Shown: one piece after another, positions 1 through 64,000 of the stretch
Layout: every line of letters begins with the position of its first letter
Position numbering within the stretch: the first letter of the stretch is position 1
From: Prorocentrum cordatum
Lineage: Eukaryota
Direction of reading: 5' to 3'
DNA: 64,000 bases
NCBI GenBank assembly: GCA_963575745.1
Contig: CAUYUJ010000159.1
Location: 186,001 to 250,000 of the forward strand
Notes under the pieces: model-generated
The model's input: the letters and a program-made list of their open reading frames with translations, nothing else
What the model was told of the DNA's origin: nothing
Databases searched by the model: none
Position numbers and translations under genes: made by a program

Positions 1-4
1 GTAG

Positions 5-250
5 AAGCCTCCTAGATGGGGTCTGAGTAGATGGGGTCGGAGGATCGCGCTGCATCGCCGATACTTCGGGATGCATCGGCGATGCATCGGCGATGCACCG
101 GCGCTTTGTCGTCGACGTGGGCGATGCATAAGTGACGTCGACGTGAAACAAATCGGTACATGATCATCGAGCCGCATCGGCGATGCATCGGCGATGCGGC
201 GCGGGCGCGATCCTCCGACCCTATCTACTCCGACCCCATCAAGGAGGCTT
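5..250. mobile_element. MITE-like palindromic element (second copy ~46560-46732)
   Basis: Imperfect ~45-bp terminal inverted repeats (aagcctcctagatggggtc...ggaggatcgcgc / gcgcgatcctccgacc...ccccatcaaggaggctt) with internal catcggcgatg repeats. The same ends recur near 46565-46732. Confidence 0.65.
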
Positions 251-1169
251 AGATCATCGGCAGGAGGCCGATGTCCTCCTGCCGTCGCCTTTTCCCAAGA
301 TATGCCCTGCCAGTTCCCGCCTCGGATTTTTGTGCTCGAGCCCGCCCGGGCGCCGCGGCGCCGGGCGCAAAGGCCGCCGCTGTGCTGCTCGCGGAGGCGG
401 AGCGCCAGGGGAGCTCCTCCCGGAGAGGCGCCTCAGGACGGCGAGAGTTGGCGGCGAGCCCGGGAGGGAAGCGGGAGGGGGCAACGACGACGACGATGAC
501 GACGCCGTCGTCTGGACGGCGAGTCGGCGGCGAGCCCAGGGGGGAAGCAAGAAGGGGCATTCAAACGGGGGGGCGGTAAAACGGCACGCGAGTCGTCCCT
601 GCAAGGGGACGGGCCGGCTAGCGGCCTGCGCGGGGCGGCCGTGGCCGCTTAGCCAATTGAGCGGACCTCCTGATGGCGAGTCGGCGGCGAGCCCAGGGGG
701 AAGTGAGCCAGTCAGTCAGTCAGTCAAGCCTGGCGCCCAGACGGCGCATTGGGAGATGGGATCAAGAGTTGCGCGCGTAGGTTGCGGGGAGAAGGGCACG
801 AGGATGGAAAGAAGGGGAGAAGGAAGAGGACGGCAAACACAATCAGAGCCAGCATTCTGGCAGAAGAGCGTAGACACTAGAAGCCCACGGCTGTTTGGGT
901 CTCAATCCCCTCTTCTTGTGCCCCCGCCGCCTGGGCACCAAAGCAGTGGCACGCAATTCTATCTCCCCCTCGGCGGCGTGCCTGGGGAGGATTTTTGATT
1001 TGCGCGCGGGTGAGCGTCTGCCGAACACTCCTGCTCCGACGAAGAGCGAAGGGGCCCGAAGGGGACCGAAAAGGGAACGAGGGACGGACCCAGGAACCCA
1101 GACAGAGACGAGGCAGAGGGCCACGACCGACAAACAGGGGCACGAAACCTCGAGGGCCCGAAAGCACCT

Positions 1170-2674
1170 GCAATTCAAAACATGATCGACCCACGAACCC
1201 GGAAAGGAATGTAGAACTGTAACACATGGCAGCGTTTTCAAAGACACCTGATTGGGTGACGGGCAAATGCAATACTGAAGGTATCGATCTTGATGTACCC
1301 TGCCGAGGGCTGTGCTGTGCTGCGCCGTGCTGAATTGCGATGTGCCATGGCGCGACTGTGCTCTATAGCCTCGTGGATCGAGTCCCCCTTTGCATCCGAG
1401 TCCTGACCGAACTGATCTGGATCTTAAGCTCGAGCTGCCTGAACACATAGTAGCTGCCCCAGAGCTAATGGACAGGGGAACGTGCCAGGAGGACGCGCCG
1501 CGAAACGTCCCAAGGGATGCGCCAGGCGACGTGCCAGGGGACGTGCCATGGGGTCGCACCGCGGGACGTGCCAAGGGGACGCGCTACGGAACGTGCCAAT
1601 GGATGTGCCACGGGATGTGCCAGGGGACGCGCGACGCGACGTGCCAGGGGGACTCGCCAAAGGACGCCCCACGGAACGTGCCAAGGAACGTGCCAAGTTG
1701 CAATGCTGAGTGCATCGACCTTGATGTACCGTGCCGAAATCAGTGCTGTGCTGCGCCGTGCTGAATTGCGATGTGCCATGGCGCGATTGTGCTCTATAGC
1801 CTCGTGGATCGAGTCCTCCTTTTGCATCCGAGTCCTGACCGAACTGATTTGGATCTTAAGCTCGAGCTACCTGAACACATAGAGTAGCTGCCCCAGAGCT
1901 AATGGACAAGGGAACATGCCAGGAGGACGCGACGCATAACGTCTCAAGGGACGCGCCAAGCGACGTGCCAAGGGACGCGCCATGGGGACGCACCGCGGGA
2001 CCTGCCAAGGGGACGCGCTACGGAACGTGATGGGGACAAGCGTTTCGCTCGAGACATCCTGTCAAAATCATTTGAATTCCTACGCGCGGGACGCTGCACG
2101 CGCGGGACATCCTCGGAATTCCTGCGAGCGGGACGTGAAAACAAGCATTTCGCCTGAGACATCCTTTGAATTCTGGCCCCCCACGAGGCCACCGCTCGAG
2201 ACATCCTCCAATTTTGCAAAACCAGCGTTTCGCTCGAGACATCCTCAACAAATTATGAAAAACAAGCGTTTCGCTCGAGACATCCTGTCAAAATCCAAAG
2301 AAATCCAAATACCCGCGCGCGGGACGCGGCACGCGCGAGACATCCTTGGAATTCCTGCGCGAGGGGCGCTTTTCCGTGTCGCGGTCGGCTCTGCAAAACC
2401 AGCGTGTCGCTCGAGACATCCTCAACAAATTCTGAAACCAAGCGTTTCGCTCGAGACATCCCCAACTCTGCAAAACCAGCGTCTCGCTCGAGACATCCTC
2501 AACACATTCTGAAAACAACAAGCGTTTCGCTAGGGGCATCCTCAATTTTTAATTCGCCGGCCCTACGCGACCTCGTTATTCATCGCAAAAGAAATTCGCC
2601 GGCCCTACAGCCGTCAAAACCGGGGGGAAACAAACTAAAAGAGAACCCTGGGCCTACGCCCTTTCCGGGAAAAA
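1170..2674 (+). repeat. Composite non-coding repeat, copy 1 (12-bp ggacgtgccaag array in a ~420-bp unit, plus gtttcgctcgagacatcctc satellite)
   Basis: The same module order and both termini (catgatcgacccacgaac...; ...ctaaaagagaaccctgggcc) recur in inverted orientation at ~19560-21100 and ~29420-31685. Confidence 0.75.
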
Positions 2675-2735
2675 CGTCCTCGGACGTGCGGTAGCGCCAA
2701 CACTGGACAATCTATTGTATCAAACAGGGCGGCAA

Positions 2736-4142
2736 CTAGAGAGAGATCTCAAGACAGCAGCCACATCCACCATCCCCCCGTTCCACCTCCCTCGCACCCC
2801 CCCCCACCCAATCGCAGAGCAAGGACAGGAGTGATGGGGGGGGCGGGAGGACGCCCCAGACAGCCCGCTTCCCGCGGTTGACACGTAGAGCGGGCCGATC
2901 GAGATGGTCATCATCGTCTGGTGGCCGGAACGAGTTCGGCGGGAAGTGGAACGGCGTTGCCTGAGCAGCATGTGCTCTGAACCAGGCACGTGCCACGGCA
3001 TCCCGAGCATTCCACCAATCAGCGCCAGGAGCGACGGCATGAGGTCGACGATGCACCCGAACAGCTTGCCCAGGTGCTCTGAGCCAGACGTGGGCCACGG
3101 CATCACGAGCACTCCACCCAGCAGCACCAGGAACAACGACGTGAGTAGAAGGGCCAGACTCGGCCGCCCCAGCCTCCTTCTGAAAGTCGACGTCGAGACG
3201 AAAGCGTACAGGCACAACAGGCACCGCTTGAAGACCAGCAGGCTCTCGATGAGGAAAGAGTTTCCCAGGATCTCGAGGGCCAGCGGGCTCTCGAAAACCA
3301 GCAGGCTCACGCAGATCAACAGGCCCTCGATGAGGAGGAACATCATGAAGACCAGCAGGCCCTCGATGAGCAGCAGGAACATCACGAAGACCAGCGGGAT
3401 CTCCACGAAAGTTGTATAGACCCACTTCAGGAAGATCCAAATGACCAGGAAGTTCGAAACGACACGGCTCAGGAAGGTCGTCAGCAGGAACAGCTTGAAG
3501 ATCATAAGGTTCTCGGCGAGCAGCGAGTTTTTCCGGCTCCAGACCAGCAGGCACTCGAAGACCAGCAGGCTCTCGATGACAAGCAGGCTCTCGAGGAGCA
3601 GGAACATCAGGAGCGTCACCATGATGTAAATCAGGAAGGTCGTCGTAGCGGCTCGCATCTGTGGCTGGCGGCGCCCAGCAACCAGGAGCGAGCTCTGCGT
3701 TCACATGAACAGGAAGTCGGGGCTGGAAGGGATCGGCCTCGGCGTTGAGCGGAAAGGCCATCATCTTCAGCGTCGACTCGAGGACAACGGCCCGAACAGC
3801 CGCAGGCGGCGGCGGCATCCCGCTCACGCATGGCGGCGGGGCGTGGCGGCACCAGCTGCCAGTCTCCAGGGCGTCAATGGCATCCTGGAGCTCCGCGTCG
3901 TCGAGCCCCACCAGGCGGGCCGCCGCGATCGCGGCGCCCAGCGTGGGGATGTGGCCGCCCAGGCGATCTCCAAGGCGCCAGTGGGCGTCGAGGGCGACAC
4001 GGAGGCCACGCAACCGGTAGGACATAGCGGCGGCCCTCGTCTGCCCGAGCTGCGCCCTCCGTTCGCGTCGAAGGCGCCGAGCCAGGGTCCGAGCACTCGC
4101 CGCAGCCCAGGCTTTGCCGCCAGCAGTGAGAGCACGAGACAT
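2736..4142 (-). CDS. SL-capped intronless 468-aa protein of unknown function with PAM2-like motif and REPAGL repeats (retrocopy or ORF1-like protein of a non-autonomous retroelement)
   Basis: True ATG at 4142, 66 nt downstream of a perfect DinoSL. Open for 1.4 kb. LNAEADPFQP lies at ~3749-3720, 18-bp REPAGL repeats at ~3230-3610, and an ARDAVA module is duplicated. Confidence 0.6.
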   Translation of the reverse strand: MSRALTAGGKAWAAASARTLARRLRRERRAQLGQTRAAAMSYRLRGLRVALDAHWRLGDRLGGHIPTLGAAIAAARLVGLDDAELQDAIDALETGSWCRHAPPPCVSGMPPPPAAVRAVVLESTLKMMAFPLNAEADPFQPRLPVHVNAELAPGCWAPPATDASRYDDLPDLHHGDAPDVPAPREPACHREPAGLRVPAGLEPEKLAARREPYDLQAVPADDLPEPCRFELPGHLDLPEVGLYNFRGDPAGLRDVPAAHRGPAGLHDVPPHRGPVDLREPAGFREPAGPRDPGKLFPHREPAGLQAVPVVPVRFRLDVDFQKEAGAAESGPSTHVVVPGAAGWSARDAVAHVWLRAPGQAVRVHRRPHAVAPGADWWNARDAVARAWFRAHAAQATPFHFPPNSFRPPDDDDHLDRPALRVNRGKRAVWGVLPPPPSLLSLLCDWVGGGAREVERGDGGCGCCLEISL

Positions 4143-4208
4143 TGCGGCCGCTTGCGCGCCTGCGCCTGGAGCAGGCGCGCTGGCGAGGGCCTCCCGAAGC
4201 GCGGCTCG

Positions 4209-4230
4209 CTTGAGCCAAAATGGCTACGGA
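4209..4230 (-). other. Full-length dinoflagellate spliced-leader sequence (retroposed)
   Basis: The reverse complement reads TCCGTAGCCATTTTGGCTCAAG, a 22/22 match to the DinoSL consensus. Confidence 0.95.
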
Positions 4231-4240
4231 TGTGCCTGGG

Positions 4241-4303
4241 GAGGAGGAGGAGGAGGAGGAGGAGGAGGAGGAGGAGGAGGAGGAGGAGGAGGAGGAGGAG
4301 GAG
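4241..4303. repeat. (GAG)n microsatellite
   Basis: About 21 perfect units. Many other (GAG/CCT)n, (GAC)n, (GA)n, (TA)n and (TG)n tracts occur across the window. Confidence 0.95.
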
Positions 4304-7300
4304 TGAAAGGGGGCAGGCCTTTGCAGGAGGCGGCTGGGTTTCTCAGAAGCCCCCTGGCCTTCCAAGAGGCCGCCTGTGTCCCCGGTGAAGGCCTCGAATG
4401 CTTCTTAAAGGCGCGATGGCTTCTGAGAGCTGAGGAGCCTCGCCGCCTTCTTGAGGAGGCCTGCTCCCTCTCACTTCCCCCGGGAGCGCCGCCGAGAGAA
4501 CGGATCTCACCATGGGAAACAAGCACTGCCGACGACGCAACGGTGGCGACCGCGACGACCGCGACGACGGCGACCGCAACGACCACGACGATGGCACCTG
4601 GGGCGGCGGCAGCTGTGACGATCACGACGGCGGTGGCGGGCCGCCAGGGTATGCAATCATCGTGCTACCACAAGGAACGCTAAAGAAGGAAGGAGCGGGC
4701 TTTTCTGGCGTCGGGCGAGCCTAGGCCGCGAATGGATTCCCCGACCAAAGTCCAAGAAACGGAACGAACCCCAGAGCTCCCCCTGAGCAGAAAGTTGTCC
4801 TCATTTCGGCGTCTTGACTGTACCTGTTGAGGGCGAGGTGGCATCGTAGATAGAGGAACTGCCAGAGGAAGACAGCAAGGTTGTCGCCTGATTTCGTCTG
4901 ACGCTCGTCGCGCGGCGCGATCACATCTTCGCGCTCTCGCGCGGCTCGCCCGGAGGCTTCCTAAGGAAGAGCGCATCTCCAAGGAGGAGGAGGAGGAAGA
5001 GGAGGAGTAGCAGGAGGGGAGGAGGACGAGGAGGAGGAGCGATCAGGTTCTCTTGGGGGGGCTCTTGGACCTTCTTGAAAGCCTCGGGGGCAGGCTCGCG
5101 AAGCAAGCGTGCGTACACAAAATCGCTCTAACTATTGAAGCATGTCATCCTTTCGGCCCCCTAGACTTCCCAAGAGAGCCACTTGGGTACGGGCACCCGA
5201 AGGGAGGCCGCGAACGAGATTCGGAAACATGGTTGGAAACGAATGTGTCCTCTGCAACGTCCTCAATGGCGGCAAGATCCCCATCAAGAATCCCTCACCC
5301 GAGGCAGCCGCGATATGCTCCTGTGAGCCATCCACGGAAACCCTTGAGCAATATATCAACGGACACTTTGTTGCCTTCAATCGTTCTCACTGGTCCCCGG
5401 AATCCTAAAGCCGTCCACGGCGACAACAATACCGAAAACCGGACGAACCGACAACCAACACGAAAACGACCGAAACCGACAGGCTGCAAGCAGCCTCGAA
5501 GGGCGCAACGACACAACAACGACACGACAACTGATCAAACCGGACCGATTGGACACAACAGACTGCGACGCAACCGAACCAACCGAACCGCGAACAACTC
5601 CGAATCCACAGTCCGGGAACGGTGGCGGGGCGGGGCGAAGGCCATCCGATTCACCGAGCCCGCAGACTGCCAGACGGACGCCTGGCTTGCAGAGTTATAG
5701 CCAAGCAGGATCAGAACGGCGCACGGTGAGGACGCAGGGGCCGTGGGCGCGCAACTTGAGCAATTCGAGCGGCGCCGCACGGGCTGGAGAGACCAGGCGG
5801 AATGGCCGAAGAGGCAAGGACGCAAGAGTGTGTTGGCACTTCCAAGAGGTTGCCGCTGGCTATCGGCCCGTCCCGCCGATCCACCGAGATGTGCACAGAA
5901 ACGTCTCCAAGTGTGCCACGATGGCCCAACATGGCTTCCACCCAGATGACCCTCAGCCTCCACGGCCAAAATGGCCCTCGACGGTCAAACAGGCCCCCAA
6001 GGCGTCCCGAGAGTGGTCCAACAGAGCCTTCAGCAGGGAGCGAACATCATGAATTCACGTTAGGCTATAGAAATGTGTGAATGCTCTCGGCTTTTCGATT
6101 GCACCAGCATCCGAGACGGCCCAACATATCTACCCTCAAGATCGCCCGGATATGGTCCAAAACGTTTCAAGAACGACCCAAGAAGGCCCCGAGATGGACC
6201 AAGAGAGCCCCAAGGAGTCATTCAAGAGCCGAAAGAAGGCCCCCAAGGCGCCCCGAGACGGCTCAACAGGGCTCCAAGACAGCCCAAGCAGGCTACATCA
6301 GGCTCTCGAAAAGGCTAACGAAAGCACCAAGAGACGATTCAAAGCACCCGTCGAAACTTGTCTGACACAGGCTATCGGCCACCAGAGCTTCGCCGTTCCA
6401 CACGGGCAAGGGGCAGCTGGGATTCAGGACTCACCGTAGGCGTCTTCGGCTAAAATCCCCCTAAGCACCAGAAGTGCACCAAGACGGCTTCATTCAAGAC
6501 GACCTCGAGAGGTCCCCAAGACGACCAAGATTGCCCGAGAGTTTGCCCAGGAGTGCCCCAAGAGGGACGGAGAGGTCCTCAACAGAGCTCCAAGGCTGCG
6601 AGGGAGGAGATGGCCGAGGTCCTCAGGACGGAGAGGTCCTCGCTCGCCATCGCTCAGACGTCCATTCCCCGTGCAGTTGTCGGTTTTGTGCGGCTCGTTG
6701 TGTTCGCAGGATGGTCAAAGTTGCTCCTCGATGGCCCTCGCAGAGAAAGAATGCAAGCGTCCGAACGATGGCAAGCTCGAAGTCGACCCAAGAGGGAGTC
6801 CGTCAAGAGAGACAGTGAGCCAAGGCCCCAGGACTGGCCCACGAGAGTTCCGAGGAGGCGCCACGAGGCCGCTCAAGCTGCTTGAGAGGCCCCTGGCAAG
6901 CTCTGCCTGTGGGCCACATGTGGGCGGCGGTGACTCGCCCGAGGCGTCATCGCCCGCGGCGTCTTCGACGAGATCCCTGCAGTCAACCCGTACAATTTAG
7001 AGACAAGATAACCATGCACATACACCGATTCTGGCCAGGCCCATCCTGAGCCCAGGATCGGTACATGCGCTCTCCTACCTTGGCCAGGAAGGTATGTGCA
7101 CCGATCTTGGGTCAAGAATGAGAATTACAAGGGTCGGTGCGTGTGCATAGGTCTCTGCGCCCGACAACAAGGATGCGCGGCAAGGATGCAAGGGCCTCGG
7201 ACGCCCATGCCGAGGCTCTTCGAGCGGGGCTGGCCCTCGAAGGTGGCCGAGGATGGACCGAAGAGGCAGGGGATGCAGGGGTACCCTTGAGAAGCCGATC

Positions 7301-8369
7301 GTGCTGCTGCGCGGGTGGACCGCATCAAGCTTCTCAGACTTGCCTCGCAAACTGTGCTGCTGCGTGGCATCGCCCCTAACGGAACACCGCAGCAGCCCCC
7401 CCCCCTGCCTGGAGCAGAGGGAGCTCCGCCCCTGCGCGGGCAGTCCCCCCCGGACCTGCCCTGGAGCAGACTCGGAAGGGGACTCCTAGGGCGGGCCCAG
7501 CCGTGGCGACGAGGCCCCGCACCCCTCAGGAGCCCCACTGCAACAAAAACAAGGATGCGAAGATCATCCCTCCTCCTCCCGTCCTCCTCCTCCTCCCGTC
7601 CTTCCTTCCTTCCCTCCCTCCTTCCCTCCTTCCCTCGTCGTCCTCCTCCTCCTCCTCCTCCTCCTCCTCCTCCTCCTCCTCCTCCTCCTCCCCTCATAAG
7701 TGCTTTACAAGGCGGTCGCCCTTGCCTGCGTCTGCCTGTTGCTGCGTTGTTGCTCCCGATGGGCCCACCCACGCATGCACGCGTGCACCTGCAGCGCGAT
7801 AACGTGTGGTGGCCGGAAGCCTCCTCCTCCGCTTCCTCCCACCGCACGGGGGTCTGCCTGAAACCTGTCCACGGATCAATACCGGGATCCATCCTGGTAC
7901 ATTCCCCAACCGGGTCAGTTTTCTGGCGGGCTGAGGCACGTGGAGAAGGGATCCCGACCCAGAAGATGGCGAAACAAAGCTTCGTTAGATGAAGCAGCGG
8001 TGTAAGCATAACGTTTCGGAGCCCCGACAACGTATGTTCATGCAGCCTGTTCCCCACATCCTGGGTGCGAGGTTCGTGCTCTTAGTGTGACGCCTCCGCC
8101 TCCTCACCCGCCCTCTCCCTCCCTCCCATCACACTCAGATCACTGTTACTGAGACTCACTCACACTCAGATCCGATGATACTCTGACTCACACTCGCTCT
8201 GACCCGCTGATTATCAGACTCACTCTCGCACAGGTACACTGATGCTTAGACTGGCTCATACTCAGCCTCACTTATACAGAGACACACTCACACTCTGACC
8301 CATTCGATCAAAGACATACTCAGACTCATACACACATGCCAGTCACAAAATGATCAGTCAGACTCTCAA

Positions 8370-9330
8370 CATGACCACCGCGACATAGCAAGCGTGGCAC
8401 TTGAGCACCCCAAGGGGAATCCGCCGGGGGATATGACACTCGCCCATTCGTGCCAAAGTGTGGGAACCTAGCGAGCTGTTTGCCTGTTTTGCTCCTCAGA
8501 CTCATGTCGTTTCTCTGGCGACATAGAAGGCGTGGGTGGCATTTGGGCACCCCAGGGAGGGGCCGCCAGGGGGAACTACACAAGCCCATTCGTCACAAGA
8601 TTGTGGGAATGTCGCAAGCAGTTTGCCTGCGTTTGACCTCTCAGACTCTTCTCTATTGAGGGCCCTATGGTCACCGCGACTCAGCAGGCGTGGCACTTGG
8701 GAGCCACAGTTGCGAGCCGCCAATAGGTATTACACTCGCACCTTTATTCCCAGATTGTGGGAATGTCGCAAGCGGTTTGCATGTGTTTGCCCCTCAGACT
8801 CCTCTCACTTGAGAGCTCAATGATCACCGCGACATCGCAAGCGTAGAATTTCGGCACCCCACGGGGGAGCCGCCAGGGTGTCTTGCACTCGCCAGCTCGC
8901 GCCTGGATTGTAGAATTGTGGCTGGCGGCTAGCGGGTTTTGCCGCTCTTGCCACCCATTCTCCTCTCGTTTGAAAGCCGCATGGCGACCGCGACATAGAA
9001 CACGTGGCATTTGAGCACCTCAGTGGGGAGTCGTCAAGGGAAATTACACTCCCTCGCTCGTCACCAAATTTGGGGAATGTCGCAATCAATGTGCCTGTTT
9101 CTGCCACCCGATCTTTGTCTTTGGAGCATTCCTTGATGACTAGATCACTGCGACATGGCAAGCGTAGCATGTAGGCGCCCCAACGGGAACCGTCAAAGGG
9201 TATTGCACTCGCCCCTTCGCGGAGCCCCGTGGTCACCGCGACACAGCAGGCGTGGCATTGGGGAAGCCGCCAGGGGATGTCACGCTCGCCCGTCGGCGCC
9301 CAAATTGTGGGGACACCTCAGACGGGTTGC
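8370..9330. repeat. Diverged tandem satellite, ~150-160-bp unit
   Basis: The motif caccgcgacatagcaagcgtggca...gccgccaggg...cactcgccc...ttgtgggaatgtcgca recurs at ~8375, 8515, 8670, 8825, 8990, 9150 and 9235. Confidence 0.75.
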
Positions 9331-9367
9331 TGCTTTTGGCTCCCCCAGTCTTCTTTAGAACCCAAAG

Positions 9368-9535
9368 CGCCATAAACATAAACTTTTGGCGCTCCGCGCG
9401 GATTCTTGGATCCGTGCTGGACCCCTCTCCCTGGCGCGCGGAGCGCGCCAGGGGCGGCGCTGGAGGCGCCGCCGGAGGGACCCAGCAAGGATCCAAGAAA
9501 TCCACACGGAGCGCCAAAAGTTTATGTTTACGGCG
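9368..9535. mobile_element. ~165-200-bp TIR MITE family (copies ~17370-17545, ~18700-18860, ~23361-23565, ~32335-32515)
   Basis: TIRs cataaacataaacttttggcgctccgcgcggatt / aatcc(g/a)cgcggagcgccaaaagtttatgttta, with a shared core ccctggcgcgcggagcg. Confidence 0.8.
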
Positions 9536-11154
9536 TGTTCTCTTCTTCGATTCTCGCTTTTGCGAGCTCCATAGTTACCGCGACGTAACACGCGTGTTAT
9601 TTGGGCACCGCAGGGGAGAGCCGCCAGGAAGTGTTGACTTACACCTGCCCGTTCGCGGCCAGGCCATGGGGACGTCTCGGGCGGTCTGCTCGCTGTGTGG
9701 CTGGGGCTCCTCTGGTTTCAAAGCAGATCGTGAGGATGTCTTGAGGGAGGCGCTCGATTCGTGGCCAGGGCAGATCGTGAGGACGTCTCGAGCGAGTCAG
9801 AGGAAACGCTGGTTTAGGCACCCTCGACTTCACTCTTTTCAGAACCCCAGAAACATCCCGACGTAGCAAGCATAACATTTGGACACTCCAAGGGGGTGCC
9901 GCCAAGGATCGCTCAGTCGCCACGGGCGTTAAGATTCTCTCACACACTCACAACACGGAATCTCCAGCAACTGAAATAAGGCACATATGGGGATCTCTTC
10001 GTCGTGAAATGATTTTCCTATTCTCGGACCTCGACCACCCCCAGCTCCCCTCCAACCGTCAGGGGCACCGCAAAGGACACCGTCGACGCGGTGCTGGGGC
10101 GCGTCAACGCGGCGTCTTTGCTGGAAATCGTCGACGCCGTGGCGGTGCCGGGGCGCGTCGAAGCGGCGTCCGTGCTGCCCGGGCGTTTCGCGGCCTTCGC
10201 GCGCGCGCGTCGCGCGGCAGGCAGGTACAGCGTCGTCGTCCCAAAACTCCGGCGAATTGACTTTGCAGCTGTTGCGCACTTCCTCGATGTTGGCCCACCC
10301 GCTCTCGGGCCCCGGGGCAATCCGAAATGATTCCGGGACGCCGAGCTGCCCTGGGAAGCGGTCGGGAGCTCACGGGGCCGCGGATGCAACAGCAACAAAA
10401 CAAATCGGAAGGTGTCTGGGGTCGTCGTCGTCGTCGTCGTCGTCGCCGCAGTCTCAGTCGCCATAGTCGCTGCAGTCTTTGTACCCACAGGGCGTGGCCA
10501 GTCCTCCACTTCCTCCTCCTCCTCCTCCTCCTCCTCCTCTCATGCCCCCCCTCCTCCTCGTTGTAGTCGTCTCCATCGTCCTGCGTGGAGTGAATGAGGT
10601 GCCGCCACACTGCGGCTCAAAGGTTCTGGCAACGGGTTCTTCCCTGGCAAGTCCTACAGGTTATAAACCCGTCGCTTCCCGCGCCACATTATCCGCCTTG
10701 GTTTTCCTGCGCGTGCGATGTTGGCGACTTGGCAAAACACTCCAACCCCCGATTTCGGTCCTGATTCAGATCTCGACGATCGGCCATCCAAACTTAGAGT
10801 TGTGCCAATCGCGCCTGGCATACATCCCATCGGAACGTATATCTTGAACAAAAACGCTGAACGCCTCCCCCCGTACGGCTTTTCCCTAGTCATCGTTCCG
10901 TTGTTACGTGCGTTTTTGCGCGTCACTGCGCCGCCCGTCTGACGCCCATTTTCTGGGGTGCCGTTTTGAACAAGCCTTGGTCGGGTCAACAACGAAACGT
11001 GGAACAACTCCAACACATGTGAGTCGAAAGGTACGTACCCCGAACGTCTCACCAGGACCCGCGCGGACACCATCAAGACACCCTGGCCGCACCCAAGGCC
11101 CAACAGACGACAGGTACGACACTGCACGCGCGGAGCAACTGGACCACGCTGTAA

Positions 11155-11361
11155 GGGGCAACGATCGGGGGGGACTGGCGAAAGGGACGATGCATCGACC
11201 TGGAATCGGAGATACATCGCCCATGAATCGGCGATAGGCCCCCGATACTGAATCCGCACCTTCCTGTGCAGTTTGGGGCTATCGGGCCCCGATCGGCGAT
11301 CAATGGCCGATTCAGGATCAATGCGTCCCCCTCTATGCCCATCCCCCCCGATCGTTGCCCC
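11155..11361. mobile_element. MITE with ggggcaacgatcgggggg TIRs (related copies ~12436-12630, ~21215-21420)
   Basis: Perfect ~18-bp inverted termini and a shared atcggcgat-rich interior. Confidence 0.65.
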
Positions 11362-14300
11362 CGAGTACTCACTGCGCGTGCACAGAGGCCCGGTCCTCTC
11401 TGCCCGCCTTGCCCGCTGAATCGAAATGCCGCGCGTTCCACAACGCATTTTCGAGGTATTTGGGCGTTGCTTCATGGGGTGGGGGAGCGGCACCTCTCGT
11501 GCCCCCGCTGGGCCCCAAGGAGCCCCTGAGGTGCGCCGCTCATCTATTGAGCGCATGCAAAACGCCCCCCGCCCCCCACATGAGGAGATTTAAACGAATG
11601 GGGTCGTCAAGCGACGCGCGAACTGCAAGCGGACGCAGCTCGACGGTCAGCCAACGACAACGCCGCGCAATTCAATGCGAACGGCGCGCGGCCGCTATGC
11701 TCATTGGCGCTCGAACTTGGCGTTGCCTTGTGCTGGCACGCGGTCAAACCCAAAGTCAGTGTGGATGTTCGCGCACTCGTGCCAGGGCAGAAATCAAGGG
11801 GCGCGTCGGCCCATGCCGGCGCTGGCAAGAGCCTGGGGCCCACCCAGCAAGGGCGCGCATCGAGAAGTTTAGATCCACCTCAAAAAACAAGGTTTGGCAC
11901 CAGGCAAACGACAATTATATAAACTCTGTATAAATTCGATATAAGCTTTTCCGATGCGAGAAGTCTCGCGCGGGAGAGTCCCAACAAGTTTGCATAACCA
12001 GAAAAGTGTGTTCATATAAGCGCCCAAAAAATTAGATTGGAACAGTTGCCTCACGAGAAACGCTCCCGATCTAAAATTTTCCGTCGGCGGGTTACGCGGG
12101 GGCGACGGAAGCGGGGGCGGAAACCTCGGCTGGGCCAGTGGCTCTGCAGTGCGAAGGACAGCGCCGGCGTCGCCTCAACCTGCATGCCGCGGCCGTGGCA
12201 CGCGCGGCCCTGGGAATGCCGGCGCGGGCACGGCCGCGTCGAGTGGGCCCCAAACGTCGCCGCGCGCGCGGCCCCTCCCCGCCGCAGCAGCTGGCAATGG
12301 CCTCGCCGACAGGGCGCCTACACTTACACACATTCGCCATACATGCAAAACGCTGACACGTAAAATCCATAGTTGTTGGGGCTGGGGTCGGTTTCCCACT
12401 GTTCATCTATCGCCCCCCCCATTGCGAGAAGACGGAGGGGCAACTTTAGGGGGGTACCGACTCAGGGGGGGAAGTGTCGACCTCGAATCGGCGACACATC
12501 GTCGATAGATCGGCGGGAGGCCCCGATAGCGCATCCGCGCTCTCCTGGGCGGGGTGGCGATGAATGGGAGATTGGGGGTCGATGCGACCCCCCTGAGCCT
12601 ATATCATCCTCCTTAACGTTGCCCCTGAGATTTGATGGCGCGCGTGGACCCAAACCAAGCTTGTAGGGTGGTGCAGGGTCTCGAGGGTTGCAAGCAGAGG
12701 GGTTCGCGGAGGCCGTCCTGGCGGTTCTCAGCGGCCCTCTCGGGGCACCTCTTGGATGCATGGCGAGTCACGGATCACGGAGCCCAGCTGGAACTCAGCG
12801 TTCAAGCTGTACACACTGGCGTCCGTTGGTGCCAGCCTCTACTAAACAGGAGTGGGTTTCCATTTTAGCTTTCCCTGAGCGAGGTCATCGTTTGTGAGGG
12901 CGTAGGGAAATACCACCAAGAGAGCCCAGAATCGAATCGATTAGTCGGATCGGCGTTCAAAACCCATCGGATCGGCGGAAATCGGCAGCCAAGAAGGCAG
13001 AAGTCGAATCGGCAGACGGGCGCTGAGGACGGGCGCGAAGCAAGGGCCTTGGACGCCGAAGTTGGCACTTTTTGGGCGGCGGACTGCCAACAGCCTGAAG
13101 GGCTGGCCAGTGACAAAACCGCGACGGACGGACCGCAGAGGCAAGGACGCAAGGGCACTAATGGGGGGGGCGATAGGCGGGGGGGGCAGAAAGGTGCTCT
13201 TTGCTTTTCTGGGGCCCTTAAGGGCCCCTTTGGGGGCCCTAAAAGGGCCCGCTTCCTTTTCTGCAGCCCTCGCCGCCTCCCCATCAATCGCCGCCTCATT
13301 ACGCGAAGCCCAAGCAAGGGTACCCTAAGGGCATCCGTGCGTCCTCAGTGTGAGGCCGACCCAGCAGCTGCCGCGCGGGGCCGCGGCTTCTGCTCCCCTC
13401 GCCATATCTGATCCAGGGCACCGGGCCCACGGCCCTCCGCCCCCCAGATGAGACGGGTCTCAGGGCCCCTTCGCCCCCCCCCACCCCCACCCCCAGGGTG
13501 GTGGGGGACGACGACGACGACAAAAGCACCGTCCGTTCCAGCTCCCTGAAGCACCGCAACTCCACACAACACAGAGGGAGGCGACGACGGGGATGATACC
13601 GTCGATGACGATGTTGCGTCTCCTCCCTTCGTCCCCTTCTTCATCCCCCCCTTTCTCGTCCCTTGGCCATCTCTGCCTTACCTTGCTCCCTTCTATCACT
13701 TCCCCTCCCATGTATCCGCCACTCTCTGGAGGCAAAGGCAGAGGACGACGACGATAGCGACGACGCCGACGATGATGGTTTTTCTCAGAGGGCGTAACTA
13801 ACCTCGGAACGTGGACCCCATACCCACCATCGCACGCCCGCAGGGGAAGACCCTGCCACGCCACGCCCACAGGGGGGGGGCATCGCGTGGGGGGAGGGCG
13901 GGGGAGGGGCCCGATGGCATCAGCATGGCGGGGGGGGGGCTGGACCCTGGATCATTTATGGCCAACGGGGCCCTGGCCAAGACGAAACCAGGACGAGGGT
14001 AACACTAGCGAGGGTAAATCGGAGCAGGGAGGAGGAAGGAGCGAGGACGAACATGGGGGGAGGGAAGGAGGAGAGCAAGGGGGATGCCCTCCCTCCCCGC
14101 TCGTTCTGCTGGAGCCGCCCTCCCGCTGGCCTCCTCCTTCCCCTGCCCCTCCCCCCTCCTCCTCCTCCTGCTCCTCCTCGTCCTTCGTCCTCGTACTCGT
14201 CCTCGTCCTCGTCCTCCTCGTCGTCGTCGTCCTCCTCCTCCTCCAAGACAAAGCCATGACGAGCATGAACCTCGGGAGAGGATAGGTCGAGCATCTCTGA

Positions 14301-17300
14301 GCTCTGGCAGCTCTGGAGGACGCCTCGGGCACCGCGGCACCGCGGCCTTCTCTCAGAGCGCCTCGGAGAACGCTCCAGAACGGACTCGACTCCTCGTCCC
14401 GGCCCCGCCCGACGGGTGGAGACGGGCCCCAGACCCCGGGCCGCCCCCCCAGCGCCAGCCTCTCCCCCCTCCCTCCGAGCGCTCCTGCGGACCCCCCAGG
14501 GGAGCGGCGAGCCTGGGGAGCCCCAGGGAGAGCCGAGCAACGCCAGAGAGCCACCCCCCCCTCCCTCGGAGCCCCCCCCCCTCCCTCGCGCCAGCTCCTC
14601 GCCTCGGGGAAATCCTGGCCCGACCTCTCCGGGGGTGCGCCTCGAGGGCGAGATGCCGGCGACAGGGAAGCACAAGAATTGTGTAAACACAATGTCTCGG
14701 AGGCCCGCGCAGACTTCTTGCATCGGCGCTGGCGCGCCATGGCGGGGGCCCAGTTCCGATCCGCGCGCGGGCCCGAGAAACTGTGTTCGTGCAATCTTTC
14801 GTTATTTGGGGACGAGGGCCCCTCGGGATTCGACTGGCCCGGGTCAATGCGAACCTGAGTCAGTCGGACTTTACAGGATCCTGCATGATCCTGCAGGGTC
14901 CTGCGCCCGGGTCAATGCAACCCTGGCTTTGCAGGTTCCTGCCAAATCCGGCGCTCTGGCTGACCCCTGTTTGCAGCGACTTCCGTTTCAAGGATCCAGA
15001 GCCCCGGCGACGCGGAGTCGCCGGGGGCCCAAACGACGGACCAGACACTGTGCACCCCATGCCCCTCGCTGCCCCGCGAGCCTTGGGCGCAAGCTCACGC
15101 CACGCTGCGGACGAGCCTGCGCGGCCGCGGACACCCCCCCTCTCTTTGCTGGGGCGGAGAAGAGGTAATGTAGCGAAGGGCGGCGTGTAGGATCACCTCA
15201 CGCAGCTGGTTCTTCTGGCGCCTCTTGGCACTGGGAGGCGCCCATGAATCGAGGAATGGGCCCGGCGGCGAGGCGGAAACAAGCTGCACGCAGCAGCTTT
15301 CGTAGCAATCCTCCAATTGACTGCCATACCCTTTCGTCCCGCCCGATCTTCCCTGATCCTGCACCGATCACCGTCAGGGGCGCGCCGAGATGGGCGGCGC
15401 TCACTGGCCTCTCTCCTGATGGCCCTCAAGGCCCAGGTCAACCCGTATATTTAGGACGCACGACAAGGATGCAAGGGCCTCGGAAGGCCATGTCGACACT
15501 TTGCGAGCGGGGCGCGGCCAGCGAAAGCGGCCAAGGATGGGCCGAAGGGGAACCTTGGAACGTTGCTCATCCTTACAATGTGGGGCTACTTGCGCAGGGT
15601 GCCTGTCTGGTGGGCTCCCTGCTGTCCCAGCGGGGCCAGAACCCACCCCAAGAGAGGCCGGCAATCCGTGGAGCAGTGGGCGCCCGTTTGCTCCCGAGGG
15701 GGGGGGGCAAAAAGGGTGCGATCCGCCCGGCAATTTCGAGGAGAGTCGAGCAGTGGTGACGAGAGCCTCCCAGGCGGCCCCAAAAGACACCGACGCCGCT
15801 GTTCGTCGCACCTCTCCCAGGGTGCGCTCTGACCAGCAAGCTCGAGGAGTCGAGCGGTGGTGACGAGGGCCTCACAAGAGGCTCCCAAAAGACGAAACCA
15901 CGAGGCAAGGGCCGCGGCAGCGGTACCTGTTCCCCCCCCCCCAGGGGGGATAGGGACGAGGCTCCTCGCTCCCGCTCCGCTTGCCTGCCCCCTATCCCCC
16001 CCCGCTGAAGCGGTTTCTTTTCCCCCCTCCCCCCCAGGGGGGGGAGGGGAGAGGGGCAAAGGCTCCTCAAAGGCGCCTAACTTCGCGCTCTCGCACTGCG
16101 CGAAGAACGAAGAACGTCGCGCCGTCTAGGGCGCCACCCAAGGGAGAAGGGAGGATGAGGAGGAATCGGAGCAAACCGCGAAACGCGAAAAACTTCGCGC
16201 CCTCGCGCCGCCACCCAGAGTAGAACAGGAGGGCGAGACCCCACGAGACCTCAGCGCGTGGTCAGTCGCCGAACGGTTTTGAACCCTGGAGGTCCCCATC
16301 GCCCGCGACATCTTCGGTAAACGGCCCGGGTCCCAGAACCGCGCGGTCACCCGAATCCCCACCGACCCACGACACGGTGTGATCACCACACCGTTTGCGA
16401 GCCTCCGACCCCTCCCTCCACCCCATCCCTGCCCTGCAGCGGCTGGGAGGGGGTTTGGGCAGGTCACAAGCGGATGATCAAGCCACCATCGGCCGTGCTG
16501 CCTCGCTCGAGGGGGCGTCGCGCAGGCGCGAACATCTGGCGGCAGCTGGCAATCGGCCTGCTGCGGCTGCACGGAAAGGATGAGGAAGAGAAAGAGAAGG
16601 AGCAGGAGGAGCAGGAGGAGGAGAGCGGAGGAGGAGGAAGAGGAGACAGAAGACAGGAGACAGGAGACAGGAGGGACGAGGGGGGAGGAGGAGGAGGAGG
16701 AGGAGGAGGAGGAGGAGGTGGACCATCACAAACGGCAGCAATAGCTCAAAGAGCTGCTGCTGCTGCAGCACGGGAGGCCCTCCGTGCTGTTGCAGCAGCA
16801 GCAGCAGCGGCACATGAGGAGCAAGACGAGACGGAGGACGAGCAGGGCGGGACGGAGGAAGGGCAGGGCCGAGGCAGCCGTCGCCGAGGCCGCGGCCCTT
16901 ACGCCTTCTCCCCCGCCTCCCTCGCTCCTCCACTTTCCACCGCTCCTGCCGCGCCTGCCGCGCCCCCGGCCGTGCTCCCGCGCGCACCGCCACCACCGCC
17001 ACCGACGAGGCCGACTGGCCACCCAGAGGCTTAAGTCGGGCACGTCCCTCTACAGGAAGAATCTTCAAACATAGTAAACAAGTAGACTTGGCCGACTTTT
17101 TCGATTTGTGTTACATACCTATACTTTCTTATTCACGTATTATCTATTTTTAACAAATAAATATGAATCGTCCAGAATCCGCCTGTAGGAGGACATGCTC
17201 GATCTAACCTGAGGCGCCGCCTTCCTCCCCAACCAGGAACCGGGGGTTGCGAAAAGGGTGCCCCTGGCCCAAAGTGGCACCAGCTGGGTGCGCTCTACGT

Positions 17301-18126
17301 CACTGGGGCCCTCTGGGCCTCGCAAGGGGTGTTCTGACGGCCGTGGGGGCCTACATCTAAAGAAGAAACAACGCTACAAACATAAACTTTCGGCGCTCCG
17401 CGAGGACTTCTTGGATCTGCGCTGGACCCCCCTCCCTGGCGCGCGGAGCGCGCCAGGGGCGGCGCCGGAGGCGCCGCCTGAGGGCCCCAGCGCGGATCCA
17501 AGAAATCCGCGCGGAGCGCCAAAAGCTGATGATGCTTATAGCGCTGCTTCTTCTTCTTCTTATTATTATTCTTCTTTTTCTTCTTCTTATTATTTTTCTT
17601 TTTCTTCTTCTTCATCTTCTTCTTCTAAAGGAGGCCTCCACGGCCTCACGGACACCCCTCGCGAGGCCGTGGGGGCCGTGGGAGCGCCACAAACTTCTGC
17701 TTGTGCCGTTCTTTCTTCTTCGAGGGAGGCCGTGGGGGCCTCCGTGGGAATCCTGGGGGCGGGCCAGGGACACGCCTGGCCCGGGAGAGCCCAGAATCGA
17801 GTCGATAAGCCGGATCGGCGATCGAAGTGAATCGGATCGGTGGAAATCGGCAGCACAGTCGGGAACAGTGGAATCGGCGGACATTGGCGGAATAGTAGGC
17901 CTCCAATGAAAAATCGGAAGCCAAATCGATATCCCAAGTCGAATCGAATCGGAATCGGAAGCCATCGAAGTCGAATCGAATCGAATCGGGGGAACCGAAA
18001 CGAGCCCCGCTGGCCCGAAAGAGGTCTGCCTCCTGGCCCCCGGGGCGCTCTCCGACGAGCACCTTCGGGGCCGGCCCCGCCAGGGCGACGACGGCCCCCA
18101 CACGCGGGCCTGGGGCGACGACCCCT

Positions 18127-18188
<62 letters not shown>

Positions 18189-19559
18189 CAGCAGAGGCCA
18201 AGTCACTGAGGGCCGCCGTACAGCGACCGTGCTGCCAGAAGGAACGCCGAATGAGAAACGAAGGGGATGCTCTGGCCACAGCGAGCCTCGGCCGCCAATC
18301 GGTCCCCTGCCCCAGATCGAGCGAGCGGCCCGAAGACCAGAGCCCCGAAATATCCGAAAGTGGTCCTCATTGCAGCGTCTTTTGACTGCAGGTTGCTAGG
18401 GCTCCCAACTTCGCGCTTCGCGCTGCGCGAAGCGCGAAGCGCGAATAACTTCGCGCTCTCGCGCCGCCCCCCCAAAGGGAGAAAAGGAGGACGAGGAGGA
18501 GGGGGAGAAGGATCGAGGACCGCGAAGCGCGAATAACTTCGCGCCCTCGAGGGAGCCCTTGAGGTTGCCAACGGTACACTCGTCGGACCGGGTTTTCGGG
18601 CCATACCTCGGGCCTCCAGCGGCCGTTCGGAACGATCCTGGCACCCTGGGGACACTCTCGGCAGTGCGCAGCTGCCAGACCTGGACCCTCGGGGAAGGAC
18701 CCGTTGCATGAATCTGTGAATCTTCGAGGGTCCGCGCGGGTTTCTTGGATCTGCGCTGGACCCACCCTCCCCAGCGTGCGGAGTACGCTAGTGGCGCCGC
18801 AGGGGGGCCCCGCGCAGATCCAAGAAATCCGTGCGGATCATCGACAGTTCATGGTTGTGCAATTTGTTCTGCTTCGAGGCCCGATCGGCGACTCCGAAAG
18901 GTGTGGTTTGCAAACGGTGCAGTTTGCAACCCGCACCCTGGGGGGCGGGCGAGGACCTCGACGGAGTTCTCCGTCGCGCCCCGAGGAGGCCCGGCGAGGA
19001 CAGCGTGGTGCACCCCAAGCCCCAACGACGCAGACCGCACTCACACCCCAGCGTAACCACACCATTCTCGAGGCGCACGAAAGGGTAGAACAGCAAAGGG
19101 TGGGGTAGAGAATCAGCTCACGTAGCTGGTTTCCCCAGCGCCTCCTGGCGCCGGGAGGCGCCCACGTATCGAGGAATGGGCTCGGCGGTGGGGCCGAAAC
19201 CAGCTGCATGCAACAAATTTCGTACCCCCCCCTATCGAACCGTCTCGTCCGGCCCGATCTTTGTAGGCCGCGACCCGAAACCGAAGCAAACCAGGTGCGC
19301 TCGGGCCAGAACTTCGAGGCGAATCCAGCAGTGGCGTCGGTATCTTTTCCTCCTCTCGCCATCGCTCGGAAGTCCATTACCCGTGCACGTTTCGGTGTCG
19401 CGCGTGTACTGTGAGGTGATCCAGGGTGTTCCTCGGTGGTCCTCGCCCCCAAATGATGCACAGGTCCGAGCGATGCCAAGCCTTAGCACCGCTCGGACGT
19501 GTGCTTTAGCTCGCCATCGCTCGGACGTCCATTCCCTCTGCACGTTTCGATGTCGCGCG

Positions 19560-21100
19560 TGTATTTTTCCCGGAAAGGGCAACGGCCCAGGGTTCTCTTT
19601 TAGTTGGTTTCCCCCCGGTTTTGACGGCTGTAGGGCCGGCGAATTTCTTTTGCGATAAATAACGAGGTCGCGTAGGGCCGGCGAATTAAACATTGAGGAT
19701 GTCTCGAGCGAAACGCTAGTTTGTCAGAATTTGTTGAGGATGTCTCGAGCGAAACGCGTGTTTTGTGTGATATATTGTCTTCTCCTGGGGACCAGAGACC
19801 AGAATTCAGAGGATCTCTGAAGTAAAATGCTTGTTTTCACGTGCCCAGGTCTTGAGGATGTCTCGAGCGAGACGCTTGGTTTCACGCCTCCAGGTGGCCC
19901 AGACAGATGTCTAGCATGAGGATTTGTTGAGGATGTCTCGAACCAGAGGCTTGTTTTCACGTGTCCAGGTCGCCCAGGCGGATGTCTAGCATGAGCATTT
20001 GTTGAGGATGTCTCGAGCGAGACGCTTGTTTGCACGTGTCCAGGTTGCCCAGGCGGATGTCTAGCATGAGGATGTGCTGACAACGTCTTGAGCGAAACGG
20101 GTGTTTTCACGTGTCCAGGTCGCCCAGGCACAGCACAGCCCTCGGCACGGTACATCAATATCGATACCCTTAGCATTGCAGCCTGGCATGTTGCCTGGCA
20201 CGTTCCGCGGAGCGTCCCGTGGCGAGTCCCCCTGGCACGTCCCTCGGCACGTCCATTGGCACGTTCCGTAGCGCGTCCCCTTGGCACGTCCCGCGGTGCG
20301 TGCCCATGGCACGTCCCCTGGCACGTCGCCTGGCGCGTCCCTTGGGACGTTCCGCGGCGCGTCCTCTTGGCATTTTCCCTCTGTCGATTAGTTCTGGGGC
20401 AGCTACCTCTGCTCAGGTAGCTCGAGCTTACGCTCCAGATCAGTTCGGTGAGGACTCGGATGCCAGGGAGGACTCGATCCACAACGCTATATAGAGCACA
20501 ATCGCGGCATGGCACATCGCAGTTCAGCACGGCGTAGCACAGCACAGCCGTCGGCACGGTACATCAAGATCGATACACTCAACTATGCACCTTGGCACGT
20601 TCCTTGGCGCGTTCCGTGGCGAGTCTACCTGGCACGTCGCGCGGCGCGTCCCCTGGCACGTCCCTCGGCACGTCCATTGGCACGTTCCGTAGCGCGTCCC
20701 CTTGGCACGTCCCGCGGTGCGTGCCCATGGCACGTCCCCTGGCACGTCGCCTGGCGTGTCCCTTGGGACGTTCCGCGGCGCGTCCTCCTGGCATGTTCCC
20801 TCTGTCGATTAGTTCTGGGGCAGCTACCATCTGCTCAGGCAGCTCGAGCTTACGCTCCAGATCAGTTCGGTGAGGACTCGGATGCCAGGGAGGACTCGAT
20901 CCACAACGCTATACAGAGCACAATCGCGGCATGGCACATCGCAGTTCAGCACGGCGTAGCACAGCACAGCCCTCGGCACAGTACATCATCATCGATACAT
21001 TCAGCATTGCATGTGCCCGTCGCCCAATCAGGTGTCTGTGAAATGTTGCAATGCATTACATTTCTATATTCCTTTTCCGGGTTCGTGGGTCGATCATGTT
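19560..21100 (-). repeat. Composite non-coding repeat, copy 2
   Basis: Reverse complement of the 1170-2674 modules, including the duplicated ~420-bp unit. Confidence 0.75.
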
Positions 21101-21591
21101 CGCAAGATGATCCAGGATGTTCCGCGATGGTCCTCGCACCCCCCCAAAAAGAAAAACACACGTCCGAGCGATGCCAAGCCATGGCTGACCCCCGTTTGCA
21201 CTGAACCCCGCCTGAGGGGCAACGATACTGGGGACTGGCATAAGGGGGGAACATCGACCTGGAATCGGCGATACATCGCCGAGTTAGATTGGCGATAGGC
21301 CCCCGATGACCAATCCCCACGCTCCTGGGCGAGATGGGGCTATCGGGTCTCTATCGGCGATCAATGGGCGATTGGGGGTCGATGCATCCCCCCTAGTCAT
21401 ATGCCTTTCCCCCCATAACTTTAGAATTCGGATCATAACTCGGGTCCGTTCTGGATGATCCTGGAAGGCCCAGAACGCCCTCGGCGAGGCGCAGCCGCTG
21501 GGAAGCATCCCGCGGCCAGAAAATCGCCAGGAGCCGCCGAAGTCGTCCGAAAACCTCGAACCTCGAACCCGCCTGCCGCTGCCACTGCTAT

Positions 21592-21932
21592 GAGATCATT
21601 TTTTTATTCCGGCCGGTAACGCTCGTTACCCGGGGGGGGGGGGGGGGTCGTGCCCCCCGGGTAACGGTAACGCTTGGGCTGGGCGGGGTATGGCGAAGCA
21701 GGGGCGCTCTGCGATCGCCATAGTATGCGCGCGAGCAGCACTCTCTGCCTGAGAGCACCACAGTGGCTTGCGATTCGAGTACAAGCGCAAAGCCCGCCGC
21801 GTGGTCCCGGCACCACGCCCGCGCCCGCGCGCGCGACGACGATGATCGACGAGCGACGAGCGACGAGGTCGACGACGACGACGACGACGTTTGCCGCCTG
21901 TTTCGGCCTCCGGAGGCCGTTTTCGGGCGCCG

Positions 21933-21993
<61 letters not shown>

Positions 21994-22238
21994 TTCGAGT
22001 ACAAGCGCAAAGCCCGCAAGCACCAGCATCGCGCATGCGAGCGCCGCAATGGCCTGCGAGCGCCCACAGTGCGCCTGCGACCACCACACCACAGTGCGCA
22101 TGCCTTCGGGCACCAGCATGTTGGAGGGGAAGACCGAGACCCCCCCCGCGCACGAGCGTTACCGTTACGGGTGGGGGGGGGTGGGGGGAGAGGCCCGGGT
22201 AACGAGCGTTACCCCCCAGAGGATAAAAAAACAATCTC
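21592..22238. mobile_element. ~650-bp non-autonomous TIR element
   Basis: Long imperfect inverted ends (gagatcatttttttatt...ggtaacgctcgttacccgg / ccgggtaacgagcgttacc...ataaaaaaacaatctc). The interior has (GAC)n and a duplicated cgattcgagtacaagcgcaaagcccgc. Confidence 0.6.
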
Positions 22239-23565
22239 TATCCCCCCCATCTGTCCATGCCGCCCCATCCTTGCCCCTGGACGCCGCAAGGCTCCACATC
22301 GCCGCGGGCCGAGCGCTGCCCCGTAGGCGCGCAGCGCGGCCTCGGCCCGCCGAGGCGCCGGAGGACCAGTCGGCGAAGAAGGGGGCGGGCGCCTCGGCGC
22401 CGGCGCCAGCGGCGCAGCAGGGCAACAGCCGTGCCGCCGGAGCACGCGCGAAGAGCCCGAGGGGGCACCCCTCACCCTTTCCGGAGGGGAGCCCCCTCCT
22501 CCCTCCTCCCTCCTGCCTCCCACCTCCTCCTGCCCCTGCCTCCACCCTCCCCCCTCTCCCTCCAGCGTCCCTCCCACCTCCTCCTTTCTTACGTTAGACT
22601 AACCTTAGCTTGACGCTGTGGCGTTAGTCCTCCTCCTCCTGCTCCTCCTCCTGCTCCTCCGGCTCCTCCTCCTCCTGCTCCGCCTCCTCCTCCTCCTTCT
22701 GCTCCTCCTCCTGCTCCTCCACCTCCTGCTCCTCCTCCTCCTGCTCCTCCTCCTCCTCCTCGTCTTCCTCCTCCTCCTCCTCCTCCTCCTCCTTCCTCCC
22801 CACATCCCTCCATCACCCCTCCGCCGTCCTTCCTCCTCCATCCCCCTCCCGCCGTCCCTCACTCCCTCCCTCCCGCCCTCCCTTGCAGGACCCTGGATAT
22901 TATCGAACACAGCTCCGAAAGCACTCCCCGCCATCGTTTCCTCTTCCTTCTCCCTCTTCCTCCCTTCCTCCTGCCCAACCCGCCCCCTCCCACCCATTTT
23001 TGGACGTACTGGCCTATCCACGACATGAAGCTAGTCGCCGATGTTGGGGGTCGGGGCCGGGTTGGGGGTCGGGGTCGGGTTCACATAAACTACCTCCCAA
23101 TCTGCATGCCACGCACGACTTGCCGGCGCAAACCGTTTATTATCCCCCCGCGGCCGCGAACTTTATTATCCCCCCTGTGATTGTCTGGGGCACGGGCATA
23201 CTGGTTCATCCTTCCCCCTCTCCTCCTCACCCACTTCCGTCACGTGGGGCCTGGCGCGCTGCTTGGCAAAGCCGGCCAGCACTTGGGTTTTTTTCCATCC
23301 GGATCAGCAGAGCACGGCGCGTATGCTGCATCCAACAACCCGATGCCATGCTTGCATTCCTAGAAAAAAAAGGGAACACCATGAACATAAACTTTTGGCA
23401 CTCCGCGCGGATTTCCTGGCTCTGTGCTGGAACCCCCTCCCTGGCGCGCGGAGCGAGGGACGGCGCCGGAGGCGTCGCGGGGGGGGGGCCCAGCGCGGAT
23501 CCAATAAATCCGCGCGGAGCGCCAAAAGTTTATGTTTATGGTTTCTGTTTTCTTCTTCGAATTTC

Positions 23566-23879
23566 CCCAACGACAGTCGTAGCTTTCCCTCCACGAAGTC
23601 CGGCTCGGTGATGACTCGTCGGTGGTCGTCCACGACGAGGCCGTTGAGCTTCGCGCCCGCGGCCTCCACGACCCGCTGTGCCTCCCTCTTCGATTTTGCG
23701 AAGCCCAGCTGCATGTAGAGGTCAATCAATCGTACGCCCACAGCGGCCCTCACACTCGGCAGCTCGTCCGCAGCGCAGTCGCCGCCGCAGAATGCTGCTC
23801 GCGCTGCGGCGTGGATGCCCGGCAGCACGTGGCTTCCGTGGAACCGGCTCGTGGCGCTATCGGCGAGTACCACTTTCGC
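23566..23879 (-). CDS. Tyrosyl-tRNA synthetase (bacterial/organellar type), C-terminal/S4-like exon
   Basis: AKVVLADSATSRFHG...AARAAF...ELP...LIDLYMQLGFAKSKREAQRVVEAAGAKLNG...GKLRLSLGK matches the TyrRS anticodon/S4 region. It follows a CAG acceptor ending at 23880. Confidence 0.8.
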
Positions 23880-24266
23880 CTGGTGAGGGCTGCATTGGTA
23901 AAGCGCGGGGCTGCGCACAGAGAGCCCCCCCCCAAGTAGTCCCGGCTGGCCTTGGCGGGCCCCCCGAGGACAGTGCGAGCGCGGCCGCAAGAAACCCTCG
24001 CAAGAAGCCCAACCCTGAAAACCCGCGCGCGAAGTGCACCGGAGGGGAACCCTGGAGCACTCTGAACGCAGCAGCTCCTTCAACGCCCGCGGGAAGTCGC
24101 CGCGCAGCGCGCGGAGCGAAGAAAATCCCAGGATACCCTGACGAAAAGTATATGATTTCTTGATGCGCGCCCCCACTGTAGTACCAAATGGTCTGCTGAG
24201 GCCAGTTGGAACTGCCGGGGGGGCTGTCTGCGCGCAATCCGAAGCCTTGCCAAGCATCACCTTCGC

Positions 24267-24435
24267 CTGGTGAGGGTTGCGCGAAGCAGTGGCCGCTGCT
24301 TCCAGCTCGTCGATCACCTCCGGCGGCAGTCCCGAGAAAACCCTCAAGTACCGACCCAGGTCGGCGAGGCCGCAGCTGCGCCAGAACTGCCAATACTCGT
24401 AGGGCGATGCGCTCGAAATGCGCTCGTGCTCTAGC
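24267..24435 (-). CDS. Tyrosyl-tRNA synthetase exon (post-KMSKS helical region)
   Basis: LEHERISSASPYEYWQFWRSCGLADLGRYLRVFSGLPPEVIDELE...NPHQ matches the TyrRS 'WL..E.TSPY.FYQFW...D.DV.R.L..F..L..E.I..LE' segment. A putative AG acceptor lies at 24437-24436 and a GC donor at 24266. Confidence 0.75.
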
Positions 24436-25079
24436 CTTTCGAAGTTCAATTCCCGCAAGCAGCCTCGCTGCATCACACCCTGAACCAACGTCCACAACTC
24501 CCTGTTTTTGATGACGAGCACCTTGGGGGATATCGCAGCCCGGAGGGCATACATTATGCGCATCAAGTCGGCAAGCTGTCGGATCCCACCTATGTCAACA
24601 AAAAGAATAGAGACTCCCTGTCCAAGATCTCGAAGTCTCTCCTTCTCCTTCAGCACATCCAAGTTCTCGAAGCGCAAGTCAGGATGCTCCAGCCGAGCGC
24701 GTGTGACCTCCTGCATGGAGATGTCGATCCCGATGACATTTTCGCTGCCGCAGCTGCGAGCGAGGATCGCTGTGCACGCACCTGTGGCGCTACCGACCTC
24801 CATCACGACATCGCCAGTTTCTGGCAACACTCTCGCCATATGTCGAAAGATGTCGGTCTCGGCCGTAATGACGCCAATGTCGCAGCCCATGTCCTCCCTA
24901 GACCGCAACAGTGCAAGCTGCGAAGGCCTTACCTGGCGCAGCTTTGCATCGCTGAGGCGCCTGATTTGAAGGCCGTCTGCCACCTCCGCCTCCACCACAG
25001 AACGCTCTCTGTCGCCCTTCGCGCAAACGAGGTCTCCGACTTGGAATTCATGAGGACTCGGCTCAAGCCTCCACCGCAT
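24436..25079 (-). CDS. Class I SAM-dependent methyltransferase-like domain, intronless (probable retrocopy), in frame with TyrRS exons
   Basis: Motif I VVMEVGSATGACT, then VIGIDIS, FENLDV and LFVDIGG. ATG at 25079, with a degenerate SL relic ccgtgatttggctcgag at 25120-25104. Confidence 0.75.
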
Positions 25080-27680
25080 TTCACACGATGCCAGCACAGG
25101 CTTCTCGAGCCAAATCACGGTGCCCCGTTACACGTAGATTGGCGAGGCCTGACGGGGACCTTCAAAGGACATGTAAGAAACTGTAAGAAAGAACGTTTTG
25201 ACCAATCGGCGATCCCCACTCGGTAAAGTCATCGTGCTACCAGAACTAAGGAACACATCATAAGGAACGAAGGGGCTTGTCTGACCAGACCAACGGACCA
25301 GAGACTTACTATGATCTCCTGTAAGAATTTCAGAATGCTTCTAGTTCGCGCGCGCGTGGCGGCCCCCTGGGGGTCCCGCAAGTCTGGGTCACGGATGCCG
25401 GAACTCCCGGGCGCGGCCCTGGAGACCCCCGGAGCGCCCCAAGGAGGAGGCGCCAAAGAAGCAGGTGGCAGGCCCCATGGCCTCAGGCCAAGAGCGCTCC
25501 AAGATGGCCCAAGTTGACAACAGGACGGCCCAAGAGGCGCCCAAGACGCCCCAGGAGAGCTCCAAGAGGCGAAATGCATTGATTTTGCTGGAGATGTTAA
25601 CAGATGTCGGCGTTATGGCCTTGTCAAGCTTCGGACCGCCCAGGGCGCCCCAGAACGCTCCAAGAGGCCTCCAAGATCGCCCCAAGTCAGCCCAAAAGAC
25701 TCCCAGGACGACCCAAAGACGGCTCAAGAGGGCTCCAAAAGGCTCCCATGAGGGCCCCAAGAGGGAGAACCCAACCAGACATACGTATCGAGCCTTCCCC
25801 GAAAATTGGCCCCCGAGACCTACTCAGGAGGCCCCCAGAAGCCCAAAGTACTGCAGCACGGGGCCCCCAAGAGGCCCCAGGAAGTCCCCAAAATGCTGCT
25901 AAGAGGCTCCCGAGAGGTCTCGCAAGAAAAGAGACACCAGGAAGCCTTCCAAAGCGGCATCTTGTCCGCAACTCAGTTTGCTCCCAACAGTGCCAAGAGG
26001 CCGTAGAGAGGCCTCCTCCTTCTCCTCCTCCTCCTCCTTCCCCTCCTCTATCGAGTCCCCTATCCTCCTTCTCGCCCGCCATGGGCACAGCAACACATAG
26101 CAACAATGGTGCAATATGGGTCGCCGGAATGAGCGAAGCGATTCGGCGGTCCCCCTGCGGGCCCTCGCCGTGTTAGGCGTCGAGGGTAGATGATGAGATG
26201 ATGATGAAATAGAGGATAATGAGAAGCATGCGTAAAAGCATGGTAAAAATGGCTTCGCAGACTTCGCCGGGCAATTCTATTCATTCTGTTGTGGACACGT
26301 ACAAATACAAATGAAAAGTGCTCCCATTGCGAGGCCCACGCGCGTGACAGCTCCTGTGACATGTAAAAAACACTGGTGAGATGTGTCCTCAAGACAGCGA
26401 AAGCCTCGTTCTGGCGCACCACTCACGCATTTCAGCATATCCTGTCTGACATTATTTTGCGAGTCGCAAGAATCCGCCGACCCTGTCGGCGTGTGACAGG
26501 GGCAATTCCGTCGCCATCGCCGTCGCTGCTGCCGTCGCGTCGCCACCGCCATCTCGTCCCCTCCTTTCCCGGAGTCCGTCGCCGCTCCCTCCCTTCCCTT
26601 GGGCCCTCGTCCTCAAGCACGCCAGCCAAACCGAACTACACCAGCCCATCCACTGCGAAATTAAGCAACGTTGTCATCGAGTCGAAAGGAAGCACCTTCC
26701 CTTTGATCCCTTCCCCGCGGAGGAGGGGGGGGGTCCCGGGGGGTGGTCCCGGGGGGGTGATCCCGGGTCAGAACACCACCCTCCCGGGGCCCATGGCCCG
26801 CCCTCTCCCTCCCATTTCCATCGAGGGCCGAGGCCTCCAGGGTCGGCGGCAAAGGCCACAAGGCCTTAGCAATGAGTCAGCAACGCATTCATGGCTACGA
26901 CACAGCCATTTCGGCCCACCCCTAACGCATTTCTTGGTCCACACTCGACTGGGACACTGCGCTCAATTCCAGATACACACACACACACACACCTCACGCT
27001 GTGTTAGCCCTGCACATTACTGGGACACGTGACCATGCGAGCGACCTGCGCCCTCAGACGCCTGGGAGACGTGCGAAAATGCATGGTTTGGGCCTCGAGG
27101 CTCCCGGGGGACGTACAACTACGAACGACCTGCCTTTCCACTTCGACTGCAACCACTGTTCGGCACACCCCTCACGCACTTCGTCCCCCGTGGAGCTCCA
27201 GGGACGAGCTCATGGCGATCGAGACGGCCAGAGGGAGCCCCAACTCGGCGCACCCCTCGCGCTCTCGGCTCACCCCCATCAGACGGCTCAGGGGAGCTTT
27301 CACTTCGGGCCACCCCTCGCGCACTTCGCCCCCCCCGGGCCACGGCCGTCCGAGCCCCCACGGGACGCCAACAGGGCCCCAAGACATGTTGCAACCACTG
27401 GTGCCGACCCTCGTCGAGGCAGCATCCCCCCGAACGCCCACCGGTTGCAGCATCTGAGGTGCAGACCTCCCCCCGAGGTGGCCCGCCGCGGCTCCCGCCC
27501 TCCGGGCTCCAGGAGGAATGCACGGGCGTGTCTGGCCACGCCAGGCCCAGGTCCCAGACGGGCCCCCACGACGCACATCCACGGAACGGCCCGAGCACCC
27601 GAGCTCCTCCTGAGCCCAAAGCTGTCCTGATTTCAACGTCTTGACTGTATGCGCGCTCGGTTTGTGACCGGATTGTGGAC

Positions 27681-28683
27681 CTGATCGGACAAGAACGGGA
27701 AGCGCCGCTTTAGTCCAGTGGGCGTATTGGGCGATGAAGAAGAAGAAGCAGATGAAGACGAATGATAATTCTAGTATGAAGGAAAAGAACACGAAGGCGA
27801 GGGCGACGAGGAGGCGATGACGAGGACGACGTGGAGAACGTGAGGATAGCGAGGATGACAAGGAGGAAGAGAAACACAAGAACGTGGACGAAGAGAACGA
27901 GAGCGAGTACCAGGAGGAACGCGGAGGACGATGACGACGACGACGACGATGACGGAGGACAGCAAGATGCAATTGGAGAAGGACATTGAATCAGGAGAGG
28001 GTCCCGAAGACCCTATCAGTGTACTCTAGGGGCTCCTGGCGCAGCGCGGGGTTGTTTTGAGGCCCTCTTTGGTCCTCTTGTGGGCTTCTTGGGTCTTCTT
28101 AGGCTGTCTGGGCGCGTCGTGGGGTTCTTTGGGAGCATTCTTGGGCCGTCTCGGCGCCATCCGGGGCCGTCTTGGGGTTTTCTCGGGCAGTTTGGGGATC
28201 TCCTGGAGCGTGCGCGGGAATCTCTGAGGGCCCTCTTGGCCCGTCTTGGGGTTCTTGTGAGCTGTCTGGGTGTCTCCTGGAGCGCTCTTGGGAGTCTCTT
28301 GGGGTCCTCTTGGGGCCCTCTTGGGCGCTCTTGGGGACCACCGGAGCGTCTTTTGAGCCTCCTTTGGGCCGTTCGAAGACTCTCCGGGAGCGATTCCAAG
28401 ACGATGTCCATTCGGAGTTTCCTCCAGGACGATGTTTTGAGGATGTCTCGAGCGAAACGGCCATTTTTCAGAAACCTGATCGGACAAGTACGGGAAGCTC
28501 CGCCTTAGTCCAATGGGTTTAGTGGGCGACGAAGAAACAAGAAATGCGAGGGCGACGAGGAGGCGATGACGAGGACGTGGAGAACGTGAGGATAGCGAGG
28601 ATGAGCACGAGGACAACGAGGAGGAAGAGAAGCACAAGAACGAGGACGAAGAGAACGAGGGCGAGTAGGAATGCGGAGGACGA

Positions 28684-28716
<33 letters not shown>

Positions 28717-28980
28717 CGGAGAAAGATGCAGTTGGAGAAGAACGTTGAATCAGAAGATGGTCCTGGAGACCCTATCGGGCTACCCTGGGGGTTCCTGGCG
28801 CCACGCGGGGTTGTCTTGGGGCCTGTTGGGGGCTTCTTGGGGGCCTCTTTGGTCCTCTTGTGGGCTTCTTGGGTCTTCTTAGGCGGTCGTGGGGCTCTTT
28901 GGCAATATTGGGCCGTCTCGGCGCCGTCCGGAGCCGTCTTGGGCCTTTCTTGGGCCGTTTGGGGGCACTTTTGGCCAGGT
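27681..28980. repeat. Diverged tandem duplication (~795-bp offset) of a repetitive element
   Basis: ctgatcggacaag(a/t)acgggaagc...ttagtcca starts at 27681 and at 28476, each followed by the same GA-rich and then cttggg-rich blocks. Confidence 0.7.
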
Positions 28981-29419
28981 GATCCTATGTCAATTCCACC
29001 ACTGTGGCCGCGGTCGCATCATAGCAACACTACAGCGCATCGTAAACCATCACAACAAAAACACTCTAAATCATGAGAGAGATAACTGTTGGGTATGCCT
29101 CCAAAGCTCAAATTGCCAGCCGGCGCCGCCGTTGAAGACCTTGGTACTACAGGATCGCGCGCTTTTCGCGCATGGGCTCTTGCGCAAGAGGCGAGAAGCA
29201 GTCTGCGCAAGCAACGCCGAGCGATAAGCGATCCAAGAAACAAAAGGGGCTGGGCTTTGCAACCGTAGCAGCGCACAATAACGAAACATTCGGGGGCAAC
29301 TCGCACTGCATCAACAAATTGAACGCGCCGTAAGAAGTGCTGATAGTACCGCACATCAGAAATACTGAACAAAAACATGAACAAACAATATAGACGTTCA
29401 ACCTTTTTTCACGGAAAGG

Positions 29420-31685
29420 GGGTCGGCCCAGGGTTCTCTTTTAGCTGTTCCCCCCCGGGCTGGCCTCAACTCGACTTTGAGTTGGGCCGGCGAACTTACT
29501 TTGCGATAAATAACGACGTCGAAGTGGGCCGGCGAACTAAAATTTGAGGACGTCCCGAGCGGAACGCTGATTTTTGAAATTCCGATCGATAAAACACATG
29601 GTAAAGTAGGCAGTTTCGTTTGTTGCGGATGTCTCGAACGAAACGCTTGTTTTGCATAATTGGTTGAGGATGTCTCGAGCGAAACGTTTATTTCGTGCTA
29701 TGGATCGTTCCTCTCCTGGGGGCCAAATTTCAGAGGATGCCTCAAGTGAAATGCTTGTTCTCACGTACCCAGGTCTTGAGGATGTCTCGAGCGAGACGCT
29801 TGGCTTCACGCCTCCAGGTTGCCCAGGCAGATGTGTAACATCAGGATTTGTTGAGGATGTCTCGAGAGAGACGCTTGGCTTCACGCGTTCAGGTCGTCCA
29901 GGCAGATGTCTAGCATGAGGATGTGTTGAGGATGTCTCGAGAGAGACGCTTGCTTTCGCTTGTCCAGGTCGCCCAGGCGGATGTCTAGCATGAGAATGTG
30001 TTGAGGATGTGTTGACCGAAACGCTTGTTTTCATGTGTCCAGGTCGCCCAGGCGGATGTCTAACACGGGCAGTTGTTGTGGATGTCTCTCGAGAGACGCT
30101 TGCTTTCACGTGTCCAGGTCGCTCAGGCGGATGTCTCGCATGAGGATGTGTTGAGGATGTGTTGAGCGAGACGATTGGGTTCACGTGTCCAGGGCGCTCA
30201 GGCAGATGTCTAGCATTAGGAGGTGTTGAGAACGTCTCGAGCGAGACGCCTGGTTTCGCGTGTCCAGGTCGCCCAGGCGGATGTCTAACATGAGGATGTG
30301 TTGAGGATGTCCCGCGCGAAACGCTTGTTGTCACGTGTCCAGGCCGCCCAAGCATGAGGATGTGTTGAGAAGGTCTCGAGCGAGACGCTTGTTTTCACAT
30401 GCCCAGGACGCCAAGCTGGATGTCAAACATCAAGATGTGCTGAGGATGTCTCGAGCGAGAAGTGTGTTGTCACGTGTCCAAGTCGCCAAGGCGGATGTCT
30501 AGCATGGGGGGTGTTGAGGATGTGTTGACCGAAACGCTTGTTTTCACGTGCCCAGGTCGCCCACACGGATGTCTAACATGAAGATGTTCGGACGATGTCT
30601 CGAGCGAACCGCTCGTTTTCGCGTGTCCAGGTCGCTCAGGCGAATGTCTAGCATGAGGATGTGTTGAGGATGCGTTGAGCGAGACGCTTGGTTTCACGTG
30701 TCCAGGCCGCTCAGGCAGAGGAGGTGTTGAGAACGTCTCGAGCGAGACGCTTGGTTTCACGTGTCCAGGTCGCCCAGGCGGATGTCTGACATGCGGAATT
30801 GTTGAGGATGCCTCGAGCGAAACGCTTGTCGCAATAGTATGCGTCGCAGTCCAACCCCGCCCGTCCGTGGAGCGTCCCCTAGCGCCCTGGCGCGCCCCCT
30901 GGCGCGTCCCTGGACTCGAACGCCAAGGAGGACTCGATCCACAACGCTATAGAGCACACTCGCGGCCTGGCATATCGCAATTCAGAGCGGACGCAACGTA
31001 ATTTACGAGGGATCGTGGCCCTGGGAGCGCGGACGAATCGTAATTTGAAGTGGATCGTGGCCCTGGCAGCGCGGACGCAGCGAAAAAAAAATCCTGGCCC
31101 TGGGTCAGGGACGTCCCGTGGCACGTTCCCTGACGCGTTCCCTGGCACGTTCCCTGGCGCGTCGCCTGGCAAATTCCCTGGCACGTTCCGTGGCGCATCC
31201 CGTGGTGTCCCCTTGGCACGTCGCGCGGCGCGTCCCTTGGCACGTCCCGTGGCACGTCCATTGGCACGTTCCGTAGCGCGTCCCCATGGCACGTCACGCG
31301 GTGCGTCCCAATGACACGTCCCCTGGCACGTCCCCTGGCGTCTCTTGGGACGTTCCGCGGCGCGTCCCCCTGGCATGCCCCCCTGTCAATTAGCTTTGGG
31401 GCAGCTACTATGTGCTCAGGCAGCTCGAGCTTAAAATCCAGATGAGTTCGGTCAGGACTCAGATACAAAGGAGGACTCGATCCACAACGCTACAGGGCAC
31501 AATCGCGGCGTGGCACATCGCAAGTCAGCACGGCGCAGTACAGCACAGCCCTTAGCACGACACATCAAGATCGATACACTCAGCATTGCAATTGTCCGTC
31601 GCCCAATCAGGTGTCTTGAAGAAAACGTTGTCATGCCTTACAGTTCTGTATTCCTTTTCGCGTTCGTGGGTCGATCATGTTGAAA
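29420..31685 (-). repeat. Composite non-coding repeat, copy 3, with expanded ~80-bp satellite (about a dozen units, ~29740-30830)
   Basis: The unit gttgaggatgtctcgagcgagacgcttggtttcacgtgtccaggtcgcccaggcggatgtctagcatgag is repeated in tandem, and the termini match copies 1 and 2. Confidence 0.8.
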
Positions 31686-33513
31686 CTGCCCCTGGGGCTC
31701 GAGCCGAAAGCCAGAGAAACCGGCGTCGATTTAGCAACCCCGACGTACCTCGTCCTCCTCCTCCTCCTCCTCCTCCTCCTCCTCCCGCCACCTCTTCCTC
31801 CTCCTCCTCCTCCTCCTCCTCCTCCTCCTCCTCCTCCCCCTGCTCTCCCCTAATCCCTCCACCTCCTCCCTCCGCCCCCCCAATCCCTCACCCATTCCTC
31901 CTCCCTCAACTCCTCATCCCCCCCGCGACGACGACGACGACGACGGAGGCGACGGCTGCCACCCCAAACATCCGGCTGCTTTATTTTGTTCGATGCGTGG
32001 GCCCCCGAAATCTGGAACACGTTCTTGAGCCGCTTTTTCGTCCCGGAGTTCTTCAATAATCCCAAAACTTGGCGAGGGCCCCAAGGCCGAAAACAGCCGA
32101 AACTCCGCCGCTCCAATTTTGGGAGAGCGTCGGATCTCTGGGGCGACGCAGCGGCCTGCGGCCACGGTTGTCGTCTGTCGTCGCCGCCGGCGGCAGCGGC
32201 CGCGCGGGAAGCCGAGGCGGCCGCGCGGCGCGGAGGTGGGCCACGGCGCGGGGAGCCCGTCTGGCGGGGCGGCGGGGGTGGCGGGGAGAGGACTAGCCAG
32301 AAGCACAAGGGGGAGAAGACTTTTAGGAGGGGAACGAAGAATGACAGAAACATAAAAACCCAGTGGTCTGCGCGAATGTCTCGGATCCGCGCGGGACCCC
32401 CCTGGCGGCGCCTCCGGCGCCGCCCATGGCGGGCTCCGCTCGCCAGGGAGGGGAGTCTGCGCCGATCCGAAAAATCCACGCGGACCTCCGAGTATGTATG
32501 GTTATGTGATGATTCGTTCCTCTATCACGTTGCGGCGCAGCACAGGGCGCTGGGTGCTCTCCTGGGGTGTCCGGGGGACCTCTTGAGCCGTGCTGAGGCC
32601 ATCCTGAGCGTTTTGGTGCCCTTTTTGGGCCGTCTTCGGCTCATGTTGGTTCCTGTTGAAGATCTCTCGGGCTGATTGGAATCTTCTTACAAACCACGGG
32701 GAGAGGGAATCAAGAAAGGGGGCGAGATGATAGCGAGGTGCCGGGCCGTCCGAAATAGTTTCGTCTTCGGGGGTTCTCGTCGTCGCCGCGGCTGGACGCA
32801 TCTCGAAGCGACGTTTTTTGTCCGCGAAGGTGCGGGGCGAGGACGGGGAGGGAGGAGGAAGCAGAGGCATCAATAGCAATTGGAGCACTTAGGCCGCGTG
32901 GAGCCGCCTTCCTGGCGTGTCGAAAATCTCGTTGGGCCGTTTTGAGCTCACACCGCCGACCGCACTTACGACCTTTGGTGTTTGGAACCCGCTACGGGGT
33001 GAAACACAAGAGCCGGGCGACAATACTTGCATTTAGCGGCTCTGGGCCTTCTTGGGCGTCCTCTCGGGGCCTTGTTGGGCCAGTTCACGACCTCTCGGCC
33101 GTCCCGGGGCCCATGTGGGACGTCTTTGAAGGCTCGGGCTGTCTTGGGGCGTTGTTGGGGTCCTCTTGGAAGGATATTAGGGCCACCTTGAACCTCTCTT
33201 GAAGCCATTTGACACCTTTTGGGCCGTCTTGGGGCCGTTTTGGCACGCCTCTCGGCGGTATTCGGACTCTCTTGGGCCGTGCCGGGGTCTTTTTTTGGAG
33301 ACAGTTGGGCCGCTTTGGACCGACAATTAATTGGGGCCTCGCGGGCTGTCTTGGCCCGTCGGAAGCACGAGAAAGCCAGAACACGGAAAACTTTTAACAA
33401 CGCAAAAAACGTATTTATTTCGCCTCCTGCGGACCTCGTGGGACTTCTTTTTGCGGCGTCTCGGCAATTTTGAAGCAGGCCCTCTTGGGTTGTCTTGAAA
33501 GCGGTCTTACGAA

Positions 33514-34095
33514 CACCCAGACACCGCGCGACTATGCGCGGCACGTGGTTTCACCTTCATCCCCATGGCAGAGGAAGCCCACGGCGCCGGCTGGAGCCGC
33601 GAGGTGCGCAAAGCCTTTCGGGTTCTGGCCAAACGGGTGGTTGACGCCACGGGGGAAGATGCCGCACTGGTTGCGGACCAGCACGGCCCGCGATTTTCCG
33701 TATCCCTGCACAGGGAAGCGACGGCGGTGTTGCGGCGCTCCCAGACGCAGTTCTGAAGGGCGGGGGTGGCAGCGGCCCGCGTGACCGCGGCCACGGTTGT
33801 TTCCACGGCGGACGCCGTGTGAGGTGCCCCCGGCGCTGCGTAGCGCTCCCCCCCGCACACCCGTGGGCAGCACGGGCGCCCCCCGCGCCCTGTCGCCAGC
33901 GTCGCGACGGCGACCCCTCACGCGCGCCCTCGAGCCTTTCCTCGGCGGGGTGGTGGATGGACCCCGCAAAAGGTAATCCCCACCAAACCGCAGCGTGCTG
34001 GGTTCGGGCGGCCACCCCGCCCAGGTCGCCGCGGTATTGTCCGTAACCTCGTCGCGGGTGACTCTTCTCTCCCGGCCCTTGGCCCGGCCTGTCTA
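33514..34095 (+). mobile_element. 3'-terminal fragment of an RLE-type (CRE/NeSL-like) non-LTR retrotransposon
   Basis: HPDTARLCAARGFTFIPMAEEAHGAGWSREVRKAFRVLAKRV...FSVSLHRE...AVLRR* (33514-33756) resembles the end of a restriction-like endonuclease domain. The 3' limit is approximate. Confidence 0.65.
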
Positions 34096-35038
34096 ATTGC
34101 GATTGCGTTTCCTCTCCCCTCCTCCTTGTCCTCCTCCTCCCTCCCCTTCTGCGCGTTGCTTCCGTCCCTTTCTTCTCCTCCTGTTACATGCCTGTTGTCT
34201 CCGCCTGGACCGTTTTTGCTGCCTGCCCGCCCGCTCCGCCAGTCCTGGCCTCCCGCCTAAGCGTTCGTCGTCTGCCTGTTTTTCCCCTACTCGTCCCATT
34301 CAGCTGGGCAACGCAGCCTGCCCGGGACCAGCGTGGCGGCATGTTCCTTCCAGTTGTTGAAGTATTTTAGCAGTCCTTTCCAGCCCCAGAGGCAGTGGAG
34401 TGGCGATCGTGGATTGGTGCTCGTAGAGCGGCACCCATAGCTGCCAGCGCCCTCGGATCTGGCAAGGCGTTACATCGCTCGGGAGCAGCACCAAAAGTTC
34501 CCCTTGGGCGGTCTTGGGTTTTCTGGGAGCGCTGATGGGCCGTTTTGGAGCCCTTCTGGACGTCTCGTGGGCCCTCTCGTCGCCCCTCTTCTTATCCTTT
34601 GACGCGTTTTGGCGCTCCCTGGCGGGTCCAAAACGGCCATGTGCAACATCAGTGTTCCCGAGGGCCCCCTTTGGGAGATGTGTGTACATACATATACATA
34701 TATACACACATACATACGTACGTACGTACGTACGTACGTACATACATACATACATACATGCAAACATACATACATACATACATTGGTATATGTATGAATG
34801 TGTATATATTTATATGTACACACGTATATATACATACAAGTGGCACGTGTGTGCCCAGGCTCATACAACAAACTGAAGGGGCGTTTGAAGCAGGAGTGAA
34901 ATGCAACATCGAAGTCGCACTCGAGCGCAAGTGGGGTTGCCACACCTTGCGATGTGTGTACCAGGGCCCCCAGGAAGCCTTAGGAGGCCCGACTTGGATA
35001 CCAGAAGAGGCTCCAGGAGGCCCCAGGATTGTGAGTGT

Positions 35039-35079
<41 letters not shown>

Positions 35080-35709
35080 TGTATGCTTCGTGTGGTGCGT
35101 GCTTTTTGTGTGTTGTAGGTGTTGTGTGTGTGTGTTATGTTTGTCTAGCGTGTGATGTGTTGGGCGTGATTTGTGTCTCTGTGTGCATGTAGTTCTGAAG
35201 CCCCAGGAGGCCCCAGGAGGCCCCAGGCGGCCTCAGGAGGCCCCAGGAGACCCCAGGAGGCTTCAGGAGGCCCCAAGAGGCTCCAGGAGGCCGCAGGAGG
35301 CCCCAGGAGGCCCCAGGAGGTTTCAGGACACCCCCAGGAGGCTCCGAGGCGGGGTCTGGGGTGCCAGAAGGTTCAGAAGGCCCAGGAGGCCCCAGGAGGT
35401 TCCAGGAGGCCCCCAGGAGGCTCCGAGGCGGGGTCTGGGGCTCGATTTTGGAAGGATTTTTCAAGCGAAACCGCCATTCACTGAGAATCGGGGTCACAAT
35501 TATTGAAATTACCATGTGTGTTTGAAGGTTTTATGTTAAAATGGTGAATTTCCCATGTGTTTTTGGACCCTGACGTCGCGATCTGCGTGAGGGGTGCCAC
35601 CGATTTTCAGAATTTCGAGGATGTCCCGAGCGAAACACCCAGAAAAATCGCGGACGCGTGCGCACTAATCGCCTCTGAGCTCTACTCCCTCGGAGAGGTG
35701 CGTATGATA

Positions 35710-35748
<39 letters not shown>

Positions 35749-35779
35749 AAAAAAAGTCCGCAGTGTTGGTCACGTCAAA

Positions 35780-38700
35780 AATGCACGAATAAACGATTCA
35801 AATCACCGACGCACCCGGCCGGCGATGGTCCGTCAGCCCGGCGGGCAGACGCAACTGCCACATGGTGACTGTGGCCTTTACGCTGGGCCTCTCGGCGCAG
35901 ACGCTTATCCTCAGCATCCAGGCAAGAAGCCCCCTCCTCGGACAAAAGCGAGCAGTTCGAGATAATCCACTCGCGACGACGAGGCCTGCGTGCATCAGAG
36001 AGATGCGCCATAAGGCGCACTCGCAATAAAAAAAAGTAGCCGAACAGAGGAGGCGCAGTCGGTGTATTAGTATATGTAGGTATGCGTGTATGTACGCATA
36101 TATGAATGCGCGTGTGTATGAATGTATGTACATGTGTTTGTTGTTTGCATGTACATATATAAGTAGTCATGAATAAACAACCACTTATATATATATATAT
36201 ATGTGGTCGAGCATCCAGGTTCGCGTGGCTCGCTTTATTTATGTGCTCGGCACCGCGTTTCGCGTGGCCGAGCAGCGCCACGCAGCTCGCGGCGGCAAGC
36301 ATCCAGGCGGGGCCGCCCAACGCCAGCGCCTCCGAGGCGCCGAGCGGGCCCGCGAAGCACAGCAGCACGCCCACGGCGCAGCCGCACTCACTCATCATAA
36401 AGGTAGTGATGCGCCCGCGGCGCCCGCCAGGATCCTCGGCCATGGCGCGGCAACTCTTGCGCCCCCGCGTAAGCCTGCGCGATCGAATGGGACGGGGCCT
36501 GGCACGGCTGCGAAGGCTAGCGAGCGAGGTGCGACGTGACGGAGCCCCCGCCAGATGCCAGACTACGCAGAACTTGATGGCGACGACGGCGGTGACAAAG
36601 AAGTCCCAGGACGCCCCTCAGCGCAACATCATTCGTGACGACCGACGTCGGCTTCCAAGAGATGGCACCATAACGGCACTGATCGAACGACGCAATATGT
36701 AGCCCGAACTCAGTCACCCACTCCACCACCTCCTGGGAGTTTCAGAAGGAAGGGGGCGGCCCTTGCTCAGGACCCTGAAGGCGCCCCTGCCCGGCCCACC
36801 CCCCGCGAATAATAACGCGGGTGAGTGGCTCGAGGCAGAAAAGGAAGATGTGCGTTCCCAGCGCATGCGCGCGCCGCTCCGCGTCCGACAGTTCAGGCAG
36901 AGGCAAGCACGGCTTGGCTCGACTCGCCGCGGAGCATGGAAGCCCCGCGAAGAAGCCCACCACGCCCCCGCTGCTGCGCGGCGCGCGCAGCTCGGCGGCC
37001 GGGCCGCCGCGGGCCAAGTCGCGGCCCTCATCGACGGCCAGGTCGCAGGCCAACGCCATCACCGCCAGCCCGGCGGCCTGCCCCTCCTGCTCCACGGCGT
37101 CGCGCAAGTCCCTCGATGCGTCGGGCCCGAGCAACTGCGAAGGAAAATGACTTCACGGCTGCCCCGGCCCAGAGGAGCTGAGGGTGCAACCTCCAGGGGC
37201 GGAAGCGGCTGCGGCGGCTTGTCCGCGGGGTTCTTCTCGGTGGAGATCCAGAAATGGACGTGGGATAGGCCGCCCGCCAGTTCGGCGGCAGCGTCGGTTC
37301 AGTTTGCGGCTGGCGCTGCGGCCCTCGATGAAAGCGCCCTCGCACGGCGCGTTGTCACCGGCGCGGGACACTCGGCAGCCCAGCTCCGACGGCCTGTGGA
37401 GACGAGCTTCCATGCCCGAGGGCTGCGCGCGGGCCTCCTCCATGGTGATGTGCCCCATGCCGCCCGGGCGCCCGACCTTGAACCAGCGCGGAACAGGTGG
37501 CGGCGTCAACCCGGCGCGCGCGCAGCGGCTCCCGAGGCCGACGTCGATGCCGAAGCCGTCGTCCAACCTGGTGCACGGGGCCGGCCCTGCAATCGGCCCG
37601 CTGCGCGATGTGCCGCGCCGGCTACACTGGCAGCGTCGCCCAAGCCCTGCCATGGCCTTCAGGCGCCGCGCCGGTGCACCCCACGCGGGGGCACCGCCCC
37701 GCGTCCATGTCCTGATCGGTGACGGGCAGGAGGATGGCGGACACCAGCAGCTCGTGCCAGGCCAGCGGGCACCAAGCAGACGGGCGGCGGCCCCACTGCG
37801 GCAGCGTCAGCATCCAGGCGTCGACGCGCGAGAGCGCGGAGCGCAAGCAGTAACCGCGCTTCCCGACCAGGCGCTCCACATCCTTGCGGCGCACCGCCTG
37901 CTGCCAGAGCAGTGAGCATGGCCGCCAAGAGGTCGAGACGACGGCGACGAGTGGTGCCCGCCCAGTGTAAAGTATAAGGGACCTCCTTCCCTGGAACTCG
38001 CCCTGGCCGCCGTCGACGGACATCCCGCGGTGCACAGGGATGCCCATGCGGCCCTGAGCTTGCTCGGCCTTGGTCATCCAGTAGGTAGCCGAGCTCCGCG
38101 CACGGTCACCAGCCGAGCGCTCGTCCAGCGCCCACGGGCCATCGACGATGGAGCCCCGCAGCGGCAGCTCGGAAGGGGCATGGCTGGTCGAACATCACCC
38201 TGCGGCCCTGCGGCGGCCCGCAGGCGGTGCGAAGCCCATCGGCGCGGCGCGGAAGGGGCGCGCGTCAGGCCCCCTCCCACGCGGGTCGGGCACGGGAAGA
38301 TGCAACGTGCACTTGCACCAGCGCTTGCCGATGGCCAGCTGGTGGAAGTAGCGCCACAGGCCCCGCTTACAGAGCTTCACCTTGGTGCTGGGCAGCGCCC
38401 TGACCGCGCGCAGCCCCGGCGGCTAGGCGAGGGCAGGGCGCTGAGACGGTCTTCGGCGCGGAGGATGAGGTCACGGACGCGACCGATGCGGACCTCCTGG
38501 GCAGCACGCGCGACATCGAGGAGAGCAGCATGACGGGGGTATCGCGGGGTCTTGCGACCTCAACTCCGCCGACCTCGCGGAGGCGACGGGGCTGGGGGGC
38601 GCGCGCGACCTCGGCAGCGCCACCGAGGCCGAGATCTTCGACATCGCTGACGCGGAGGACCAGGAGGGCTTCGACCGGACGGAGCTCCAGGGCCTCGGCG

Positions 38701-40620
38701 AGAAGGAGATCGATGCCTACAGGGCGGCCGTGGGCCAGACGGCGGCTGGGGCATCGGTGCCTGGGGTCTGTCGGCGGTTACGGCGGCTGGGGCGTCGCCG
38801 GCGCGCTGTGGCGGCGATTCCAGCTGCGGCAGGCGGCGCAAGCAGCAATTCTGAGCGCATGGCCAAGGGCGTTCAGAATTCCAAGGGCGCGCGGGCGGGC
38901 CACATAAAAACGACGACCCTCACGAGGATTCTGGCCCCGACGGGGGGGCGCAGTTTGGCCCCTCTGCTCTTCTTGGAAACCAAAATCATTGATTTTACTA
39001 CGGTTTTGGCCCCATTTTGGCGTCCTGAGGGGGCCGCGCTCATCTTCCCTCATAGCAAAATCATTGATTTTACGAAGGTTTTGGGCTCATTTTGTCCTTT
39101 TCAGGGGGCAGCGCTCATCTGCGCTTCTGAGGAGGTCGCAAAGAGGCCCCAAGATGGCCCCAAGAGGCCCCCAGGAGGCTCCCAAGAGGCCTCAAAGAGG
39201 CCCCCAAGAGGCCCCCAAGAGGCGCCAAGAGGCCCCCAAGAGGCCCCCAAGAGGCCCCCAAGAGGCCCCAAGAGGCCCCAAGAGGCCCCCAAGAGGCCCC
39301 CGAGAGGCCCCCAAGAGGCCCCCAAGAGGCCCCAAGAGGCTCCAAGAGGCCCCCAAGAGGCCCCACGAGGAGCCCGAACGACTCACACCAGGACGAGGGG
39401 CCCGAACGACTCACACCACGAAGAGCCCGAACGACTCACACCACAAGGAGGGGCCCGAACGACTCACACCAGGACGAGGCGCCCGAACGACTCACACCAC
39501 GAGGAGCCCGAACGACTCACACCACGACGCGGGCCCCGAACGACTCACACCACGAGGAGCCCGAACGAGTCACACCAGGAGGAGGGGCCCGAACGACTCA
39601 CACCAGGATGAGGGGCCCGAACAGCTCACACCACGAGAAGCCCGAACGACTCACACCAGGACGAAGAGCCCGAACGACTCACACCACGAAGAGCCCGAAC
39701 GACTCACACCAGGAAGAAGGGCCCGATCGACTCACACCAGGACGAGAAACCCCAAACGACTCAAATCACGAGGAGCGCTTTCTCTCCCTCCTCCTCCGCC
39801 TCGTCCTTCTCCCGCTCCCCCCACAAGGAGGATGTACAAGGAGGCGGGAGGAACGAAGAACAGGGGAGACATGCGGGGCCAAGCGGACACACGCCTGAAA
39901 AACACGACTGTCGGCATGCTTCGCAAGAGTTGCTGCTGTGAGATGGGCCGGTGGGGATACGCGAAGCGTAAAGAATTCCAAGGGCGCGCGGGCGGGCCAC
40001 ATGGAGGCCGTGCGCGCCGCGACGGTGGCGGACGACGGCGACGTTTTCCACGAGGCGGAGGAGGTCGCGCAAGGCCCCCACGGCGGCGTCGACGCCGAGG
40101 CGGGCGCGGAATCCACGCCAGGCGCGAGCTGGGCTGACCTAGCGGTCGACTCGCGCGACTTCCCGGCGCCGTTCGGAGAGCCGGCGGGAACTGCGGGCGC
40201 GGCGCCTCCCGAGGCGGAGGACGGTCGGGACGGCGGGCGGATCGCCCCCAAGCTGCCGTCCAGAAGGGGGCGCGGACCCGCGCTGCGGCACGGCGGAAGG
40301 CGGCGGCCACCGCGCCGCCCCTCTTCCTGAAGGAGGTCGGCACAGCGGGCGACTGGCTTGCCATCGCCAGGACGGCCTTGGCGGAGAGCGGGCGCGACGT
40401 CCCGACTGCCGACGAGGATCTTCGGGAGGCGGTCGACGCCATGGGAAGGTCTGAAATTGCGAAGGCGAAGCGGAAGCAGCGGAGGCGGCCGCGAGGTGCT
40501 GCTGATGCTGCTGTGCGATCCACGCTCTCGCCTGGACGTTTTGCAGCCGACTGAGTGTGCGGCTGTTGCGCTGTGCGCTGCCGCTGGGCTCGGCTCGAAC
40601 TGCTGGTCTGTTCTGGGCCG
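35780..40620 (-). mobile_element. Degenerate DIRS-like tyrosine-recombinase retrotransposon (RT, RNase H, methylase-like, YR), multiply frameshifted and interrupted
   Basis: RT-like YFHQLAI...FRAAPMGF (~38380-38200). RNase H-like HITMEEA...RV...GDN...GAF.EGRSAS..LNRRCRR (~37450-37280). FAGLPCSAASRA and FDQCRYGA..KPT (~36950-36630). YR-like AVGVLLCFAGPL..SEALAL...LGHAKRGAE (~36390-36245). Boundaries are approximate. Confidence 0.7.
38906..39977 (+). mobile_element. Non-coding SINE-like insertion with long target-site duplication; contains ggccccaaga and gcccgaacgactcacacca arrays
   Basis: Perfect 31-bp direct repeat at 38875-38905 and 39972-40002. The 3' end gtggggatacgcgaagcgt..agaatt recurs at ~43010-43036. 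Confidence 0.75.
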
Positions 40621-40976
40621 TGGGCGGCGCACTTCGGGGCCCCTTTTGGTCTCCGTGGCGCGGGGAGGTGAGCGGCCCTGGCGGGCTGCCCCCGTCCCCT
40701 CCCGGTCTGGCCCCTGGGTGGGTCGGGCTGCCCCCGCGGGGGCGGGGCTTCTGAGATCCGCTCGGGTCTCGGAAGGCGCTCGCTCCTGTCGGTGCCCTGT
40801 CTAGGGTCCTCGTCGCCGCGTGGGCTCGGACGGCGCAGCCGCCCGTCGTCAGAAGTGGCGGTGGGCTGCCTGGGCGGGGCGCGAGAGGCGCCCCCCCTCG
40901 GGCATGAACGTTCGGGGCGTCCGCGGCCTTCTGGACCGCTCGCGCTTTCCAGGCAGTGCGCATAGAGACACAGAGA

Positions 40977-41013
<37 letters not shown>

Positions 41014-41749
41014 TAAGAGAGAGAGAGAGAGATATTCAGAGAACGAGGAACAACCATATTTGCATACAGGTCGTATGCATGTACGTATATGTGTATATAT
41101 GGTATATGGGCGCGATGGCATATCGGTGCCCCTGCTTTTCTGTCAACGTAATCATCTGAACGAATCACTTGACATGTAACATCCCCTCGCATAGTGCATC
41201 TGTAAAGGTATAGTCATATAGATCTAAAAGCATGCGCGCGTGTCTACACGCACGCCCATCTTCCCATCTGACTGAACATCTACCATGCAAAGCAAAACTT
41301 CCACGCGCGTGGTCTTCAGATGCCCGCGCGCTCAGTCAGAGCAAGCGCGAGCGACTCAGGCGATCCCCACTACTGGGACCTACCAGAGATGCGCTCATCC
41401 TTATAAAAGGGGTCGCACCAGAGGCGCATCCACCCCCAAGGGGGTCGTGCCTTAGGTGCCCCCATCCGCATGGGAATCCTACCAGAAGTATATCCATCCA
41501 CGCAGGGATCGCACCAGAGGGGCTTCCATCCTTATAGGGGCCGCACCAGGAGTGCATCCATCCCCATAGGGATCGCACCAGAGGTGCACCCACCCCTATA
41601 GGGGTCTACCAGATGTGTGTGTCCATCCTAATGGGGGTTATACCAGAGGCGCACCCATCCGTATACGGATCGTACCAGAGGAGCATTCCATCCCCAGGGG
41701 GGTCCTGCCAGGGGTTTGGGGGCATAGCGGCACCTCGCGTCAGGGAGTG

Positions 41750-43740
41750 AGCCCCCTCCTCCTCCTTCCTGGGGGGGAGGGAAGGGGAAGGGACTATCCT
41801 CCTCCTTTTCCTCCTACTCCTCTTCCATCCTGAAGGAATTGGACAGGGTACTATCCTCCTCATTCGCCTCCCCCATTCTTCCTGAGGGAAAGGGAAGGGC
41901 ATGCGCCGCATCCTCTACCTCCTTCCTGAGGGAAAAGAAGGGAATGACCCTGCTCCTCCTGATATTCCTCCTCCTTCTGATGGAAATAGGCAGGAGGGGA
42001 ACCTTCCTTTCCTCCCGGTCCTCCTTGTTGGAAACGGAAGAAAAGGAACTTCCCCTCCCTCCTCCTTTTGAGGGAAAGGGGAGGGAATGAACCACCACCT
42101 CCTGTTATGAGGGGCAAGGAAAGGAAGGAACATCCTCCTCCCCTTCCTGATGGAAAAGGAAGGGACGTGACCTCCTCATCATCCTGCTCCTCCTTCTCCT
42201 GCTCCTCCTCCTTCCTGAGGGAAAGGGGAGAGGCGGAACCTCTCCCTCACCCTTCTGATGGAAAGGGAAGAAAAGAAACCTCCTCATCATCCTCCTGCTT
42301 CCGAAAGGAAAGGGCAGGGAATGAACCTCCTCCTCGTCCTCCTTCATGAGAGAAAGGGACAAGGAAGGAACCCCCTCCTCCTCCGTCAAGGTAGGGGAGG
42401 GGAAGGAACCCCCTCCTCATCGAGCTCCTCCTCTTCCTTCCTGAGGGACGGGAAGGGGGAAGAATCCCACCAGCCCTCTGTCTGGGCGTCGGTGGTTTAA
42501 CGAGTTTCCTCTTCCACCCCTCCCTCTTCCCCTTCGGGGAGGGGTTTACCCCTCCCCCTACCCCCTCCCCACTGACCTGGACAGGGGGGTCCGCGGCGCG
42601 TTGGAGCGCCCAAGATCGACCCCTGGGAGGGCTAAAATTCGACGCCCCTCACGAGGATCGTGGCTCCTGAAGGGGGGGACTGTAATTAGGGAACCCCCCC
42701 TTCGTTGGTCGATCTCCTCCAAGATGGCGCCGAGGCCCCCCAAGAGGCCCCCAGGAGGCCCCCAAGAGACCCCCAAGAGGCCCCAAGAGACCCCCCAGAG
42801 GCACCCAAGAAGCGCCCAGGAGGCCCCAAGAAGCGCCCAGGAGGCCCCCAAAGGCCCCAAGATGGCCCCAAGAGGCCCCAAGAGGCCCCCAGGAGGCCCC
42901 AAAGAGGATCCCGAACGGCCCACAGAGGCCCCCCCCGAGGCACCCAAGACGCCGAAAAGCCCCTCAGGACGACCCTCTACTCGCCTGGGCGTCGTTTCTG
43001 GACGGGCTGGTGGGGATACGCGAAGCGTCTAGAATTTCCTCCTCTTTCCTGAAGGAGAATGAAGGGAATGAACCTCATCCTTTTTCTCCTCCCTCTGAAG
43101 GAATGGGAAGCGAATGGCCTTCCTCGTCCTCCTCCGTCCTGGGGGACAGGGAAGGGAAGGGAACCTCCTCCTCTTTCCTCCTGAGGGAAACGGAACTATT
43201 ATCCTCCTTATTCTCCCCCCCCTCCTCATGAGGGAAAGGGGCAGAAAAGAGCATCATCCTCATCCTCCCTCCTGAAGGAAAGGAAAGGAATGAGCCTCAT
43301 CATCCTTTTCCTCCTCCTTCTGATTGAACGGGGCAGGAAGGGCGCCTCCTCCTTTCTTCCCTGAGGCAAAGGGAATGGAAGGAACCGCCTTCCCAACCTT
43401 ATCCTCATCCTCCTCGTCCTTATCCTCCTCCTCCTCCTCCTCCTCCTCCTCCTCCTCCTCCTCCTTCTGAAGGAATCGGAAGGGAAGGGGCATCCGTCTC
43501 CTCCTCCTCTGCCCTGAGGGAAAAGGAAATGAAGGACCACGCCCCTCCTCTTTCCTGAGGGGAAGCGAAGGGAAAGGGACTCCCTCATCCTGAGGGAAAA
43601 GGGAAGGGAATGCGTCTCCTCATCCGCATCCATCCTCCTTCCTGAAGGGATGGGAAGGGAGGGGAAGCTCCTCCTCCTCCTCCTCCTCCTCCTCCTCCTC
43701 CTCCTCCTCCTCCTTGTCCTTCCTGAGGGAAAAGGAATCA
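41750..43740. repeat. Purine/pyrimidine-block satellite (cctcctcc...ttcctgagggaaagggaagg), interrupted by a SINE-like copy ~42475-43036
   Basis: Dozens of degenerate ~35-45-bp units with alternating CT and GA blocks. Confidence 0.75.
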
Positions 43741-45267
43741 TGTAAAGATGATTGAAGGTATCCCTCCCAGTGGCCCCCTTGAGTGTGAGGGGTACAAATT
43801 GGTTCCTTTTTTTGTGGGGGGGTACAAAGAGATCCCTTTTGTGTGAGGGGGTACACATTGATTCCTTGTGTGGCGGAGGAGGGGGGGAGGGGGTCTGGCC
43901 CTGGGGGAAAGATCCCAGGGACAAAAAAATATAAAAACGGACCTCCTGAATCCACTGGTCCCATTTTTCCCCCCAGGGCCAAGAAGAAAAACACACAACA
44001 ATTTGGCCATTGGATTCAGAGGGGGCCGTTTTTTTTTTTGCTGGGACCTTTCCCCCAGGGCCCCCCCTCTCCTTTCCCGTCACAAAAGGAATACATGTGT
44101 ACCGCTTACAAATGGAATAGTTTTGTAATTCCGCCACACAGGGAATCTACTTGTAAGTCCGCCGCAAAGGAAATTCATGTGAGCGTCCTCCACAGGGAGG
44201 AGGAGGAGAGAGAGAGAGAGAGAAAGATAAAGACAGAACGATGAGGAAAACAAACAGAAAGAAGAGAAGACGGGCGCCCCCGTGTACATTATTCGGGACA
44301 AGAAAGCAGGGGCACCGATATGCCCGTGCACCCGTATATATATACACACACACTACAATCAGACGCGCGCTTCGCGCGCGCTTAGGTTCTAGCAAGCCCC
44401 AGGCCTTGACGAGTTCAGGGGCGACTTTGTGGCAAAGTTCGCCCCTGCACTTAGGGCAACTTTGTGCGAAACGATCAGCGGAGGGCCGCGAGAAGGCGAT
44501 CAATCATGTTCCCAGTCAGCTTCCAAGACAGCTCTCCGGTAGCATGATAATACGTCGGAGCCTCTGGAGACTCTCGGGCCCATGATGAACCATGTCCCCG
44601 GAAGGATTTCTGGGGCCATGGTTTGTTGGGGTGTGTTGGTGGGCCTCTTGGGCGTTCCCTGGGGGCCTCTTGGGAGCCTCTCGTATCTTCCTGGGGGTTT
44701 CTTGGGGGCCTCACGGGGCTTCTTGGGAACCTCTTGGTGGCCTGCGGGGCCTACTGGGGGCCTCTAGGGCCAGAGACCTCGACATATCGATTCGTGGTCC
44801 CCCTTTGGGCCCTCTCTTGGAGCGTTCTTGGGGCACACTTGGGTTGTCTGGGGAGCCTCCTGGGCCGTCATTGGGGACCTCTTCGGGGCCTCGTGGGCTG
44901 TCTTTGAGCGATCTGAGGGACCTCCGAGGCCGTCAGGGAGCGTGGGGAAGCGGGAAAAGCAAGAACGCCAAAGTCCTTCAAAAACCATTGGAGAATTAAT
45001 GAATTGTGCCTCCCAGGGCCTCCTTGGGGAGCCTCTTGAGGCCGTCCTGGAGCGTGTTGGAGTGCTCGTCGGCCGTCTTGAGGGCATCTTGGGCGTCTTC
45101 GGGGCCTCTTGGGACCGTCTTGGGCCCTCTTGGGCCCTCCTTAGCCTGTCGTGGCCCGTTTCGGGGCGGGCCCAAGCCGTCTCGGGAGCTTTAGAATCCC
45201 CCAGAACCCCCGGGGGCGCCCATGGGGGGTACAGGCACCGGCCTGGGCCCCCCCCCCGGCCTACCCC

Positions 45268-45299
<32 letters not shown>

Positions 45300-48200
45300 T
45301 ATAGATATATACATATATATATACACACACGCATGGAGAGACAAAGGTACCAAACAACATATAACATAGGTCATACAATATGCCAGAGATAGAAAGCAGA
45401 ACATCTACCCCCGTAATGATCACCCAACAAGAGAAACCGTTTAGTGAACGCACCCAGGGAAGGAGTCGAACAAGGCAGGGCTGTTTGGTAAACGCCCAGG
45501 GCCGTTTAGTAAACGCCAACTGTCGGGGTCTGGGTGGTCTTTCCTCCCTTGATGAGAAACATACATATTGCGTGCAGGTTGCTGTGCAATCCAACGATCC
45601 ACGCCCGTGAGCATGTGCGTGTACACGCGCGTGCACGCGCCTTCCCCGAGGATGGCCAGGGCCCAGAACTGCGGCCCAGAATCGTTGACTCCGCCGTCCT
45701 CTTCTTCCGCCAAGCCACGGCTGACCATTCATGCCTAACGAGGCCTTAGCTTGCTGAGCATCCATCTCAGCCCCTCGGGTTCAAACTTGGAGCCCAGTCT
45801 TTAAGGGCTGGAAGAGCTGAGCTGTTACAATCAACCCGCAGAATAAGGACACACGAGAAGGATGCAAGGGCCTTGGAAGGCCATGGTATGGCGGCACTTT
45901 GCGAGCGGGGCGCGGTCAGCGAAAGCTTCCAAGGATGGGCCGAAGGGGAAGAATGCAAGGGTAACCTCCGTAGCACTCTGTGAGGCAACCCCGAGCCGAG
46001 GGCTGATCAGGAGGAGGACGACGACGAGGAGATTGAGGACGAGGAGGACGAGGAGGATCGCGCTGGGCAGGCGGCAGGAGGATAGACGAGGAGGCAAACG
46101 AGGAACGTCAGCAGCACGGGCATGGAAGCAAGCAGAAGGTGCCTCAGATCCCCTCGAAGCCCTCCCGATCCACCCCGAAGCCCGCCCAACAACCTCCTCC
46201 ACCCGCAGCCCTCAACCCCGCCCCCCTCCCCTCCCCACCATTAATTCCCCGAACGCCTCCCCCTCACACGCAGAAAATCTGGACGCCCGGAATGGATACG
46301 GAAGATATGGGTACGTTGCCCCACATCACATGTTGTTTCAAACACACAGCGTCACACAGCGGCCGATGGCTGTTGGGCAGTCGGACCTGTCTCAAACGGA
46401 CAAAGTCTGGGGCAACGTCGACAGCGAGTCCTGTTCAAATCAAAATGAACAGGAACTGCTATCGATCTTCGTACCCAATCTGTCTGTACCCATGTCGATT
46501 GTAGCGAGAGCGTGGCCGCCTCTCACGACTTCACCCTCCATTGTACGCCTCCCAGATAATGTCGGAACAGATGGGGTCGGAAGATCGCGCTGCGCCGATG
46601 CATCGGCGATGCACCGGCGACGTCGGCGATACATTGGCGATGTCGGCGTGGAGAAAATCGGGATCCCCATCGGGCCGCACCGCCAATGCATCGGCGATGC
46701 GGTGCGATCCTCCGACCCCATCTACTCCGACCTAAGCAAGTAGGCCTTAGACCCCGCCACCGCCGCCGCCCACCCCGCCCCCTCCCCTCCGAACCCCCCA
46801 CCCCCCCACACACACAGGACAATATCTCGATGGTACCGAGAAACGGCGGGGCCGCTTCGCACGATCGCCCCCCCTCCACCCCGCCCCCGTCGGGCGGGTG
46901 GTAATGGGGGGTGCCCAAGTGGTGGGTGAAGAGAAGGGCCCCAAATGGCCCCTTGTGGACCCCTCTTGGAGCCAGCTGGTGACCAAAAGGGGCCCCAAAG
47001 GGTCTCTTCAGTGCCTCTTCCTTCACTCCCTATTTCGGTGACCTCCCATTACCACCCCGCCCCCGCCGCCGTCACACATCCGTTCCGCGACCCCTCCCCC
47101 TCCCCATGGGAGCGGGCGGGCCGCCTAGCCCGACCACGCGCCTACCAAATATCGACATGGCGCCGCGCCGCGCGCCGCGCGGCCCCCGGCGGCCGCGCCA
47201 CCCCCCCTCCGCGCACGCGCCCCCCTTGGCTGCGAGGAGCCGTCGATGGGACGAGGAGGGCGCGCGAGGGGGAGGGGGAGGGGAGTGAGGAAGGGAGGGG
47301 GAGGGGGAAGGAGGGGAGGGAGGGAGGGGGGAGGGGAGGGAAACGGGGGCGGAATCACCTGGGGCCCCGCGGCCTGGGGTCCCCTTGGAGTTGGGGGCAG
47401 GAAATTGGAGGTGACAAGGTGGCAGTCACCGCAGCCGTTTGGTGGTGGTGGGCACCCTACTTCGGCGCGCAATACAACTCGTGCACTTTGACATCATTGG
47501 GCACCTGCCGAACGACCTGCTTGCGCGGGCCTCTGGAAATACTTAATCGGCCTCCGTCGCAATTGGACGTTATCCGTTGGCGTTGCGCAGCCAAACCACA
47601 CACACACACTCCAAACGCAACGCGCACTGAACAGCTAAACAAAAAGATAAGCTCCTGGAATGGCATTCGGAACTAATCGCCCGCCGAAAACCGCCAAGCG
47701 GTACATCTGAACGGCCTGTCCCGAACGCGGCGTCTGGATTACGTAATGCGGGTCGCCTGGTTTTCCTTCGCGCCGCGACCCGAAAAACTCGAACATCGGC
47801 CACGGACCGCAAAGGGTGCAAACCAACACAGCAACAGGGGAAAGGGGAAGGATGATGGGAAGGATGCGGACGAGAACGGCGGGAACAAGAGGTCGACAAA
47901 GGGAGCGGACGGGTGCTGTCGAGATGGAAACGACGAGCACGCGCCAACGACGCGCGCGAGCGGGGCCCGCATGGCGCGCAAAGTGCACGGCCCAACGCTC
48001 GTGGCATTACCCCCCAAGGGGGTTGGTGGCATCCACGCCTTTCTCCCGCCCTGGATCCTCCTCCTACCCCTCTTGCTGCTCCTCCTCCTGCTCCTCCTTC
48101 TCCTCCTCCTACTCCTCCTCCTCCTCCTCCTCCTCCTTGCCCAAATATCGTTTCTCCTCCTTCTCCTCCCCAGATTCGTCCTCTCCGCCTTCTCGTCCCC

Positions 48201-49409
48201 CCTCTCCTCTTCTCCCCGGCGACAGTCGTTGATGCTTGAAGGCAGTGGGCAGGCATCGCCCGTTTACCCGGGCTGCCGTCCCTGGGGTGGGTATACGGCG
48301 CCCATGTTACACGGGCCAAATAAACAAATCGGGCGCGCCCTGAGGCACTCAACACACCATGCCCGCCGGGAGTAAACAGGTAGGGCGCGACTTCCGGGCA
48401 ACCAGGTAGAACCTGTACCTGAAGAGGCCAAGTTGCCCCGAGGTGCCCGCCGGGAGTAAACAAGTATAGGCTGTCCCCGTTTACCCCCTGCGTTTCGTTT
48501 GTGATTTGACGAGGGGGGATGGGGGCACACAGGTGCTTACTCTACCTGTAAAAGCAGCCGATCGTACCAGAGGACCGAACAACTGCTTGTCTACCTGTAG
48601 AAACAATGTGTGGTAAACAAGTACCCATCGGTCGGAAGAAGTAGGTAGAAACATGAAGTAGGAAGGGTTGAAAGTAGATTGTGTCTCCGCCCGCCTCCTC
48701 AGGAAGATGGAAAAGGTGAAGCCACTCGATCATTGAAGTAGGAGGGCGCTTATATTGGAGTTTGGAAACCCACAAATATCTACTTCCAACGACCGATGGG
48801 TACCTGTAAATTGGTTTCGTTTCCTCCCCTCGACCAGTTGTCGACGTGTAGACGCTGGCCGTTGTACCTGCCCCCCCCCCTGTACACCAGGCGGGTGCGA
48901 CCTTATAACAAGCATGGGGCGGGAAAACCGTCCATAGGGTGAAAACAAACCTACCTCGCTTTTGACCACCCTCGCTTCCAAGAGATACCAAACGATGCCA
49001 AATTGCAGCCTGTACTGGTCAGGCCGCTTGACGAGGAGGCGCGTGGTATGGCTTGGTTTTGCCTGGAAGCGAAAGCGGGGTAGGTAATTCACGCTCTGAG
49101 TCCAGGAGGATGCGCGGGTACCCGTGCCCATGTTTGATGGGCAGGCTTTCCACTACCACTACAAAGCATAGGAGTGGGGCAGGGGGTCCTCCTCCTCCTC
49201 CTCTTCCTTCCTCCTCTTCCTCCTCCTGTTCCCGTAGCCATTTTGGCTCAAGACTGTTTTCCAGGGAGGCTGACTGCCTCCAGGCTGCACGGATACCGCT
49301 AGTCCGCGGCTCGTTCTCAGTTGTTTGCAACCACGGCTAGGCTGTGCGCTGGCTCGTGGCCAAGAGTGATTCTGGTGAGCTCCTGGTGGAGCGCAGTCTT
49401 GAGTCTTCG

Positions 49410-50780
49410 ATGGCTTGGGAATACAATCCGTGGGTCAAGCAGACCGACGGTTGGCGCAATGGCGGCAAAAAGGGCGGTGGCAATGCCGGCGGCAAGGGCG
49501 GCAATACTCGTGCTGGTCGCCGTCGTGGGCGTGATGCCGATCGCCCCTCGTACAGCGTGTGCGCTTCCTGTGGCCACTGGGACTTTCACTACCACGGCAA
49601 TTGGGTGTGCAGCCGCTGTGGCGGTGACTACTTCGACGCTGGCGAGTACGGTGACTGCAAGGACCCGATGGGTGGCGACCTCGAGTCCTCAGGGCTGGCT
49701 GTGCACCTCGCGATGCTGGCGGATAAGTTCCCCGAGATGGCCCAGGATCTTCAAGCGGTGCGGGCAAAGGCTGAGGCTGCTGCCGTGCCTGCGGCTGCCG
49801 AGGCTCCGCCGCCGCCTGAGCCCGCCTCCCAGTCGGAGCTCGACAAGCGTGTTTCCGCAAAGCTCACGGAGCTATCCAAGTCGGTGGAGTCGGCTGCCCG
49901 CGCGGAGCGGATCGCGCAGGTGGCTGTCGAACAACGCTTGTCGACCGTTGTCAAGCACAAGGACGACCTGGCCAAGGCGGAGTCGGAACACGCCGAGGCC
50001 ACTCGCTACTGGCAGTCCATGGCGGCGGAGTTGCGTGACGCCATGGCTCAGAAGAACCTGTTCAACGCTGACCAGTACAAGCAGGATATCCGCCTTGAGG
50101 AGCAGCGCCTGGCCCGTGAGGCGGCCGACGCCGAGGCAGCCCGTCGCCGGGCCGCTGCTCCCGCTGTTCCTGGTGCTGTACCTGGTGGGGTGCCTGGTGG
50201 AGGCCCTCCAGGGGGCCCTGCTGCTGCCATGGGCGGCGCCGCCGCTACGGCCGCGGGGCCGCCTGCGGAGGCCGGCGCCCGCGATGGCGTTGGCCCCGCG
50301 GCGGAGGCGGGGGCCCCTCCCCTGCCCGGACTCACTGCTGCTGGCACCGTGGACTTTGCGTGGGTCGAGCAGAACCTGCACACGCTGGAGGAAGCCGACC
50401 TGGCGCGCTTCAACGGTAGGTCCGCCGTCGGCCCCGAGCAGTGGCAGGCCATGTGGCAGATGGCCAAACAGCAGCACGCCCCCGATCTGCAGATGGACGA
50501 CGGTAACTCGGATACTGCCTCTGCTGCTGGTGATGACCCTGAGTTTGTCGAGCTTCGTGACCTTCGCAAGCGGGCCGCTGATCACGGCCTCAATGCCGAC
50601 GAGTCTCGCAAGTACGGCGAGCTGGTCCAGCGCGCCGCGGACGCCCGCGCTAGTAAGCGCGCCCGCCGCGTGGTGGCCCAGCAATCGAGTAACTGTTTTG
50701 CCTCTTTCTGTCAGGCAGTGGCCGCCCAGCTTAATGCAGTCCCTATCGCTGCCGCGGCTGGAGGCCCGCAGCATTTTTAA
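49410..50780 (+). CDS. LINE ORF1 (456 aa): Gly/Arg-rich N-terminus, C2-C2 zinc ribbon, coiled coil
   Basis: First ATG after the SL. Contains CASCGHWDFHYHGNWVCSRCGG and long Ala/Glu/Lys helical stretches, and ends CAT TTT TAA. Confidence 0.8.
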   Translation: MAWEYNPWVKQTDGWRNGGKKGGGNAGGKGGNTRAGRRRGRDADRPSYSVCASCGHWDFHYHGNWVCSRCGGDYFDAGEYGDCKDPMGGDLESSGLAVHLAMLADKFPEMAQDLQAVRAKAEAAAVPAAAEAPPPPEPASQSELDKRVSAKLTELSKSVESAARAERIAQVAVEQRLSTVVKHKDDLAKAESEHAEATRYWQSMAAELRDAMAQKNLFNADQYKQDIRLEEQRLAREAADAEAARRRAAAPAVPGAVPGGVPGGGPPGGPAAAMGGAAATAAGPPAEAGARDGVGPAAEAGAPPLPGLTAAGTVDFAWVEQNLHTLEEADLARFNGRSAVGPEQWQAMWQMAKQQHAPDLQMDDGNSDTASAAGDDPEFVELRDLRKRAADHGLNADESRKYGELVQRAADARASKRARRVVAQQSSNCFASFCQAVAAQLNAVPIAAAAGGPQHF

Positions 50781-53700
50781 CCTTGTGCCCGCCGAGCGCC
50801 GTCGTGCGCGCTCGCGCGGTCAGCAGTTGAGCCTCCTCTTTTGCAACGTCACGTCGTGGTCGTCGCTCACCAAGGGGTTCGCTGCTACTCAGGTCTCTAA
50901 GGTTGATGCGTTTCTGATTGCTGAGCACCACGTTCGTCGAGCTAATGTTCAGCAAGCTAAGAAAGAAGCCCGTGCAATGGGATGGTCCCCGTTCTTCCAG
51001 CCTGCGGTTAATTCCCCTGGAGGAGGCACGCACGCAGGCGTTGCATTGCTGACCCAGAAGGGCCTGGCTTTCCAGAGGTTCCTGACCCAGGTCCCCGAGG
51101 TCATCCAGGTTGGCTCTGGCGTGTATTGGCTGTTTCTGGAGTTGAAGCTCAATGGCTTCTCCATGGGCATCGGTGTCTGTTACCTCGTTGCTTCGATCGG
51201 GATGGTTGGCGAAAATCTCGATAGGATGCGTGAAATATGTCAGTTTACCAGGTCCCTGTCTATTCCTTGGTTGCTCTTGGGCGATTTCAACAATTCCCCA
51301 GACCAGGTTGCTAGTTCTGGATGGTTCGAGTTGACTCGCTCTGTGCCAATTGTTCCTGATAATGTGGACTTTACTTGCAATGCCGGCGAGACGATGATTG
51401 ATTACCTTGTCTGCTCCCAGGACCTGGCCCAGGCAGTGAATGTGCAGGCTCTCTTGGACGCCCCGTTTAAGACTCACGCTTGCCTGTCTGCTACTGTGGA
51501 TGCTGAGGTTCTCCGTCTGGTCGTTGGGCGACGTTGTAAGTGTGCCTCCTTCCCACCAGCTTTTGGGCCTGATCACGTGTGGCTGCATTATGTGAACCAG
51601 GCCTTGCAGGATGACCTCGACCACCATATCCCTGTTGATGTTTCCTCGGCTCTCTTGGAACACACGCGTGAGCATCTCTCTGGGGACTTATCTCAAGCTT
51701 ACGCCTTGTGGTCAAGATCCGCCGAGTACGTGTATCTGTCTCGGGCTTGTGCTGCTGTCGACCCTGATCGTGTCTTGGGAAGGGGCCTGGGACTTCAGAG
51801 GTTTTCTGGATCGTTGAGGAGACATGGGAGGTACAAACAGAGCTTCTCTTGCCAGTACCTGTGCTTCTGGTCCCTGGTCCATACCCGTCTCTATGACTAT
51901 TGGAAGTGTCTCTGCAAGGCTGGCTCTTGGTGCCGGCATGCTGTTCAGCTTTGGTATCTTCTTGCCGGCTTGGCTGGCCAGCCGCTGCAGCACCTCGAGC
52001 CTTTGCATTCGGTCCATCAGGCGCATTGATGGGTCCAGGTGCTGGCCTACCCACCGACGACGCCTGACGACGTCAAGTGTTTGCTCGACAAGTCTGCCGA
52101 GGTATGTCAGGTTGCCTGGACTAAGGTTCGGGCTGCTAACGAGTCTGGGATTCGGGAATGGTTGAAAGCTTGTCTTCCTGGTGGGACCCCTAAGCTTCAT
52201 AGATGGCTTAAGGCTGATGATCGCGTTGTGGTCGAATATTTCAAAGGTTTTGAAGGGGTTGCGCAAACGCATGGTGATATGATGCACAATCGTGAAAAAT
52301 TTTGGGGCGAGTGGTGGACCCCCCCAAACAGACCCTCGACCTCCTCAACGCGTCCTTGACGGAGCTCCGTGCTTCTGCACAACTGGCGGTAATGGAATTT
52401 GAGGAAATGCAGGTTCGTGACCTCGTCCAGGCATGCCATTGTTTTTCGAGCTCCACGGCCCTGGGCGTGGATCAATGGTCCCCTCGCGAGTGGCTGTCTT
52501 TGCCGGGCCATGCTCTTGACGGGGTCGTGCAGATCTTTAACCGCGTGGAGAACGAGCTCATGTTCCCCACCCAGTGTCTCTTGAATCTGATGGCGATGCT
52601 CCCCAAGAGTGTGAAGGACGAGCGTGCTGTGTCCAAGTGCGCTACTCTATATCGCGTGTACTGTCGCATGCGCGGTGGTATGATTGATGAGTGGAACAAG
52701 GCACATACAGATTTTTTGGGATTGTGCAATTAAAGGTTCTTCTGCCCTCCAGAGCGCCCTACTGCGCGCTGTCTCCGATGAAGTTGCTGCCTCGCTTGGC
52801 TTTGAGTCCCTGGCCGCGCATTGGGACATTGAGAAGTTTTTTGATAGTGTCGTTGTCCCGATGCTGGTACAACTTGCGCTGAAGGCTGAATACCCATCCT
52901 GCCTGTTGTACCTCGGCCTCATTGTGCACACGTGCCCCCGCGTGCTCGAAGTCGAGGGCACCTTGTCGCAGGTGATTTCTACTGGCAGTTCTATTCTGGC
53001 AGGTTGCACGCAGTCTATGCCCTGGGTGAAGGCGTTGTTGCATGATGTGCTTGAGCGTGCGCATTATCGAGTTCCACATGTTCCTGTTAAGTCGTACGTT
53101 GACGATATCACGCAGTACGCGCACGGCACGGTTACGCACCTAGTGAAGGTCGCTCCTCAGGCTGTGTTCTCCTTCTTCCAGGACGTCAAGTCCATTGGTT
53201 GCAAGGTCTCGTCCAAGAGCGCTGTGGTTGTTTCCTCTGCTGCTTTGGCTAAGGCTGCCCTTTCAGAGTTCCGGAAGCTGGGGATCCCCCTGAAGGTTTC
53301 CGAGGCCATGAAGGATTTGGGGGTGATGACTACGGCTGGGAGGAGGAGGTGTACGTTCAAGGTCCGCATGAGACGGCGAGTTGCTTTCATGGGAGGCCGT
53401 AAGTTGCAGTACTTGGCCCGCTTGTGTGGCCGATCTCGAAAGTTGTTCAAACCGGGGGTTTTGAGCGTTGGCACTTGGAGTCATAGTGTTCTCGGTTTGC
53501 CGCCGTCCGAGGTTCAGGCTTTTCGGGCCTCTGCTGCAAAATGCTCTGGCTATTGGTCTTCAGGGGCTTGCACGTCTACCGTTCTGGCTCTCCGTCATCA
53601 GTATAGTGACGACCCTGCGTACAGGCTTAGGCGTGAGCAGCTCCAGGCGCTCCTCAGTGTTTGGCACGGCCTGTCTCAGGGTATGCGTAATGGAGTGTCT

Positions 53701-55434
53701 CGTACCTGGAGCAGGTTGCGGGGCGAGCTGCTCGCCATTCCTGCTAACCGGCGCTGGCGGACCGTCAAAGGCCCTATCGCTGCTGTGATCTGTACCCTCT
53801 TGGACTTAGGGTGGGCCCCAGATTCGCCCACTCGATGGGCTACCCCCACCATGATGCTTGACTCCGCGGCCCCCGACTTCCTCTTCCATCTCGACGCTTG
53901 TGTGAAGCAGACTGTTGCTCATATGACTTGGACGGGGGCTTCAAATCATCATTGTGGTGTGGGGTTGGAAGGTGGAGTTGATTTTACCGTGTTTCGTCGT
54001 ATACATGCGCAGTTGGTCAAGGATGGGGCCCAGCAAGATGCCGCTCTTCTCTGCTGCATTGTTACCAGTGGCTGCTGGCCCGAAGCCAGGCTTCGTCAGG
54101 CTGGCTATCTGTCTAGTGGTATCTGTCAGCGCTGTGGAGTAGCGCAGGAAACGATGATGCACAGGGTATGGCAGTGCAAGTGTAACGATGAGATTGACAC
54201 GAATGCACTTCACGATTCTACCCACCTTTGCAATGTTGCCCTGAGTGCTGCTAGTCATGAGAGTGCTTTCTGGACCCGTGGGTTACCGACTTTGGCTGCC
54301 GCTGTGAATCAGATCCCCCCGCCGACCTCGCAGACGTTCGGATGGGGTGTCCTGGCGCATGGGGTCGTCGTATCTGGAGGCACCTGGGGGCTGGACGGGT
54401 CTGGAGGCAAATGGGCTAAAGACTGGAGGCTTCGCCGATGTGGGTGGGCTATGGTTCGTCTGGATGCCAACAGTGTTCCTGGTAATTATCAGTTTGACGG
54501 GGTGATGTGTGGCACCCTCCCCACCATCGATCAGAGCAGCCCCAGAGCGGAGCTGTACGCATTCCTGATGCTGATCGTCTACACGACGGGCGACATCCTG
54601 GCGTACTCGGATTACCTCCCCTTGGTCCGTGCTCTCAGGCGCCCTCGGTCGTCTATAGCTCAGTCCTCGCCTATGCTCGACCTTTGGTGCCTTATCTGGG
54701 ATCGCCTGGGCAATCGCCCCGGTCATGTTGAGGTGCTCTGGACCAAATCGCATGCCACGGCTTCTTTGAGAGAGGCTTGGGGCCTTTCGGAGGCCGAGCA
54801 TTTTTTGAATTCGTGTGCTGACTATTTTGCTGGAGTGGCTGCTGCCAACGGAGAGGTGGATCCCGAATACGTCAGGCTGATTTCTGATGTGGATTTGCTG
54901 ACTTCCCAAGTTCTGTATAGGTTGCTCGATGTGAACCGGGAAGTCAGCATCACCTGCTCCCGAAATAAGGCCGATCGCGTTGGTCGGCAGCCTTCCCGTC
55001 CTCGGGCAGTGCCTACCGAGGCGACCCGTCGGCTGCGGCTCCTCGCCGCTGGCCATGCCCCTGTCAAGTCTAAAGGCCTGTTTCGGTGTCAGGTGTGCAA
55101 TCGTAAGTTCCTTGCCTTCCGTGGCAGGCTCTGTGACTTCAATCCTGGGAGGTGCGTTGGACCACCCCCAATGCGGGATGGCCCTGCTGCTGCGCCCGGC
55201 CACCCATCCTTCCCCCGAGCCCATTCGTCTCACAAGTTGAGTGTGCTCCGAGGGGTCTTGTATTGCACTGTTTGCGGTCGCTATTGTGTTGACACGGCTC
55301 AGCTCCTGGCGGAGCAATGTCCCCCCACTTTGGAGCCCCCTCGGCCGCCCTCTAAAGCGGGGCTGTCTGTCTTGTCGCGTCTCTCTCGAGGGCTGCCGCC
55401 GAAGAGCGGATCTTCCTTCCCTGCGAGAGGCTGA
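50734..55434 (+). pseudogene. LINE ORF2: AP endonuclease - reverse transcriptase - CCHC zinc finger - RNase H - C-terminal zinc motifs; one in-frame stop and two homopolymer frameshifts
   Basis: EN: FCNVT, IAEHH, LLGDFN, IDY, FKTH. RT: WDIEKFFD, AGC, YVDD (53095-53106), DLG. Zinc finger: CQRC..ETMMHRVWQC. RNase H: LDGSG, RAEL, YSDY, KSH, N..AD. Lesions: TGA at 52027-52029, C7 run 52319-52325, T6 run 52712-52717. Confidence 0.9.
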
Positions 55435-55684
55435 GACGGACCTGTCTGCCCGCCTCCTGACGGAGGACAACATGGGGAGCTGGACCCAAAACGGGCCCGC
55501 CGGCGGGCCCAGAATGGGCCCAGCCCCGCATGGCGCTGTGTGATCGGGTGGTGGCGTAGGTGGTACGGGCCCAATCATAAGGTTGCGCCACCCACCCTGC
55601 TGACAGAGGGTCCATGTCCATCAGGGAAGGCCCACCAGAGCAAGATCAAAAGATTCCTCCTCCTGTTCTTCCTCCTCCTCCTCC

Positions 55685-55715
<31 letters not shown>

Positions 55716-56211
55716 CTCCTCTCCACCTCTTTCCCTTCCCCTTTAACTTATATTAGTGGTAGTGGATAACAGGCCCATCAATGTTGGTGACCTCTTGCCA
55801 ACTGGCACCACTTTGAGGCAAAATTGGGGACCCTATGGTATGGGCCTGCCCCGCGTCGTTGCAGGATTTGGCCTCCGCCCCCCCAGCGCCCCGTTCGGCC
55901 CATGACCCAATCGACTATGACCCTCACGCGCCCGGCAATGGGCCCCTCGTCATCCTCGCCATCCCCCTCTCTTGCCCCACCTCCTCGTTCACATTGCCCT
56001 GTTTCTCGGTCGATCGCCCTCAAATTTATCTCCCTGGCCTTCCTCACCCTGCGCCCCCTCCCCACGAGCCTTCCCGCCCCTGCACTTTTCTATTATATTT
56101 ATACATATATATATATAGCTCTGGCTCGAGTTTCTCGGAGTTCACCAGAGCGTGGATAATATGCCCACTGTCCTGAAAGTCGGGCTTCTATGTCACACAC
56201 TGACAGCCTGC

Positions 56212-59200
56212 ATGCGTCTCATTTCTTGGAATCCGATGTCCTTCAAGATTATGACAAACTCCTGGAGATTTCTAGGGAGCTCGAACACATAGATGCCGTC
56301 CTCCTCTCTGGAACGCAGGCCAAGACCATGTCCTCCTACGAGACGCACTCGACAGCGGAATTTCTCATTGGCATCGCAGTAATAAGAACACGACAGGCAA
56401 CAAATCATGTGGCACCGAGATTTGGCTGAGCAGACGATGGTTTCGGAAGACCCACATAGTCAAGATCTGGCAGCCCCCACCCGCTCTCCGCGGCCGTGTA
56501 GGCGCTACGCGCGTGAAGAGCGCACTGTTCGACTTCACCTCCATCAAAGCAGACTTCCCTCCGAGATCGCAGCGCATCGCTACTGCCTCAAAGAACGAAG
56601 TCATCATCGACAAAATGCTCAGCTATCTGCACGACATCATCGCGAATTTGCCGAACCGTACTTGCGCATTCATCGGCACCGACCTGAACGACAGCCTCGC
56701 GCGCACCAGCTCGACAGAGGACGACGATGCCACCATAGGTGACCCCATGCATACGGACAGCAGCACTATGCGGGCGAAGCTTTCCATACGTTCTTGAAAG
56801 ACTACGCCCTGTGCGCGACGAACACGCACTACCCGTGCGGCCCTACTTATCACGGCCTACGAGGGCACTCGAGCTACATCGATTACCTGGTGATGCCGAT
56901 ACGCTATCTACCGCGAGTACGTCGCCATAACATCGCTTACCGCCTGACCAAACGACTCCGAGCATTTCCGTCTCAACGACTACTGGATCACATGATGCTG
57001 TACATCGATGTGGACTGCACCCTAACATACGACAAACCTCAGACAACGCCGCAGTGGGACTACACACGCATATTCTTGGCCTGGAAAGATGAACGATTCT
57101 CCGAATGGGCGAAGCAGCTACGCGACGACATTGAGTCTGACCTGTCTAACTACCTCAATGAGAACGGCTACCGTGATATGGCAGACTGGGCTGAAAGACG
57201 CACGATGGAGTCGGGATGGCAGCTATTGATATCTAAGATACGCACGCGAGCTCTAGAGTATTTTGAAGCAAAGAAGTCCACGACCGAGCTAGAATACCAG
57301 CAGCTAGCAGAGCAACGACGTCAAGCACTACATGCACGCACACAGGCTCGGCAGAACTTAACAGACGACCTAGAAGACACGCTTGCTCTGCACCGCTGCA
57401 GGGCAGCCTGCAAAAAACTTCGACGCCGACTACGTGACCTCCGAGACGAACAGCACTTTCGCGAACTACAGCAAGCTGATGAGGCAGGACTGGAAGCAGA
57501 AGTCTGGCGAGCTTGTCGACGCCTTGCAGGCAATGGAAAGGGCCCTGACAAACGCTGCTACTTTGATCTGCCCGACGCTCGCCCCTCTGTTCAAACATGG
57601 ACTGAAGATACGGCACTTCCTGGCGCGGAAGGAGGAATGGAAGCGGCACCGATTGATATCGAGCACTTCATCGACACCGCTGCGTCAAACGACGAGCGTT
57701 TCTGCCCTTCTGCACATCAGTGGAGACACGTCCAGTACGACTTCGACGCGATCAAACGCCAGCTACGGATGCATTGCAAACGCCGACAAGCTGCTCCCGA
57801 ATGGTCGCTACCTGCAGAGATCTGGTCTCTCTTGCTCGTCGATAGAAGTGAGGACCGCAAAAAAGACGGCAGCCATGAGTACGACCACGCGGTGATCTCC
57901 CCTGGCCCCCTCCTCGGCGATGCGATTCTTACACAACTTGCTGCGGTTCGTCAACACCAACGGCTCAATGCTTGGTGGAACCTTTCTCAGACCTATCAAG
58001 TAAGCAAGATGAACAATAAACCACGTACTCGAGGCACTCGATTACTACACGGATTATGCACGTTCGGAAAGACATGGGTTGCTTCAAGACAGTCTCTCGC
58101 GTCCACACCATTGCACGATACTGAGCACGGCTACGCGCGTGCACGTTCACGCTCAGCAGCGATCACAGTCGGCTTAGCACTGCAGTGGCGCCTCACCAAG
58201 CAGCAACGAAGCCACGTCACCACGAAGCACGACATGACTAACGCCTTCGCCCCGGTGAACCATTCCCACCTCGACGACGCCGTGGACAAGATATACCTCC
58301 CTGGAGACTGTGCGATCATGAAAGGCAGGCATCGTCGAGCAGCCTGTGTGATTAGCGACGGGATTGACACTCAGGGATACCAGAACACCGTAGGCTGCTT
58401 CATGGGAGATGACGATGCTGCGGTCAAGTCCCGCGCGGCCTTCACGCAGCCCACCACTGAATGGAATGATGCACTTACTACCGATACCAGCACATCGATG
58501 ATTGCGGGGTGCGAGTTCACTGGCACAAACGTCGACCTCAGCGTCCGCAGGTACGCCGACGACCTCACCAAGACCCACATGTGTCACGATGCGCAGATGG
58601 CGGCCTACAAAGTTCAACAATCCGACCAGATCCTGAATGACAAGGTGCGCTCCATCGGACTGCAGCAGAATGCGGCGAAAAAGGCTCTTCTGCCGACGTT
58701 TGTCGGCACTGGCGCTCACAGATACGCACGCGCCCTGCATCATCGCAAGATACCAGTTGACGGCGAAATTCATTCCTCGACCCTGTTCTTAGGCTCCATC
58801 ATGCAGGCTAACGGCCACAACCACGCCGAGGTCAGGGAACGGTGTATCGCTACGGCTCGCGGTTGGCGCAGTATGGGACGTTTCTGGAAGAATTGCCGAT
58901 ATTTGAGACGTCGGAAAATGGTTTTCAGAAGTCAGGTCTTATCGGCCGCTACCTCTGGACTTGAAGCACGTGTACTGACAAAGACACAACTCGATCATAT
59001 AGACGCCTGTGTAGCTCGTTGCGCCCGTGCCCTACTTCAAGGTACCGCATATATCGAGCAGTCCGCCGACGACGACGCCATCTTTGGCACCACCGAAGTT
59101 GTTCGCAATATCTCATCTTATGCGGTCTGGAAAAAATTGAAGATGGTACCGCCCTCCCTGGACATACAGATCGTGCGCATCAAGCGATGGCAACGCGTTG

Positions 59201-60000
59201 CACGAGAACCTGACCATCACGCTCAACTACTAGCCTGTGTTTTTGGCAAACTACTATGCGAGTCCACGACGACGTTGGACTTCCCCGGGGCCCCTGTACA
59301 CACAGCCTCTACATACAACGCTCGTGGCCCCCCAGATGGTAACGGCCCCACACATATGACCAACCCTTGGCGCAAGCAGTTCTTTGATGACATGAAGTTG
59401 CTGAATGTATTTGCAGACGGACGAGCATGCCTAGACGTCATTGGCGACGATCTGCTCGACATTTTTCGACCGACACCTGGTCGAGACGTGTTTATCAAGC
59501 TAACGATTGCACGTGTACGAAAGTGGTGGATTGCACAGCCCGCCCCACCACCCCGCAGTGCTCCAGATGCAACTGTCGCCTGGAGTAGCACCCACACGCG
59601 TGGCCTTCTATGCGAGGATGGAGCGTTATGCCTATTCACGGCCGAAACAAAACAAGCGCTCCGAGTACACCAAACGATGAGTGGGGAGGGGGGCGAGCAC
59701 GGACGAATATGCGAGCATGCGAGATTCACGATTACGAACCAATGCCCTAACTGCCGATCGACCTTCGCGAGCCGGCAGACTGCGATCAATCATCTTGCTG
59801 CTGCTTATCGTTCTGGGAGATGCCAAAAACACCGCTCTGTTTACAACTTCGAGGTGAACGATCCTCCGCAGCTGTTTTGCCCAAGTGACGTATGCGAGCA
59901 CACCTTCGCTACCCTCGGCGAGTTGCAAGCTCACATTGCGACAGAACACCTTCCCGAACCTCGCCCTCGTGTCGCGGATGAGCTCACTGCCCAACGCTGG
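56212..60000 (+). pseudogene. APE-RT-zinc finger polyprotein; endonuclease part frameshifted, RT part open (frame stays open to 61242)
   Basis: EN: MRLISWNP (ATG 56212), LSGTQ, NKSCG, GTDLN, PTY, YIDY, LDH. RT: HGY, HDMTNAF, MGD, YADD (58552-58563), FLG. Zinc fingers: CPNC...H and CPSDVC...H...H. The functional end is approximate. Confidence 0.85.
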
Positions 60001-60778
60001 AGAGCACGCAGGCGCAGCCGCGGCAGATGCGACACAGCCTGCTCACAAGTCCCGACGCCGCCAGCCCACCGGCCGTGGAAACCAACAGAATGGGTCGAAG
60101 TCCAAGATGGTGGACCTGCAGTCACTCGAACTGGAGGAGATGGAACCGAAGGATATTCAGCTCATGTTTCCCATTGTCATGAAGCTACTACTCAACGTTG
60201 CGATGAGGCAGCGCCAGACCGACGCCATACTGATCAAGACGTACCTCGTCTCACCTGGCACGAAAAGCGTCGTGGCGATCAGAGCTCGAGTTCGCGCATG
60301 GGTAAAAAGAGCCGAGGCGATACGAAGTACGACGACGGCAACGCATATCGATGCGGAGATGGCGAAGATCGGCGCGATCAGCACCGCAGCCTTCGCAGGC
60401 CTGCTCGAAGGTCTCCATCAGGAAGGCGCGTCCGTCGGCGGCCTCAACCAACAGAACCTGACAGCGCTGGGCGAGAAGCTGAAGACCATGGACATCAAGC
60501 AGATCGTCGAGCTCGCCCCGCTCGTGAAGGCCAGCAACACGCACGACGCCGCGCAGTGCAAGCTTCAGATCAGCCTCTACCCCAAGAACGACGTCGACCT
60601 CAGCGTGATCCACGAATCTCTCATCCAGACGGGGGCGATCTACAAGCCAGGGCAGGGTCCGATGGTGCACATGGAGAGGATCCTTCACACGAAGCTGACG
60701 CAGTTAATTCCAACGCCTTCAACTGGGATAGACATAGTTGTGCGCTATGGGACAATTGTATTCCGAAGAATACTGTGA
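59978..60778 (+). CDS. Accessory ORF (266 aa) downstream of and overlapping the RT frame, function unknown
   Basis: ATG at 59978 immediately after the last zinc finger. Globular, helical-looking sequence with G/C-ending codons, whereas the RT frame here reads as Arg-rich shadow. Confidence 0.7.
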   Translation: MSSLPNAGEHAGAAAADATQPAHKSRRRQPTGRGNQQNGSKSKMVDLQSLELEEMEPKDIQLMFPIVMKLLLNVAMRQRQTDAILIKTYLVSPGTKSVVAIRARVRAWVKRAEAIRSTTTATHIDAEMAKIGAISTAAFAGLLEGLHQEGASVGGLNQQNLTALGEKLKTMDIKQIVELAPLVKASNTHDAAQCKLQISLYPKNDVDLSVIHESLIQTGAIYKPGQGPMVHMERILHTKLTQLIPTPSTGIDIVVRYGTIVFRRIL

Positions 60779-61242
60779 CGACAGGCAGGGGGAGCCTTTC
60801 GCCTGCGTCTGGGCATGCGCAAACTACTACGCCAACTGTTCAGGGCATGGAGAGCCCACCACACGCATCTACGAATGCGCCTCCTTTGACGCCAGCAGTT
60901 CAGGGCATGGGGTGCCCACCGTCTGCATCACAGAGTGCGCCTACACCATCAGTTGTTCAGGGCCTGGAGAGCCCGCCCATTGCTTCACAGAGTGCGTCTA
61001 CTACAGTTGTGTATGGAGAGCCCACCTCCTGCATCACAGAGTGCGCCGACTTCTACGCCAGCAGTTCAGGGCATGGGAGTCCCACCTCATGCATCGAAGA
61101 GTGCACCCACCGCTACTGCAGTCGTTCAGGGCACGGACTACCCACCTATTGCACCTACGAGTGCGCCCTCAGAAGTGGTTCGGGGCATGGGGAGCCCACA
61201 TCGATCACCTACGAGGGTTGCCCCTTCGAGTACCCGCACTGA
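60747..61242 (+). CDS. Putative third ORF built of seven ~60-bp repeats encoding SGHGEPT.CI.ECA (one frameshift ~61010)
   Basis: ATG 60747 lies just upstream of the previous ORF's stop. The repeats are visible directly, and several differences between units are synonymous in this frame. Confidence 0.5.
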
Positions 61243-61749
61243 GATGTGGACAGCTTCGCTGTTAGCACACGTCCGCGCCCTCGCCCAGGCTGGGATGCAG
61301 AGCCGCTCTGAGGGCCCAGAGCCTAGCCTGCCCAGCGCCCCTGAACCCCCTCCCCCGTCCTCCGAGCCTCCTCTTTCTCCTCCCCCCCCTCAGAGGCCTC
61401 GCAGGACTTCCGTCCCGCCGCCAGCTCGCACTACTTATACATGCAATTCCCGCGGCTCGTCTTTTCCTCCCACTGCTGCCAGACAAATCGCAGGTGTCGA
61501 CTCAAGGACGATGGATGCCAGTCTGAGGCTCGTAGGAACGAGCAGGCGCTATGACCTGCGTTTCGTTTTCTGTCAGTGTGTGACTGCATGGTTTATTTTC
61601 GGGTGTAGCCCGATCCTAGAGGCACTCAGCGTCCGAGACATCCGTACTGCTGCCTCCGAGGGGTCTGATCCGATCCGATACATATATATACACGTGTGAA
61701 TATATATACAAGTATATATATAGAGAGAGACATAGGCTCGATTGGGTGT

Positions 61750-63420
61750 TTCAAAACTGCCAGGGCATCGGGCGGCGCAAACGGATGACCAGTCGCGTTT
61801 CCGTGGCGACTACGGCGGGGGAACAAAAGAAACGCACCAGGAGGCACATGACAACCACGTCACCACGCTTCAGCCACCGATCGGTGGCGTCTGACAATGG
61901 TTCGGGTGCGGGAGTGGATCTGTTGTGGCGCAATCCCACAATCGGCACTATGACGACGACAGTTGTGGGTAAACAGGAAGGCATCGATAATGGCAGCTGA
62001 AATCCACAGCACCTTGCGCGGCATGTCGTGGATCGGGAGCAGGGCGATAAGCCAGGGAGGGGAAGCAGAGAAGTGGGGCATCAGCCCACCACGCCACTGT
62101 TCACATACCCAATAGAGTCGAGAACATCGAGCACAATGGGTAACAGCATCGAAACAGGAAAGAGTAATAGGGTCGAGCGGGTCGGAAGGGACAACTAAGA
62201 AGACAAGCGTGAGGATGAGTGTGCAACCTGGCCGACGTGTTCATACCGCGAGCAAGGATACGCAAGAAAATGAAACCCGCATGAGGGCCTGAGCGCTTCA
62301 CAACAAATGTTACCGCCATCACAACGTGGACCGTAACCTCCTCCGAAAAAAGGACCCCCATCCACCTCCTCATTCGCAGCGGCAGCATCGCGCAAACATG
62401 GGGCGAGAACTCGGGCAGCGCCACTCACATACGCGTGACGGTCGCCTGCAGGGGCGCTCCGCCCTCAGGCATGCCTGTCGGTGTAGCGCGCAAAATGCCA
62501 TGAACACTGCGGAAAAATTCGCCCAGCCAGACATTGTCCTCGCAACGCTGGCCTCATCGCTCCGAAATGATCTTGCCAGGCCCTCTAAGATCTCCAAGGT
62601 TTCGTCGCACCTCCAGACCCGACGGAATTTCAACGCCCGAGATACCACTTCCAAATTCTTTAACCGGCAAAGAACTCCCAAGTTCGCCAGGTCGGCGAGA
62701 ATCTCGTGCTTAAAGCAAAACCTCGGACCGATCACCATTACCTGGACGGCACTCTTGCATGCAGCATGCGCGGCGTGGGAAGGGGGCGCAAACTGCAGGA
62801 TAAATGACAACATGCTTTAGCGGAGAGCGCGGGGCGTCGGGATATTCTCCACGAGGGCAAGGCCTGCCTGTCTGACCCCCCGAACACGAAGAGCAACTTT
62901 CGCCGCCGGTTTAGTCCAGCAGCTATCAGCAGCTGAAACTCCAATCATCCCGTCAAGATATTCACGCGCCGTCGCCGCGACGACCTGCGCCTGGGCGAGC
63001 TCAGGGAGATGCCCACAGTCATATCGCTGCAGCGTCACCCGAGAGACCGTCGAACTCACAAGCACAATGCGCGCGGCAATATTCAAAGATAGACCGACGG
63101 CGGCACCGATAACACGAAACGTGTCAAACAGCCTGGACATGTGACGCAGAGTGCGTCGAAGTCCATATATTCAGCCATCCGTATATTTGAGCCCCCCCCC
63201 CCCCCCCCCCCCCGACAACTCTCACGGACAAAATCTTGTAGAGGAGCAGCCCGTCGAATGCAGGGCCGCCCCGTCGAGCCCCTACGAGCAACGCAAATCG
63301 TCTCAGAAACCTGTCCCGCGATCGAAATCAACGCAGTGCCATCGCTATCAAACATCCAAAAGACAACTGGACAATGAAAGTAAGAACTCCCATCTCGGCC
63401 AGAACCTCCAGGGGCCAATC
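61750..63420 (-). mobile_element. Degenerate LINE RT/C-terminal fragment
   Basis: Remnants GQVSETICVAR(G..QG), EYMD, IGAAVGLSLN, EYL.GMIG, LSFILQF and ARGMNTSARLH...CLLSC lie in shifting frames. Limits are approximate. Confidence 0.6.
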
Positions 63421-63425
63421 CATCG

Positions 63426-63433
63426 AGAGAGAG

Positions 63434-63489
<56 letters not shown>

Positions 63490-63653
63490 AAAAAAAAAAA
63501 AAAAAAAAAAAAAAGAAGGAGAAATCTATATATATAGAGAGAGAGAAGAGAGACAGAGAAAACAATTGAGAAAAAAAAGAAAGAGAGAGCGAGAGAGAGA
63601 GAGAGAGAGAGAGAGAAAAAAAAAAAAGAAAAGGAGAAAGAGAGAAGGAGAGA

Positions 63654-63686
<33 letters not shown>

Positions 63687-63951
63687 CGAAACAAAAAAGG
63701 GAGAGAGAGAGAGAGAGAGAGGGTGCGAGAGAGAGAGAGAGAAAAGAGAAATAGAGAAAGAGAGAAAGAGAGAGAGAGAGAGAGACAACAATAAAAGAAA
63801 GAGAGAGTGAGACAGAGAAAGATAGGGCGAAAGAGAGAACTAAAAAGAGAAAGAGAGAAGGAGAGAGAGAGAGAGAGAGAGAAAACAAAAAAAGAAAGAG
63901 AAAGAGAGGGTGAGAGAGAGAGAGAGAGACAACAATAAAAAGAAAAAGAGA

Positions 63952-64000
<49 letters not shown>
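63426..64000. repeat. (GA)n / poly-A low-complexity tract
   Basis: Direct inspection. Confidence 0.95.

What the first reader, a model, noticed from the sequence alone, without database searches (positions are those of the whole stretch)
50685..50790. ORF1/ORF2 junction carries two candidate expression signals: an internal splice acceptor and a TTT-TAA '+1 shifty stop'
Seen: inside GC-rich ORF1 there is an out-of-character gagTAACtgttttgcctctttctgtcAG (branch-like TAAC, pyrimidine tract, AG at 50713-50714). An ATG in the ORF2 frame follows 20 nt later (50734). ORF1 ends CAT TTT TAA and ORF2 is in the +1 frame (ATT TTT AAC). The next ORF2 Met lies past the endonuclease N and E motifs. Inference: ORF2 is made either from a subgenomic SL-trans-spliced mRNA, resolving a bicistronic LINE like an operon, or by +1 slippage of tRNA-Phe at a stop codon, as in known shifty-stop recoding.
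Basis: partly seen in the sequence, partly recalled or inferred. Interest (0 to 1): 0.75.

Follow-up and report, generated by a model that had tools for sequence, protein, structure and literature searches.

The report
Dinoflagellate LINE with conserved +1 ORF junction
This is the boundary between the two genes of a jumping element (LINE) in a dinoflagellate genome, where the second gene sits one base out of frame at a site that looks built for ribosome slippage, and a second copy keeps the same layout, so it is a real design feature and not a sequencing or decay error.

Summary
The sequence features are all present at the stated coordinates. They lie in a 6,422-bp non-LTR retrotransposon copy (49232-55653). 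It is flanked by an exact 15-bp target-site duplication and begins with 21 of the 22 nt of the dinoflagellate spliced leader (DinoSL). This copy is dead: ORF2 carries an in-frame TGA and two frameshifts.

The ORF1/ORF2 junction is nevertheless not a lesion. A second copy (proteins P0159 and P0161) keeps the ATG, the ORF1 stop position and the +1 offset. A third copy (a run X1 contig) keeps the offset despite a net +57-nt insertion.

T5-TAA itself is not conserved. Copy 2 reads CAG CTT TAG, which is still a slip-prone XUU-U-stop. ORF2-frame conservation starts at the first codon after the ORF1 stop. A strong hairpin follows 8 nt downstream.

- My best reading, at about 0.4, is +1 ribosomal slippage at the ORF1 stop on the full-length SL-capped mRNA.
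- Termination-reinitiation at the conserved ATG (0.23) remains open.
- Leaky scanning into a +1 frame that is stop-free across all of ORF1 (0.12) also remains open.
- The internal SL acceptor has no positive support. The tract is Ser/Phe/Cys coding, TAAC is not kept, and the only SL sits at the 5' end. No RNA data were available.

The parts
49217..49231 (+). 5' target-site duplication TTCCTCCTCCTGTTC, inside a (CCT)n microsatellite
   Evidence: Exact 15-mer occurs twice in the window, here and at 55654-55668; 0 expected in 100 shuffles.
49232..49252 (+). DinoSL relic, 21 of the 22 nt (the 5' D base is missing), forming the first bases of the element
   Evidence: Exact match to CCGTAGCCATTTTGGCTCAAG. 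There are 2 matches in the window and 0 expected. The DinoSL sequence is as given in the PMC2606063 abstract and a PMC7245778 passage.
49253..49409 (+). 5' UTR, with no ATG in any frame
   Evidence: ATG list. 7 of the 10 indels seen among run X1 copies fall between 49254 and 49375.
49410..50780 (+). ORF1 (456 aa plus TAA). It has a Gly/Lys/Arg-rich N-terminus, a C-x2-C...C-x2-C motif, a coiled-coil-like stretch and an Ala/Pro/Gly-rich region. No detectable family.
   Evidence: Translation. Pfam found nothing at E<=0.01. The near-length homologue search found nothing. The Atlas gave no usable hit. The C-terminal 99 aa are 76% identical to P0161.
50690..50714 (+). Pyrimidine-rich tract ending in AG, the candidate acceptor; it encodes N-C-F-A-S-F-C-Q of ORF1
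   Evidence: Copy 2 has T-S-S-F-S-S-F-C-Q here.
50734..50736 (+). ORF2-frame ATG, 44 nt upstream of the ORF1 stop, conserved in copy 2
   Evidence: P0159 starts MQSL at this same Met. These codons overlap the conserved ORF1 peptide LNAVP.
50775..50781 (+). Candidate +1 shift site: TTT TAA C, i.e. the last ORF1 codon, the stop and the 3' C
   Evidence: Copy 2 reads CTT TAG at the same position. TTT+CTT is 2.2% of ORF1 codons.
50789..50819 (+). GC-rich hairpin (11 bp, about -21 kcal/mol) starting 8 nt after the stop; it encodes PAERRRARSRG
   Evidence: 120-nt fold z = -2.5, with 2 of 200 shuffles as stable. 12 of 2122 36-nt windows of the element fold as well or better.
50782..52029 (+). ORF2 part 1: basic leader and AP-endonuclease domain, ending at a private in-frame TGA (52027-29)
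   Evidence: Pfam PF03372 E=0.0012, below the cut-off. 1399 relatives at E<=1e-3. TGA shown.
52326..52703 (+). ORF2 part 2, read in a different frame in this copy (RT N-terminal region). Frameshifts lie near 52320-52330 and near 52712.
   Evidence: Three-frame translation. BLASTP to P0011 residues 518-640, E=1e-17. An X1 contig lacks 1 nt at 52712.
52684..55434 (+). ORF2 part 3: RT, RNase H and a C-terminal Cys-rich region, back in the ORF2 frame
   Evidence: BLASTP to P0011 residues 647-1708, E=5e-82. P0011 carries Pfam RVT_1 and RNase_H.
55435..55653 (+). 3' UTR ending ...CAAAAGA, with no long poly(A)
55654..55668 (+). 3' target-site duplication

Best explanation
The finding sits at the ORF1/ORF2 boundary of a dinoflagellate APE-type LINE.

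Shown:
- The element (49232-55653) is a retrotransposed copy of a full-length, spliced-leader-capped mRNA. The SL relic lies directly after the target-site duplication, and ORF1's ATG is the first ATG.
- This particular copy is dead.
- The +1 offset, the position of the ORF1 stop and the upstream ATG are shared with a second copy whose proteins are 76-85% identical to the window's.

Inferred mechanism:
- ORF2 is reached from the same bicistronic mRNA by +1 ribosomal slippage at the end of ORF1.
- With the stop codon (UAA or UAG, followed by C) in the A site, the P-site tRNA on UUU (window) or CUU (copy 2) re-pairs one base forward on UUU. Reading then continues AAC/AGC CUU GUG... into the endonuclease.
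- The result is a rare ORF1-ORF2 fusion, much as Ty1 makes Gag-Pol.
- The GC hairpin 8 nt downstream may pause the ribosome.
For: Element anatomy:
- The 15-bp TSD occurs twice with 0 expected.
- The 21-nt DinoSL lies at the 5' end, 0 expected.
- ORF2 is colinear with the EN-RT-RNase H relative P0011.

The junction is not a lesion:
- P0159 starts at the same Met and aligns without gaps, 133/156 identical.
- P0161 ends 11 residues after NAVP, as ORF1 does in the window.
- Of 74 overlap geometries tested, only +1 with 15 overlapping codons is consistent with both proteins. It fixes the junction as CAG CTT TAG.
- An X1 contig covers 50635-50782 and 50785-50909 without gaps, with 59 letters in place of 2. 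That is a net +57 nt, a multiple of 3.
- The complete indel table has no indel at the T run. It does contain the 1-nt deletion at 52712 that undoes the window's private frameshift.

Slip features:
- The last codon is TTT or CTT, a class making up 10/456 = 2.2% of ORF1 codons.
- The stop is followed by C.
- The hairpin ranks in the top 0.6% of 36-nt windows (12/2122), with z = -2.5.

Conservation boundary:
- 7 of the first 16 ORF2-frame codons differ between copies, against 16 of the next 140 (Fisher p = 0.003).
- A run of 27 identical residues starts at nt 50782, the first codon after the stop.

Precedent, from passages of PMC5009743:
- Ty elements use +1 shifting near the 3' end of gag at CUU_AGG_C.
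- A stop in the A site is a stronger shift stimulus than a slow sense codon.
- C 3' of the antizyme stop is conserved.
Against: - There is no RNA, ribosome or peptide evidence of any kind; no RNA run was listed.
- Only two copies could be compared at the junction. For copy 2 the nucleotides are inferred from two predicted proteins assumed to lie on one 1087-nt contig.
- T5-TAA is not conserved as such. 2 of 7 positions differ, about what neutral divergence would give.
- The hairpin is made of CGN arginine codons in a peptide that is fully conserved in copy 2, and the relative P0054 has a similar basic leader. It may be a by-product of coding.
- The third copy's 57-nt insertion would move the hairpin far from the shift site.
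- The conserved ATG and the stop-free +1 frame across ORF1 are unexplained coincidences under this model.
- In the passages I read, no +1 frameshift joining ORF1 to ORF2 is described for a non-LTR element.
Confidence: 0.4

Rival explanations
1. Termination-reinitiation or internal initiation. Ribosomes finishing ORF1 at 50780 stay on the mRNA and restart at the conserved AUG 50734, 44 nt upstream, or at a non-AUG codon just after the stop. ORF2p is then a separate protein, as proposed for other bicistronic LINEs.
For: - The ATG is conserved in copy 2.
- Full-length relatives (1500-1900 aa: P0011, P0016, P0045, P0054, P0080, P0087, P0092, P0095, P0114) begin 2-41 residues before the endonuclease domain, i.e. 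as separate ORFs.
- A passage of PMC3894237 states that SART1 links its ORFs by UAAUG and that a downstream RNA structure affects ORF2 initiation.
- The sharp start of conservation right after the stop also fits a restart just downstream of it.
Against: - The ATG has a pyrimidine at -3 and C at +4.
- It overlaps the conserved ORF1 peptide LNAVP, so its conservation may be owed to ORF1.
- The 16 ORF2-frame codons it would add are poorly conserved, 7 of 16 differing.
- Backward movement of 44 nt is long for stop-start coupling (recalled, not checked).
- No ribosome-tethering motif was tested.
Confidence: 0.23
2. Leaky scanning into an overprinted frame. ORF1's AUG (49410, U at -3) is sometimes skipped, and ribosomes start at the next AUGs (49459, 49483, 49534). 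All three are in the ORF2 frame, which is open from 49303 through ORF1 into the endonuclease. ORF2p would then carry a roughly 425-aa Arg/Ser/Pro-rich N-terminal extension that overlaps all of ORF1.
For: Stop counts in the +1 frame of ORF1:
- 0 stops in the 456 codons, against 5.8 expected from codon shuffling (3 of 5000 shuffles gave 0).
- 4.6 expected from synonymous-codon permutation (P = 0.001).

Codon choice and controls:
- All 6 Leu/Val codons that precede an A-starting codon end in C or T, although 35 ORF1 codons are xTG.
- The +1 frame of four control ORFs shows no strong depletion (P = 0.03-0.97).

ATG layout:
- AUGs 2-4 of the mRNA are all in this frame, and AUG 2 has G at -3 and +4.
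Against: - The test was post hoc.
- The same null gives P<=0.03 in the +2 frame of 3 of 5 ORFs, so it is imperfectly calibrated.
- The +1 translation looks like off-frame sequence.
- ORF2-frame conservation begins only after the ORF1 stop.
- The frame could not be examined in any other copy.
- The slip-competent last codon and the hairpin become coincidences.
Confidence: 0.12
3. Internal SL trans-splicing. The AG at 50713-14 accepts a spliced leader, giving a monocistronic ORF2 mRNA whose first AUG is 50734.
For: - The element's RNA is demonstrably an SL substrate, since the SL relic sits at its 5' end.
- A pyrimidine tract followed by AG and then G is present, and the Q codon carrying the AG is kept at the protein level in copy 2.
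- The ATG follows 20 nt later and is conserved.
Against: - The only SL sequence in the element is upstream of ORF1. There are 2 SL matches in the whole window, and the other belongs to an unrelated retrocopy.
- 6 similar tract+AG sites lie in ORF2.
- The tract encodes a conserved Ser/Phe/Cys-rich peptide, and the S-N codons that form TAAC are T-S in copy 2.
- No similarity links the tract to the real 5' end; 125 of 500 shuffles scored as well.
- The 12 loose ends shown for the X1 and X3 contigs include none at 50715; 98 weaker ones were not shown.
- A review states that polycistronic expression appears rare in dinoflagellates (PMC11453091, passage).
Confidence: 0.07
4. Decay artefact. ORF1 and ORF2 were one frame in the active element, and the T run gained or lost a base in this dead copy or in sequencing.
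For: This copy has three other lesions in ORF2: the TGA at 52027 and frameshifts near 52325 and 52712. Homopolymer runs are prone to indels.
Against: - Copy 2 and the X1 contig both keep the +1 offset, and the X1 indel table shows no indel at the T run.
- ORF1 ends with a stop at the same place in copy 2.
Confidence: 0.03

Closest known systems
Ty1/Ty2/Ty4 Gag-Pol +1 frameshifting (CUU_AGG_C)
   Same: It is a retroelement in which the pol-like ORF is in the +1 frame. The shift occurs at the very end of the gag-like ORF, the P-site codon XUU re-pairs one base forward, and the product would be a low-abundance fusion. Copy 2's CUU matches the Ty1 P-site codon (PMC5009743 passages).
   Different: Ty elements are LTR elements. 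Their A-site codon is a rare sense codon, not a stop. Their frameshifting is experimentally proven, whereas nothing is proven here.
'Shifty stop' +1 sites (antizyme UCC_UGA_U/C; bacterial prfB, recalled; Euplotes AAA_UAA)
   Same: A stop codon in the A site acts as the pause, with C 3' of the stop. Antizyme also has a downstream structure (PMC5009743 passages).
   Different: Those are cellular genes with regulatory logic (polyamines, RF2 level) or a genome-wide property of Euplotes. No dinoflagellate case appeared in my searches.
Bicistronic APE-type LINEs with coupled ORF2 translation (SART1 UAAUG; human L1 termination/reinitiation, the latter recalled)
   Same: It has two ORFs, APE endonuclease plus RT, and ORF2 is made from the full-length RNA. 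SART1 also has a downstream structure that affects ORF2 initiation (PMC3894237 passage).
   Different: Here the ORFs overlap by 47 nt in the +1 frame and the AUG is 44 nt upstream of the stop. ORF1 has no detectable homologue outside its own family.
DinoSL-tagged retrogenes of dinoflagellates
   Same: A relic spliced leader lies at the 5' end of a retroposed copy (PMC6050394 and PMC5585692 abstracts; PMC7245778 passage).
   Different: Here the tagged RNA is the retrotransposon's own full-length mRNA, with an exact TSD. None of the passages I read describes that.
Tymovirus-type long overlapping ORFs read by leaky scanning (recalled, not checked in a paper)
   Same: A shorter ORF starts at a first, weak AUG. 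A long polymerase ORF starts a few dozen nt downstream in another frame and overlaps the first ORF completely.
   Different: That is a viral genome. For this element the overlap is only an inference from a stop-free frame in one copy.

Membership tests
APE-type non-LTR retrotransposon (LINE) | AP-endonuclease domain at the ORF2 N-terminus | tested here: met
   Pfam PF03372 gives E=0.0012, 19.1 bits, below the 24.5 cut-off. However, there are 1399 relatives at E<=1e-3, and relative P0054 passes the cut-off at 35.1 bits.
APE-type non-LTR retrotransposon (LINE) | Reverse transcriptase downstream of the endonuclease | tested here: met
   No direct Pfam hit in the window pieces. The pieces are colinear with P0011 over residues 518-1708 (E=1e-17 and 5e-82), and P0011 carries RVT_1 (at its cut-off) and RNase_H.
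APE-type non-LTR retrotransposon (LINE) | Target-site duplication and absence of LTRs | tested here: met
   Exact 15-bp TSD. No long terminal direct repeat of the element was reported.
APE-type non-LTR retrotransposon (LINE) | A-rich or poly(A) 3' end | tested here: inconclusive
   The element ends ...CAAAAGA directly before the TSD. There is no long A run.
DinoSL-tagged retrocopy | DinoSL sequence at the 5' boundary of the inserted copy | tested here: met
   21 of 22 nt are exact, immediately after the TSD.
Programmed +1 ribosomal frameshift site | P-site codon whose tRNA can re-pair in the +1 frame | tested here: met
   UUU_U in the window and CUU_U in copy 2.
Programmed +1 ribosomal frameshift site | Slow-to-decode A site (stop or rare codon) | tested here: met
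   UAA C in the window; UAG in copy 2 at the same position.
Programmed +1 ribosomal frameshift site | Conservation of site and frame arrangement among relatives | tested here: inconclusive
   The frame offset is kept in 2 of 2 further copies, and the site class in 1 of 1 copy where it could be read. That is too few copies.
Programmed +1 ribosomal frameshift site | Trans-frame protein or ribosome density in the new frame | not testable with these tools
   No RNA run was listed, and there are no proteomic data.
SL trans-splice acceptor resolving a polycistron | SL joined to the acceptor in RNA, or in retrocopies of that RNA | not testable with these tools
   No RNA holder was listed, no genome is held, and there is no SL match at 50715 in the window.
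SL trans-splice acceptor resolving a polycistron | Acceptor signals conserved beyond what coding requires | tested here: not met
   The TAAC codons S-N are T-S in copy 2, and the rest of the tract follows a conserved S/F/C peptide. This was judged at the protein level only.
Termination-reinitiation | Restart codon close to the stop, conserved | tested here: inconclusive
   The ATG 44 nt upstream is conserved in copy 2, but it overlaps a conserved ORF1 peptide.
Termination-reinitiation | Upstream ribosome-tethering motif complementary to 18S rRNA | not tested
   The organism's 18S rRNA was not at hand.

The most novel reading that the evidence does not exclude
ORF1 is entirely overprinted on the ORF2 reading frame. 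The +1 frame is kept free of stops through all 456 ORF1 codons by synonymous codon choice. Ribosomes that skip the weak first AUG therefore start at AUG 49459 and translate one continuous protein of about 2000 aa, made of an Arg/Ser/Pro-rich extension followed by EN-RT-RNase H. More loosely, the open frame makes ORF2 reachable from any upstream entry point: a slip, a cryptic SL acceptor or a truncated RNA. No LINE with such a layout appeared in what I read.
Probability: 0.12. Interest if true: 0.8.

Novelty: new variant of a known kind. Interest (0 to 1): 0.6.

Why it matters
How non-LTR retrotransposons translate ORF2 is an open question even for human L1. In the passages I read, no +1 frameshift joining ORF1 to ORF2 is described for a non-LTR element. 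Almost nothing is known about translational recoding in dinoflagellates, whose gene expression is thought to be controlled mainly after transcription.

This locus offers a concrete and short test object:
- a 7-nt site,
- a conserved ATG,
- a hairpin,
- a stop-free overlapping frame.

It also shows directly that a dinoflagellate LINE uses an SL-capped mRNA as both messenger and transposition template. That is relevant to how these elements create the many SL-tagged retrogenes of dinoflagellate genomes.

Tried and rejected
Searches that found nothing:
- The whole genome is not held, so no genome-wide census of copies was possible.
- ORF1 gave no homologue at near length, no Pfam family, no Atlas hit, and no match among the 150 endonuclease hits.
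- The search for related loci found nothing with the endonuclease protein in metagenome, genome or viral contigs. It also found nothing with alignment A3.
- Sequencing runs: no RNA holder was listed. Only X1 (DNA?, share 0.12) held part of the element; X2 laid nothing, and X3 laid only short low-complexity matches.
- The X1 listing of other letters was truncated (40 of 349 shown). I therefore could not read the third copy's bases at the tract, the ATG or the T run, and read laying is capped at one call.
- Rfam gave nothing at gathering level and only two sub-threshold chance hits near the junction.
- The scan's earlier findings gave nothing.

Ideas tested and dropped:
- The internal tract is not a relic of the SL/5' UTR, despite a shared ACTGTTTT. 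The local alignment scored 17, and 125 of 500 shuffles did as well.
- No other copy of the element lies in the window; blastn and tblastn found only the 21-nt SL match.
- N-terminal leaders of distant relatives gave no clear pattern.
- The TSD search for the second SL retrocopy was inconclusive.

Other points:
- Slip of mine: one search used 49411 instead of 49410 as the ORF1 start. It was corrected, and one search's numbers are not used.
- Cis-splicing to the AG at 50714 was considered but not tested.
- Paper PMC3465430 is not held. I saw only its title, in the reference list of PMC11453091.

Full report
**Observation.**
- TAAC lies at 50690-93.
- A pyrimidine-rich tract ends in AG at 50713-14.
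- An ATG in the other frame lies at 50734-36.
- ORF1 ends CAT TTT TAA at 50772-80, and ORF2 is one base forward.
- The next ORF2-frame Met lies beyond the CNVTSW and AEHH endonuclease motifs.

**What the locus is.** The junction belongs to a non-LTR retrotransposon copy spanning 49232-55653.
- It is bounded by an exact 15-bp direct repeat, TTCCTCCTCCTGTTC, at 49217-31 and 55654-68. These are the only two matches in the window, with none expected. The repeat lies inside a (CCT)n microsatellite.
- The first 21 bases of the insert are an exact match to the dinoflagellate spliced leader, with 2 matches in the window and none expected. The leader sequence is as given in the abstract of PMC2606063 and in a passage of PMC7245778. 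Only its first base is missing.
- The host is therefore a dinoflagellate, and the inserted RNA was a full-length mRNA that had already been SL trans-spliced.
- The 5' UTR (49253-49409) has no ATG. ORF1 runs from 49410 to 50780, 456 aa.
- ORF2 is colinear with a 1720-aa relative, P0011, which carries Pfam Exo_endo_phos (sub-threshold), RVT_1 and RNase_H.

**This copy is dead.** ORF2 has an in-frame TGA at 52027-29, a frameshift near 52320-52330 and another near 52712.

**ORF1.** It has no recognisable family:
- no Pfam hit,
- no near-length homologue,
- no Atlas hit,
- no match among the 150 best endonuclease relatives.

Its make-up is what a LINE ORF1 protein usually looks like. It has a basic Gly-rich N-terminus, a four-Cys motif, a coiled-coil-like stretch and a low-complexity region. 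That comparison is inference.

**Is the junction a lesion? No.** Three lines of evidence say so.

First, the protein collection holds two predicted proteins, each from a single contig of 1087 nt.
- P0159 (169 aa) aligns without gaps to the window's ORF2 frame, 133/156 identical, and starts at the very same Met, MQSL.
- P0161 (110 aa) matches the ORF1 C-terminus, 75/99 identical. It ends exactly 11 residues after the shared NAVP, as the window's ORF1 does.

Second, I asked which overlap geometries allow one nucleotide string to encode both protein ends.
- Of 74 geometries tested (two shifts, 3 to 39 overlapping codons), only one works: +1 with 15 ORF1 codons before the stop. This is identical to the window.
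- That geometry fixes the junction of copy 2 as CAG CTT TAG in the ORF1 frame, which reads AGC TTT AGC in the ORF2 frame.

Third, a contig of run X1, about 15% diverged, provides a third copy.
- It covers 50635-50782 and 50785-50909 without gaps and has 59 letters where the window has 2. That is a net +57, a multiple of three.
- The indel table of that call carries no 'more not shown' note. It lists 10 indels among the 180 contigs laid: 7 in the 5' UTR region, a compensating pair at 53354/53357, and a 1-nt deletion at 52712.
- The 52712 deletion is exactly what undoes the window's private frameshift. There is none at the T run.

So the internal frameshift is private to this copy, while the ORF1/ORF2 offset is a family trait.

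**The internal spliced-leader acceptor.** I found no positive evidence for it.
- No RNA run was listed, so the direct test could not be made.
- The tract is the most T-rich 24-mer of ORF1. However, six comparable tract+AG sites lie in ORF2.
- The tract encodes S-N-C-F-A-S-F-C-Q, and copy 2 has T-S-S-F-S-S-F-C-Q. A Ser/Phe/Cys-rich peptide is kept, but the S-N codons that make the branch-like TAAC are not.
- The shared ACTGTTTT with the true 5' end is chance.
- The only SL in the element sits upstream of ORF1.
- A 2024 review states that polycistronic expression appears rare in dinoflagellates (PMC11453091, passage).

The idea is not refuted. It rests only on an AG after a pyrimidine-rich coding stretch.

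**The +1 shifty stop.** Literal T5-TAA is not conserved, because copy 2 has T3 and TAG. What is conserved is the class of site.
- The last sense codon is UUU in one copy and CUU in the other. In both, the P-site tRNA can re-pair on UUU one base forward.
- A stop follows at the same position, and C follows the stop in the window.
- TTT plus CTT make up 10 of 456 ORF1 codons, 2.2%.
- CUU is the P-site codon of the Ty1 shift site. The same review notes that a stop in the A site is a strong stimulus and that C after the antizyme stop is conserved (PMC5009743, passages).
- Eight nucleotides after the stop begins an 11-bp GC hairpin (50789-50819). It is among the 12 most stable of 2122 36-nt windows of the element. 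The 120-nt fold has z = -2.5.
- The hairpin is built from CGN arginine codons of a conserved basic peptide, so it may be a coding by-product.

The most telling comparison is the conservation profile between the two copies in the ORF2 frame.
- 7 of the first 16 codons differ, against 16 of the next 140 (Fisher p = 0.003).
- The longest identical run, 27 residues, starts at nt 50782, the first codon after the ORF1 stop.
- The four conserved residues at the ATG (MQSL) coincide with the conserved ORF1 peptide LNAVP. The ATG's conservation may therefore be owed to ORF1.

This pattern is what one expects if the ORF2 frame is translated only from the stop onwards.

**An unexpected extra.** The ORF2 frame is open from 49303 to the private TGA at 52027, that is, through the whole of ORF1.
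- ORF1 has 0 stops in that frame against 5.8 expected from codon shuffling; 3 of 5000 shuffles reached 0.
- Against synonymous-codon permutation the expectation is 4.6, P = 0.001.
- All six Leu/Val codons that precede an A-starting codon end in C or T, although 35 ORF1 codons are xTG.
- Four control ORFs show no strong +1 depletion (P = 0.03 to 0.97). The same null does give P<=0.03 in the +2 frame of three of five ORFs, so it is not perfectly calibrated.
- The second, third and fourth AUGs of the mRNA (49459, 49483, 49534) are all in this frame, and the first AUG has a pyrimidine at -3.

This suggests leaky scanning into a long overlapping frame as a further candidate, and I cannot exclude it.

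**Weighing.** Each translational model leaves one coincidence unexplained.
- Slippage leaves the stop-free frame unexplained.
- Leaky scanning leaves the slip-competent codon, the fixed stop and the conservation boundary unexplained.
- Reinitiation leaves the slip-competent codon unexplained, and needs a 44-nt backward step.

Programmed frameshifting is the commonest way retroelements reach pol, and the conservation boundary points to the stop. I therefore put the odds as follows:

| Model | Probability |
|---|---|
| +1 slippage at the ORF1 stop | about 0.4 |
| Termination-reinitiation or nearby internal initiation | 0.23 |
| Leaky scanning into the overlapping frame | 0.12 |
| Internal SL acceptor | 0.07 |
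| Decay artefact | 0.03 |
| Mechanisms not considered | the remainder |

All mechanisms are inferred. What is shown is the anatomy and the conservation of the layout in the few copies I could reach.

**Comparison with the known.**
- The element is a member of the APE-type LINEs: endonuclease, RT, RNase H, TSD and no LTR.
- It works like a DinoSL-tagged retrocopy, except that the tagged RNA is the retrotransposon itself. In my paper searches and the passages I read from PMC7245778, PMC11453091 and PMC12014239, I did not see this described. I read no supplements, and I cannot say it is not in print.
- The candidate shift site works like Ty1 or antizyme sites. Membership in 'programmed +1 frameshift sites' cannot be granted without a trans-frame product.

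**Limits.**
- Only two or three copies were compared.
- Copy 2's nucleotides are inferred from predicted proteins.
- The third copy's bases at the site were not shown.
- There were no RNA data and no genome.
- The closest protein fragments carry, in one source, the label of a green alga (Pyramimonas sp. CCMP1952, EukProt). That sits oddly with a dinoflagellate leader, and I did not resolve it.

Noticed in passing
window 4209-4229 (-) and ORF 4223..2736 (-): A second exact DinoSL relic, here with its 5' T (22 nt), heads an unrelated 495-aa ORF. Like the LINE, it abuts a long (CCT)n run on its 5' side. This may reflect a target preference of the endonuclease for this microsatellite. The TSD search was inconclusive.
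   Followed up: partly
window 49000-49230: In run X1 this bin has a summed contig depth of 5186, against 0-35 for the rest of the stretch. Loose ends lie at 49008 and 49099. A very high-copy short repeat, or the microsatellite, lies just upstream of the insertion.
   Followed up: no
window 49303-52029 (+1 frame relative to ORF1): The ORF2 reading frame is free of stops through all of ORF1, apparently through synonymous codon choice (P about 0.001). AUGs 2-4 of the mRNA are in this frame.
   Followed up: partly
proteins P0148 (residues ~30-40) and P0152 (~225-236), distant relatives: Two single-ORF relatives of about 2400 aa carry V/I-G-E-A-A-N-P-G-P near the N-terminus. This resembles the 2A 'ribosome skipping' motif reported in other APE-type LINEs (PMC3708506 abstract). 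Sequences were seen.
   Followed up: no
proteins P0004, P0006, P0007, P0115, P0160: The closest endonuclease fragments (44-67% identity) are labelled Pyramimonas sp. CCMP1952, a green alga, in EukProt, although the window carries dinoflagellate spliced leaders. This may be contamination or mislabelling in that data set.
   Followed up: no
window 56743-61242 (+): A 1499-aa open frame lies right after the element, with only sub-threshold C2H2 zinc-finger hits and an internal 60/166-nt repeat at 60787-61170.
   Followed up: no
contigs behind P0011 (5887 nt) and P0054 (6005 nt): Distant full-length relatives of 1720-1744 aa sit on contigs too short to hold an ORF1 of the size seen here. Some members of this LINE group therefore seem to be ORF2-only.
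   Followed up: no
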